A DNA stretch of 63,515 nucleotides, filler included, from Folioceros fuciformis (taxonomy: Eukaryota): assembly GCA_049999805.1 (NCBI GenBank). It is 11 parts of 11 records of this genome, joined end to end, with 100 filler letters (N's around TTAATTAATTAA, not from the genome) between each part and the next. Parts side by side here need not be neighbours in the genome. Positions count along the whole stretch, not along the records: positions 10,710 to 24,825 come from JBNGIO010003404.1; 10 more parts are not named here. One strand, written 5' to 3'. Of the stretch, positions 1-63,515 are shown in pieces. The position numbers were made by a program, and so were the translations under genes. The number at the start of each line of letters is the position of its first letter. The stretch's first letter is position 1. Below the pieces are notes generated by a model, which did no database searches, had not been told where the DNA came from, and saw only the letters and a list, made by a program, of their open reading frames with translations.

Positions 1-2490
1 GCATATCACTTTGCGCCAACTTAAACTCCTCCTCGGATCCCATCATTCCGCTCTTTACAAAGCTACTGTCAAGCCTTCATCTCTATGAAAGAGTACCAAT
101 TCATCCAAGCTGAATACACTTGTCTTATCTTTATGCTTCGAAGGTCCCTCAGTGGCTCTGCCTTTTGAAAGGAATTCCACACCCGCTCACCCATTTTTCT
201 AAAAGCCGCTCTAGAACACCTCTCCTATGTTCATAATCTTTATGACATCTTCTCTGCCTTCCCTACACCTGATTTCTCTGATCTTGGTCTCAGGTGTTTC
301 ACTGCCAATCTCATTGCCCGTGCTATCAGGAAGCTCGGAAGTGGTACAGCTACTGACCCTAATGGTATCCCTAGGGATTTATTCCGGTTTGCTGGCTCTA
401 CCTCCTTCTCCTTGCATCTTGCCTCTATGTTGAATGATGCTTTGTCTTTTGGTTTTCCTGATCCTTGATGTGAGAATGGTATCCACTCCATTCTCAAGGC
501 TGGCGACCCTTATCTCCCTTCTAATTACCGATTTATCACCGTGGAGTCTATCTATGCTAAGATCTTTAGCTCTTGTTTGGAGACTTTGACTATGTCTTGG
601 GTTGAGGAGGCTAAGGTGCGTGCTCGGGGACGAGCCGGTTTCTGCCTTGGTCAGAATACTTTGGATCATCTTTTTACCCTCCGGGCTATTGTTGAGGGGG
701 CTCGACATCTGAAGAAGCACGTATACTATTGTTTTGTTGACTTTAAGCGTGCTTTCAACTCTGTGCCTTGGGATAAGTTGTTTGACAAACTTCAGTCTCT
801 TAAGATGCCTCCTCATTTGTGTCATGCTGCTACCCTTCTCTACAAAAGGGTCTTTGCTCGAATCAAGACTCCGTGTGGTTTGTCTTCCCACCAGATCCTT
901 ATCCAACTTGGCGTTCATGAGGGTGACCCTTTGGCCCAAATCTCTTTCGGTTGTATATTGATGAGCTTAAGGAATGGCTTCTTCGATCTGGCGACCCTGG
1001 TGCTCAGCTATTTCTGGAAAGCATTCCTATCCTCCTATATGCGGATGATATTGTTCTTTTATGTCATTCCCCGGAGGCCTTGCAAAAGCAACTGGATGTT
1101 TTATCCTTTTTTTGCAAAACCAAGGGTCTCTTTGTCAAGATTATGCGATTTAACACTTGGGATTACAATGATGATTGCAAATTTTATTATGATGGTCAGG
1201 AGGTGGAGATGGTTCGATCCACACCTATCTAGGTATCACTATTTTCGGTCCTAAATTTAACTGGACCTCCTCTACCTCCTCTTGCGCTACCAAGGGGATG
1301 GGCTCTGTCTGTGCTTTGTGCCGTTCTTTATACAGAATGAAACTTCAAAATATCAATCTTCGAAAGCAGCTGTTCAACACTATGGTAATTCGCTTCGCCT
1401 TGTATGGCACTGAAATTTGGGGCCTGGATCTTTCCCCTTCTTCTTGGGTGAAGGTGGAAAGTGTTCAATCTTCCTTTCTCCGCGCTCACATTGCTTGTAA
1501 GTGCTCAACTCCATTACTCATCTTCCTTTCCAAATTTGTAGCCTTCCCCTCGAACTTGATCTTTTTCGCCTCTCATCTTTCCTTTACCGCCTCCACCTCC
1601 TTGATATTGCTAATCCCATTTTGGATCCCTCTTACCACCTCCTTGCCTTTAGGCCCACAAGTTTTTTTTGCGGGCTTTCTCAAGCTGCTAATTGGCTTAG
1701 AAGATTCGAGTTTGAACCTTTTTGACTCCCTGCTTGACCCTCTCCCTCNNNNNNNNNNNNNNNNNNNNNNNNNNNNNNNNNNNNNNNNNNNNNNNNNNNN
1801 NNNNNNNNNNNNNNNNNNNNNNNNNNNNNNNNNNNNNNNNNNNNNNNNCCATTCACAGGGCCCTTAAATTAAAATACCTTTGCCTCACCTGGTTCCCTCT
1901 TTCCGTTCCCCCCCCTCTCACTTCTAGACTTCACTTTTACAAAGACAAGCTCTGAGTTGATCCTCCCTCTGGTAAATTTCCTACCCTGCCCTGGTACCTC
2001 AAATCCTCCCTATCCTTCAAACTCCGCACACTCATAAGTCAATTTCGTGTTAGCTCCCACCATCTCCAGATTGAGATCGACCACTGGCTCAAGCCTACCC
2101 CTCTCCAAGATGAAAGGATCGATAAGCTTTGCTCCTTGGATCCTGAATCTGAATCACACTTCGTCTTTTACTATCCTGCCTATGCCGACATTCGGTCTCG
2201 TTACTCTCTTCTTTTTGAGTGTGCCGGCTTGTCGCTGCGCGGATTTTTTTCTTTCCACATTTCTAGGCTCTCTTGACCATGTCTCTATGAGCTCGTTTAT
2301 CTTCGGCAATCCTTGTTGGACTCCTTGTAGTCTTCGCCTGCTTTTCTGTTTCCCTCATATAGGTCGTGCTTCTCTAGTTCATACTTACTTAAGTGTACTC
2401 AGTTTTTAAACCTCTTTTATATTGTACTATCTTTGTCCGATGATAATTCTTCCATCCTTAGTGGACATCAATAAAGTTGTTGTTGTCGTC
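1..2490 (+). mobile_element. Decayed non-LTR retrotransposon (RTE/RTEX-like LINE): RT plus C-terminal Cys/His domain, 5'-truncated
   Basis: Frameshifted RT pieces (AGFCLG..TLDHLFTL, CFVDFKRAFNSV, GVHEGDPL, LLYADDIVL, LYGTEIWG). C-terminal remnant SQFRVSSHHLQIE..ESESHFVF..PAYADIR at ~2035-2200. Ends in AATAAA followed by a (GTT)n tail at 2470-2490. Confidence 0.85.
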
Positions 2491-2877
2491 TTCCCTCTTC
2501 ACATACATTATACAATGGTTTCATTAGAGTATCATTCACATAGCATCTTCGACGAGTCGGAGCTTCTTTTAGGGTTCTTTAACAGCTTGAGCGCCTTTTC
2601 GTGAGAAGCTCGAGTTCCTGCAACCAACACACCGGTCGATGAAATTCAGAGAAACGTTGACGGTATTTCACATTAGTTTTCGTCAGCGCCGGATGTTCCA
2701 GGCTCTTCTTCCACGAAGGGATTAACGCACTAGAAGCTGCGACCTAGCTCCTTGGTGTCGCCACGGGCATTTGTGGATTCTCCCAGCTCCCATCCGCATC
2801 TGGCGATTTACGATCTCGTGTGTTTTGGCTGATCCACCCGTGGCTGCAGTTAGACTGTGTTCCTCCGGCTGTGAGAG

Positions 2878-3568
2878 ATGGCGATGCGGGTTGCGGCTCG
2901 GAGATGGTTCGCCGAGGCGGCTGCTAAGTCCCGCAGTGGTGTGCGCCGGCACTTCAGTGACAAGGGTCGGGTGCTGAGTGATGAGGAGAGAGCTGCGGAG
3001 AACGTGTACATCAAGGTTAGCTTGCTCAAGCCGCTCCTTCCCGGGCGTTGAGCTGCTTTGATTCCCATGGCAGTGTTCAATTTCGTCTCCTGTGGTATAT
3101 CAAGTGGGCTTCCTTTGCAACGGGTTTGGCGTCTTCTACGTCCTTTAGGTACTGTTTTTCGGACTGTTGATTGACTCTGTCCCTGGGTGAGAGAGTCACG
3201 ATTTGCCCTTGCCTTCTGCAGAAGATGGAAAAGGAGAGGGCAGAGAAGGCTGCACGGCAGGTAGCGTAAGCCGTAAGGCATGTTGGAAAACTTGTTCCTT
3301 GTTCTGCTTTTTGTGTCACGAGAGACAGAGCACCTGATTCATGTCGGTCTTCTGTTTGTGTTCCTTATGGTGGCAGGGAGTCAATCCTGGAGAGGCGGGA
3401 CCCCATGACACCGCGAATCCAGTCAATCCTTCCTCAGGAAGCTCATCTCAAAAGCCCGCTGACAACAGTAAGGCAATTGCCGTATTCGCAGGGATCATCG
3501 GACTGGTTGGCATAGTGTATGTGCTGACAGGTTCGCGCAAGGAGTCACGCGAGAAAGACAAGGAATGA
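2878..3568 (+). CDS. Small mitochondrial protein, At2g27730-like (complex I-associated P2 / ATPase-inhibitor-like); exons 2878-3015, 3222-3260, 3377-3568
   Basis: Spliced translation MAMRVAARRWF..RRHFSDKGRVLSDEERAAENVYIK|KMEKERAEKAARQ|GVNPG..AIAVFAGIIGLVGIVYVL..*. GT-AG introns, Arg-rich presequence, VLS(D/E)EERAAENV(Y/F)IKKME motif and a C-terminal TM helix. Confidence 0.85.
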
Positions 3569-3635
3569 AGAGGGTTGCTGTGAAGACAATTCTGCGAGGC
3601 TTTTGTTTCTGTGAATAATCCACCTGGCGTATCGG

Positions 3636-3875
3636 TGGAGATAAAGAAATTTAGCTGGAAGCTGTGTCACTCGGGATGGGAGATCGAGAAATTTTGATGG
3701 AAGCTGTGTCACTGGAGACATGAGATCGAGAAACTTTGCTGGAAGCTGTGTCACTGGAGATGGAGATTCTGAAATTTTGCTGGAAGCTGTGTCACTGGAG
3801 ATGGGAGATCGATAAACTTCGCTGGAATCTGTGTCCCTGGAGATGGGAGATCGATAAACTTTACTGGAAGCCGTG
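3636..3875. repeat. 42-bp tandem minisatellite, about 6 copies
   Basis: GCTGGAAGCTGTGTCACT core recurs at 3654, 3696, 3738, 3779, 3821 and 3863. Confidence 0.9.
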
Positions 3876-4336
3876 AGGCTGGAGTCGGTTACTGATCGAT
3901 GTTGCAGGCCACCAGAGAGACACTTGGCTGGTTTGGTGTAGATCCCTCCCAGCCTAAGGCAGTTGCAGTCTGCGAGACTCTAAGTTTGTTCTTCGTTTGT
4001 GAAATTTGAAAAAATTGTACAGTGGCTTGGTCAAAGTAAGTTTTGTCATTAGCCACGAAATAAAGACTGTTTCGCCTAGGCATAGAAGGGCGGCCCCGAA
4101 GCCAACTAGGTGCACATAACATACGCTGCAGTTGCAGCAATATATTACAATTTACAGAATATCTGTACATCTTGAAATGTTCTGGGCACTTAGGAAGCCT
4201 ACTCTTTCGTGGATCAAACTAGCCAGAACCTCCTGAAGTGCACAAATACGGGCTCGAGTGCAAATGGCATGTTCTCAACCGCATCTCCGTGGACCCCCGA
4301 ACTTCAAGAAGAGGACAGCACTGCATGCTGAATCAC

Positions 4337-5716
4337 TCAGTTCTTAACACAAGTCCACAGGACAACAGGCGTGAGATGTCTGAGTCCCTCGTGAACCTTT
4401 TCTGCAGCGGCATCACTGTGCATCTTCAGTTCTCTGCCCACTGCAGCTGCCTTCTCTTCAACAAACCCATCCTTCAGAATGTCAAGTTGGGCATCTCCCT
4501 TGGCCACGACTGCATCCGACTTGACGGCAGCATTGAATCCAGCAATCACATCTACAAGTCCAGAGATGAAGCATTTCGAAACAAGTTGAATATCGTCAAC
4601 CAAGGCTTGGGCTTGGGCCTCCAGAAGAGCAGCTTTATCAGTGCCCTCGGCAGGCCAGTCAATGCCATCATCCACTGCCTTTCCCTTTTCGTCAGCAGGG
4701 GTTGCCAGGACCGAGTTACCTAACTGAAGCAGCTGGGAAATGCAGAGCGCACACAGCTCCGAGATCCTGTGCACGCCCTCTGTCCTAATCTCCTCAAGCC
4801 TATCCGCAGTCTTCTGGACGATCTCCGCTGCAGCCAATCCGGCAAGTGTAGGTCCCAAACCAGTTGCCATCTCTTTAGCCTTGGCAACACTGGCGTCCCG
4901 CAAACTCACCACCTCACTCCTGATGAGGGCAGAACCCAGATCCAAGTTTTTGCCTTTAAATGGGCCGCCCCCTCCGTCAATATTATCGCGGAACAAAGTG
5001 TGATGCAGTTTCTTTAGAAGAGTATCAAACGAAGCCCTCCGCTCTCCAGAAAGCTTAGCCCTCGCTCGATTGCACAACAAGGAGTGGTGATTGGACAGAG
5101 CCTCCAATTCCTCCATATGTTCCGGCCCGCCATAAATGTAAAAGCAGCGATCGAAAGACAACTCGTCCGCAAACTCCTCATCGTCGCCTGCATCACCACC
5201 GTCAGTCTCCTTCCCATCCTCCTCAAGCTCAATCCCAGTCTCGGTAGCGAGGATCTCCATAGTCTCCCTTCCCACCATCTCCAAGACGTGTATCCCCTTG
5301 GCCGTCAAGGCCCTGCTACTCTCAATAAGCTGCGGCGCCAGGGAGCCCGCCCTGGCAGTGATCCCAGATCCGGTCTCCTGCAGGCTCCCGGCCAGCTGCT
5401 CAGCGGAAACTTCGAACTTCTGAACAAGATTGACACCGCCCTTCCACGCCGTCTCCAGCGCCTGAAACGCCCCCGAAGTCAGGCTCTCCACGGAGTCATC
5501 CAGCACCTTGAGCCCGTGGCCAAGAATCGACTCCTTGCTGGCCGCTTCCAGCTTATCCAAGGAAGCCTTGCGCAATTGCTCATCCAAGCCGGAGACGGCC
5601 TCCAGCATGGCCGGGGCGTTGTCCAAGTCCAGATCTTCCGCGCTCTTGAGAGCAACGTAGTCCCCGTCCTCTCCCTCCTCCGCTCCATATCCTTCCTCCC
5701 CAAAGCTGTTCTGCAG
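4337..5716 (-). CDS. Conserved plant protein, At2g15860-like ('BAT2 domain'); 5' end lost at the contig edge
   Basis: Open frame of more than 450 codons running into the N-linker. Motifs GLKVLDDSVE, LEMVGRETMEIL and FDRCFYIYGGPEHMEELEALS. Confidence 0.8.
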   Translation of the reverse strand: MQNSFGEEGYGAEEGEDGDYVALKSAEDLDLDNAPAMLEAVSGLDEQLRKASLDKLEAASKESILGHGLKVLDDSVESLTSGAFQALETAWKGGVNLVQKFEVSAEQLAGSLQETGSGITARAGSLAPQLIESSRALTAKGIHVLEMVGRETMEILATETGIELEEDGKETDGGDAGDDEEFADELSFDRCFYIYGGPEHMEELEALSNHHSLLCNRARAKLSGERRASFDTLLKKLHHTLFRDNIDGGGGPFKGKNLDLGSALIRSEVVSLRDASVAKAKEMATGLGPTLAGLAAAEIVQKTADRLEEIRTEGVHRISELCALCISQLLQLGNSVLATPADEKGKAVDDGIDWPAEGTDKAALLEAQAQALVDDIQLVSKCFISGLVDVIAGFNAAVKSDAVVAKGDAQLDILKDGFVEEKAAAVGRELKMHSDAAAEKVHEGLRHLTPVVLWTCVKN

Positions 5717-5760
5717 NNNNNNNNNNNNNNNNNNNNNNNNNNNNNNNNNNNNNNNNNNNN

Positions 5761-5772
5761 TTAATTAATTAA
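5761..5772. other. Artificial contig-joining linker TTAATTAATTAA flanked by N runs (also at ~10654, 24870, 35732, 45351, 54356, 56080, 57942, 60679, 61891)
   Basis: Identical 12-mer with stops in all six frames, always embedded in about 44 N on each side. Confidence 0.97.
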
Positions 5773-5873
5773 NNNNNNNNNNNNNNNNNNNNNNNNNNNN
5801 NNNNNNNNNNNNNNNNCCTAAGTTTTTTAGTTTGGTCCTATTTGCTATGCTAGCTGGGTCAGGAAAACCAGGC

Positions 5874-6010
5874 AAACCCTATGGTTGAAAAAGCATATGC
5901 CAAGCTTGATGTGATGTTGAATCAACACTGCCTTAAAGTGGCGGGGTAAAACAAGGTGGTGGTGGGCCCCGCTTCAGCCACTGAAACCGGACTGGCTCTA
6001 GGGTTAGGGC
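5874..6010 (+). promoter_or_regulatory. Telo-box (AAACCCTA 5874-5881; TAGGGTTAGGG ~5999-6009) and site II (TGGGCC ~5963) upstream of RPL18
   Basis: Motifs are seen directly. Telo-box plus site II is the known module of plant ribosomal protein promoters. Confidence 0.55.
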
Positions 6011-6093
6011 TTCTCCAGATAAATCTGTAGTTTGCATATGCGTTGTTCCCTTTTCCGGTAAGGTGTTGAGGTCTTCTTTAGCAGCTGGTAGCG

Positions 6094-7032
6094 ATGGGTA
6101 TCGATTTGGTGGCCGGGGGCCGCAACAAGAAAACAAAGCGGACAGCGCCGAAGAGCGATAATCCTTACCTCAAGTTGCTTGTGAAGGTGAGTGCGGCTCC
6201 GAGGGTTCTGATGCTGGTTGGTTTGCTGGATGGCGATGACGGAAGTCGATTTTGAGAATCGTTTGCCACAGCTCTACAGGTTTTTGGTGAGGCGGACAGA
6301 AAGTCCCTTCAACAAGGTAATCCTGAAGCGGTTGTTCATGAGTAGAACGAACAGGCCTCCCATCTCGCTCTCTCGACTTGTGAGGTACACAGCTGGCAAG
6401 GCAAGGTCACATTTTATCTTCCCCGTCTTGAGCTGTAGGTGTTTATGTGAAATTCGGGGTATTGACAATGCTCAGCTCCTTCATGACACCTAGTCTTTGT
6501 GCTTCAGGAGGACAAGATTGTCGTCGTAGTCGGCACGGTGACGGATGATGTGAGACTATATGAGGTGCCTGCCCTCAAGGTCGCTGCCCTACGCTTCACT
6601 GAAACAGCCCGGGCACGCATCCTGAAGGCTGGTGGCGAGGTGCTTACGTTCGATCAGCTCGCCCTAAAGGCCCCGACGGGTTCCANNNNNNNNNNNNNNN
6701 NNNNNNNNNNNNNNNNNNNNNNNNNNNNNNNNNNNNNNNNNNNNNNNNNNNNNNNNNNNNNNNNNNNNNNNNNNNNNNNNNNNNNCTGTAAGCGTTCGTG
6801 GCGGTTGCTGTCTTTTTCGCGGTGTGTGATTTGTTCAGTTCTGTCTAACTCGTGAATACGCTTTTCTGCACAGCTTTTGTTGAGAGGTCCTAAGAAGGCC
6901 CGCGAAGCAGTTAAGCACTTTGGCAGGGCACCTGGCGTGCCTCACAGTCACACGAAGCCTTATGTCCGGTCCAAGGGCAGGAAGTTTGAGAAGGCTCGTG
7001 GCCGCCGCAACAGCAGAGGTTTCAAGGTGTAG
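6094..7032 (+). CDS. RPL18: 60S ribosomal protein L18 (eL18); exons 6094-6186, 6272-6400, 6508-~6787 (gap inside), 6874-7032
   Basis: [71 protein letters not shown]..|[28 protein letters not shown]. Confidence 0.97.
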
Positions 7033-8487
7033 GCTGATTTTTTGCGGAGGAATCTTTGGCGGCTGCATTCCATAGAGGCAAGGAGTCAATTCTTGTAGGG
7101 GTATTTTGTAAGTGTTTGCCGGAGCTGTGGTCACCAGCCCATGTGGCTCATGGTTGAACTGTCAAAAGCGTCCGAATAATCTGCTGGTGTTTTTTATGAG
7201 AATCTTTTGCCTCCTGGACTCAATGTACTTCAGTTCTTTCGAGGTTCTCAAAGGATCTCTCAGTGTCACCTTTTTACTACCGGGCCCTGGCCTCTCTTGG
7301 TTTGGAGTTTTGTCGTTGCTAAAATCATTACGCTGGTGAGCTAAGCGAGCATTCTGAAGAAAACTGTACAGGCTGTTGTGGACCTCGAACAACTGAAACG
7401 TGCTCAGGTTCTCAGTGGTACGTCTCCGTCTGCCTTTCGTTGGTCTCTGTTAAGTATATGTATCAGAGCACCTTGGGCGGGTCGCCCATATGAATCTGGC
7501 GGAACTCTTTCGGAGAGTAGTCTGTCTGAAGGTGATCCAAAGCACCTGTTTCATGTAGGATCAGTGTGGTCTAGGTAGGCCCTCAGACTGGGTGCTCGGT
7601 TTCACAGTAAGCTGAAATTGTAGTTGTGCTCGGGAACCTAGATCTCTGAATGGATCCGGCTAATTGGTAGTTCCATAAATGTCAGGCACCGCTGCTGCTT
7701 CTCAAGACTGAAGGAACGGGTCCATCCTCTGGCATCCATACCTGAAGTGGGATTTTTCATTCAAGTGAAAACTGAGGAAGGCTGCATGTCACGGAGGGAA
7801 TGGACAACCTGTCGGACTGCCTTTCTGTGTCAAATTTGGACTTTGTGTAGTGCTCCCTGGTTTGTCATACCCGCTACATGTTGTGCATCACGGAGACAAA
7901 GACAGACAGGTGGGAACCTCTCCTTCAGCAGCCCGCACGACTAGCTAGACAATGGCCTTCACTGACACACACAGAACTTGCACGCAACTGTGGACTGCTT
8001 TGTCACTTTCCTGGCTCAGAAAATTCCGTATTCTTCGTAACTGATTTGAGTTATTCCGGGTAACATCACGGTGGGCGGTTATTTCGAGATTTGCACTCTC
8101 TTTTCCAGAGACTCCTGGTTCCGAACATCGGATTCTAAGAGAAAAGTGAAGGGATGTTTCAAGGACGTCCAGGAGTCGTCTCGTGCAACGTTGATCCTAT
8201 GGTTGTTAGTATTCCTCAACTTGGAGCTCGTGAGCAACCAGCCACCGGCGAGGGAGGAGAGGTACCGATTGTCTTCATCATGTCGTACCTGTCTCTCCCT
8301 TCGGGCAGGTGAAGGCAGCGGGTACGTATCCATGTCACCACAATCATGCAGTAAGAGGTCTGGCCAGTCTCTCTTCCAGGGACTGAGATTTCCGGTGAGG
8401 GATTTGCCAAATCCTGTGAGCCAAAAATGCCTTCTCGGGCCATGAATTGAGGCTCCAACGTGCACTGTGACAGAAAATCTAGCTACA

Positions 8488-10609
8488 ATGGGGAGCACAG
8501 GAAGTCTGAAGGAGAGCCCTCTGGACAAGCCAGCAGCATCTCCGTGCTGCTCACAGCACATCTCGCAGCCGGCTGCAGATACGCGAGCTGAAGCCCAGGA
8601 GGCTACAGTTTCAGGCACTGTAGACACTGTTCATCTTTCAAGCCCGACTCTGAGGCCCGACGATGCTAAGGGTCGTGGGGCTGAAGGTCAGGAGTGCAGC
8701 AAAGGTTCAGCCTCTCCGGATGGTGATGTCGGTGTAGGCCCGAGTGCGCTGAAGGGCAAAGATGCTGGGGCTCCTGCTGCTGGAGGGTGGAAGACGGCAC
8801 CGTTTATCTTCGGTGAGGGCGTGAGGAACTGTGAATTTCTTGTGGAACGGAATTGATGCTGTAGAATTCGCAGCGGTAGATCAACCTGTAGGAGGCCGTT
8901 GGATAGGACGTTTGTCAAGGATTCGGTTGAGGTTTGCCGTCATTTTGCAGGAACTGAGTTATGCGAGAAGGTGGCTACAGGAGGGCTACATGTCAACATG
9001 ATCACCTACCTTACGCAGGTTATGCACATGACGATGGTGACTGCATCCAACACCATCACCAATTTCAATGGAACCTCCAATCTGACTCCTCTCCTAGGAG
9101 CCTTTCTGGCGGACTCGTATCTTGGTCGATTCGTCACGATTATGGTTTTCTCGACACTGTATCTCATGGTAAGAAACTCGATCTCTTGCTATGGCCGTTG
9201 CGAAAATGTCCAGATATCCATCCTTGAGGAAGCTACATGGTTGGCTAAATGAGCTGCAATATTTGCTTCGACTTTGCGTCAAGAGCCTGCTCATGATTCC
9301 GGAGTTCTGAACCTGGCGATAATGGCTTGTGAATTCCATGACAACAGGGTATGAGCTTGCTGACGCTGGCAACAGTGTTCCCATCTCTCACGCCCACCCC
9401 GTGCCCGAAAGGCACGAAGTTCTTCCATTGCGAGAAGGCGTCGTCGGGGCAGACGGGATATCTCTACGCAGCGCTGAGCCTCATGGCCCTAGGATCTGGA
9501 GGAATCAGGTCCTGTGTGGTTGCCTTTGGCGCAGACCAATTCGACATCACCAACGCTCGCCAGCGGAAGCAAATGCGGGGATTTTTCAACTGGTTCTACT
9601 TCTCCATTGGATTTGCTCTTCTGCTGGCTGTCACTGTGGTGGTTTACGTCCAGGATCATGTAGGCTGGAGCTGGGGCTTCGGCATCCCCGCCGTAGCTAT
9701 GACCTTGTCCATCACCTTCTTCATCGTCGGGTCACCTATGTACAGAAAATTCAAGACCGGCTCTAGCCCTTTCACTCGCCTCATCCAAGTGCCCGTGGCG
9801 GCCTTCCGTAAACGCAAACTGCCTCTCCCTGAAGATGCAGCGCTGCTCTTCCACGGAGCTCCAGCTCCAGATCTGAACAGGGGAAAGAAAGCGGACGGGT
9901 TTGGCAAAATAGAGCTCGTCCACACCGACCAATTCCGGTGAGCCAACTTCCTCCACCCCTCGAGTTCTTCCTCCTCCTTTTTCTGCCTTCTTCTTCACCG
10001 CTTGCAAGACACATCGTTTGACAGCATACGGCTCTCTGTGCTAGAAGATTTCTGCACTCCGCAACAACGATACCAAGATCGTATAGATCCATGCCCGAAC
10101 CGGAAGCTCAAATTCCACACTGGCATACAAACAAACGCTCAACTTTGACAGGCTCGTGTCTGTAGTATCTAATGATCTCGGTTACAAGTGGTACAGGTTT
10201 CTTGACAGAGCGGCAATTGTCATGGAAGGCGACGACGATGCGAGAACTCCAAACCCCTGGCGTCTGTGTCCTGTGAGCCACATTGAGGAGCTGAAGTGCT
10301 TGGTGCGACTGATGCCGATCTGGCTGGCCACAATCACAGTGCACAGCATGGCACCGCTCCAAACCACGTTCACGGTGCAGCAGGCGAGGGTCATGGACCG
10401 GCATCTAGACAAACGTTTCCAGATCCCGCCTGCATCCTTTGGCGTCTTCGCGATTCTGGTGATGCTGGTCTTCATTCCCGTATACGAGAAGATCCTGCAG
10501 CCAGCCTACCGGCTAGCAGCCCGCACCGAGCGCGGAATCACGCCTCTCCAGCGCATCGGCGTAGGCACGCTGATCTCCATCTTGGGCCTGGTTGTGGCTG
10601 GTGTGGTGG
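8488..10609 (+). CDS. NPF: NRT1/PTR family (NPF) transporter, 3'-truncated by the contig end; exons 8488-8812, 8951-9168, 9348-9937, 10197->10609
   Basis: GGWKTAPFIFG|TELCEK (intact ExxEK motif), PLLGAFLADSYLGRF, GSGGIRSCVVAFGADQF, FFNWFYF, WRLCPVSHIEELK, QQARVMDRH and LQRIGVG. Confidence 0.95.
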
Positions 10610-10709
10610 NNNNNNNNNNNNNNNNNNNNNNNNNNNNNNNNNNNNNNNNNNNNTTAATTAATTAANNNNNNNNNNNNNNNNNNNNNNNNNNNNNNNNNNN
10701 NNNNNNNNN

Positions 10710-10897
10710 ATTCATAGCATTATACTTACTTCCTTCCTAAACATTGTCTTCAGAATTAACTACCTTGTTTGATCATTTACATTCATAGCATTATACTTAC
10801 TTCCTTCCTAAACATTGTCTTCAGAATTAACTACCTTGTTCGATCATTTACATTCATAGCATTATACTTACTTCCTTCCTAAACATTGTCTTCAGAA
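10710..10897. repeat. 71-bp tandem repeat, about 2.7 copies
   Basis: ATTCATAGCATTATACTTAC.. starts at 10710, 10781 and 10852. Confidence 0.9.
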
Positions 10898-11669
10898 TGT
10901 CTACTTTAAGACAATGTCTATCGAATTATAAACACACACCTTTGCCACAATGCATGAAATAGAGAGGTCAGTCCTACTTCTATGGCCACCCCGATAAGAT
11001 ATGTGGCCTTATGAAGNNNNNNNNNNNNNNNNNNNNNNNNNNNNNNNNNNNNNNNNNNNNNNNNNNNNNNNNNNNNNNNNNNNNNNNNNNNNNNNNNNNN
11101 NNNNNNNNNNNNNNNNCACCCCGATAAGATATGTGGCCTTATGAAGTTGCTTAAGGAAAAACTTATCGATGATTTTGCCAAAATAATTAACTTCCCTAAT
11201 CAACAAAGCAAATCTATTGTGATTGACCCATAAGTGTGCTTTATATTTGAGCAAGGACTTTTCAAGAATTATGAAGATTGCTTTAGAATGGCTTTCCTAG
11301 TCAATAAAGCAAATCTATCTTGATTGACTAATTAAGTAAGTGTGCTTTGTATTTAGGCCAGGATTTTTCAAGACTTATGAATGAATACATAGTCAAGGTT
11401 TATCACAGTCACAATAAAGGAGTTCTCCCACTTTCCTTGGTGGTGTTGGCCTTCTTTCTACAACTTGTATCTCATGCTCTACAAATAGACCAATGTAGTC
11501 TTACAAGTATGGAGAGAAGGAGGAGAGAGTCTACTTGCTTCATAAGCACTTGTGATTATAGGCTCTTGGGGGAATGATATTTAACGAGCCTAATCCCTGT
11601 TTGGCCTCAGCCTTCTTATGGTGCTCCTCCTCATTTTTATGGGTACGTAGAATCTTGCTCCCTTTAGCT

Positions 11670-12107
11670 GCCTATTGTAATCTGATAGGTGGATCAGCCA
11701 TATCTTGGAGTAGCAAAAAGGTAACAACTATCTGTCTTTCCTCTATCGAAGCAGAATATGGTGCACTTTCACAGGCAGCCAGAGAAATAATTTGGATTCG
11801 TTCTTTTCTCAAGGGTCTGCGGCATCTCAACCAAGGTGCAACCAAGCTTTGGTGTGACAACCAGTCAGCCATAGCGTTGTCAAGGAATCCAGTTTTTCAT
11901 GCCCGGAGCAAGCATATAGAAATCACGCATCACTTTATCTGGCAAGCTGCTGATATGGGAGAAGTAACTGTGAACTATATTCCTACTGAGGACAATACAG
12001 CAGATCTCTTAACTAAAGCACTAGCCAAGCCCCAGCATCAGAAGCATACAACAGCAGCTGGGTTGTTCCTTGTGCCAGCATCAGCAACTACTGGCAAGGC
12101 ACACTAA
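11670..12107 (+). mobile_element. Ty1/copia RNase H fragment
   Basis: GGSAISWSSKK..LSSIEAEY..CDNQSAIALSRNPVFHARSKHIEI..ADLLTKAL. Confidence 0.9.
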
Positions 12108-13752
12108 GTGTGCAGAACACATGGGCAGCGAATTTTAAGTGTCAAGCACAAACAGCCCAGATTTCAAGTGCAAGGGAATGAGTGGATGCGGGAGGAAGAG
12201 GCTTCACTCACACATAAGCGTCGCATCCTCGTCAGTTCTCTTGGTCTCCTCCACTGGTAAGGTAGCTTGGTCTGAAACTGCAGAGGGGGTGTTTTCACTC
12301 CTGTCTACCATAGAAGCACGCAGCAGAATTTTTGTTCTTTTCCTTTCTGCTGCATCTCTGCTCTCTTTCGAGATATCATACCAGTAATAGTAGTCGTGTG
12401 TCACCGCTCTCCATGGGGAAGGCCATCTTCATCATATCTTTGTACTCTTCCCTTGTCACCCTCAGTCGCCTGTCCAGGTTGGTCTCAGGGAAGGAAACGC
12501 AAGCTGGGGTATGTCAGGCCTGAATCTTGGTAGTGCCTACTGGTATCATGGAATCCAATCTAGTTGCTGCGCCCATCATCACTATCTTCTCCTCTTCAGT
12601 CTTCTCTTTGTTGATGTCTCTGGGGAGGGACTCACAAGCCATCATGTGGAGGAGCCATTGCCTTGGGGTGAACGCAGTAGCTGGAAGCCATCTCCTCCCA
12701 CAGTGGAGGCACTCCAGACCGGTGGTCTGATTCTCCATGATCATGCAGCAGTGGCGATAGGATTCCCACTGCTAGACTAGGTTTCTGCAGCAGGAGTAGG
12801 TGAGGAGCAGGGTGTATGCATTACAGAGTACTTGGGAAAGTTGGACATCGATATGAAAAAGTGCTTTGGTTTCAGTCAAATGGTGCACCAATGATGCCAG
12901 GTAGCAAAAGAGGACTACCAGGACAAAAGAGGTTAATCCATATCTAACGTCCATACACTATCTTCAAGATAAGGATAAGGAAAGAGATGGCCTGAGCATG
13001 GATACGTGGGATCGTGAAGGCTAGGTGTGCATTGCTCAAGAGCTTGATAAGGAGGGGCTCGGATTGGTGACGAAATGGCCTGGTTTGGAGACCCTACCAA
13101 GAGATGTGAGCTGATCATCACTGTAGCAGCGCATCCAAGCATCACCGATGTGTTTGCACATGCGGTCAGCGGGAAAATGGTTTTACAGTCCTAATGCCTA
13201 ATGTTGCCAACTGCTAGAAGGGCCATGGGCAATTTCAAGGCTGTCATGAGAAGGGATGGACGATACTCAAGCAGGAATGCAATGACGGATGCGAAGCATC
13301 TCACTGTGCAGGACCCTTACGTTTCGGAGAGAAGGCGAGATGACGGAACAATGCAACTGCGATCGTGTATATGTCGATTTCAGAGCGTTTGGACATGGAA
13401 ATAGCACACTACTATCTACAGAGACAGTGGTCAGGACACGAACTCCGTAGGAGCCTCTTCCAGACGACTGTCCGGCAAAAGAACTACAACAACAACAAAG
13501 CAGGTGGGTTGCAGGAATGCATGTGGCGCTGAGAAAGACGATCTCTTCTATATTGAAGAATAACCTGCCTACTGCATCAAAGAGACCTTTATGAGTCTGG
13601 GTCACACTGTGGAGTGGAGGAAGATTGCAACGGGCTGAATACATATGGCGCATGAATTCTTCTTCAGTCGAGTTGGAAAAGACCTTCGAAACCGTCCAAG
13701 AAGGATGAGTCACACGAGCTTATGGTACAACGTCAAACAACGAGCCCACGGA

Positions 13753-14889
13753 TCAGCTAGTAGACTTGAAGGGGATAGCACGGATGACGAACTGATGGTA
13801 GGCGGCTGCCAAGGTTGCTCCTAGGAGAGGCCCAACCCAGAACACCCACTGCAAGAACCCAGACGTGTTCAGTCAATCAATGCTCACGTGCTTTAGCTCT
13901 GCCATGTTACACATGTAAAGAAGAAAGTGCTTACATGATCATGCCATGCATGGGACTGGTTGTAGATCACTGCAGCTCCAAAGCTCCGAGCAGGGTTGAT
14001 TCCGGTACCAGTGATGGGAATGGTAGCCAAGTGCACCAGGAACACGGCGAAGCCAATGGGCAAGGGTGCCAGAATCTGGGAACATAACAAGGACAGGTTC
14101 AGCCAGATGTAGTGCGGACATGGCAGCTGTTAACAGGAAGACTACGGAGAAGTGCACAACATACCGGGACGTGAGAGTCTCGTGCATTCCTTTTCGCATC
14201 AGTTGCAGAGAAGACGGTGTAGACTAGGACAAATGTGCCCACAATTTCGGCTCCCAGTCCCGAGCCCTTGGTGTAGCCGTGAGCAACGGTGTTGGCTCCT
14301 CCTCCGTTTTGGTTGTAGAAGGACTTTTGCCAGGCCTTCACCAAGCCAGTTCCAGCAATGGCTCCCAGGCTCTGAGCCGCAATGTAGATCACTGCCCGGG
14401 GTACTGTCAGCTTCCTGGCCAGGAACAGGCCGAACGTGACAGCAGGATTGATGTGCCCTCCTGCCAAGTGGAAGCAAGAAGCTCGCATGAGCAGCGGCAA
14501 GGAAGGAACAAGATGACGTCACGAGGAGGACGGCAAAGGCTGGACATGATACCGGAAATTCCAGCAGTGGAGTAGACGAGGGCGAAGATTGTTCCACCAA
14601 AGGCCCAGGCAATTCCCTTGATTCCCACTCCAGAGCCGGGGACGAGTTTCTCCGAGTGAGCGTTCCCGATCACTGTGTTGATGGTGATGTAGAGGAAGAT
14701 GAGGGAGGCCACGAACTCGGCAATGGCGGCCCTCCACAGTCCCCAGGACACCAGCTCCGCCCCGTCGAAGAGCGGAGCAGGGGGAGGCTCCTTGTAATCC
14801 TTCTCGTTGTGGCTAGACGCGGTTCCCAGCGGCACCCGCTCGCTGAACTTGGTGGCTCCCAGCTGCACATCCTCCTCCTTGTCAGCCAT
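13753..14889 (-). CDS. PIP1: Plasma membrane intrinsic protein PIP1 (aquaporin), 4 exons
   Basis: [105 protein letters not shown]. Two NPA motifs, F-H-T-R filter, standard PIP intron positions. Confidence 0.97.
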
Positions 14890-17815
14890 GGCAACCAAAA
14901 TCCTCTCTGTTTTTGCTTTTTCTTAGCAACCAGGAAGCACAAGACACAAATCCACACAACGGAGAAGATGGAGGAGGAACGGGAATGACGAGAGGAGCAG
15001 GCCGAAGCCCAGAGATAAGGGAGGTGGAGCGGGGAGGACTGACAGAGCAGTGGAGAGAGGGTGTACGATGGTGGTGCAGAAGGTTGCTGGCCTGTGCACA
15101 TAAAAGGAGGAGCGGGGTGGGGGAGACAGGCGGGGCCAGAGCATCACCGCCCACAAGCGGGCCCGATACACCATAGCCGCACCTCGCTCCGTGCTCGGGT
15201 TGCGTGACACAGCCAGCTGCTGCCTGCAACGCCTCTCAGGCACACAGGCTTTACAAGCTATCGGATTGCTTGCCTGCTAATCTCACCATTACAGATGAGG
15301 TCTGGACAGAGCACGACAAGATAGGTGGGCCCTGCTGTCTGTCGTGCACCCTGCAAGCGGTGCGCGTCCGGGCCCGCGGCTCCTCCATCACATTCTGCCC
15401 GGCATCATGAATATCTGATGTACTTGGCCCCTCCCACTACATTAATGGCGGAGAACCGCATGAACACGGGCACTCTGATCCCTCCTACGCCTGATTTCTG
15501 CAACCCTGGGTTCGGGGTTCTGGGACATGGGTCCTGGACCTTGAAGCTGGAAGCACGATGGTGAGTTCCAGCCCATACCCGTCCTCGCATGTTCCGGCAA
15601 TGAGAGAACTGCCCCCGCCAGGTGCCAACCCAGGTGCGTGTGACAGTGCAATACTGGTGATGGAATCTGTTCCCCGGTTGTGGTTGTGAAAGCGCCCGCT
15701 TCGTTTGAAATGGACGGTGTCAGGGCCCGCCTTCGCCCAACGGTTATCTCCTTGGTGATGAGACCCGAGGTCAGTAGAGCAGCCAGCAAGCCTCCGCATC
15801 CGGTGCGGCCCCCACAGTCGAACAGCCCAGTGCCACATGGATTTGCGTCCGCTGCCGGCCCCATGTCTCGCCTCACTCTCACTCATGCTCTCACTTTGCT
15901 CGTCCATTTTCCTGCTTGCAAGTCTAGACGACACACTGTCAGATCACCCTAAAATCGTATCCTACTGAAAGCTTTGAGGCTGTGAAAGCATAGCTTTCGG
16001 CGGCCAATATTGCAGTCGGCCTGCACATGACAATCCCTGTATGTACTTCAGAGGTCACTGTAACGTGTTACATGTTGCTCGAGGATTGAGGATGCTTTGG
16101 TAGGCCACCTGCTTGGAGCACAGGATTTCGATTGTGTGGAACTTTTTACTTGATTAGATTAACGGACCTGCGGTTGCTCTTGGATTCCATGCACGTAGCC
16201 AAGAGCCTGCTGCCCGCTCACAGAGCAAGCAGAACGGACAAAAAGTAGGCCTGTTGGCCCTGTTTCTGTTGGCAAGCAGCACAAGAAAACAGGTGCTGTG
16301 AACTTGGCCACAGCTGGACTCCGCCAGAAACTGGTTCCTGTACGTACAATGTGGCGTCCTGTGATGAGAGAGCTTGTACCAGTTCCTCATTGAACAACTT
16401 TGTACGGACTGTGGTCTGCGCTCTGGAACGTTTAGGACTGCACACAACATCACGTTATTTTATCGGTTCTGGCACTTACATCGAGCTCCCATGAAACGGT
16501 CTGAACAGCTTTTGAGTGTGGGCACAGTAGATGGTTGCTCATGCAGTACAGTAGTTTCTTACTTACTATTCAGGGCCAGGGAGCTCCGAGTCCCGACAAG
16601 ACCTGCCTCCAACCACAGCTTTCCAACGTAGCTGTATGTAGTAGCAGTGGCGTAACAACGTGTGGCATCCTTGATGCTTATCCTCTCGTGAAGTATCTCA
16701 GTGTCCTCCCTCTAGTCTCTCCTCAGGAAGGTCTTCCTACGTGCAACTTCTGCCACAAGTCTACTCTCAGTAAGGAAGAGAGCTGGCTGTTGCATCCTGC
16801 GAGTTCGGAACCCCTCAACGCTGCAACATGTAAGAAGTGGTCTTCAGTGCTAGATCTTCGTGTAGAACAGCAACTGCATTTTGGACGACAAAGAACCAGT
16901 CTGCGCTTGCCGGTCGCCAACCATCCTCCACTTAGTCTGACCTTTGACCTCCTGCTGTGCACGGCCTAATTTTGCAAGCTCTCCGCATTGGAGCTGCCGC
17001 TGCCATTTGCGGCAAATTGGTCCATATTCCCTCACTTGCACCTCCTGCTGTCTAGGACCCTAACCTGTGGAGTCCATTTCTGTAATCATGCTTGCGCAGA
17101 GGCATGGCCTGGACAAGGTTGAGAGTACGTGGTGTTCTCTTCATTCATACTCACTCGCATCATGCACGCGCAGCCCAGTCCATTCGCCATACGGCGCTTG
17201 CCCGACAGGGGAAGACTGTCGATGAGGAAAGGAATTATGTTTGTCCCAAACTCAAGGAATGAAAGTATAAAAGTTGGGGGTTACATACACGTATCCGCAC
17301 GAGTGCGAAGGGTGTAGAATCTCTCACGGCTGCTTGCAAGTTGTTGCACAAGGACCCTAGTCTACTCGCGGGTAGTTGCATGAACATTTGGAGTATGAAG
17401 GGTCCTGCAGCTTGAACATCAAGCGGTGTGCTGGAGACTTCCAACCAGCTCTTACTGCATGATGTTTGAGGAGACGTTCTGGTGCGCATCACTGTCCATG
17501 GTGCTACGGCTGGCCGGTATTTGCGCGTCCGGCGATGAAAAGCCATACGGGACCGGCTCGATGAACTGCGTCTGAAGGAGCTCACTAGAAACCATCGAAA
17601 AAGCCTCCAGCAGGGGAGAAAAGGTGAGGCTTAAGCTTTCGTCTTGTCGCCTTGAGAGTGGCTCCGGAGATTCGCAGTTCACATTGCGTCTTGATAGCTG
17701 CAGAGTTGAGTAACCTGATTTTGATCGCAGGGTTTACGTTTCCAAGGAGGACAGTAGCAGAGCAGCTCCAAGGACCACAACCCGTGCGGGTGATGCCAGC
17801 GATCTAGGTCAGGAG

Positions 17816-19179
17816 ATGGAAGGAGACGATACGTCAATCTCAGCTATGTTCGATGACGAAATGGATGATTCCGGTGGACTGGATGATTCTGGCAGTACGT
17901 CACCTGCACGTACAAACAAGTTTCCTGACCAGATCCTCGATGAAGCAATCAAAGAAAACAAGCTCATGGTTGCTATGAGTAGGAGACGCATGAATGGAGC
18001 ACCAGCTGGAAGCGGAAAGAGGAAGCGTGGCAGGATGAACATGGCCAAGTAAGGTTTTCTTCCTCAAATCATTCATGTACATTCAGATGCGTTTGGTGAC
18101 CCTTTCTGCAGTGGCTTGGTAGGATCGAATGGTCTCTAGGCCTGCAAGTCTGTCTAAGACACGCTTTAGGGCTGGGAAACCCTAATCTCTTTCGCAGGCG
18201 AGATCAACTGTTCCGTCAATGTCACTTATTCCCCGTGCATCCTTATTCATCTGATCAGGTTTGTGAAGGATACATGCTATCATCTAAAAGAAAAGAAGCC
18301 AGGACTTGTGAAGGCAGCAGTTGAGAAGCTTGGTTTCTCTGTGTTTCAAGAGCTCATCAAGGAGGTAAGATTCAATAACAACTCTAAAGTTAATCAGTCA
18401 TAAAGAAAGGATGTTTGCCAGTTTAGGGTGGCTTCGTTCCAGATAGGTCAACGTTTGTGTCACAAAATATCCTTCACTAGCGGGCACATTGAGATCTGCA
18501 GGTCAATGCAATAGAGAGCTGTGGCGGTCAATTCACAATCGATGGAACACGGCGGCGCACTCCAGGTGGTGTCCTTTGGAACATACTCAAGGCCCGGGTG
18601 AGACCAGAGGTGTATAAGCACATTATGTCCGAGGGAAAGGCTGCAGAGGTAAACTTGCAGCCAATGGAGATTTTCCGCCTTCAAGATCAAGTCTAGCTTC
18701 AGTTTTCGGTTAGTTTCACTCTGATGATTTGGTCTAACGTGTTTGAATTATCTACTCTCCAGAAGCGGGCAAAACCAATCCCGACGTGTCAGACTCCTGC
18801 AGCAAAAGCGAATGCAAAACGACGGCTTGTTAAGGCATACGTGCCTGTGGCTGCAAGAAACAAGGCAGAGGATGGAGAGATAATTCCTGCGAGGCTTGAC
18901 GGTATTTCGGCCTCGAAGGATGCACAGAATGCGTGGATTGCAGGAATAAAAGCAAGAGTTTTGGTGGATAAGTTAGATTCCCTCAAGAGTCACGAGGGCA
19001 GTGGAGGTGAAAGCCAGGAGTCCCCGCCGAAGAAGGTGCCTATATCAGAGAGACTTCGATTCCCTGTCAAGTATGACGATGTGTTGGATGAATCTGGCGG
19101 TGGTGATTCCAGGAAATCTGAATATGCCTCCTTGGTGGCAACGGCGAATACTGATGAGAAAACGGAAATGGATGAATAA
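17816..19179 (+). CDS. PHAX: PHAX (phosphorylated adapter RNA export protein); exons 17816-18048, 18259-18364, 18502-18648, 18763-19179
   Basis: Spliced FVKDTCYHLKEKK..LGFSVFQELIKE|VNAIESCGGQFTIDGTRRRTPGGVLWNILKAR matches the PHAX RNA-binding domain. The start codon is uncertain. Confidence 0.85.
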
Positions 19180-20329
19180 GCACAGACGTCGTGCGAGGTA
19201 TGGTAGTGTACACAGCCAGCCTTGGTGAGAGACAATTCTTTGGATCGGAAGGGGAGTACTTGGCGACGGCAAAGGTCAACCTAGACCATTTCCATGAGGA
19301 GGTGAAATGCCCAGTTTTGCGTCTCTGACCGGGCTCCTCCAGTTTCTTTCTCCCGGAAGGACCTGACAGCCATTACTCAGTGGCATTCGAGGGCAGCAGA
19401 CGTGCAAGCCGTGCTCTTCCCACCGTCCAGAGTTGCATTCGCTAACTTGGGATGTTGGTTTGCCAGTTAGTTTATTCACGACTTTTAAGAGTCTGAAGTT
19501 AACGTTGTTGTGTTGTCGTCTAACATAGTTTGACCAGCTGTCATTTTTTTTGTCTTAAGTACAAGCTGTTCGAACTTCGACCTGTGGCTGAATTCGAGGA
19601 TGTCGGACGCAAAACGACGGCCTATCTCCTCCTGACACAGACCACCGTCGATTGTATTCGAGTGAGGGCTACTGTTGGCAGAGTCATATCCATCCTTCAT
19701 TGGAGTCGTTATCTGTCGCTATCGATCAACGGGCTGTTGGAATTGAAAGTGAGTGGCTGGGTTTTTGGATTGTGAAAGCTTGAAGTGCTGGTAGCCTGCT
19801 AGGCTCACGCTGTTAGTCGGTTATGGGTCAGGATGCGATGAGGTGGAGGGAGTGAGTGACCAGGTCGCACAGTGCTCTTGGTATGGCTAGCAGCGTCTAG
19901 CAGCGTCAAACCGCCTGCAGCAAGCAAGGTGTGATTTTCGGCCCATGTTGCTTGTAACTGAAGGCACAGTACTGTCCATGTTGCCTCTGGCTGAAGGCCA
20001 CAGTTCTCTTATCCCAGTTTAGAACGAAAGTCTGTGCTGCCATGATCAGATGAGATCTTGGGTTAGTTACGACTAGAGTCCCTATCCAACAAAAGACATC
20101 AAGGGTAGAGCCTGATGGACCCGCACGGTAGAGCAATATCATACATATGCAGGAAGCGTGTATGCCCACTCCTCGGGAGAGGAAGAAAAACGATGATGTA
20201 TAACAAGTTGTCATCGCCTGGTAGAAGAAACGTGATCGAGGTAAGATGTCTTACAAAGTATAATAACTGTAATCGTGGAGTGGTCTACTTATGCCCAACT
20301 GCCCACTTTTTTTACGACGTAGCTACTTG

Positions 20330-21600
20330 CGTCCAGCACAAACAAACATATTCCCGTTGAGATTCATCCTTAGGTTCTTTTTTTCCCTCATTCCTGCGTC
20401 TCGTCATCCATCTTCTTGCAAGAAGTAGAGTCTAATAACTTTTTTTTTCCAGTCGCCATCTATGTTGGTCCTCAACATATCTTGTTCAGACCATAGATCT
20501 AAATCTCATATGGACATCACATAATTGTGGAGAAAGACATAGATCTATGTGAAAAGCATCTGCGTGGAGTGGAGGGAAGATATGAAGGGTAAAATTATGC
20601 AAGACACCTTTGTCCAGGCAGGAGCTCTGAGACACCACACTCAATGTTCAAGAACCCTGGTTAGCATTGCTTGCCCACCATCATCCATGCTCTCTAGTTG
20701 GTTCAACCAACAGTAGAGGAATCGAGAATGTGAGAAGGCTAGATAGGTTTTATGTTCTCTCAAGTTAGTTGTGCTTTGCTTAGAATATAAAATTGTGGTG
20801 GGTACAATTCTTTCGAATCATCACCCCATCAACTTGTTGCTAGCCCTTCATGTGGGTGCTCAAAGGCTGCAAATGAGCAAGACATTGTTCAGGATGAATA
20901 CTTGTTCCTAGTGGAGGAAGGAGTCTATGAACAAATTAAGTAGGTATGGTAGGAGGATATGGTAGGAGGATGAATAGAGGGAGGACTCGGCGATCTAGCA
21001 ATTGATAGTTGCAAATAGCAAAGCCTCTAGGTTTTTCAAGGGGTTAGGAGCTAAACAGAAGAAAGAGCAGCGACAATAGGACAACTTTTTACGAGATGAG
21101 GTGAGGCATCTTCAAAGTCTATGTGATGAGCAAGACTTATTCATTGCTCATTGGCCAAGATAGAAGAAGATTAGAGCCATAGAGTGGTTCCAGCGAGCAA
21201 AGGTCTTATGGGTTAAAGAAGGTGACTACCCTTCCTAGGTTTTCTTTGATAAGGTGGCTATCAATCATCATAGATCCAGAATCCCACCTCTCTTGGACAA
21301 GCAAGGTATTATCCAAGATTCCTTGGCAGGGTTGAAGGAACTAATAGTTTGTTTGTATGTTGCAATCTTCACTAGCCTGGGGAAGAGCTTCGCTTGAGAA
21401 TCACTCTGGATGTCGACTTCTGGCAAATTCCATGCTAAGGGTGCTATTGCATAGGGCAAAAAGTGTTGGAAGAAGCTGGACACAATTAGGGAGGAGTTTG
21501 GTGTTCCAACCCGTTATGTCAAAATCATTTTTAGTTGGCTACAACGTGGTATGGATAAAGGAGTGGGACAAGTTCTAAAGACACAAGATGTGATGGGAGT
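20330..21600 (+). mobile_element. Heavily decayed L1-like LINE ORF2 fragment (end of endonuclease to linker)
   Basis: SDH remnant at ~20488 and EWFQRAKVLWVKEGDYPS*FF at ~21182-21245, with many stops. Confidence 0.6.
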
Positions 21601-21879
21601 GAAAATGTGGGGAGCTTATACATTGGAAGGTAGGGAGGGTGAGGAAGACCTAGATGAGGATCTAGCTTTGCCAAAATTTGACAAAGAAGTGTACAGTTTT
21701 CCACAATGGTGACCATAAAGTTATATAGGGTAGGTTCCTTAGAAGGTTTTCTAGATAGCCAAGGTCGAGAGGATGGGGTGTTTGGTGGCGAGGGAATAGG
21801 GCCAATTACGGTTCTATCTTGGTTGCCATGAAATGAAAGATGGCTCATTGAGGAGGAGGTGCCTAAAGAACTTAGTCCT

Positions 21880-23909
21880 TCATCGAACAAGTGCGCTATA
21901 TACACGACGAGCTGAAGATTGTTACTGAGCAGAGAATGTCAATCACTATGACATGGAAGTATGATTTGTACAGAATGCTCAGCGTCATTGGAGATGCCAG
22001 CGATAGGGAAGAGAAGCAACGTCTTGTCGATCAAAAGACTACTGTAGTTTTGTGCATCGCTAGTGTGCCCCCCCACGTCTGGGAAAAGGTCGATGAAATT
22101 TTTAGGCTATAGGAAAGAGGAGAACTACCAGAGCAAGGGAACATGAAGAAGGCAAGCAAACGGGGAAAATCGAGGAGAGGGCATGCAGACGTGAAACCAG
22201 CTGCTCGAGACCCCAACTTAATGATTAAGCCAATGCATGCTATTGCTTGGAAAGTTTTCCAGGGCATGCCATCGGGGGAAGTAGGCCATTGTATTATGAT
22301 GTCCGCTCTAGAGAAAGTGGTGGAGGGAGAACTAATAGTAAGCGGTATGAAGACGTGGATAACCAAGGCCAAGAACCTTAATATCATTCAGACTACTTTC
22401 TGTTCAGGATTGAAATGTGCTTCGTTTGCGGAAGTGGAGCTGGAGTATCCCAAGCACTTGAGCCCGGAAGGCATATCGAAATTTCAGCCAATATTTGATC
22501 ATATTGTAAGTGAATACTGAGGACAATTTTCATCTGTTGATATGGCGCGCACTAGTGCGCGCCTGGTGTGATGAAAAGCTTACCAAATCAATGTCCTATT
22601 GTGTAGACTCTTTGACAGGCCTAGGAATACAAGGAGAAAGTCATTCTAGATAGTTTCAAGGAGCATATCAATGCAACACGTAACTGGAAGAGAGTCAAAG
22701 ATTTACAGCGTGAGCTAAGCAGAAGAGGACATTGACGCAAAGCTCTCAACATTCCAAGTCCCAAGCAACAAACAAAAAGTTAAGTACCAAATCATAATAG
22801 GAGATTTGAGGGAGATGGCAGGGTACTTGGGCAAGCGGGAGTACAAGCTACTAATTTTGGATTTGCCAAGAGGGAATTATGTTGATCCATGGGATAAGGA
22901 GATGACACCAGATGACCTGGAGAAGATAATGGAAGGATATTTCAAAGTTACTGATTGTCAAACTTTTCGGGTCGTCTGCATGCACGGATTAGACCAAATG
23001 CAGATCGTTTGTGATGGGTTGTGCAAGTGGTGTGAAAAGGGCGGCATGTACACAATGGTCTGGGAAAAAGACAACGCGATAGCGGAGGAGGGGCTATACA
23101 AAAACTGTGAGTACATGACAGTAGGCCATGATGTGCACCCGGGCAATGTCGATATTTGGAAGAGTAGTGCTCTCAGTAATAGTGCGGAAAAGGAGATTGG
23201 AGCGATGCCTGGCATCATCAAGCACAGCACCATCAAAAAACTTTTGAACATGTCAAACGACGGACGCAATGTCAATCCTTATCAGGAACCATTAGGATTG
23301 ATGGTTCTTCTTTGTGATCTATTCACCGACAGGGGGGAATGGGTAATCGATGGATGTGCAGGAAGCAGGAGCAGAGTTCTTGTAGCACTGCTTGAGGGCA
23401 AAAATTGTATTGCTACCGACCAAGAACAACGATATACAATCTTCATCGAGCAGTGAATAATTGGTCATAGAGTGTTCCCATCCGATGAGAAGGACTTGAC
23501 TACGAAGCCTCACAGCCGAGGACATTCACTGTTTTTCACTAGAGAGCTTTCAAGTGGAAGGTCTGTTAATCAGCGTGCGCAACAACTACAAATGGTGGAG
23601 GGAAGGACCACTCCGCTGGACCTCCTTGATCTCAATCAAACCCAAGGACACGCAAAGAAGAAGGCGAAGACAAAAGGGAAAGAAACTGAAAAGCAACTAG
23701 GCAGTGGTTTGGCTCAAGTTCCCGACCAACGCGCGGATGACGAAACCTGGGATGTCGAGCAACTTGAAATGCTTTCAAGTGTAGCGTCTTCAAGCCAAGA
23801 GGCGGCAGCACTTGAGGGCACAAATATTGCACCTGGCCAAGTGGAGAGCAAAGACGAGATCACTGTCCCCATGACCCAAAGACAAGAGTCCCAGCAGTAT
23901 GAAGGGTAG
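21880..23909 (+). pseudogene. Decayed gene: unknown N-terminal domain + beta-class N4-cytosine/N6-adenine DNA methyltransferase (N6_N4_Mtase-like) + low-complexity tail; probable intron 22506-22606
   Basis: Motifs in beta-class order: YQIIIGDLRE, LLILDLPRG..WD (DPPY position), MVWEK, CEYMTVG, NPYQEP (HPTQKP position), FTDRGEWVIDGCAGSRS (SAM-binding), ALLEGKNCIATD. ORF pieces at 21891, 22143, 22806 and 23472 are separated by TAG/TGA stops and one frameshift. Confidence 0.8.
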
Positions 23910-24576
23910 GAAGGTCAATTGATATGTGTGACAGTAGAATAAAGGTATGGCGCACACAAAAGCGTGCCATACCGAACAATTTGCAAATCACATATTCGTC
24001 TTTTCGAAGAAGTAGTTCACGGTCGCCTTGTTCTTGAGCATTAGGGCCGTAGGGTTTTGTGCGAAAGCAAAAACAAAGGAAGGGTTTGAGGAGAGACCTG
24101 ATTTATTTCAAATGCTGTTACCATAGATGTTTGTCATTGGATGGTCAGACTATAGAGGAGCAACCAACATAAACCGCTGGCTTCAAGGATGAGGCTGCCC
24201 GAGCGTCAACAATGTTCTGCTATCAAATGCCTTTGGACGTCTGATGGGATCCCCAAAAGGTCAAGCTTTTGATTTGGTGTTTCTTTTAGGCCTACTTGCC
24301 GGTGGAGGACAGATGGGATGGGCTTTTGGTTGCGGGTGGTGAGGGAGTTTGTAGAACGTGTAGTGCTTGTGCTTCAAATACAAGTCAACATCTATTCTTC
24401 CATTATGACTATGCCCAAGTGATCTGGAAGGAGGTGGGTACATAGCTCAAACACCTCCCTAAGAGGTCAATGTGACGCTGCCAGAACAGGCTACCCTCTT
24501 TGGGTTAGATGAGTCATCAGACAAACTTCTTTTCCAATATCAATGGTACTGGCTCTTGTGAAGCTTATGCTTACCT

Positions 24577-24825
24577 AACCTTTGGCTAAATTGGATGGCA
24601 ATGGTGTATGGGGGGAAGGACCTAATACCCATCAAATCTTTGCTTTGGTGGACTTGGGAACAACTTTTGATTGCAACCTTTGGCTAAATTGGTCGGCAAT
24701 GGTGTATGGGGGGGAGGACCTAATGCCCATCAAATCTTTACTTTGGTGGACTTGGGAACAACTTTTGATTGCAACCTTTGGCTAAATTGGACGGCAATGG
24801 TGTATGGGGGGGAGGACCTAATGCC
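24577..24825. repeat. 98-bp tandem repeat, at least 2.5 copies, running into the contig end
   Basis: AACCTTTGGCTAAATTGG starts at 24577, 24675 and 24773. Confidence 0.92.
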
Positions 24826-24925
24826 NNNNNNNNNNNNNNNNNNNNNNNNNNNNNNNNNNNNNNNNNNNNTTAATTAATTAANNNNNNNNNNNNNNNNNNN
24901 NNNNNNNNNNNNNNNNNNNNNNNNN

Positions 24926-26430
24926 CCAGCAAATCGTGCAAGCAAAGCTTTCTAGATTTTTTCCACAGAGTTGGCTTGTATTGGTTTGAAGCTGAAGGTT
25001 TCTTGGTGTAGGGTTTCATCCACTTCCGTTGGATTGTCTCCTCTAGTCTTCTCAGGGGGGAAAATCACTTTCTCACAAGACCTTTGAGTTCTTGGGTTCC
25101 CGATGGGGCCTGTATCCTTTGTCCAAGGCTATATGGATGTGGTCCTTCATCAAGACCTAGCTCATGTTGATGACCTTACCAATTTAGGGGATCCATAGGT
25201 GGCTTTCAAAATTCTTTCCTCATGTTTCGCACGTCATCAAGGGTACCTTCTTCGGATAGAACCCCCTTCTTTAACATTTCTAGCAAGCTTGAGGAGCTTT
25301 AACAATAAGATCATGCAGGTTTTTGGTGAGATAATCCGCCGTGGTACTTTTGAGTGTGACGTGAGGGACCTTGCAAGGTGACAAGCGTCTCTTCCTATCT
25401 TGTTTGCGGGCATTGGTTTGTTGGCAACAGAGATTTTGGCACCAGCAGCATTTCTTGGGAGTTGGGGCCCTTTCTGCTCCTATTTTGGCTTCTTGTTTTC
25501 TCATTCGTGATGCCTACATTTTGGAATCTTTTGTCCTTAGTATCAAGGAGGGTGCCCTCCTTTTTCAAGTGTTCCTAAGATTAGCTAGGACTATTGTGCC
25601 TCAATTTTCATCTTTGTTTGCGGTGGGAATTCGTGGGCTCAAAGCTTCTCTTCTTTAGAAGGAATACTAGGAGATGCAGCTTAATACTCTTCGGAATTCT
25701 TCTATCCCTAGCCCATTTGGGCACGGCTTCGTTCATGCTCAAGAAAGGGTGCAGGCTCTTAGCTCTTGGCTTGATCTAGCATCTAGGGTTTCTTAATCGC
25801 ACCAACCACATTCTCTACTACGATGAGGTTTCGCCTTGGTTTGGTCCAACCTTTGACTTGCTCTCTCTCCTCTTGTAGTTGTGGGGTGCCTTTAGATAAC
25901 TCTAGTACTCATCTTGCTGTTGTTCTAGTGGGGCTCAACGGATTGCTACGCACGAAGCCTGGTGAGATGTCATGGTTTCATTGGCCAAGGAGGGTGGCTT
26001 TTTGCCCTTTAGGGAGCACTTGTACACTCTATTTAGTGGCGTTTTTTGTCGAGTTAACCTTTTCCTCATCTAGGGAGATCAACAAGTTTTTATTGCTCAC
26101 ATGGTTGTAACTGACACCACACGGGTCACAATCTGTAAGCATGCTATCCTTAACTCTTTGGGTTGGGGAGCAAAGTGGGGTGCATTAGCCAAGGTTCACA
26201 AGTACACCCCTTTACAAGTTGGACACACCTTTATCCCCCTTGCCATTGAGACGCACAAGGCCATGTGCAAGGCGTTTTTCAGGTTTCGGAAGTCTTGCGC
26301 CAAGGCGGTTCAGAATAGGAAAAATGGGCTTAGTCTTCCTCTTTCATAAATTGTCGTGTTTTTTCAGCTCTAGAGCGAGTGTTGGCTAATGCCATATATA
26401 GGACAACAACGTTGGCAAAAGAGGCAGCGT
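24926..26430 (+). mobile_element. Decayed CRE-like non-LTR retrotransposon (end of RT, zinc knuckle, restriction-like endonuclease)
   Basis: LACIGLKL and VLG.PMG (RT end), RFRLGL..CSCG..D...HL (zinc knuckle), VVTD..AK..KY..HTFIPLAIETH (RLE), then ALERVLANAI. Confidence 0.7.
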
Positions 26431-27870
26431 GTTGTGCTGTGCCGCTAAACATCGTACTCATGCATGGCTTATTAGTTAACAATACTCAAACCACACCACA
26501 TTACATACACATTAAACACTGCATGATAGTGCTGCAGCTCTAAGAGTTGAAGCGTTTGCATCCTTCAAACACCTCAAAATATACTAATGTCATTTATTAG
26601 CATCACTTAATTACTAATGTCATTTATTAGTATCACTTAAGTATTAACTAATTACTATTTGCGTGCTTCTGAGCCACAGCACACAATCATGTTTGACAGA
26701 CGTCAGCAACCTTAGTGGAAGGTAGACCCTTTTTCCTCCTTGACCATGATGTTTTAGGTGCTGTTTGTGGTCTTTAGGCTTCAAGGGATTAAGCCCTTAG
26801 TGTTCCTTTCATGGTTTATCCCCCTCTCTAGAAATAAATGGGTTTTTCCATCTTATTTTTTAAAATAAATTAAAAAAACTTAAAAATATCATAAAGATTA
26901 ATTTATGATTAATATACACATTCTTAATCTACACAAGAGAAAAAGGAGAAAAGATCTACATATTAAAAGATCCAAAATATATATGATTAAGAAAAAAGAA
27001 AAGAAAGATATGACAAATGTAGGATTTTCTTATCTTTCCTTATAGCTAATGTGAAGGCAATTTCCTTCTTCTCATTTATGGATATAATTGATATAGGATG
27101 TTTTTCTTGTTTATAAATATATTAGATATAGGAATTTTCTTTCTTTTTGTATGGTGATCATCAATATGACTCTTTTTTTTTTTTGTCATTTATGTTTGAA
27201 AGCTTTGCCTATTAACTCTTTGTTTACATCTATATTGTCTATATTGTGAAAGACGTATAAAATCCTCTTTGGGTCTCCGTTTTTCTTCTTTTCCTTAGGC
27301 TTTCTCTCTTTAGGTCTCCCTTTTCTTTGTTTTTGCCAATGGCCCTCCCTCCCCTGGTCTCCTTAGTTTTGGACCCCTCTCTCGGGTGTCCTTGTTTCGG
27401 TCGTTTGGCCCTCTCTCCGAGTCTTCCAGTTTTGGTCGTGCGGCCTTCTATCTTAGGGTCTTCCCTGTTTGGTGCTTTGGCACACTCGCTCTCTGGGNNN
27501 NNNNNNNNNNNNNNNNNNNNNNNNNNNNNNNNNNNNNNNNNNNNNNNNNNNNNNNNNNNNNNNNNNNNNNNNNNNNNNNNNNNNNNNNNNNNNNNNNCGA
27601 CCACTCGCCGACCACTTTGCTCGCCAGCCAAGTGGACTTCCCTGCCTGCCGGTACCGACCTTTACCCCCTGGGTCGACCTCTAGCCTGCCGACTCCTTGG
27701 CCCGCTAGATCGAGGGCCCTGCCCCGGACCTGGCCCGCCGGCTCATTTTCCAGGTCCTGAGATTTCCCGCTTTTTTAAGTTAATATTTTTTAATATTAAT
27801 GTTTTTACATACACGATGTGCCATATTTTTTGTGAGAGAATTCGTTTGGGATTTACCCTGGGTGGTCGAC

Positions 27871-29713
27871 CTAGCGTTCACTTTTCGTGAAACCGGTGGG
27901 AATCATGACGACCTTCTCCTCGTTGGACTCCGCAGTTGCGTCTGTCGAAGTTTCCAGTTCACCCGCTGCTTCATCGGGGTTCTCCCCCGCAACAATTGTC
28001 TCCAGCCTGATGTGACCTACGCCTATGCTGACTCCATCCTCTAGCTCATGGTCCAGCTGTGATTGCACTCTCGCCGTGTCTCGATCTCTCGGGTAGGTGC
28101 AATACACAAAACTGTAAACGGCACAGCATACAGCGAGAGGGATTCCGATGCACGCGTACAGGGCATGAGCCAACGACATTGCATTCTTCCGGTCTGTTGC
28201 TACTTCGTGCTGAAAGTCAACACCTGATGCAGGAGCCACATAACCGAAGAGCGTCTGAGCCAGATACCCCACAAACGGGGGAGCAAATGCTGCCAACAGG
28301 CTCTCGAATGACCTGTCCAACGCATATATGTTGGTTCTGGCCTTCTCTGGTACGATCTCTGCGAATATGGGGCTGCAAGAAAGGGGATATCGGTCATCAA
28401 GACTAGTTAAGTCTTCAGCAAACGAGAAATGAAGATGGCAGAGGGGAGCTCACTTATTTGTAGCAGGTGCATTCCAGGAGATAAGGAATCCCATGACGAT
28501 GAAAACAAGAGCGTAGAAGAACCAATACGAAGGGTCATCTGGCAAGGCGAGGAGTAGAACCCCTGCCATTGGAACTCCTACACCGGAGCTGATCTGAGAA
28601 AGAATAATCCTTCCCGTGTTGGGAAGACGTGTTGACAGATAGTCTCCCATCTTTCCGCCAAAAAGAGCCCCACAGGATGTGGCCACTGTCCATAAGCCCA
28701 AAAGCCCGGCTGTCATTGAGTGCGAGAAACCAACGAGCTCCAGCCACATCGGAGCGAATGCCAATGCTCCCCAGGCAAAGCTTCCTGCAATTCCCTGTAC
28801 TACAATAATCTGAAACGTCCGTACCCCGGTGACAATCTTGGCTTCCTCTACCATCTCCTTCAAATCTGACCACATCACAGCCAGACCTTTCCCTTCTCGC
28901 TTATGCCTGTTGCTCCAGACACACACTCAGGGTTGTTAACAGAGCAGCCTGAAGAAGACGTGCAGAAAGCTGGAGCAAGCCTGAAGCACATACAACTAAC
29001 TTAACAAAGATACTGACGCCCAAGCATGGACCCGTGGATCAACGCTGTAAGTGTGTACGAAATACGCCACCACAAGACTGATGGCTGCCACGAGATGAAA
29101 GGACAGTCTCCATCCAGCTAGTCCCAACACTGTTGTTTCTGCTAGAAACAGTGCTAGTGTGCCACCAAGTATGGAACCGATGCTGCTGGTGACTGCCAGC
29201 CAACCAAAAGCAGTTCCACGGTTGTCGTCATCAGTGGAGTCTGCTACCAATGACTGTATCGCAGGAATAACAATCGCCAACCCCACGCCATTCAGTGCCC
29301 TCGACACTGCCACCTGCATAACCCAACCAGTCGCACCGAAAGTTTATTCCTCAACTCCAAAAAGCCTTCCGAAGGGCTTCATTCGAAAAGGGAGAGAACA
29401 CATGGAATACCTCCGGAAAAGAAGTGGAGACGCCTACGAAAAAAGTGGCCACCGCCCAGAGAATTGCTCCCAGCGCAATCACACTGGCACGATTGTGATG
29501 GACAGACAAGTACGCTGCCAGCGGAAAACATAGTGACTGGGTAAGGGACCGCACGAATGTGAGGGAGCCAAGCTGAAAAGGTGAAGCATCCAACGCCCTT
29601 CCAAGCTCCTTGTACACCGCCGGCAGCAGTGCCTCGTCTGCTCTTTCCATTATAGCTGCCAGATTGACAAGGAGCAAACTACGGCTCCGTTCATCCTGCA
29701 GGACGTTCCCCAT
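27871..29713 (-). CDS. Major facilitator superfamily transporter (spinster/UNE2-like), 4 exons
   Basis: LLLVNLAAIMERADEALLPAVYKE, VSRALNGVGLAIVIPAIQSLVADSTDDDNRG.AFGWL, TFQIIVVQG, SWNAPATN|NPIFAEIVP and YCTYPRDRD. Confidence 0.93.
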
Positions 29714-30330
29714 ATGGTGCCCTCCTTGCGATCACATACCGTCCCCCCTCAGTGTTCGAGCGCCCGCACTCCTAAAGCTGGCAAGTTCAGATCCTGGGCA
29801 CCAGAACCGGCAAGCAACGCTCCACATTCCTGGGTCTTCAAGCCTACAGAACAGTGGAAACAGCTTTCTTCCAATTTGGCATTACATAACCCATAGCTCT
29901 CCCGTTCCGGAAATCAAAACAACCACGCCGCCCACGTGCCGCACCCTGGGCTGGGGATCGGGAGATTTCTAAGCCTTCAGACTACATACAATGCTGTGTA
30001 GCGGTGGCACTCGGTCCTCCCAGACTCTCGGGTCAGAGTCAGACGATATACAACAATTTACCCCAAGATTCCTGATATCGGCCACTCTATGGTTGTCTCG
30101 TGAATCACGCCAGGTTTCAATCAAAGCGTTCCAGACATAAAAGGATCATTTTCGAGGTGAAAAATGTACAGAAAGCGTTGGAAGCGCCTAATTGTATGCC
30201 TGGCATGTGCTTGGCAAGCGAAAATGTGTCAAAAGACGAACGAACTGACTGCACATTTTTGGACACGTCTCTCAACTTGTGGAAACATTCTACCTAAGCG
30301 GGATCCCTCCTTAAAACTCGTCCGAACTTC

Positions 30331-31104
30331 CTAACTCTCACTCCTAGGAGGCTTGTCCGAAGCGACAGTCACCTGCAAAAAAAAAGCTATATCGATCAGC
30401 ATCCGTGGCAAGAGGATGAGGCGCGCGGAGGGAAAGGCTAGCATCTCTTACCACGTCCGACGACGGCTCCCACTCGTTTGTCGCCGGATTTGTTCTCGAG
30501 TGACCTGTGTAGAGGTTGCTGTACGGATCTTCAGACTCCACATGGAAGGCTTCCGGGCCCTCCACCGTCACCTTGATGAAGCCCGAGCCGGTCTGGCCAA
30601 ATCACACCAAACCGCACGTCAGAAACATCGCCATCGACTCCCAAACAATCCAGACTCATCAGCCTTACAACGCCGCGCACCGTGTGATGCTGCCCGGACT
30701 CAGCAACAAGCAAATCCTTGTAGTATTCGGTCTCCACGAACTCCTCCCCGCTCACAACGCCGTTCCCCGTGAAATCCAGGTGCTGCATTTCATCCAATAC
30801 AAACGAAAACATCAGATCTGAAAATGCGCAGCATGTCTCCACAAACGCAAAGCTCTATCATTGCACCGACGCCAGACCCAACCTCATCGCTAGCCTCCAG
30901 CTCCTGAAACTTGCGGAGCTCGGGAATCTCGGGGGGGACTTGTCCGTTCACCTCCCCCTCCTCCTCGTCGCTGCGCGCGGGCTTGTGAGGCCGCTTCGGC
31001 GCAGCAGCCTCGAAGATGTCGCGGACTTCCCGCTCCCCACGTAGCTGGTCCTCGCGGGAGATGAGCTCGTCACTCCGGCTCGGCTTCAAGGCGTCTAAAC
31101 CCAT
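30331..31104 (-). CDS. MEE59: MEE59-like protein, 4 exons
   Basis: KPSRSDE..APKRPHKPARSD..IPEL; EEFVETEYYKDL..QHHT|TGSGFIKV..NPATNEWEP; last exon VTVASDKPPRSES*. Confidence 0.8.
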
Positions 31105-31360
31105 AGCGACTGGACAAGGGCCGCCAGCAGAGGTCCAGACCAAGCGGACGAAAGCGCGCACGAAGAGAAGCTCGTGCCGAAGTGCAAGGGGTGCAGGGAT
31201 ATATGATACTTGGAATGCCTTGTGGAAGATTCACGACAAGATATTTACACGACGTGTTCCATGGGCCTCGGCCACGCCAGCCTCCACATGACCCCGCTCG
31301 AACTGTAGAGATAACGACACCTGAGCAATCGTCCGACCCACGTCACAACCAACACGGACG

Positions 31361-34300
31361 TCAACATTGCCATCTATCATCCAGATCGTGTGATTCCTCC
31401 GTATGCGAGCTGTGAGTCCTTAGTGCCTTGTGTGCCCGATAAGAGGAGTAATCTGATCTTGATCCACGCCTTCTCGACCGGCTTCCATCCCTGTCAAAAG
31501 CCGCCCTTTCGTCAGACTCTACCGGTCTTTCATTAGATCTCCTTCTGCTAACTTCGGCTAATCGCTCCTCGCCGTCCAGATCACCGGAATCTACAGCTTT
31601 GCGCTTTATGGAGGAACTTCTCTCCTCTTTCACATCGTCCTCGTACCGCAAATGCCTTGCCTGTTTACGGCTTCTAGAGCTGCTTCTCTCACGCCTGGAT
31701 GGTCTGTCTTCTCCACACCTTCTGATCCTACTCCGATCGCTTTGGAAAGCGCGTTCATCCTCAGACTCGACTGCACAGGGGTCCGTGGTTCCTCTGACGC
31801 TATTCCAACCTCCCGAGGACTTGTCGACAGTGCTATGCTCCCTGGTTGATGATTTACATAATCGTGACCTGCTGCCGCTGTGGCTTTCACCCCTGTCTGC
31901 TAGTTTGTCACAGGAGCCTGACCTTGGGCGCCTGGGTCCTGCTTCGCTTTCGACCGGGTCCAAATCGGGGGATTGGCGGTGGTGATCCTCCCTGTCACTG
32001 GAGCGGCTGCGGGCACGACTCCTACTGCTCCTGTGAAAATGTTCCGATGCCCTGCTCCGATGCGACCTCTCTCCGTTCTCGATGTGCACGTCTTCCCTTA
32101 TCTGCTTGGTCCCCCCTTTATAACTAAAAAGCTGGTCCATCATGCACTGCCAAAATCTTGGTGGCGGCAAATCCCAGTCGGCCCAAGCGTACTCACCCCG
32201 AGGATTCCGGAAGCAATGTAGGAAGTTGCACACCGTTCCACGCGAACAAGGCTGTCAACAAGGACAGAACAGGCATATGAATCACAGGAAAAAAGTTCAT
32301 AACCCAGAATGCACTAATCAGAAAAGCCCCGAGAAGTGCAATGGGACAACGCACATGGCCTTTAGAACCATACCCTGTATTTGGCCCTCATGTACTCTCC
32401 ACATATGGCCACTCTCCATCGGGTAATTCCGACGAACTCACACGTGATCTGCGAAAAAACATATCAAACCGAGTTCCAATTGGTGAGGGGCACGTCTCAT
32501 GCATAAAAAAAAATCATACTAGCTGAGAACAGGTCAGCAACCTTTACGGATGTGCGTCTGCAGTCACTCCGGTCAGCCAAACAGAAACAAAAATATGGAC
32601 AAGAAGCAGGGAAGCTTGCAACTGGCTTGTGAGAGGACCTGCTTTGAAGCATAATACCGCCCATTCATAGAGCTGTAGGCGAGCATAGCATCCTCATTCG
32701 ATCGGTATTGGACGTATACATTGCCTCGTAAATGAGATGAGGCATTCCTGCATACCTGTACACAGGAGAATGAGAAGGAAGGCGATGAAGTGTGACCGCA
32801 CGTACAACCAACAATAACAAGACCAGTCACCTTGAAATTCACAAGTTCCCCGCATTTTTGAAATTCCTCGTGGACATCGTCGTAAAACTCTTCAAAGTGG
32901 TCGTAGATTTCCTCCTCAGTGTACTGTCATCCATTAAGCAGCCAAAAACACCATAAAATGGCCATACGTAGCCCTCACAGAGCTAAGGCCAACAGGTCCT
33001 GGCATTCTAACTTCTCTGACAAGAGTTACAATCAAGGAGACTTCCAAACACAATGCACCAAAGGGTTGCAACTTCACAATTATTCACTTTTCCGACAACG
33101 AAGTTCAATATCTACAGCAAATTATGCAATAACAAAGGTGCGGAGCTCTACAGTTAACGGCAGGATACGGAACGGCTCACATATCTTGGGCCTCAGCAAA
33201 GAGGTGCTGTCCACCTCCGATCACAGTAGTTGTGCAAGTACATTCTGGAGGAAACAGTTAAAAAAACTATGCACTGCACACCCAGCTGAGCCAGCAACTT
33301 CTAGTAATCACTGCTTCAGAGCATTCATGAAACAAGGGACGTAATGCTCCACACATGACACAGTCTTATGGCGTGCGACTCACACACAGGAACATGATGA
33401 CCACATAACCTCTGGAGGTTACTTGCCGTACTCCCCTGAAACCATGCTCAAACACAATACAGACCAATGCCAACCACAAGACATGGACAATACAAACCTC
33501 TAGCCCATCTTCATGCTCCCAAGCCAGGCCTGGGCCAGTGTACATGTTCCTTATAAGCAAGGTACAAGATTTATCTGGATACACATGAGCGCGACTGCAA
33601 GAAACTCCAAAGCGGCACACTCCAGTCTTGATATGGAAAGGGCAATGTGTTTTGTCCTGAGGATAGAGCGCAGAGGAAAAAATGTTCTCAGTTTTCGTCA
33701 CGAAGGCAGACAAAAATAATTGCTCTAAAGCAAACATTGGAGACTGCCCACCTGCTCAGTTCCGAAATTCCGAATTTTCTCAGCACTTTCCGAAGGACTG
33801 GTAGGTTCTGCGCGCCGTTGAGCTGCAAATGCTGTACCCTGAGGTGGCAGAGGATTTGATGATGGCGCCTGCTCTTTCTGCACGAAAAAACCGCACAATG
33901 AGACACCTTTAAGAGCAGAAAACAGGCTTATCCTCTGCTAAAACCTACCTCACGCCCGGCACGATCAAAATACCTCATTAGTTTGGCCACCGACAGCCTT
34001 CAGAACCTTCTTCTTGGGCTTTTTGAAGATGATCTCGTTTCCTTGCCAGATTATCTGAGCTGGTCCATCGTCGACATACTCCCATCCCTCTTCAAGCTGA
34101 TCCTCTTCCGCCAGCTTCCTGGCCTCTTCCTCCTCTTGCTGCAAAGCCAGTAACGGGCCCTCAGTCACTCATCCAATCAGCTGCATAAGAAACAAACCTC
34201 CGACGGCAACACACTCATCCATCCATCTAACCTGGCGAGCCAGGTCATCCTGTAGCCGCCGCTCGGCCTCCTTCCTGTCCTGCTCATCCCTTTCAAGCCA

Positions 34301-34765
34301 GAGCTGCCTCAGACTATCATTCTCAGCCTGCTCCCGAGCCAAAGCCTCCCCTTCTCGCTGCTCCTCTAACCGTATCCTGGCCTGTTCGTCCGGATCAGCC
34401 AGCCGGGCCTCCTCCTCTGCCTTCCTCGCCACAGCCATATCCTGCCGCACTCGCTTTCTCTTCCACTTCTTCAACGCTTTCCGCTTATCCTTTCTGCACA
34501 CCATCCCGGCAGCCATCTGCGCCGCCGCGGCGTCCTCTGATGCGTCTCCATTGCAAGATGTTTCGTTCCCATTGTGACACATTGTAACCATTGATCCACT
34601 CACAATCCGAATTTCCTCCTTGCCCTCCGCAAACGAGACGCCTCCCACACCTCCCACTTCCTCTGCCTTGTCACATCCATCCTCGTCCTCCACCTCAGGG
34701 ACAGCTTCTGCAACCCCGTCTTCTAGGCCACCGGGGGGAGACAGATCCACGACAAGCGGACACAT
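31361..34765 (-). CDS. ZRSR2: U2AF35-related protein ZRSR2/URP/RGH3 (CCCH-UHM-CCCH-RS), 8 exons
   Basis: [77 protein letters not shown]..|[17 protein letters not shown]..|[16 protein letters not shown], with an acidic coiled-coil N-terminus and RS-rich C-terminus. Confidence 0.93.
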
Positions 34766-35987
34766 AGTTCCTACTCAAATCTCCCACAGCGGCCGCATCA
34801 CATTCCGGCCCACAAGGCCGTGCACAAATTCATACAACTGCCATCGGTGATCATCAAACCCCTACCATAATTCATGCACGAAGTGGTAGCGAATGATAAC
34901 GCAAACAAATGCTTTAGCTCGTCCTTTTCCACTATGAGAACTATAATAAATATAGTCGGACTTCCCCGGATTGGAAATTCTATGAAAGGGACCTGTCCAT
35001 TAGTGGACGTTCCGTCCCAATCCATATTTATTATATACAAAATAGGTTTAAATATTAATATAATATTTTAACACTTTTGAAATGGACAAGAAGGGGCTAG
35101 TCTGATGATTTGGTGCCTCTTAGTGTTATTGCTTTCATCCTGGGCTCTTTTTTTTTTATAATAAAATTATATATATATATATAGATATTAATACACAAAT
35201 CTCAAAGATGTTATCTAATAATAGTAGAGAAAAAATTTGAGGATAGGCAAGAGTTGGTCTTTTTCTCATAGGGTTTAACAAGGTAGTAGCAAGTAGAATG
35301 TGTGCCAAGGGTTCGAGAAATCCTAAATGCTCAAAACCCAAGATGAAACATTAGTTGTTGTCATGAAGAATCTGACAGAAATACTTACGTGTAGTTTAGA
35401 TTAGTGAGATTGGAGTAATTACATTGAGGATGCACTGTACATAGCTCTTTGCTTCAAGATGTGCAAGGATTGTGGATGATCTTGATTTCCACTATAGGAC
35501 ATTGATGACAATAGCATCTTCTATGTGAAGAAGAATAACAACATAGAAGAAAAATGAGGTGAGAAGTGAAAAGAGTGTTAAATCTAATTTGGTAGCTGCC
35601 ATGCATCTTTCTAAAGTGAAGATGCCTTGCATGCTTCAGGCTGTCACACTTGAAGATGCATGCTAGTTCATGCTGTCACATTGAAGGNNNNNNNNNNNNN
35701 NNNNNNNNNNNNNNNNNNNNNNNNNNNNNNNTTAATTAATTAANNNNNNNNNNNNNNNNNNNNNNNNNNNNNNNNNNNNNNNNNNNNCTTCAAATACAAA
35801 TTTAGCTCCATAATCTTCGAGCAAGTCAAAATTAAAACTTCTTAATGCTTCTTTCCCTTCGTACCTCAACAGAGGTTTTGCATTATCCAAGAGTTTTAAA
35901 AACTTAGTGTTGAACTCTACACAAGTAATAGAAGCAAGAATGTTTTCAAGCAAAGAGAAGTGAGAGTATTCCAAAGCCTTTATTATC

Positions 35988-38900
35988 CCCGTCGCCTATT
36001 TTGATAATATAAAAGTATCTAGCTATAGTTTAGGTGTACAGGTCGTAAGTTAGTTTAACCTAATAACGGTCTTAACCATTCGTCGCCTACACTACACCGC
36101 GGCGTGACACTCATGTTGATTCTTGAAGATACATTCTATGCCTACTATCATGTCTCCGTAATCTGTGACTATTGTCATGGTATCAGAGCTAGAATCACAA
36201 CGATTCCTAGTCTAATCTATCCGATCATGTAATCTAATCGCTGCGCCTAAATCTCGTTAACTTCTACTTGTGTTTTGAGACGCAGCGGTTTTTCTACTCA
36301 TGCATCCTATCGTGGCCTCGTGCATCGTTTGCTTTCAATAATCAGTGATGCTCTACTCTTGCTGATCACTGTAACCTGAGCGTTGCAGCCCTCAGCACGT
36401 TGCTGTTACAAATGATTCTTAGAGTATAACTTGTTCCTGGAGAATGTCAACAGAAAACCGAGGTCAGCATCCATGCTTGGACTCAGGAAGCGTCAGCGTT
36501 TAGAAAGAAGGGCTGCAAGACAACAAGCATTGCGTGATTGGAGCACAGTGAGGTTAGAAGCTTACATGCGCACCCTCGCTCCCACTAGGGTGCAACAAGT
36601 CTGGATAAAGGTTTGCATAATCTGCGAACTAATGGCAACCAACATCCTTAATGGATATCCTACACTTGATGGCTACGATTGGAGAAGCATAGATGTTACT
36701 AACCTCATCTAAAAACAATGTTGCTCCCTCTCAGTCAAGTGATCTTTGATCTGCATTTGTCAACTTCAGCAGAGATAGCGTATTTACGATTACATTATCA
36801 TTTTACAAGCTTATTCTCCAGCGCAAGAACATTGCAACTTGCTTCTCTGATCAAGCAATATGCGTCATATTTTCTCTTCAATATTCTAAGCGAATATGAG
36901 CTATTATCCAACCATGTTCTGAAGGTTACCTTTGGAGTATGCCCGAGCCTAAATACCTACCCTCCAGTAAGGCTAAGTAGGCACTCCTGCAGTGCTAATT
37001 AGCACACATCAGCATGGCCCAGTAGCAAGTGACTTCACAAACACTAGTCATCAACATCCCAAAAGAAGACAAGTTTGATGGTGAAAATTACCATGTCTGG
37101 AACAAGAGCATGGAGGAGATATTTAAGTCACGAAAGCTTTGGGCACATGTATATGGTGTGGGTACGCCTCCAGTCCCCACACCCAAGCCAGCTGCCAACT
37201 TTCCTGATCAACTGGACAAGTGGGAGGAAGCATATCAACTTGCTCGCACACTTCTGCATTTTAGTGTTAAGAGCAGTCACACAGGAGTGTTTCAAGGAGC
37301 AAGGGAGACCGCATCTGCCTGGTGGAAACAAGTTGAGATGTTGTATGATGATGAGACCTTATGCTGCAAACGTTTGTTCTCAAACAATTCATGAACCTTC
37401 AAATGAAAGAATCCAACCCAGTGAACAAGCATGTCCTAGATTTTCGCATCTAGGGAGCGAAACTGGTGTTGGCAGGTTTTAACCTAGAGCTCCTCACCAC
37501 ACTGCCAGAGACCTGGACAAGTGTGGTACAAGGCCTACAAGACGTGCAACCAATATCAGTCACACGAGTAATTACGGCAATGCTCATAGAGGAGTCTCAG
37601 AGAAAAATTGCAAGTACCTCCTTATCTGCTGGAGGAGACAAGGCCCTGTGGACGGGCAGACCTGGCAGAGGTCGGGTTCAAGGACGTCCCTTCATAAGAG
37701 GCAGGGGCAGAGGCAAAGGCATGCCCCATAGGCCCCAAAGTTTCGGCACCACAAAACCTAGACCTCCCTGCGGTCACTGTGGAATGAACAATGTCGAAAG
37801 CGTCTCACTGGAGATGGTGGTCATTCTTTAGGTCACCTAGCAGTGACTATGCAAAAATATAGTCGTGCATTTTGCACTAGTGTTGTGAAGTCCGTAGTGG
37901 CCTCACTTGGAGTCCATCCTCATTTGTAGTGAAACGTTGTTCTTGCTATGTCAATCAACCTGAACACATCTGGTACATCGACAGCGGCGCCTCCCAGCAC
38001 ATGACCCCTCATTCAACTTATTTTACAGAAATCAACACCAACAGCCTAGTTGAGTATGTCTGTTTAGGGGATAATTCGCAGCATTGTATCGAAGGTCAAG
38101 GCACTATTCAGCTTGACCTCCAGCCTAATCAACGTTTAGAGATCCTTGATGTTTTATATGTACCTGGCCTTGCCAAGGACCTTGTGTCGATTCGCAAAAT
38201 AGATAAATCAGGCTGCTACGTTTGTTTCGGTGAAGGGAAGTCTGTTGTTGAGAAGCAGGATGCCATTTTGCTGGCGATTGGTCACTTGCAGCAAGACAAC
38301 TTATATCACTTAGACCTACTGCAAGAGAAGGCCTATGCAGCAGCTTCCTGCACACATTATATCCAACCTTCCCAAACGTACCTGTGGCATCTTCGCCTAG
38401 GTCATGTTAACTTCCAGAAGTTGGTGGCAGTGTATAAGGAGGGTCTGGTTGATGGCCTCACTTTGGACAGCCTACAAGACTTCAGAGTTTGTGAGGCATG
38501 TGTCCTTGGCAAGCACAAACGGACCTCCTTCCCTGTTGGTCCAGCCACTCGAGCCACAGAAATCTTGGGACTTGTGCATAGTGATGTCTGTGGCAAGTTG
38601 CCTTTTTCGCTTGGAGGAAAGTAGTACTTCATGTCCTTCATCGATGACTTCACTCGTTTCTGTGTGGTGTACTTCCTGAAGCACAAGTCTGAAGTTTTTG
38701 CGTCCTTTGTGGAATACAAGGCTTGGGCCGAAAATCAAACTGGCCATCGTATCAAGATACCACGCTCGGACAATGGAGTAGAATACCTGTTCGGTGAGTT
38801 TGAATCCTTCTATAAGGAGCATGGCATTGGCAGTCAGCTGACCAATGCTTACACCCCGCAGCAAAACGGGGTTCCTGAAAATAAGAACTGGTCATTGGAG

Positions 38901-41900
38901 ACTTCAGCATCCAGCATGCTCCAGTATGCACAGCTCCCCAAAACATACTAGGCGGAGGCTGTGGTCTATGCCACCTACATACAAAACAGGATTGCCCACA
39001 AGTCAGTGAAGCGCAAGACGCCTTATGAGCTGTGGACAAGGAGGAAGCCCAACTTGTCTTACATGCGTGTTTTTGGGTCCACAGTTTCTGCCCAAATACA
39101 CAAGGATCTGTGCACAAAGTTCTCTCCCAAATCCGACCAATGCATCTTTCTTGGTTTTACAGACGACATCAAAGGGTTTAAGGTGTTCAACAAACGCACA
39201 CGAAGAGTCACTCATTCCCGTGACGTGGTGTTTGTTGAGGGCGTTGAATCCCATCAAACAATAGGAGTTGCCTCTGCTCCTGCAAGCTCCGAGGAGGACT
39301 CTCCAGAAGAGGTGGAGGAGATGATGATAGGACACATACCAGTCCCTCTTCAGGCTGCGTCTGTACCGCCACAGGTGGTACCTCAACAGCAGCAGGTGGA
39401 CGTTGTCATTCCAAAAGCACTTGCAGAGGGTCAGTAGAGGAGGCAATCCCAGCGAACTCATTGACCTCCTGATTTCTACTCGCCAGAAGACTACCGGACT
39501 CCTAGGTCAGATCTGACTTACTGTTTATCTGCCAATATAGTGCTATTTGGGCCATCCACCTATGAGGAGGCACTAAGTTGTCTGGATGTCGAGTATTGGC
39601 ACAAAGCCATACAGTCAGAACTAGCTTCGTTGTATGAGAACAACACTTGGACACATGACAGCCTTCCTGCAGGTAGAAAACAAGTGGGCTGTAAGTGGGT
39701 GTTCAAAATCAAACTTAAGGCTGATGGGAGCATAGCACGCTATAAGGCAAGAGTGGTTGCAAAAGGGTATTCACATATACCTGGTGTTGATTATGATGAT
39801 ACCTTTAGCCCAGTGGTAAAGCTAAACACAATATGCATGTTTATAGCACTTGCTGCAGTGAACAACCTGGAACTTGAGCAACTGGACGTTACAACAGTGT
39901 TTCTCTATGGGAACCTGCAGGAGGAGATCTTCATGCAGGTTCCTCTAGGTGTCCCTTTGCCCACAAACATGCCTCGTCCTGTTTGTCGGCTTAAGAAGAC
40001 TTTGTATGGGCTCAAACAGAGCCCACGAGCCTGGTACTCGAGAATTGACACATACCTACGAGAAATGGGGAATGTTAGTCTCCATGCCGACAGCAATGTG
40101 TATGTTTTGCGAGAAGGCAACAATTTCTTAGCCCTTGCAATATATGTGGATGACATCATAATTATGAGCAACACTATAAGGTTAATATTTAACCTGAAGG
40201 AGCAGTTGAGGCGAGCTTTCAAGATAACGGATGCAGGAGCCCTCGCCTATTGTTTGAATATGCAGCTTGAGAGAAATACGGATGCAGGTACCATCTTCTT
40301 GCACTAGCGTAAGTATGCACTCGAAATTCTACAGAGGTATGGCATGAATGACTATAAAGCAAAAGCTACACCTGTAGAGCAGAATGTCAAGTACATTTAG
40401 CAGGTGGGTGCCATACCTGAAGAAGACAAGTCAGAAGTGGAGCTCTACCTATCAAAGAATGACAGTGTGATGCACCTAATGATTGGCACGAGGCCTGATA
40501 TGGCATACAGCGTTGGCCTCACCTCCCGGTTTGTTTCTAATCCCAATACAGCGCATAATGATCTGATGACAATGGTCTATCGCTACATACGCGGGACAGC
40601 AGACTGGGGCATACTATACAGTGCCAAATCAGACAATGCACTGAGGTTAGTGGCTTTTAGCGATGCTGACTGGGCAAGGGACCTAGACAGCAGTAAAAGC
40701 GTCTCCAGCTACGTAATGATGCTAGTAGGAGGTGCCATATCATGGAGCAATAGAAAGCAGGCAACAATTGCTCTATCCTCTATAGAAGCGGAATACAAAA
40801 GCCTAATTGAGGCTTGCAAGGAAATCACCTGGTTAGTGGGAGCACTCAGAGAACTTGGCATCCAGCAGTAGCTCCCAATAGATCTCATGTGTGACAATCA
40901 GAGCGCAATAGCGCTATCCATGAATCCGCACTTTCATGCTCAAACAAAGCATATCAAAATTGAGCACCACTACATCAGGCAGACTGTAGCACAAGACCTG
41001 GTGAGAATTTCGTATTGCCCCACTGAATCTATGACCGCAGATATACTTACAAAGGCGCTTGGGCGCATCAAACACTACGAGCACTCGAGCGCCATGGGGC
41101 TATGATCAGCTGGAGGCGGATCCTTGAGGTGGAGTGCGGCTGAAAATCGGAAAGATAGCTGGTAGCGTGAAGATTGAAGATTGTAGAAGCTTCTTCGTAG
41201 CATAGATTAGGGCTGGCGAGTTTCTATCTAGCTTCGAAGTTTCTTTTAGTTAGGTCAAGCATTTCTTAGCTCTATATATACTTTAGTTACTCAAACAACT
41301 ATAAACTAATTGCTCACTAACTCTAAGAAATGAGTGGGAGTGATAATATAAAAGTATCTAGCTATAGTTTAGGTGTACATGTCGTAGGTTAGTTTAACCT
41401 AATAACGGTCTTAACCGTTCGTCCCCTACACTACACCGCGGCGCATGATACTCAATGTTGATTCTTGAAGATACATTGTATGCCTACTATCATGTCTCCG
41501 TAATCCGTGACTATTGTCATATTTATCACTGAAGTTTAACAAGCCTGTACCACACATGCGATTTGCCTACCGTTGTGACTCCCCGGCTGCACTCTTCTCT
41601 CCCTTCCCGACGAAGCGCTCTCTGTCCGCTGTGAGCAACATGGCTTGTTTCGTTATTCGGCATTGTGCTCACCAACATGGGCACTTACATTAAGCGTGTT
41701 CAATGCATGGCAAAGTCCTGTTGTTACGAGGAATAAGCTCTATTACAAGTTGTTTAGGTCGACATGATTCCACTTTGCACAATAGGTAGAATTGAGGATG
41801 CTAGCGTGATTGTTCAGACACCTGATCATGCGAAGTTTTGGTTGCATGGCTATGACTGAAGGTGTCTTGCCCAATACATGTTCGCAACATTGTACAAGTG

Positions 41901-44650
41901 GATCCACAATGGCAAAGTCTACTGACACATTTCAACTACAAAATCCTAAGCCATGCACGTTTTGCAAGGAAGATTTGATCTGTCTTGTTGGTGTTCATCA
42001 AGGAAAGCTTTCCCAATCGGAAGTGAAGCATGAATATATTCTAGGTGACTGGGTTCCTGATTTTGTTGTTGGTAAGCAAACAAATTCTTGCTTCCCTAAC
42101 TCATTTTGTAGGGTGCATCATTGGGCTGCAAAGGAGGAGAGGAAGTACCATGCTAAACCTACTCAAGGCAGCGACATCACTACCTATCATTGCCAATATG
42201 GGCTAGCAGACCGTTGTGGAGAAGCTACATCAGCACGGTCTTTTATTTTCCAGATGTAAGGCCAAAAACTGGATTAGGTAGTAGGCGTTCTAAGGGCAGT
42301 AAAAAGAGGGGATGACAGTTGTAGTTTGTAGTTACTCAATTGCTGCTAAGGCCTGACATCGTGGAATTGAGACTCCAACATAGTTATCATACTGATGTTG
42401 CTGATGAATTTTGCCATGGAGAGCTGATGATGGGACCTGAAGCTCACCCTACACAGCTAGCCCCCACTCTGTCCACTAAGAAGAGAAGGTGGGTGTAGCA
42501 CAAGTTGCTTTGCCAAGTGCCAAAACACCAGATTATGATGGACCATGAAGAGGGAGTTCATGGATAGCATCATAGGAACCCAAGGTATAAATTCACCCGG
42601 GATGATTTTCTCACTCCAAAAGATGTTCAAAGTATGCAGGCTCATGTTGCCTCTTGTTCTTACCAACTCCACACCAATATGTGGAGAGTGTTCGACTCTA
42701 GATGGATGTTAACAGGGACTTAGTTTTCTATCTTGAAACCTTTCTATGCCTGACTTTGCTCCAACCACCTTTGTCCTCGGAGCGCTAACACCGTTCATGC
42801 TGCCGATGATGGTCAAGTGGGGCCATATTTCTATCATAGCAATGGATGCCACTTTTGGGCTAAATAGGTGGCATTTTCAGTTGGTAAGTTTACTGGTGTT
42901 TGACAAATTTATGAATGGCATTCTGGTTGCTTGGGTTCTCTACAAAGAAGTTGACAGCCCCGACGTGGCAAAATGGCTCAAAGTGCTCTGCAACTGTGCA
43001 ACCACAATGGACCCGGCCTAGCAATCAAATGCTTTCCTAGTCGATGATTGTCAAGAAGAGATAAATGCTATCAAATATGTGTTTAGTGACAGCACATTGG
43101 TTTTTCTGTGTGTATGGCATGTCAAGTGTGCATGGCTGAGAAACTTATTGCAGAAAGTGAAGAACGAAGGAGCTAGAGTAGACATCATGTAGAAACTAAG
43201 TGACATAATGTATCTTAGAGGATCACCACTCATATTAGAGGAGATAGCCAAGGTGAAATTAGCAGCCCTATATGCAGAATATGAACCCTTGTTTCTTGTA
43301 CTTTTCAAGTAGTTCAAGCAACAATGGGGGAATGTAGTGCACGGGTGGTTGAAAGTGGTTCGGTCCATGCCACATGTAGGGCAAGATTGCAAAAGTTCTA
43401 TCAAAGCTTACCATTTGCATCTTAAAGTAAGAGCTTCCTTCATGAAGCAACTCCTTCGAGGTGGTCAGGTTGATTGGCTTCTTCACGTCTTGATGGACGA
43501 GGTGGATGTTCATTTTTAGTACTAGCATCAGTGCGAGCAACATGGGCTTGTGCGAAACAATAAGTTGGAACGTGTAGTAGAACATGTTGTGGCCAAGGCA
43601 ACTAAGATGCTAGATAGCTTTATGGGTTTACCAACACCAACGGATAGAAATGCGTATGTTCTTGGGGGTAGTAAGGTAAGTGCAAGCACAACATATGTGG
43701 TGTCTAATATGGATAGCAGTTGGCCATGTTGTACGTGCCCTTGGGCTGCACAAAGTTACACATGCAAGCATCAGATTAAGGTGCTCATGATGTTGAATCA
43801 GGTAGTGCCTACACTTTCACTTGTTCATAAACTTATGGAGCCTACTCATTTGCATCAATCATACGAGAGGGAAAGCTTGCATTTGTTTCAGACTTTAGAG
43901 GCTCACACTTATACCATGCAAGAGGTTCACACTCCAGATGTACACACTTTTCCTATCCAAGATGAAAAAATTGGAAACTCTGTGCAGGAGGTGATTGGAG
44001 ACCACATAAAAAATCTGATGACAAACTGGTAGAAGACAAGTACCAAGTTTGTTTGGACAAGCTGCATGNNNNNNNNNNNNNNNNNNNNNNNNNNNNNNNN
44101 NNNNNNNNNNNNNNNNNNNNNNNNNNNNNNNNNNNNNNNNNNNNNNNNNNNNNNNNNNNNNNNNNNNNCGATAATATAGTCGGAGATAATTCAACCAAGC
44201 GGAAGAGATCTTTCTTTGAACCAGCCCGAAAACAAAACAAGGGACAGAAGAAGCATGCAATGCCAGATGTCACTAATGTATGGACTTGACCTGTAGCAAC
44301 AAAAGAGAAGTTCTTTGTCACCTTAGCCAAGGATAGGCAGACAAGAGACAACATGTTTTAATTGAGGTCTCCCTCCCTTTCGTTCCTAAGGTCTCCATCT
44401 CGTTTGTTTAAATCCAAAATGTGGATATCCAAGCAACTCGTGTTGCTCAGCACAGTGTAGGTTGTGTTACTCACCATGGACGGAGAGCCCTTTGTCGAGA
44501 AGGGCTCACCACAGTGTAGGTTTTGTTACTCACCATGGACGGAGAACCCTTTGTCGAGAAGGGAGAGAAGAGTCGGCTGGCTAGTCCCAACAGCAAGCAG
44601 ATCACATGTGTGGTATGGGCTCGTTAAACTTTGGTGACGGACATGATGGG
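35988..44650 (+). mobile_element. Complete decayed Mutator-like element (MULE) with ~130-bp TIRs; left TIR split by a copia insertion; transposase remnants ~41850-44290
   Basis: MDATFGLNRW, FLVDDCQEEINAI..LCVWHV (MULE domain) and CTCPWA..CKHQ (SWIM finger). 41525-41640 (plus 35988-36001) is the imperfect reverse complement of 44524-44650. Flanks TTATTAT / TTACTAT may be a degenerate TSD. Confidence 0.85.
36002..41519 (+). mobile_element. Full-length, non-functional Ty1/copia LTR retrotransposon
   Basis: LTRs 36002-36177 and 41341-41519 (TG..CA, about 7 substitutions and 2 indels by eye), TSD TATTT on both sides, PBS TGGTATCAGAGC at 36178-36189, PPT before 41341. gag-PR(WYIDSGASQHMT)-INT(WHLRLGH)-RT(YVDD)-RH with stops and frameshifts. 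Confidence 0.97.
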
Positions 44651-45248
44651 TTACTATGAGTAGTACGTTGTACCATATTTAAAATTATATTAATTTTTTT
44701 TATAAAATATATAAATGACACAAGATTCCTCTATATCATATATATCATAATGATTGAACTATAACTATTACCATTTATATGAAGTTAAAAAAATAAAATA
44801 TTTTTAAATTATAGAAAAATAACAAATTGAGAGACTTTATTGATCACTATATTCAAACTTGGTGTCAGAGATTTTTATATGTATTTTTATATCTGAAAAA
44901 TAATTTAAAATATTTTTCTCATACTTAACTAGCAAAAACTTATAGTTTTTTCCGTATCTACTTTTATGCTTGACTGAGTAAATATTGTTTTTATTAAATT
45001 TTAGTAAAAATAAAATATTTACTCAAAGTAATGTTAGAATATCTTTAATTCATGATGATATGCATATCAATATCCAGTCTTATATTTTTGTCATCAGTTA
45101 TTTAAAACTATGATTCATCAAAGAATGCACGAAGATAAACTATGGGTTAATGGGGTTGAAGATCAGGGTTAGCTAAGAAGAGAAAGTTCGTCATGGAATA
45201 AAATAATTTGGACTTGCATGTTTGTTTAGCTGCAGGAGAGGAGTTCGT

Positions 45249-45448
45249 GATTGAACGGTACGGTGGCGGGTAAGGATTGAACGGCACGGTGGCGGGTAAG
45301 GATTGANNNNNNNNNNNNNNNNNNNNNNNNNNNNNNNNNNNNNNNNNNNNTTAATTAATTAANNNNNNNNNNNNNNNNNNNNNNNNNNNNNNNNNNNNNN
45401 NNNNNNATGGTGGCGGTTAAGGATTGAACGGTATGGTGGCGGTTAAGT
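45249..45448. repeat. 26-bp tandem repeat (GATTGAACGGTACGGTGGCGGGTAAG) on both sides of a linker
   Basis: Copies at 45249, 45275 and 45301 (partial), and again at 45408-45448. Confidence 0.85.
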
Positions 45449-46734
45449 CTTGGGCGCGGGGAAGAAGCGAAGGGGGGGAGGACAAAGCCAGGTACCCTCG
45501 TAGAGTGATGAGTCCCTCATCAGAGTAATGAGTGCTCCCACACAACACGTTTCGAGAAGTGCGTGAGGTTGGAGAGAGACGGCCACGCCAGCTGAAGGGG
45601 AACGCGTTTCGACATACCTGCTGGAAGTTAGAAACATCGTTACCGACCACGGAAACCTGATTGTAACAGGGAGGCCCAGCAGCAAGATGAGCAGGAGAGT
45701 GAGAGGCAAAGCGGCCACACTGCAAGTTAAAGCCGAAGGTGTTGATGACAATCGGAAGCCATTCGAACGTCAGGATGTTGCATTCCAGGTATGCAAGACA
45801 TGAAGTTGGTCATGAGCAATCAAACATGCCAGTAAAGTAAGTCATCGTTCAGAGATCGCCCGTAGCATGGTGAAACAAACCCTCAAGGGATTGGTGGCTT
45901 GAAACCCAGGCAGGCATACCATCCCACAACGAGCTGCCAGCCATTTTCCTACATTGCCACACTCAGGTGTAAACTGGGTACAACAAGATCTGTGATATGA
46001 TAGCCAGGACTCGCAGATACAGATATCTGTGAATGTGAACTGGAGCTAAGAAGACCCAAAAGCTGTCTCGGGGAGTAAGACCCTGCCAAATGATAAAGCG
46101 CGGGAGGACTCGTCAGACACAAGATGAAAGAAAGAAGTCCCTCTACGGGTCGAAGGGTCACCCTTATTTCATACCGCAGTCCTGGAGAGACATCAGAGTA
46201 CATATCTACTGCCTTCAGCCTAGCCTGATCCCATGACGCCTTGGAGCTCATAGCTCCCCATAACGGCAACCTACTATGAAGAAGGTTGCCCCTGCATCGT
46301 CGTCCCTGCTTGCATGTAAAGGGGAAACAGAAGGTGAAACAAGGCAGACAGCCAGCAGAAAAACGAGTTTCAGTGGTTCCCAATGGCCAACTTCTCACGG
46401 ACTACTCATGTGTAAGGATCGCACAGCAGAGCTGATTTGGCCACCCCATGGAACACCTCGGCAAAAACCCATTAGACTCAAAGTATCGGCTCATGTGGGA
46501 AGTGGAAACCCTTAGTNNNNNNNNNNNNNNNNNNNNNNNNNNNNNNNNNNNNNNNNNNNNNNNNNNNNNNNNNNNNNNNNNNNNNNNNNNNNNNNNNNNN
46601 NNNNNNNNNNNNNNNNATGCTACAGTTGACGGTTGTGTTTGCATATTTCCCGGGGGAGAGGGGGGGTGAAGAATAACTCTACGTAGGACCTACCTGAAGA
46701 ACGGTATCACGTCCTGTCAGTTCAGGAGTGCCCC

Positions 46735-47346
46735 CTACCCTCGAAGGTTCATTGCCAGAATGGAACCCTTGGTGAGAAAACGTTTGTGATACAACAGCCG
46801 CTTTTTCCTATACGTTGAAATGAATTCACCCAGCTCTATCTCTCCCTGTACCAACTGCCGGTGCAGATTTTCTGATTCTTCATCAGCCTCCGTGGCTGCT
46901 TCATGCAGCTTGTTGGAAAGAGCCGCGGGAGACAATTGGTTGAACACTTCCTTCTCCTTGGCATGCACCTCCTCGAACCTCTCCCGGGCAGCAGCTAACT
47001 CTGTAGTCCTGATGATAGCACACTGGTTTTTCAGCTCAGCTATGTCAGCTTCCTTAGCCAGATTCTTTTTCGCTTGCTCCAAGTTGCTCTTCTTCAAATC
47101 CTGCACCAACGCCTCAGCCCTCCGAACCGGCTCCAGAGACCGGAGAAAAGTGTTGTAGGCTTCCTTGTTCTTCAGCAAATTCTCCAGATCTTGAACACTC
47201 CGGTCTTTCAGAGTAGCCAAGCTGTTAGGTACATGTCCCTGGGAGCCACTCCCCGACGGAGAATGCGGCCTGGCGTCACCACTCACGGCCCCTGACGAGC
47301 TCACCCTTGGGAACGGCTGCTGCGCCCCACTACCATGTCTGAACAT
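46735..47346 (-). CDS. VPS37: ESCRT-I subunit VPS37 (Mod(r) domain), single coding exon
   Basis: LKDRSVQDLENLL..AYNTFLRSL..NLAKEADIAELKNQCAIIRTTELAAARE..EADEESENLH..GEIELGEFISTYRKKRLLYHKR. Confidence 0.88.
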   Translation of the reverse strand: MFRHGSGAQQPFPRVSSSGAVSGDARPHSPSGSGSQGHVPNSLATLKDRSVQDLENLLKNKEAYNTFLRSLEPVRRAEALVQDLKKSNLEQAKKNLAKEADIAELKNQCAIIRTTELAAARERFEEVHAKEKEVFNQLSPAALSNKLHEAATEADEESENLHRQLVQGEIELGEFISTYRKKRLLYHKRFLTKGSILAMNLRG

Positions 47347-47940
47347 ATCGGCAAGACTCCAGCCTGCCAGCGTCATCAACCTTCCCAACCTACACAACAG
47401 CCCGATGCAACTCCGCGTGCCGCTAGGTCTAACCCCGACTCCAGATTCCCTTCCGCCAACTTCCAATAAAACCTAGTCAGCACACAGGACGAGCGCGTGA
47501 ACACGTCCCACCCAGATCAGCACGGTTGCAGTTCCCCGATTTGCAAAAAGACTCCTCAGCAAATCACGATCCGGCAGCCAGATCCGAAGAGGACAAACAA
47601 ATTAAACTAAAGCGCCGACGCTTGGAACAGGTGCGGACACACGGCTGCTGCTCGGTAACCAGAGGGACACGACGGGATGCAGCGAATAGCGGCCTCACAC
47701 CTTGCCGACTACGCAACGCGTTTCCATTTGGACAGAGCGTACAAAAACAAATAGGGAGGAAGGGGAAAACCTCTCGGAGCGATAACCCCAGTTAATTATG
47801 CACTTACTTGGAGTCCGGGAAGAAGCAGATACGTTCATCTGTCTACCTCTATTCCCGTGTCAACTGACGCTTGGAGAGTAGCCGCAAAGAGCAGGATGGG
47901 TGTGGAGGAAACTCACCCAACGTGCCACAATGCACGCATG

Positions 47941-49523
47941 TCAGACCAGCTGAGGCAGCTTTGATTGCCGACCTGTTGCACCGTAATATTGGCTTGTTGT
48001 TTGCCGAGAGAAGTCCGCAAAGGTGCAACCATCTGACCAACGGGAGGATAGTGGAGGGATGGCCTTGGAGATGTGGGACAGTACCTGGTTCGAAGCTTCC
48101 ATCTTGCCGACAGAGAGGTGAAGGTCATCTCTGTCACATCCTTCGGGATTTACAAGAGGTTTGTCCCAGGAAGGTTGTAGGAAGACAACCAAGGTGTTCC
48201 TGCTTACATCTTCGTTGCCCACGGCAGGTCGGGAAACGCAGTGTGCTGTGGCCCGTAGTTTCCCACCAGACAAGATCTGGGCAGCTTCTCCCACTTGGAT
48301 GGCTAGACAATCAGGGGGGATGTCGATGAACTGGAGCCTGTTGCTGGGGCAACGGAGAATTTGCAGGTGGGAGTGACCATCTGGGGGAGGGCACACTTGG
48401 ATCCGAGGAGTGCTACATGGCAATGTCTCCTTGTAGTCCCTGCCCTCGCCGTGTGTTTGGTTGAGTGCGGTGCTGCCGTGACGGGCTGGCGACTTGCAGA
48501 ACAGAGGGGATGTGAGGATCGTGAAAACTCCATAATCAAGGTGCCAGTCCTGCCATTGCTGTGTCTTCGGACATAGTCCCTGACTTGGAATCGGTGGTTG
48601 GCACTGGGACACCGTTCCAGGAGCCTGCTTCCGGCGGCTGTGAATGCGTCCTTCAACTTCAGAATGGTAGTGGATGAGACGCCCTTTGGCAGTTCCAGCA
48701 CTCAGGATGGTTTCTTCCAGTCCAGCACCTTTCAGAACCTGGTCACACAGGGCAGCAACAAGAAGCCCCAGCTTCACCATGATCAATCCTAGCTGCCTGA
48801 AGAGCGAGCCCAGGCGCTGCATCTGTCCTTCCGTATAATCCCTCTCCGGTGGCCCGCAACCTGCTGACATGTCCGAAGACTCGGTTCCCCCATCTTGTCC
48901 ACTAGCAACATCATCAGAGACCTCTGCGACAGAAAATTGCAGCTGCGCAGCAAACGATGACACCGGTCTGTTGGGATCCTTCATGGGGACATCTGTCCCC
49001 AAACCATTCTCCTGCAAACGCCATGACGAGACAAAAGGTCCTGTGAGAAACACCAACACGACAACATTGTACTTCACTCGTGAGCACTTCTCACGTGCTC
49101 CCAAGTACATGGCAGCGTCCAGACGGATAAGTGTGTACATACACAAGTTGGGCACAGGCAGCGATAATTTCCGCAAGTTGGGCTTGAATCTTTCCAAGAA
49201 GGCACGAGGGTGCAGAGATGGAGCCGAGCCAGACAAACCTTGAGCACGGAATTCCGTTGCAGCCTCGGCATGTGAGCCAGCGTTCGAGCCATGGGAAGAA
49301 GCTCCTCCCGCAGACTTCCATATCCTGGCACGCCTCTGACGGTGACAAGCCCCGGGCCCTGAGGTCCCAGAGCATCCATCAGCCTAGCCAGCACGTCTCC
49401 TTGCGATTGCTCCCAGCATACTGCATCCGAGGAGGCACTGGAATGGCACAAATCACTGCCATGTGGCCTGCAGGCCTGATGCGCAGCCACAAGGCTGGCG
49501 TAATCCAGCACATCGATCTCCAT
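47941..49523 (-). CDS. 2-oxoglutarate/Fe(II)-dependent oxygenase (At3g63290-like); exons 49239-49523 and 47941-49011
   Basis: LGPQGPGLVTVRGVP..LK|ENGLGTDVPMK; AKGRLIHY; WHLDYG (HxD); QVGEAAQILSGGKLRATAHCV; SRNTLVVFLQP. Confidence 0.9.
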
Positions 49524-49623
49524 GGCCACGGTCCTACAAGGAGACACCAAAACTACAAGGTCTTAGGGCTTTAAGAGCAGCAGCCAGGAAGGAAGCAGCA
49601 AGCGCGCTCACGGGCAAGACGCG

Positions 49624-51192
49624 ATGGTGATAAGCAGATCCGTGTGCGGCGTGCAGCTGGGGCAGCAATCCTGCCTGATCCCCGGTGTTGGCCTTCTGCT
49701 GCAGGCTCGTCCGGCACGGCGACGTCCAGGGTGCAAGAGCACAGCAGCACGGCAGATTGTGGTGGCTGCCGCCGCTGGCAACGGCTATGGCGGTAGTGAT
49801 GGGACACGGCGGGGCATGGTTCTGACGGCCGGAGCCCTGGCCCTCGACCTGATGACAAGCTTGGGGCTGAATTGCGACCCGGCCCATGCTTTCTCGCTCG
49901 GAATCTGTAAGCAGAATTGGTGATTGCATTCTGACGCTGGCCTTGCAGCAGCAGAGAGACACGTCTTCTTTCTGTGCTCATCGTTCCTGTCACGTCCGGT
50001 AGAATGAGATGAACGGGTCATGTACCATGTGATGGCCTGGTGGAATGGCAGCAGGACCGAAGGACTGGCTGCGAGAGCAGAAGAAGAAAACCTCTCAATT
50101 CCTTCTTGCTCCCATTCTAGCCTCCAGGGACAGGTTGCAGAGCGCAGTGTCTGTGCTGAACAGTGAGCAAAGAAAACCCCTTCCTCTCATCTCCCGGCAC
50201 ATCATCGTCTCGTGCGTTTTCTGTGCTGTGTGCAATGTGCTTTCACCAGTGCGTGACAATGTGCTTTCACCAGTGCGTGACAATGTGCTTTCACCAGTGC
50301 GTGACAATGTGCAAATGGTCTGCAACTTGACTCGTACGAGCTCATGTAATCAGACACTAACGGCATCCCCAGCACCAGCAGCTACAAGGAGGCAGAGGAG
50401 CTAGTGAAGAGAGCATCCCGTGACTGCATGGCTCCGGAGGCTGGCTCTGTGATCGACCTCCAAAGTCGGTCAGGCATTCAGGTATGATGTGCGCCCCACT
50501 ACGTTTCCTTCCTCAATCCTCCATGTTCCCCTTCCTCTGTTTGCTCCCACCTTACCTTCTCCGTCTCCACACAACTCAGGTGTGCACATTCCGACTCATT
50601 CTCAAGAACGCGGCCTCCCTTCTAGACAAGGCAGACCCCGTGAGGCTCAAGGCAGACGCAGCCCTAGACGAGCTCATCCAAGCCTTCAACACTGCGGACC
50701 AGTTCCTGGCCATCGGGGCAGCGGGGTATGATGGTGTGGACAGGTATGCCGTTGTTTTTTTCCTCCCTTTCTCTACAAGTTCCTTCCTTCCTGACATCCC
50801 TCCTTACTTCCCTCCTTTCTTCCCTCCTTTCTTCCTCGATCAACCTTACCTTGCTCCCGGTCCTCCTCTCACTGGCTCATCAGGTCTGGATTTAATGAAC
50901 GACTAGGGCTTTGCTTGAATGTCTCACTTCTTTGATCAAGTCTAGCTTGTCTCCTACTCTGTACCATGCCGTTTGGCCGGCTCACCAGGTCTAGATTCAA
51001 TGCATGAGTAGAGTTTGTCTGTGTACATAATTCCTATTGCTCATGACACTGGATGGGCTGAAGTGATGAACTGACACGGACGTCGGATGCGCGAACAGGG
51101 CCAGCGTGATGGAGGCGCTGCAGCAGGCGGGTGCCGCGCTGGACGAGTTCGAAGGCGGCATCCGGGCATGTCTGGGCATCCCAGCGGCTTAG
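49624..51192 (+). CDS. Uncharacterised chloroplast protein with a thylakoid Tat signal, 5 exons (49624-49906, 50052-50162, 50354-50481, 50580-50743, 51099-51192)
   Basis: Transit peptide, then TRRGMVL-hydrophobic-AHA|FSLGI|SGPKDWLREQKKK..ASRDC..|VCTFRLILKNAASLL..|..LDEFEGGIRACLGIPAA*. GT-AG junctions keep the frame. Confidence 0.8.
50233..50312. repeat. 24-bp intronic tandem repeat (CAATGTGCTTTCACCAGTGCGTGA), three copies plus a partial
   Basis: Three identical copies plus a partial one in intron 2. Confidence 0.95.
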
Positions 51193-52588
51193 CACAGCAT
51201 CGCCTCGCCCAGGGCGCCATGTAGTGGGGTAGGAGGGAGGGAGGGGAATGCGCGGTGGGCACGAGAGCTCGGCAGGGGGAGAGAACAGATTGCACAGGTC
51301 CAGGTCGAGAATCCAGCAGATCCGGGGTGAGAGTGGGGGAAGCGTGCAGAGGCCTGGCCATGGCCAAGTGGATAAGGCGCCGTGGTTGGGGGATCGCTCC
51401 CATCCGCAAGGGACAGCGCGGAGGCTGAGCAATCGTCCATGGGGCGGGAACTGGCTGGGGCCCGGGCCCAGGCGCGCCAGGTGGGATGTCACCTCTCCTC
51501 CTTTTTACGTCCACGAGGAGGCCCGAGGGCAGCAGCGTGCGCCTCGCACACAGATTGTGAGTAGAGGCGGAGGCCAGGAATTGGGCGATCCTTGATCCGA
51601 CATGCACAGAGTCCCGGGCTGGGCGGGGCCCCGGCGGGCCCCGTTCAAGGAGGCGACGTGGGCGTTGCAGTACACTCGTGTCCTGGACACCCTAGAGCCA
51701 GTGAGATTGCCCCTTGGGTGGGCCCCGCTGCCCGGGTGTGCGGGTCATACATGCTCTGTTCGGGGCCCGGCCCGGCCCGGCCTGGGGTGCGACAAGGGCC
51801 AAATAATCTTAATCAAGTTTGGGCAATGATATGCGATTCTGGAGATCCGTGGGATAAGGTGCCCCCTCCCAGGCTTGCTTTGCTCTGCTCTGTTCTGCTA
51901 TGTATGCTCTGTTCTGCTCGTGTTGGCCACACTTGCCCCGCGGGGCTAAGATATGGCGTGTATGGATGTAGCAGGGAGGCGGGGTGCAGGCTCGCGATCA
52001 GATAAGGGCACCATGCCTTACTCCGGGCCTGGCGACCCTCGGCTCTCCCAGGGGTTCCCGCCCTGCTCTCTCTCTCAAGTCTCTGCGAACCCTAATCTAC
52101 AGACTTGGGGAGCATGAGAGGCAGATGTGGGCTGGTTCTAGGGTTGGGAAGGCGGGTCGGGATCATGGGGTTGGGCTGGGAGAGCTGTGGTTCAACCCCG
52201 AATCCGAGACTGGCATGTGTCAAGCGGAGAAGAACTTCACTGCCGGTCCAATGAGCGCCACTCGCTGAGAGCAGAAATAGAACCGCTGTGCCTGCGCTGC
52301 GCAGGCTTGCTGTTGACCAGGTCATTTGGTGCTGGCTGGATAATCTTGTCTCAAACCTCTCTCGCCCTCAGATATTTGTGCTCTTTTTATCCCCCTTTAG
52401 AAGCTGAAGCAGCAGCACAAGAAGCATCTATCACCCTTCCGTATCCTACTCCGCCTCCTCCTCCTCCTCCTTCCGTCTGCCCCCTCCCTTTCCGTCGCTC
52501 ATGTTAGTTTTGTGACTTGATTGCTTCTCCTCTTTCCATCCGACGATAGTTGTATGCAGTTGGGTTGGTCTGGTCTGGTCTTATCTCC

Positions 52589-52790
52589 TGCTCTATGGAA
52601 CATGGGGTTCCTTGGCTTCCATACCTTCAATATATTCCAGATAAAGCTTGAACATGGGGTTCCTTGGCTTCCATATCTTCAATGTATTCAAGACAAAGCT
52701 TGAACATCCATATCTTCAATATATTCAAGACAAAGCTTGAACATGGGTTCCTTGGTTCCATACCTTCAATATATTCAAGACAAAGCTTCC
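52589..52790. repeat. ~51-bp imperfect tandem repeat
   Basis: GAACATGGGGTTCCTTGGCTTCCATA..TTCAAGACAAAGCTT recurs about 4 times. Confidence 0.85.
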
Positions 52791-53627
52791 TACTGTCTCA
52801 TATTCTTATCAATAAGCTAGTGTGTTGGTGATTGTTGTACTGCAAATTGACAACTGTGTTGTATGTGGAATAGGCTAGTCATGTCATCAAAAGAGTGCCA
52901 AGTACGACTCCCAACTAGTCGGGTTACTAGAGGGCATGAAAAGGGTTATTAGAGGGCATGAAAAGGAAATGGTCAGAACAAAAGCAGCTAGGCTACACTC
53001 AGCTAGGCTAGGATAGGTTAAAGTGAGCTCATGTTAGGCGTCCTTTAGAAATGATTGGAGCATCCTCGTGACATATGTACGTGACGATGTTTGAAGTTTG
53101 TCGCAGCCAATGAGTAAAGGATTTTTTCTGCCATCTTGTTGTCGGGGCGATCCTCCATGATCGGTACTAGGATACCTGTGGATGCTCACACATTGCCAGA
53201 CACACAAAAGCAATCACAAAGAACCCACCACGGCGGCCACAGTATGTCGGAGTATGGCAGACAAAATGAGACGAGACAATACCCGCCTCAATGACGTTGA
53301 TTGAGTTATGTCTAGTCCAATTCAAGCAAAGATACATATCTTGTTTGTACTTGGAATCCAGACCTCAAGGCGTGAGATGAGATGTGAAACGTGAGACGTG
53401 ACATTTTGAAATGCCAGATGTAAATCTTCTTCCATGCCTTGTGTAGATGTAGATCTTCTTCCATGCCTTGTGTTCTTAGCAGTGTAGAGAGGACTTCCCC
53501 TTTCACCTTTGTTGTTGGATGGAAGGATGGATGGAAATGTGAATTTGGCTATGATCTTACATTGGAAGAAGGAAGTAGCACGGCAGGCAGGAAGGAATGG
53601 AATGTGATGCAATGTGTAGGGTAGAAG

Positions 53628-53708
53628 CAGACCAGTCAGGGCCAGGCCAGACCAGCCAGACCAGTCCAGGCCAGATCAGACCAGGCCAGGCCAGACCAGA
53701 CCAGACCC
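53628..53708. repeat. (CCAGA/CCAGG)n pentamer microsatellite
   Basis: Run of CCAGR units. Confidence 0.85.
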
Positions 53709-54415
53709 GGAGTGGGTGGGTGAGAGGGATGGAAGTGGATGAGAGTCGTGAGGCTTGGAGACGCAAATGGGGATATATGGAAGGCGTTGCAACCGGCGTG
53801 GAACGGGCACAGCCCCGATTTTCTTATCCCCGATCGCGGATCGTGGATCGCGACGCGAGGAGGAAGGAGCACGGGGACGGCCCGTTCCGTTACCAATGCC
53901 GTTCACGTTCCCGTGCCCTGGCCCCTGCCTGGCCCAATGCCGCTGTCCGGTCCCGTTCCTTCCAGCCGGTGATCAGCACGCTGTGCGCCGCGATTTCCTG
54001 GACAAATGCACTAAAAATTGCGACGAAAATGGGTTTGGCCATCCATCCGTGCGGGCCCGGGGGACACCCTCATTCGCTGCCCGCCTCAAGTGCCATCCTC
54101 CACCACACTTCTTATCCCCCCACCTCGGAGCATACAAGCCTACAGCGCGCAGTGCAGCGAAGCGCTGCTACTGTTCTCTCCTCTCCTCTTTTCTGCCCTC
54201 CTCTCCACTCCTCTGATTTGCTTCTGCACCCTGGTGGATTGGGCCGTCTCCCTCTCCCCCGTCCACCTCTCCTCATCCGCTTCCTCATTGTCGTGCGCGC
54301 CTTCCCTGCACNNNNNNNNNNNNNNNNNNNNNNNNNNNNNNNNNNNNNNNNNNNNTTAATTAATTAANNNNNNNNNNNNNNNNNNNNNNNNNNNNNNNNN
54401 NNNNNNNNNNNCAAC

Positions 54416-54512
54416 GTCTGGTAGGATCGCAAGCCGTGTGTTGCCGGCTGTACAGTGTTTGGTAGGATCGCGGGCAGCGTGTTGCCGGTTGTATAGTGTC
54501 TGGTAGGATCAC
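54416..54512. repeat. 41-bp tandem repeat, about 2.3 copies
   Basis: GTCTGGTAGGATCGC..GTGTTGCCGG.TGTA.AGT recurs. Confidence 0.8.
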
Positions 54513-55744
54513 AAGGTGTAATGACCAGGGTGTAGGGGCTTGCCCCTAGCTCTTGATTGTAAAGGATGTGTCTTTCTCTCAACCTGTCCACTCTTGTTCC
54601 TTGCTTGGTCAAGTGTTGTAGGCCGGCCATGTCTCATGGTGTCTGGTAAGGTTGTAGGGGGGAGATACCCAAGAGGGGAGTGTGTTCCCTTCTTCCTTTT
54701 GTTTGGGGTTAGTTTAGTGACTCTTGCCGGGTAGGAGGAGTNNNNNNNNNNNNNNNNNNNNNNNNNNNNNNNNNNNNNNNNNNNNNNNNNNNNNNNNNNN
54801 NNNNNNNNNNNNNNNNNNNNNNNNNNNNNNNNNNNNNNNNNCCGGACAGCGAGGCCTGTCCTACGCCTGATCGGAGCTGGAGGGGAGCCCTCGAATCCAT
54901 CATCGAGTTCATCAAGTCTGACCCTCCATCCACAGCAGCAAGGAACCCCATCGCTCCTTCGTGGGAACGAAACCCAATGTCTCAACGACAGTGGGATAAG
55001 TGTGGCCACTAAAGGTGGAACCCATTGGCAATCAGTGCCCGGGGTTTTGCCTCCACAGTCAGCCAAGATGCAAGTATGCAAAAGTTAGACCAACAGCAAG
55101 CTAGAATGGAGGTAGATAGAAGGAGTTGTGAGATGATAGGCGCGCTGGCTGATGGAAGTATAGGCGCGGCCTCAAGGCAAAAGGGAGAAAGGTGCATTGC
55201 TGAGCCAATATGGTGGGGTTGGTGGAGACCGATGGTAGTGAGACTGATGGTAACTTTTTGTTTCTACATCTGTTACTCAAGGTCAATGCATTAACTTTGT
55301 CCTCAACTTATGCTCTTTTCCCACTGCATATCAACTTGTAAAATATTTACTTATGCAACAAGTTTAGCTGGATACAACATGCTGATGAGTTTCCGAGTCA
55401 TTATACATCCAACACAACGGTCTCTAAATTAAATTGCTTTGTGGTTCTATTATCCTCCTTGCTACCCAGGTAATCAAAATGTCACAACTCAAAATGCTTT
55501 TTTGAGAAATGCTTTAAAAAATATGGGGATACATGACTTACAAGGTACTTTGGACGTAAGTGTCATTGTCGTGCTCTCAGCTGTAGGGTTATTAAAGCGC
55601 AATGTGCTTAGACTAATGTGTTTAGTCTAAGATTAGTGTCTAAGTTAAGTATTATAGCTAGTGTGAAGTTAAGTTAAGTATCATAGCTAGTGTTAAGTTA
55701 AGTTAAGTATCATAGCTAGTTAAGTGTCTAAGCTAAGTTAAGCA

Positions 55745-55960
55745 GGCACCCAGGGAGTGGTATTACAAGTTCCACTCCTTTATGCTTTCTCAAGGCTACA
55801 AACGTAGCGAGAAGGATCATTGCCTCTATACGAAGCAAGCTAAGGTTGGCAGCTTGCTCATTCTGGTCCTCTATGTGGATGATATGCTAATTGTTGGGAC
55901 TAGCAATGATGAGATTTCAGCGTTGAAGTCAAAGTTGAATGCTCGCTTTGACATGATAGA
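55745..55960 (+). mobile_element. Ty1/copia RT fragment
   Basis: APREWYYKFHSFMLSQGYKRSEKDHCLY..LYVDDMLIVG. Confidence 0.88.
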
Positions 55961-56135
55961 TGTGAACCTCCAAAGTTTGGGGTAGTAGTTTGTTTTGGTT
56001 GAAAAAAGGTTAATAGTGGTATGGTTTGGTTTTCTNNNNNNNNNNNNNNNNNNNNNNNNNNNNNNNNNNNNNNNNNNNNTTAATTAATTAANNNNNNNNN
56101 NNNNNNNNNNNNNNNNNNNNNNNNNNNNNNNNNNN

Positions 56136-57897
56136 ATTTTGATATTCAGTTCTACCTTAGAGGAGCATGTCCAACACTTGAGAAAAGTGTTGGAAAGGTT
56201 AAGGGCAAATTCTTTGTTCTTAGCTATAACAAAGTGTGACTTTGTTAAGGAAGAAATAGACTTCCTTGGATTCATTGTCTCTGCTGATGGAATCAGGATG
56301 GATCCTGGTAAGGTAAAAGCCATACAGAGTTGGCTGCCGCCAAGCAATGTGCATGAAGTGCGTATGTTTTTAGGATTGGCTAGTGTGTATAGAAGATTTG
56401 TACCAATGTTTGCCAAAATTGCTGCCCCATTAACTGATCTCTTGAAGAAGGTGAAGACATGGAAGTGGGATGAAGAATGTCAAAGGGCATTCGAGTTTCT
56501 CAAGTTGAAACTCAGCACTACCCCAGTACTAGCAATCTATGATCCAAAGAAATATATAAAAGTGTATACTGATGCGTCAGATACAGCTATTGGAGGAGTG
56601 CTTATGCAAGAAGGTAGGCCAGTGGCTTACGAATCAAGAAAGTTGCATGAACATGAGAGGAAATACCCCACATATGAGAAGGAGATGACAGCCGTCATCA
56701 ATTGTCTCAAGATTTGGAGACACTATCTTCTCGGAAGATCTTTTGTGCTGTACACAGATAATGTAAGTACAAGCTTCTTTTCTAATCAACTGCGACTAAA
56801 TGCTAGACAAGCAAGATGGCAAGATTTCCTAGCGATGTATGATGTGGAGATTAAGTACAAGCCAGGGAAGGAAAATCTCGTGGCAGATGCTCTTAGTCGC
56901 AAGCAGGAGTTGAGTTTAATGTCTGTTTTTAAGCTGAAGAATCCTAAACTAGCTACAACGCGGATGGTGATTGAGCCAAGGGACACTCACACGCAGATTA
57001 AAGAGGCTTANNNNNNNNNNNNNNNNNNNNNNNNNNNNNNNNNNNNNNNNNNNNNNNNNNNNNNNNNNNNNNNNNNNNNNNNNNNNNNNNNNNNNNNNNN
57101 NNNNNNNNNNCGGGGTCTAAGTTTAAGCTTAGAAATGGCTTGTTAATGTTCAAGCAAAACAGGATTGTGATTCCTGATTCTCAAGAGTTGAGAAAAAAGT
57201 TGCTTGCAGAATGTCACGATGTGTTAAGTGCTGGTCATCGGGGAATTGACACAACTTACGAGAAGTTGAAGAAGCTGTTTTACTGGCCTGGAATGTACAA
57301 ACATACTGTAGAGTATGTGAAGTCTTGTGTAGACTGTCAGCAGGATAAAGTAGAACAGACAAATCCACGAGGTTTGTTGCAACCCCTGCCTATTCCAAGT
57401 GGGCCTTGGAAGAGTATATCAATGGATTTTGTTATGCCATTGCCACCCAGTAATGGATACACAACTATCATGACAGTTGTTGATAGGTTCAGCAAGCAAG
57501 CACACTTTATCCCCACGAAGAAGCAAGTGAAGGCTTTAGAAGTTGCTCAATTATTTAAGAAGCACATCTATGTGTTACATGGATTGCCTATGCAAATTGT
57601 GAGTGATAGAGATCCCAGATTCACAGCGGAAATTTGGCAACAGCTTATGAAGAGCTTGGGAGTGCAACTATGTCTAAGTACAGCATATCACCCTGATACA
57701 GATGGATCTACAGAAAGAGTAAACAGAATCCAAGAGGAATACTTACGACACTATGTACAAATGGACCAAAGGAACTGGAGTAATCATCTTGAGGATGCAG
57801 AGTTTTGTTATAACAATACTGTACATAGCTCCACAGGCTATACACCTTTTCAGATGACAGGTAACGAAGCAATGGACGCAGTTTCCATGTTGAATGC
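56136..57897 (+). mobile_element. Ty3/gypsy pol (RT end, RNase H, integrase); both ends lost at contig edges
   Basis: IFSSTLEEHVQHL, FLGLASVYRRF, TDASDTAIGGVL, YESRKL, ADALSR, then HD..GHRG..CVDCQ, SMDFV, SDRDPRF and AYHPDTDGSTER. RT-RH-INT order. Confidence 0.96.
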
Positions 57898-58179
57898 NNN
57901 NNNNNNNNNNNNNNNNNNNNNNNNNNNNNNNNNNNNNNNNNTTAATTAATTAANNNNNNNNNNNNNNNNNNNNNNNNNNNNNNNNNNNNNNNNNNNNAGC
58001 TACATTACTTTATTTAGCACACTGAATGAATAAATACAAGATGATTGTTTCTTATATAGGTGCTAGTCACACCACTTCGCTTTTAACCTAACTCGACTGA
58101 TCGATGACTAGGGTAATGGGTTACTTAATCAAACCCTATTCTTAACACTTCTAGCACCTAGCCTTCAACAGTCCTCATT

Positions 58180-58314
58180 AGGAGGGGGATCTCCCTAGTT
58201 GACCCACATTATTAAGAGGGGGATCTCCCTAGTTGACCCAGCGTCATTAAGAGGGGGNNNNNNNNNNCCCTAGTTGACCCAGCGTCATTAAGAGGGGGAT
58301 CTCCCTAGTTGACC
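58180..58314. repeat. ~35-bp tandem repeat (GAGGGGGATCTCCCTAGTTGACCCAGCGTCATTAA)
   Basis: About 4 copies, one interrupted by 10 N. Confidence 0.85.
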
Positions 58315-58566
58315 TTGCTCAGCCAACAGTTCAGCCACAGATCAGGGAAAGGTTGAGTTGCAACCAGCTTCAGCCATGCCCTTAACTCTAGTCTTCACCA
58401 CTCTGCTGGGTACTCCTTCTTGCTCAAGACTTTCAATCTTCTTAATCACCTCATGGATTATATGAGTCGCAAGTTGGAGAAGCCACCATAGATTAGTTAG
58501 TACACTCAAGACCAGGCTCAAGCATGCATGAAAGATGGAGGCTATGGGCCAAAACCCGAATCTGCA

Positions 58567-58974
58567 GCAAGGGGGAGTGTTAGAGAACAGTAGCGTGTAC
58601 GCCACAAATCAGGGTTTTAGCACTATGGTTTTAAGTCATGTCTCTATACACACTTTAGCACATGTTTTGTGCTTAGGTCCGTAATTGTTAGTTTATTAGA
58701 CGGGCAAGTCGTTATGAACCGTAACCGCAAAAGCGGTTAAAGAACCGACTCTGTACAGTATAAGAACAAGTCTGTATGTATTAGTAAATCATTCTTTCAA
58801 TTTTGTATATGGCCAGCAATTTCTGACCCCTTTAGTAAGGGTGCTATCAAGTAGCCTTATTCATTCTTCTATCCAATGCAGGTGCTATCAAGTAGCCATA
58901 ATATTTGTTACTTCCATGTAATGTAGGTACTATCATGTAGCCTTATCTGGGCAGCGCACATTGGTATCACAACC
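58567..58974 (+). mobile_element. Putative LTR (58578-58960) with an upstream PPT and a downstream degenerate PBS
   Basis: GCAAGGGGGAG|TGTTAG..CACA|T TGGTATCACAACC. Confidence 0.55.
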
Positions 58975-59299
58975 TAGGATGACTTATATAAAGATCCAAC
59001 ATAGTCACATATGGTTTACCAAAGAGGGTAGAATGTCCTCATCCTTTTCTTCACTTGGCACCCCCCACTTGTTTCCTTCGATGCTAGAATGAACGAAAAA
59101 GGCCGTTGACAAAGAGGACATTGTCTTGTGACGTTCTCACTTTGAGTTTCAACTTCTCCCCATCTAAAACCTCAAGCTAGATCTAGGCCTCAGCTTGGGC
59201 TTGGGCCAACAATAGAGCCTTGCTTTATTCAAATGGTAGCTTAGGCTCAAAGGTGGGTTTAGGAGTGGAAGAAATTGAAGGGTTAGTTGGCCAGGTTAG

Positions 59300-60634
59300 A
59301 ATCTAAGCTTGCATGTGACTAAAATGGAGAGTGCGCATAGATTCATAGCGTAGAGCTTAGTACATTGTAAGATAGCAGCGGCGTACAAGGTCTAAGGTGC
59401 TAGATAAGCACCGATCTGATGGCGTGTAACCGCCACAACCTTTCCTAACCTAACACCTAACCTGCAGTCTAACTAAAGTTCGAAGTCGTAAAATAATCTA
59501 ACCTATTTACCCCTTCGTGGGGTATTAGGGTTTGCCCAACACCCCCACTCGACAAGAACTTAACCAAAAAAAAACGCAGCCCTAACTCCTCCTCTTCAAT
59601 GTATTCCTCGCCGCCGCTTGTCGAGATGTTGTCCGCCAGGTTACTGCCGCTGCTCATTCTTATCTCCAACCTCGTCCAATTTGCCCTTGTGTCTGGAGCA
59701 AAGAAAGCAACTGCCTGTCGGCCACCATCGTCATGTCTGCACGCTCACCTGCAGAGGAGCGAACTGAGCACCTGCAACTTTCTTGTGATCCCTGTAGCCA
59801 CGCATCCTAATCTTGGGTTCGTGTTTGTGTTTTGCAGTTCCAAACTTGCAGACTGACTCGACAAACTGACCATGTGTGTTCTGGACTCAGCTTTCTAACC
59901 TAACCTGCATAAAGTTCTTGACTGCAATTCTGATATTATTTCTAATCTATGCATGTGCCTGGTCTTCAGGTACCAAGCCCAGGTGCCGACAATGCTTCAT
60001 GTGGGGCTCCGCCGCCAGGGCCTTTGTGAGAACGTCAGCCTGATTTTCCGACGTGTTGATGTAGTGCAGCTGAATTTCTCCTCGTGCCACCACTTCTCTG
60101 ATGAAGTGATGATGCACTTCAATGTGCTTAGCCCTGGAATGGAAGACATGGTTGTTAGCAAGCGCAATTGCGCCCTGGTTGTCACAGAACAGGTTCGTTG
60201 CCTCCATCTGTGGCTGTCCCACATCTTCCAGACATCTGCGATCCCACACTGCCTCCTTGGCAGCAACGGTAAGCATTTTATATTCAGCTTCAGTGCTCGA
60301 TAAACATATGTTCTCGTTCTTCTTACATGACCACGAAATCAGGCCACCTGCAAGCATGAACACGTAAGCCGCCACTGATTTTCTACTGTCTGGGTCTGCT
60401 GCCCAGTCACTGTCACAGAAGCCTTCTAGTTGCATATTATTTTCTCACACCTCCTGTATGTGATGCAGAAGTCGGCTGTATGCTTGAGATAACGCATCAT
60501 GCGCTTTACCTGGGTCCAGTGGTCTCTACCATATGCCGCTAGGAACTGTGAAAGAAGATGGACTGGGAATGCAATATCTACCCGAGTTAAACAGGTCAGG
60601 TAAATTAGTGTTCCCACTGCTGCTTTGTACAGGA
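59300..60634 (-). mobile_element. 3' part of a Ty1/copia (RT end, RNase H, PPT, 3' LTR starting at 59541; far LTR end uncertain)
   Basis: VGTLIYL..TRVDIAF; GFCDSDWAAD..LSSTEAEY..CDNQGAIAL..HSRAKHIEV. Minus-strand PPT GAGTGGGGG followed by TGTTGG. Confidence 0.9.
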
Positions 60635-61339
60635 NNNNNNNNNNNNNNNNNNNNNNNNNNNNNNNNNNNNNNNNNNNNTTAATTAATTAANNNNNNNNNN
60701 NNNNNNNNNNNNNNNNNNNNNNNNNNNNNNNNNNACCTCTTAGACTATCCAGAGACTTCGAAGGATGCCTGATCTTCAAAGGTCTGCGGACGCCGCCTCT
60801 TCCTTGCTGGATGGTCGCCCGCTAAGTCTTCCCCTGCAACTGTTCACCCTTGGTGGCTGAGCGAGCCTCTAGGGAAGGAGCATGAGCAATGGGAAAGATA
60901 GAGAAGAGGTGGGAAGGAGTGGGATCAGCAGCCGGAACCTGGCCTGAAAACGGTAGCTTATTCAGCGGGATCAGCTCCCAGCCGAAATGGTTCCTCAGCC
61001 ATGGAAGACTGACCCTCGGGTGCTGGGGAAGGCCCTGAACTAAGAGGAAAAGAAAGCAGGTGAANNNNNNNNNNNNNNNNNNNNNNNNNNNNNNNNNNNN
61101 NNNNNNNNNNNNNNNNNNNNNNNNNNNNNNNNNNNNNNNNNNNNNNNNNNNNNNNNNNNNNNNNACTGACCCTAGGGTGCTGGGGAAGGCCCTGAACTAG
61201 GAGGAAAAGAAAGCAGGTGAAACGGAGTTGAAATGGAATTTCTGGAATTAAATCCAGAAAAATAGGGAAGAAAATAGGAAAGGGGAAATTAGGAAAATAA
61301 AAAGAAAAGGAATACGGGGGTACGAAAGGAATACGGGAA

Positions 61340-61846
61340 TACGGGAGTTGTCCAGTGCTACAATTGTCGTGGATTTGGGCACTATGCTAACAGCTGTCCA
61401 TCAGCAACTAGGCAGGCCAATGGGGATTTCGATAGGTTGTGCCAGGACTGCAAACAGCAGGGGCACGTGGCGGGCAGCGTGCTTTGCGAGAACCCTAGGA
61501 AGAGTGTGAGAATAGCTCAGCCAGCGGTGACGGGGGGGCAGCAAGCAGCACCTCAAGGGACCGCAACAGCCATGCACGTAGAAGATGCCCTCATGGCTGT
61601 TTGGGAGGAGGCTGAAGCCAAGGTTCTTAGGGGGCTGGAGGGGCTGGACAACACCAAGGAGGGTTACTATGGGGAGGATACAGCCATGGCTGTATGTACC
61701 CGCAGTGGGAAGAGAAGAGGGAGGCAGCGGGCTGCCCAGAAGAAAGGAAAGGAAGTAGAATTAGCTGTAGGATCGGAGGAGGAGGAGAAGAGTATTCCAG
61801 ATGGAGAGGAATCAGGTCAAGGAGGGGGAGACCAAGAAGGGCAGAT
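61340..61846 (+). mobile_element. Retroelement gag fragment (probably gypsy) with two zinc knuckles
   Basis: CYNCRGFGHYANSC and CQDCKQQGHVAGSVLC, then an AVCTRSGK linker motif. Confidence 0.65.
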
Positions 61847-61946
61847 NNNNNNNNNNNNNNNNNNNNNNNNNNNNNNNNNNNNNNNNNNNNTTAATTAATT
61901 AANNNNNNNNNNNNNNNNNNNNNNNNNNNNNNNNNNNNNNNNNNNN

Positions 61947-63515
61947 GGGCTCTACCTCTGCCTCTGCCAGAGTAGAAGGCCTGCTCAGAGTTTTCCTTAG
62001 GCTTAGAGGATGATTCCTCGCCTAGGTTTTTCTCCTCTATGATCAACATAGAAATCAGGTCTGAGAAATTGGGAATGTTTTCCCGAGTCTGTATGGAAGT
62101 CTTGAACTGCTTGTAGGCAGGTGTTAACCCGCGCAAGCAAACTTCGACCTTGTCATCATCTTCCACACTGACACCAATGGACGCAAGGGATTCCACTATC
62201 CCTTTGATCTTTAACGCGTACTCATTGATTGATAAGTTCTTCTTCATAACTGTGTTGAAGTCATTCTTCAACTGCAGTTTTCTCGCCTTCGTGTTAGTCT
62301 CATAGAGTTTTACCAACTCATCCCATGCTTCTTTGGGCGACTCTGCATCCTGTATGTGCCCAATCATGGTGTCATGAATGCTGATTGACAGCCAATACAT
62401 GACCTTCCAAGATCCTTGACTCCAATCCTTCAGCGCCTTAATCTGCTCCGCTGTTGCATTCCGTTCAAGTACTACAGGGGGTTTTTCATGCTCCCCCTCA
62501 ATGTAGTCCCAATAACCCTTTCCCATAAGAAAGTTTGTAAAACGAAACTTCCAGGCATGGAAGTTGTTTTTGTCCAGCTTCTCCTATACGANNNNNNNNN
62601 NNNNNNNNNNNNNNNNNNNNNNNNNNNNNNNNNNNNNNNNNNNNNNNNNNNNNNNNNNNNNNNNNNNNNNNNNNNNNNNNNNNNNNNNNNNGTTCAAGTA
62701 CTACAGGGGGTTTTTCATGCTCCCCCTCAATGTAGTCCCAATAACCCTTTCCCATAAGAAAGTTTGTAAAACGAAACTTCCAGGCATGGAAGTTGTTTTT
62801 GTCCAGCTTCTCTTACACAATCTGGTTAATACTGTCACTGGCCATTCTTGCCACCACTCAAGGTTGACACTCAATCCTTTCTTGAGTACTCACACCTGAT
62901 AAATGTCTGAAAGAACCAGACTGCTTCTGACTGGAGTTTTACTCACAAGACCTTAAGTCTCTTCTTCCTAAGAGCAATCTGGTGCGGAATCACGCTGCCT
63001 TGCGTGAACCAGATTGTCTCATGCTCCGTGTCCTTACAGACTCTTGACTGTCTGCCCACAAAGCTCCCGTGAGATTTCCTGTCAATTCCTTCCCTACTGC
63101 CAAGCTAGGGTTAGCACACTTTCTTGCAGCTGTTGCCTCCACTTGTCAGCCCTTCCACAGAGCTCTGGGGATCAACAGCTAGTCCAGTAAGCTGACAGGG
63201 CCTTCTCGCCCTTCTCCTCACTTCCTGCACACACCGATATGAGAGTTAGCTGCCGGGACGCTTGCTGCCGATCTCCCTCCAAGCTGCTCCAACTTCTCGT
63301 AGCTGCTCTAGCTTCTGGTGTGCACTCTTGCTGCCTCTTGCAGCACCTCCTACGCCGATCTTGCACCGCCTGCACCGGGCTCTGATACCATGTCAATAGG
63401 ATCGACTCCAATGTACGTGCAAGTGTAGGAGAGGAGAGGAGAGAAGAGAGGGTGGTATTGGTGATCACAACCATGAAAACAATACACATCACCACTGTCT
63501 TACTATGGAGGTCCG
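61947..63515 (-). mobile_element. 5' part of a Ty1/copia: LTR (63391 to window end), PBS, leader and gag (ATG 62845)
   Basis: GCTCTGATACCA at 63379-63390 is the reverse complement of the iMet PBS, next to TG. gag reads KLDKNNFHAWKF..GKGYWDYIEG..AWDEL..ARKLQL..LRGL..GRGRG. Confidence 0.92.

Follow-up and report, generated by a model that had tools for sequence, protein, structure and literature searches.

Introduction

A PF01555 methylase gene, PAG2, and a ParB-like gene, PAG3, are found in Plavaka, Zisupton and Mutator elements of red algae (10.1101/2025.02.11.637652). As described there, PAG2 joins the PF01555 methylase to a SET domain and PAG3 a ParB-like domain to a 2OG oxygenase, both in giant DNA transposons, and this cargo is reported to move among transposon superfamilies (Plavaka/EnSpm, Zisupton, Mutator and Fanzor elements). 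Methylases of ParB-terminase loci, and ParB-methylase fusions, have been described in phages and plasmids, in an article that also attributes few N6A methylases to land plants (Iyer, Zhang, Aravind 2016, PMC4738411). In the liverwort Marchantia polymorpha, the sperm 4mC methyltransferases MpDN4MT1a/b have a TSPPY motif and are encoded by tandem host genes with expression in sperm (10.1101/2021.02.12.428880).

Here we analyse a locus in the genome of Folioceros fuciformis. The stretch 21876-23909 is probably a non-functional, 5'-truncated relic of a eukaryotic gene that consisted of a ParB/Noc-like module, a conserved phase-0 intron and a beta-class (permuted, PF01555) DNA amino-methyltransferase (MTase). 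Likened by description, the family of this relic resembles PAG2 and PAG3 in that its PF01555 methylase and ParB-like module would likewise be accessory genes of eukaryotic DNA transposons. In contrast to the red-algal genes as described there, the methylase is itself linked to the ParB-like module, SET and 2OG domains were not seen, the lineage is streptophyte (Ginkgo, Folioceros fuciformis) and the linked transposase-like gene is of the DUF7869 type. The association of a ParB-type module with an amino-methyltransferase is shared with the phage and plasmid systems of PMC4738411, the consulted text of which does not name the ParB-MTase family; unlike those systems, no phage record matches both modules of the relative P0017 (0 of 301 cover at least 80%).

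Like MpDN4MT1a/b, the relic represents a prokaryote-derived beta-class amino-methyltransferase in a land plant. However, its family has D at the first position of motif IV, and the available text on the Marchantia enzymes mentions no ParB module. Kinship with these 4mC enzymes, which the original prediction had brought into play, was not found: the published motif description (TSPPY there, DLPRG here) sets the two apart, and the best structural matches of a relative's model (P0003) are N6A enzymes. In the literature searched, which did not extend to Repbase or the papers' supplements, we found no description of a ParB-PF01555 fusion in streptophytes.

Results

Genomic context of the locus

The window, the whole stretch of 63,515 nucleotides that was analysed, consists of 11 concatenated contigs of the Folioceros fuciformis assembly GCA_049999805.1, joined by N44-TTAATTAATTAA-N44 linkers. 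The contig with the relic occupies positions 10710-24825 (JBNGIO010003404.1) and contains no Rfam family; a second copy of 20357-24576 is absent from the window. The locus had been thought to be embedded in plant transposon DNA, which the wider context does not support: most of the copia and gypsy genes are on other contigs of the window, and the relic's own contig bears an aquaporin gene and a second gene that is covered by a spliced, probably RNA-derived contig. The local flanks of the MTase fragment consist of CpG-poor and repeated DNA. Features are summarized in Table 1.

Table 1. Features of the relic and its surroundings, in positions of the window.
Feature	Position	Strand	Remarks
Neighbour gene, 3' end	19500-20356	+	Physically continuous with the MTase relic
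CpG-poor block	20400-21850		CpG o/e 0.19-0.40; upstream of the relic
ParB/Noc-like module, rear half	21876-22505	+	Frame 3, 210 codons, exon-like; one stop inside
Premature stop TAG	22110-22112	+	W in relatives (IF.MW motif); one transition from TGG
Candidate spliceosomal intron	22506-22624	+	119 nt, GTAAGT...CCTAG, phase 0
Pre-core stretch EYKEKVILDSFKEHINATRNWKRVKDLQRELSRRGH	22625-22732	+	Frame 2; corresponds to the helix ahead of the MTase core in relatives
Frameshift zone	22719-22732	+	1-nt loss (or 2-nt gain), frame 2 to frame 3
Beta-class amino-MTase core	22719-23453	+	Frame 3, 245 codons; profile, phmmer, tblastn, fold of a relative
Premature stop TGA	23454-23456	+	R in relatives; one CpG transition from CGA
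Tail	23457-23909	+	150 codons; K-rich patch, acidic low-complexity sequence; TAG at 23907-23909
Downstream repeated DNA	24044-24825		Dispersed repeat from about 24044/24074

The relic is physically continuous with the neighbouring nuclear genes. A contig of run X4, the kind of which we guess to be RNA, lacks 19749-19831, a segment with GT..AG ends, and reaches no further than 20356, whereas DNA contigs of two further runs, X1 record 1 (19500-22026) and X2 record 10 (19964-22887), continue past the gene end with 0 differences. Coverage by run X4 is confined to the neighbouring gene. Every junction at the locus is reproduced by contigs of two runs, which are not independent because they derive from a single sample, probably that of the assembly itself.

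At about position 21850, CpG o/e jumps from 0.19-0.40 to 0.6-0.8, coinciding with the onset of protein homology. Neither a ParB N-domain nor any Pfam family is detectable in the CpG-poor block.

The methyltransferase core

The residues quoted in the original prediction recur exactly in a 245-residue frame (22719-23456, + strand), which reads YQIIIGD, LLILDLPRGNYVDPWD, MVWEK, NPYQEP, GEWVIDGCAGSRS and NCIATD. Catalytic motif IV, DLPRG (22860-22874), is N-terminal to NPYQEP (23274-23291) and to SAM motif I, DGCAGSRS (23349-23372), which is the permuted order of the beta class, as had been proposed. The same order characterizes the PF01555 beta-class enzymes CcrM, M.RsrI, M.BceJIV and M.MboIIA (N6-adenine), and M.PvuII and bdelloid N4CMT (N4-cytosine).

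With Pfam PF01555 (N6_N4_Mtase), the window ORF scores E 8.7e-5 and 23.0 bits, below the gathering cut-off of 26.7 and over profile positions 134-216 only; nine of the ten relatives scanned pass the cut-off (30-65.7 bits), and P0006 reaches 25.0 bits. A phmmer search against 1.84 billion representative proteins gave 65 matches at E<=1e-3, nine of them at E<=1e-10 (best 1.6e-27), and tblastn of relatives onto the window returned this locus as the single match (best E 1.6e-36). These phmmer relatives and the motif order bear out the idea that eukaryotic nuclear DNA here contains an amino-MTase of the beta class and PF01555 type, with prokaryotic or phage ancestors. Intact relatives of the decayed copy, the existence of which had been anticipated, were found by phmmer and in metagenome contigs. 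Matches in NCBIfam and in a direct PDB sequence search with the window ORF were marginal (PRK13699 E 0.093, M.RsrI E 0.12). A homologous-protein search with the window ORF, among proteins of comparable or longer length, returned nothing, as did a metagenome scan with P0017 as sole query, and the same type of search with family alignment A3 gave seven proteins only, with no new named member.

Ahead of the core, tblastn aligned P0002 (residues 27-58) and P0006 (residues 31-55) to 22649-22747 in frame 2. The 150-residue tail that had been reported at 23457-23909 is indeed there, and comparable tails are present in relatives.

The ParB/Noc-like module and the intron

The 210-residue upstream stretch at 21876-22505 had also been described correctly, but its nature had been missed: judged by sequence comparison, the stretch encodes the second half of a ParB/Noc-like module, and the front half of the gene is missing. 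It contains HTH-side helices, a K/R-rich linker and a final helical bundle. A profile built from the pre-MTase modules of nine relatives matches the window at 22113-22517 (E 4.3e-11, model 239-353), with a second match, collinear with the first, at 21876-22109 (E 0.2, model 159-227), and thereby places the HTH-side helices and the C-terminal helical part of the module in the window. This profile supersedes one of four sequences, which gave only non-significant, collinear matches. In the relative L004, the module matches HTH_ParB with E 8.6e-4, below the cut-off, and its AF2 model (pLDDT 72.5) has a ParB/Noc-like fold; Foldseek retrieved ParB (6sdk, E 4.6e-5), with Noc, KorB and Spo0J also among the best matches.

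Relatives have, in addition, a ParB/Srx N-domain with a GGxH-type box (VIGGNHS, VLGGGHT). Upstream of 21876 in the window, no significant match to this domain was found (best E 0.7 at 21832-21912); a match made by eye at 21455-21712 was dropped as unsupported. A ParB module and then an MTase is the architecture of the family, found in 23 of 34 related loci (22 with the module upstream on the same strand, one with it on the other strand), and P0057 is a tandem doubling of the entire ParB-MTase unit. For both modules, ParB/Noc-like and MTase, homology is established.

The candidate intron lies between the two modules. Its GTAAGT donor, of spliceosomal type, is as originally proposed, but its 3' end is not at 22606, from where the codons run into a stop (ACT CTT TGA). 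The CCTAG acceptor at 22624 instead links ...FDHI in phase 0 to EYKEKVILDSFKEHINATRNWK, which is alignable with relatives, and removal of the intron connects frame 3 with the open frame-2 stretch. The distant relatives L004, L005 and L006 have GT..AG candidate introns of 485, 287 and 352 nt, respectively, at the aligned phase-0 position. A GC-rich hairpin is located inside the candidate intron, at 22544-22563.

Lesions

The window copy is a pseudogene, dead and without function. That it was almost certainly dead had been proposed, and the tally is two in-frame stops, one frameshift, two substituted near-invariant motif residues and an undetectable gene front half. Both stops fit the predicted origin: the changes are TGG>TAG at 22110, where relatives have W, and CGA>TGA at 23454, where relatives have R and their alignments extend through the stop to 23486-23564. 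The frameshift, expected near 22725, must fall within 22719-22732, since this is the sole overlap of the open frame-2 and frame-3 stretches; as a result of it, the frame-2 stretch terminates at TGA 22733-22735. A 13-nt GT..AG segment at 22710-22722 is too short for an intron and was rejected as such.

In NPYQEP, E (23286-23288) takes the place of a K that is conserved in at least 90% of the family (NPYQKP). In the SAM loop, R at 23367-23369 stands where the family has G (G-S-R-S in the window, G-S/T-G-x in the family), which agrees with the proposal that GSRS for GSGS reflects decay. The SAM loop and the QKP motif are both intact in relatives, and neither is intact in the window copy.

It is hardly credible that the gene is still functional, with the stops and the frameshift being assembly errors or bypassed by alternative splicing or recoding. 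Such a reading would draw on the fact that every lesion affects a single base and that the remaining frame is open for 245, 210 and 150 codons; however, contigs of two runs (from the same sample) are identical at the three lesions, the two near-invariant motif residues are altered as well, and neither a ParB N-domain nor any gene start is detectable. Rescue by U-to-C editing was rejected: the process is organellar and the locus nuclear, and editing would mend the TGA only, not the TAG.

The family and its relation to phage methylases

The motif IV consensus of beta-class enzymes is (D/N/S)-P-P-(Y/F/W). The window and its closest relatives depart from it with D-L-P-R, which had been taken for decay of DPPY; this does not hold, as D-L-P-R-G is common to the closest intact relatives, P0001-P0003 and P0026. 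Across the family the motif is D-[ILV]-P-[Y/H/R]-G, with DIPYG or DIPHG in sister clades and R at the aromatic position in the window's subclade; the D and the second P do not vary among 37 sequences. Replacement of the aromatic residue by R or H in entire subclades could mean altered chemistry or no catalysis. The family also differs from classic beta-class enzymes in its eukaryotic nature, its intron, its K/R-rich patches and its acidic tail, and in the fusion or linkage of the MTase to a ParB-like module; in addition, the window copy is broken. QKP motif and GSG loop are shared with beta-class enzymes by the family's intact members.

The expected Rossmann-type beta-class fold was found in an AF2 model of the intact relative P0003 (pLDDT 81.8), which was used in place of the broken window copy. 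Foldseek matched this model to beta-class enzymes in the PDB with E 8.5e-15 to 1e-10: CcrM (6pbd) was best, at 8.5e-15, M.RsrI and M.MboIIA reached 1e-12 to 1e-13, and M.BceJIV and M1.HpyAVI were further best matches, while the N4C enzymes M.PvuII and bdelloid N4CMT ranked lower (22nd and 25th). We hypothesize that the intact family members are DNA methyltransferases, more likely of N6-adenine than of N4-cytosine, and that the ParB-like module would direct the methyltransferase to particular DNA.

In a tree of 44 rows, a hand-picked subset of 75 gathered proteins plus 3 locus ORFs, the window groups with the Ginkgo biloba protein P0005 in a clade of 27 rows (SH-aLRT 99, stem 1.38), and the rows nearest to it, P0001-P0003, all have D-L-P-R-G (SH-aLRT 82). 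By this tree, the relic belongs to a well-separated, 'eukaryote-like' clade that includes the Ginkgo protein and is distinct from the phage-like CDLPYGTT/HPTQKP methylases. Of the relatives outside eukaryotes, phage-type methylases with D-L-P-Y-G are the nearest.

Foreign DNA, whether contamination from bacteria or phages, a horizontal transfer of recent date or a giant-virus fragment that became inserted, is a very improbable source of the relic. In its favour, the PF01555 fold stems from prokaryotes or phages, phage methylase clusters are the atlas neighbours of the relative P0002, and 301 phage records match the MTase part of P0017, but these matches are just 24-29% identical and cover the MTase part alone, and an IMG/VR search gave two weak loci that match the SAM motif only. 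The position of the window inside the eukaryote-like clade, on a long stem, the GT..AG intron shared with relatives, and the unbroken DNA contigs that run into the locus from a neighbour gene with a spliced, probably RNA-derived contig also argue against a foreign source.

Linkage to a DUF7869 gene and origin of the relic

In four of seven related contigs of one metagenome (L018, L005, L007 and L004), a DDE-like DUF7869 ORF (E 8.9e-50) follows the MTase tail-to-tail. These are four of the 34 related loci, all from that metagenome; no relative of the DUF7869 protein P0070 was found in L011, L014, L016 and L034, which belong to other subgroups and extend 2.6-4.6 kb further downstream. Several species, and not the repeat family of one genome, could be the source of the seven contigs, and the related metagenome contigs are too short to reveal element ends. 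In the atlas, DUF7869 forms clusters of 52-203 members that are confined to eukaryotes and most frequent in Streptophyta and Mollusca. These multi-member clusters and a D..D..(D/E)-like motif pattern recognized by eye suggest that DUF7869 is a transposase; the protein matches no other Pfam family, transposases included, even at E<=10, and has no sequence match in the PDB, and the term DUF7869 was not found in the literature searched. Purifying selection acts on the intact relatives, with dN 0.17-0.32 and saturated dS for the MTase and ParB ORFs and dN/dS 0.08-0.11 for the DUF7869 ORF.

No transposase was found at the window locus (the best tblastn match of P0070, E 0.061, lies on another contig). 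Likewise, no target-site duplication and no convincing inverted or direct terminal repeats were found at the relic within 20000-24825, where short imperfect pairs were judged to be chance.

Between the two origins originally offered, a decayed copy of an MTase-carrying mobile element family and a domesticated writer, we prefer the former because intact relatives adjoin a transposase-like gene in one metagenome. In at least one lineage, the MTase genes would then be cargo of a DNA transposon with a DUF7869 transposase, and the MTase could mark the element's own DNA, either timing transposition or countering host silencing. The relic is a fragment of about 2.2 kb with gene-like CpG between CpG-poor or repeated DNA; its most likely source is an element that was broken or had lost internal sequence, or else a gene piece that had been captured.

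Alternatively, the relic might be a decayed domesticated host gene, a lost plant 6mA/4mC writer with a role comparable to that of Marchantia DN4MT1 and no transposon debris, which we consider unlikely. The gene-like CpG of the fragment (0.6-0.8), unlike its CpG-poor flanks, its single copy in the window, the conserved intron and the Ginkgo gene model would all suit a host gene, as would the gene-bearing contig, on which the fragment lies 1.5 kb from the 3' end of a gene with spliced, probably RNA-derived coverage. Strong purifying selection in relatives would suit it too, although the same is expected of transposon genes. In contrast, several diverged intact copies adjoin the DUF7869 gene in one metagenome, P0057 doubles the whole unit in tandem, and the family motif differs from the published TSPPY of MpDN4MT1. 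Furthermore, the front of the gene is missing exactly at the change in base composition, which suggests a fragment and not a gene in place.

Starting from the mobile-element origin, we speculate, with less confidence than an even chance would warrant, that in streptophytes (Ginkgo, Folioceros fuciformis and the organisms behind the related contigs) an undescribed clade of ParB-methyltransferase fusions is carried by DUF7869-type transposons and writes 6mA (or 4mC) on DNA selected by the ParB-like module. Land plants would then have a self-marking system that is encoded by transposons and has come to use Y, H or R as the base-stacking residue of the catalytic motif; the window copy would be the fossil of one of these elements.

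To our knowledge, amino-type DNA methyltransferases are few in land plants, and the one studied case is the sperm 4mC enzyme of Marchantia. The relic points to a separate family, in which a ParB-type DNA-binding or clamp module accompanies a beta-class methylase and intact members are under purifying selection; the transposase-like neighbour in at least one lineage parallels, by description, what was recently reported of accessory genes in giant transposons of red algae. If active, the intact members would provide plant genomes with a second source of 6mA or 4mC and would amount to a natural experiment on the catalytic motif, with Y, H or R at the base-stacking position. The family is little-known, and its intact relatives, some of which adjoin a transposase-like gene, may merit study; the window copy may serve as a pointer to them and as a marker of past element activity.

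Downstream of the relic, several run contigs match only from 24044 or 24074 on, the sequence preceding these points being unlike, which is the basis for the dispersed repeat in Table 1. The contig ends 900 bp past the MTase gene, and repeat finders identified a 98-bp satellite, in 2.5 copies, from 24577 to the contig end.

Homology, phylogeny and predicted fold

The original prediction's reading of the frame at 22719-23456(+) was exact when re-read, and the positions of its DLPRG and DGCAGSRS motifs (Table) place the catalytic motif ahead of the SAM loop. The ORF is preceded by open stretches of 78 and 135 codons in one frame, with a TAG (22110-22112) between them, and a 150-codon tail follows the TGA at 23454-23456. 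The window ORF by itself is only a weak match to PF01555, with E 8.7e-5 (23.0 bits, cut-off 26.7), in the SAM-binding part of the profile only. Sequence searches against NCBIfam and the PDB gave marginal matches, and no relatives were found in a word-indexed protein search. Run exhaustively against 1.84 billion representatives, phmmer returned 65 proteins at E<=1e-3, including 9 at E<=1e-10 (best 1.6e-27), and of the ten top relatives that were scanned, nine score above the cut-off of PF01555. When relatives were aligned to the window (tblastn), the relic locus was the sole match (best 1.6e-36), with alignments extending past the TGA.

Features of the window and of the contig carrying the relic
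Feature	Position	Strand	Remarks
Linkers	5717-5816, 10610-10709, 24826-24925, 35688-35787, 45307-45406
Linkers	54312-54411, 56036-56135, 57898-57997, 60635-60734, 61847-61946
MIP (aquaporin) gene	14099-14922	-	at least two exons; PF00230, E 2.9e-32 and 5.3e-12; relic's contig
CpG-poor block	20400-21850		1.45 kb, between neighbouring gene's 3' end and relic; CpG observed/expected 0.19-0.40
Candidate intron	22506-22624	+	GTAAGT...CCTAG, 119 nt, phase 0; joins ...FDHI to EYKEKVILDSFKEHINATRNWK
DLPRG	22860-22874	+	catalytic motif
NPYQEP	23274-23291	+
DGCAGSRS	23349-23372	+	SAM loop
98-bp satellite (tandem repeat)	24577-24825		2.5 copies, 96% matches; runs into contig end

The relatives carry K/R-rich patches and acidic low-complexity tails and, by their sequences, look eukaryotic; the only one assigned to a species is a gene model from Ginkgo biloba (EukProt). 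In a tree of 44 rows, comprising a hand-picked subset of the proteins and three locus ORFs, 27 rows group into a clade (SH-aLRT 99, stem 1.38) that contains both the window and Ginkgo and is separate from phage-type methylases reading CDLPYGTT...HPTQKP. The rows closest to the window are the proteins P0001-P0003, with weaker support (SH-aLRT 82). These and the fragment P0026 share D-L-P-R-G; the motif in other subclades is DIPYG or DVPYG, DIPHG (in Ginkgo and in 16 low-GC metagenome loci) or DIPRG. The arginine at the fourth position is thus a subclade character and not decay, as 'DLPR for DPPY' had been taken to be. Two residues are specific to the window: E for the near-invariant K of NPYQKP, and R for the second G of the G-S-G loop, the latter already listed earlier as GSRS for GSGS. 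Among the metagenome loci L010-L036, a large low-GC subgroup reads D-I-P-H-G as in the Ginkgo protein. Locus L034 (7159-7947(-)) reads D-I-P-R-G and, judged by eye, also holds a retrotransposon gag-like ORF.

The best structural matches of an AlphaFold model of P0003 (37-sequence alignment, pLDDT 81.8) are beta-class N6-adenine enzymes, namely CcrM (8.5e-15), M.RsrI, M.BceJIV, M1.HpyAVI and M.MboIIA, whereas the N4-cytosine enzymes M.PvuII and bdelloid N4CMT rank 22 and 25. Given the D that opens the motif and the structural matches of this predicted model, we favour N6-adenine as the probable target of the intact relatives, but this domain has switched repeatedly between 6mA and 4mC (PMC8885841).

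A ParB/Noc-like module upstream

The upstream domain had been noted as an open stretch, which is present, but its identity as a ParB/Noc-like module was missed. A 9-sequence module profile matches the window at 22113-22517 (E 4.3e-11, model 239-353), with a collinear second match at 21876-22109 (E 0.2, model 159-227). A module with a GGxH-type box precedes the methylase in the long relatives P0005, P0017 and P0057. A metagenome scan yielded 56 loci, 34 of them clear family members (L003-L036); the ParB-like module lies upstream on the same strand in 22 of these and on the other strand in L035, and the remaining 11 are short contigs. One such ORF, in L004, scores E 8.6e-4 against HTH_ParB, below the cut-off, and its module model (pLDDT 72.5) structurally matches ParB, Noc, KorB, Spo0J and sulfiredoxin. 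In intact relatives, the module would bind or clamp onto particular DNA, bringing the methylase there.

A profile search of the window detected no ParB-like N-domain (model 1-158) upstream of the relic, and the CpG observed/expected ratio steps up at ~21850, from 0.19-0.40 to 0.6-0.8. Together these suggest that the copy is truncated at that point, not merely decayed.

P0057 (1825 aa) is a single continuous ORF in which the complete ParB-like-plus-methylase unit occurs twice in tandem, with A/P-rich and E/D-rich low-complexity sequence in between. In several low-GC loci (L010-L036) the ParB part is in many pieces, and these may be pseudogenes too. In L004 (138-1235) and L006 (403-1779) the ParB-like gene is preceded, on its own strand, by another conserved ORF (366-459 aa, KYMKKKW.VRNGQD...). 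Pfam assigns this ORF no family even at E<=10, and the unit may thus include it as a third gene.

Intron, frameshift and state of the window copy

A GTAAGT-type intron had been placed at 22506-22606. The donor stands as a candidate, but an acceptor at 22606 gives a stop in the next codons, and we place it at 22624 instead. The resulting EYKEKVILDSFKEHINATRNWK aligns with the helix ahead of the methylase core in the related proteins P0002 and P0006. In L004, L005 and L006, the codon aligned to the end of the ParB-like module is followed by GTAAGA, GTACAT and GTAATA, and the K/R-rich beginning of the methylase part is preceded by CAG, with 485, 287 and 352 nt intervening; the intron position therefore appears common to relatives only ~28% identical in protein. 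The frameshift predicted near 22725, from frame 2 to 3, falls within 22719-22732, the sole overlap of the two open stretches.

Two GC-rich hairpins, one inside the candidate intron (22544-22563; DNA fold -11.8 kcal/mol, z -5.1) and one 37 nt past the stop codon (23944-23973; -8.7 kcal/mol, z -3.8), have TATGGCGC[GA]CAC in common, a motif with 3 occurrences in the window where 0.53 would be expected.

The window copy is a pseudogene: two stops, one frameshift, two motif substitutions and a missing front half agree with the earlier view that it is almost certainly dead. As had been proposed, the TAG and TGA are each one transition from the relatives' W and R. Contigs of two runs give identical bases; both come from one sample, probably the assembled one, which leaves room for allelic variation or systematic error. 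We rate the copy as ordinary debris and the family behind it as moderately interesting.

Genomic surroundings

The window consists of 11 contigs split by ten N44-TTAATTAATTAA-N44 linkers, with 100-N scaffold gaps besides, and neighbourhood arguments are valid only inside one contig piece. The relic is located on piece 10710-24825. A spliced contig of a presumed RNA run covers the 3' end (to 20356) of a neighbouring gene on this piece, and DNA contigs pass unbroken from this gene into the relic with zero differences, which argues against contamination or a chimeric join. The CpG-poor block between them (Table) contains no Pfam family and is not repeated elsewhere in the window; its CpG depletion is similar to that of the copia-like stretch 11117-13000 (observed/expected 0.29). 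Several run contigs match the window only from 24044 or 24074 onward, so that a dispersed repeat starts there. The region ~21.85-24.04 kb is thus a block of gene-like CpG content flanked by CpG-poor or repeated DNA. The description 'embedded in plant transposon DNA' holds only locally and in this weaker sense; most of the window's copia and gypsy genes lie on other contigs.

At 23878-24108, the differences listed between the window and the contigs of run X3, whose sample also gave the DNA contigs, comprise 16 sites, all of them C>T. This pattern is that of a bisulfite-type library, so methylation data for the relic locus may exist.

Described systems and a possible link to mobile elements

Marchantia DN4MT1 has a TSPPY motif (10.1101/2021.02.12.428880, available portion), whereas the relic's family has D-[ILV]-P-[Y/H/R]-G; judged by this motif, the family is not of the DN4MT1 type. 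The Iyer-Zhang-Aravind survey reports few N6A methylases in land plants, and the family is absent from the accessible portion of its text (PMC4738411). A search of the main-text literature turned up no account of a streptophyte ParB-PF01555 fusion.

One metagenome supplied seven related contigs (GC about 0.48), and in four (L018, L005, L007 and L004) a DUF7869 gene (E 8.9e-50) follows the methylase tail-to-tail. Inspection by eye suggests a D...D...(D/E)-like pattern in the encoded protein; the protein matches no transposase family in Pfam and, by sequence, nothing in the PDB, and no paper in the literature searched names DUF7869. The nearest atlas clusters (52-203 members) are eukaryote-only and commonest in Streptophyta and Mollusca. 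The DUF7869 ORF has dN/dS 0.08-0.11, and the methylase and ParB ORFs have dN 0.17-0.32 with dS saturated; by these values the metagenome copies are old but constrained. In loci of other subgroups, where the sequence extends 2.6-4.6 kb downstream, the DUF7869 gene is absent, and none was found in the window; the transposase-like link is therefore shown for one lineage only. Carried on a transposon, the ParB-like/methylase pair might mark the DNA of its own element, either to set when transposition occurs or to resist silencing by the host. According to the available part of the Bostrychia preprint (10.1101/2025.02.11.637652), the genes borne by Plavaka, Zisupton and Mutator elements of red algae include a PF01555 methylase with SET and a ParB-like gene with a 2OG oxygenase; by this precedent, methylase-plus-ParB cargo of eukaryotic DNA transposons is a known kind of thing.
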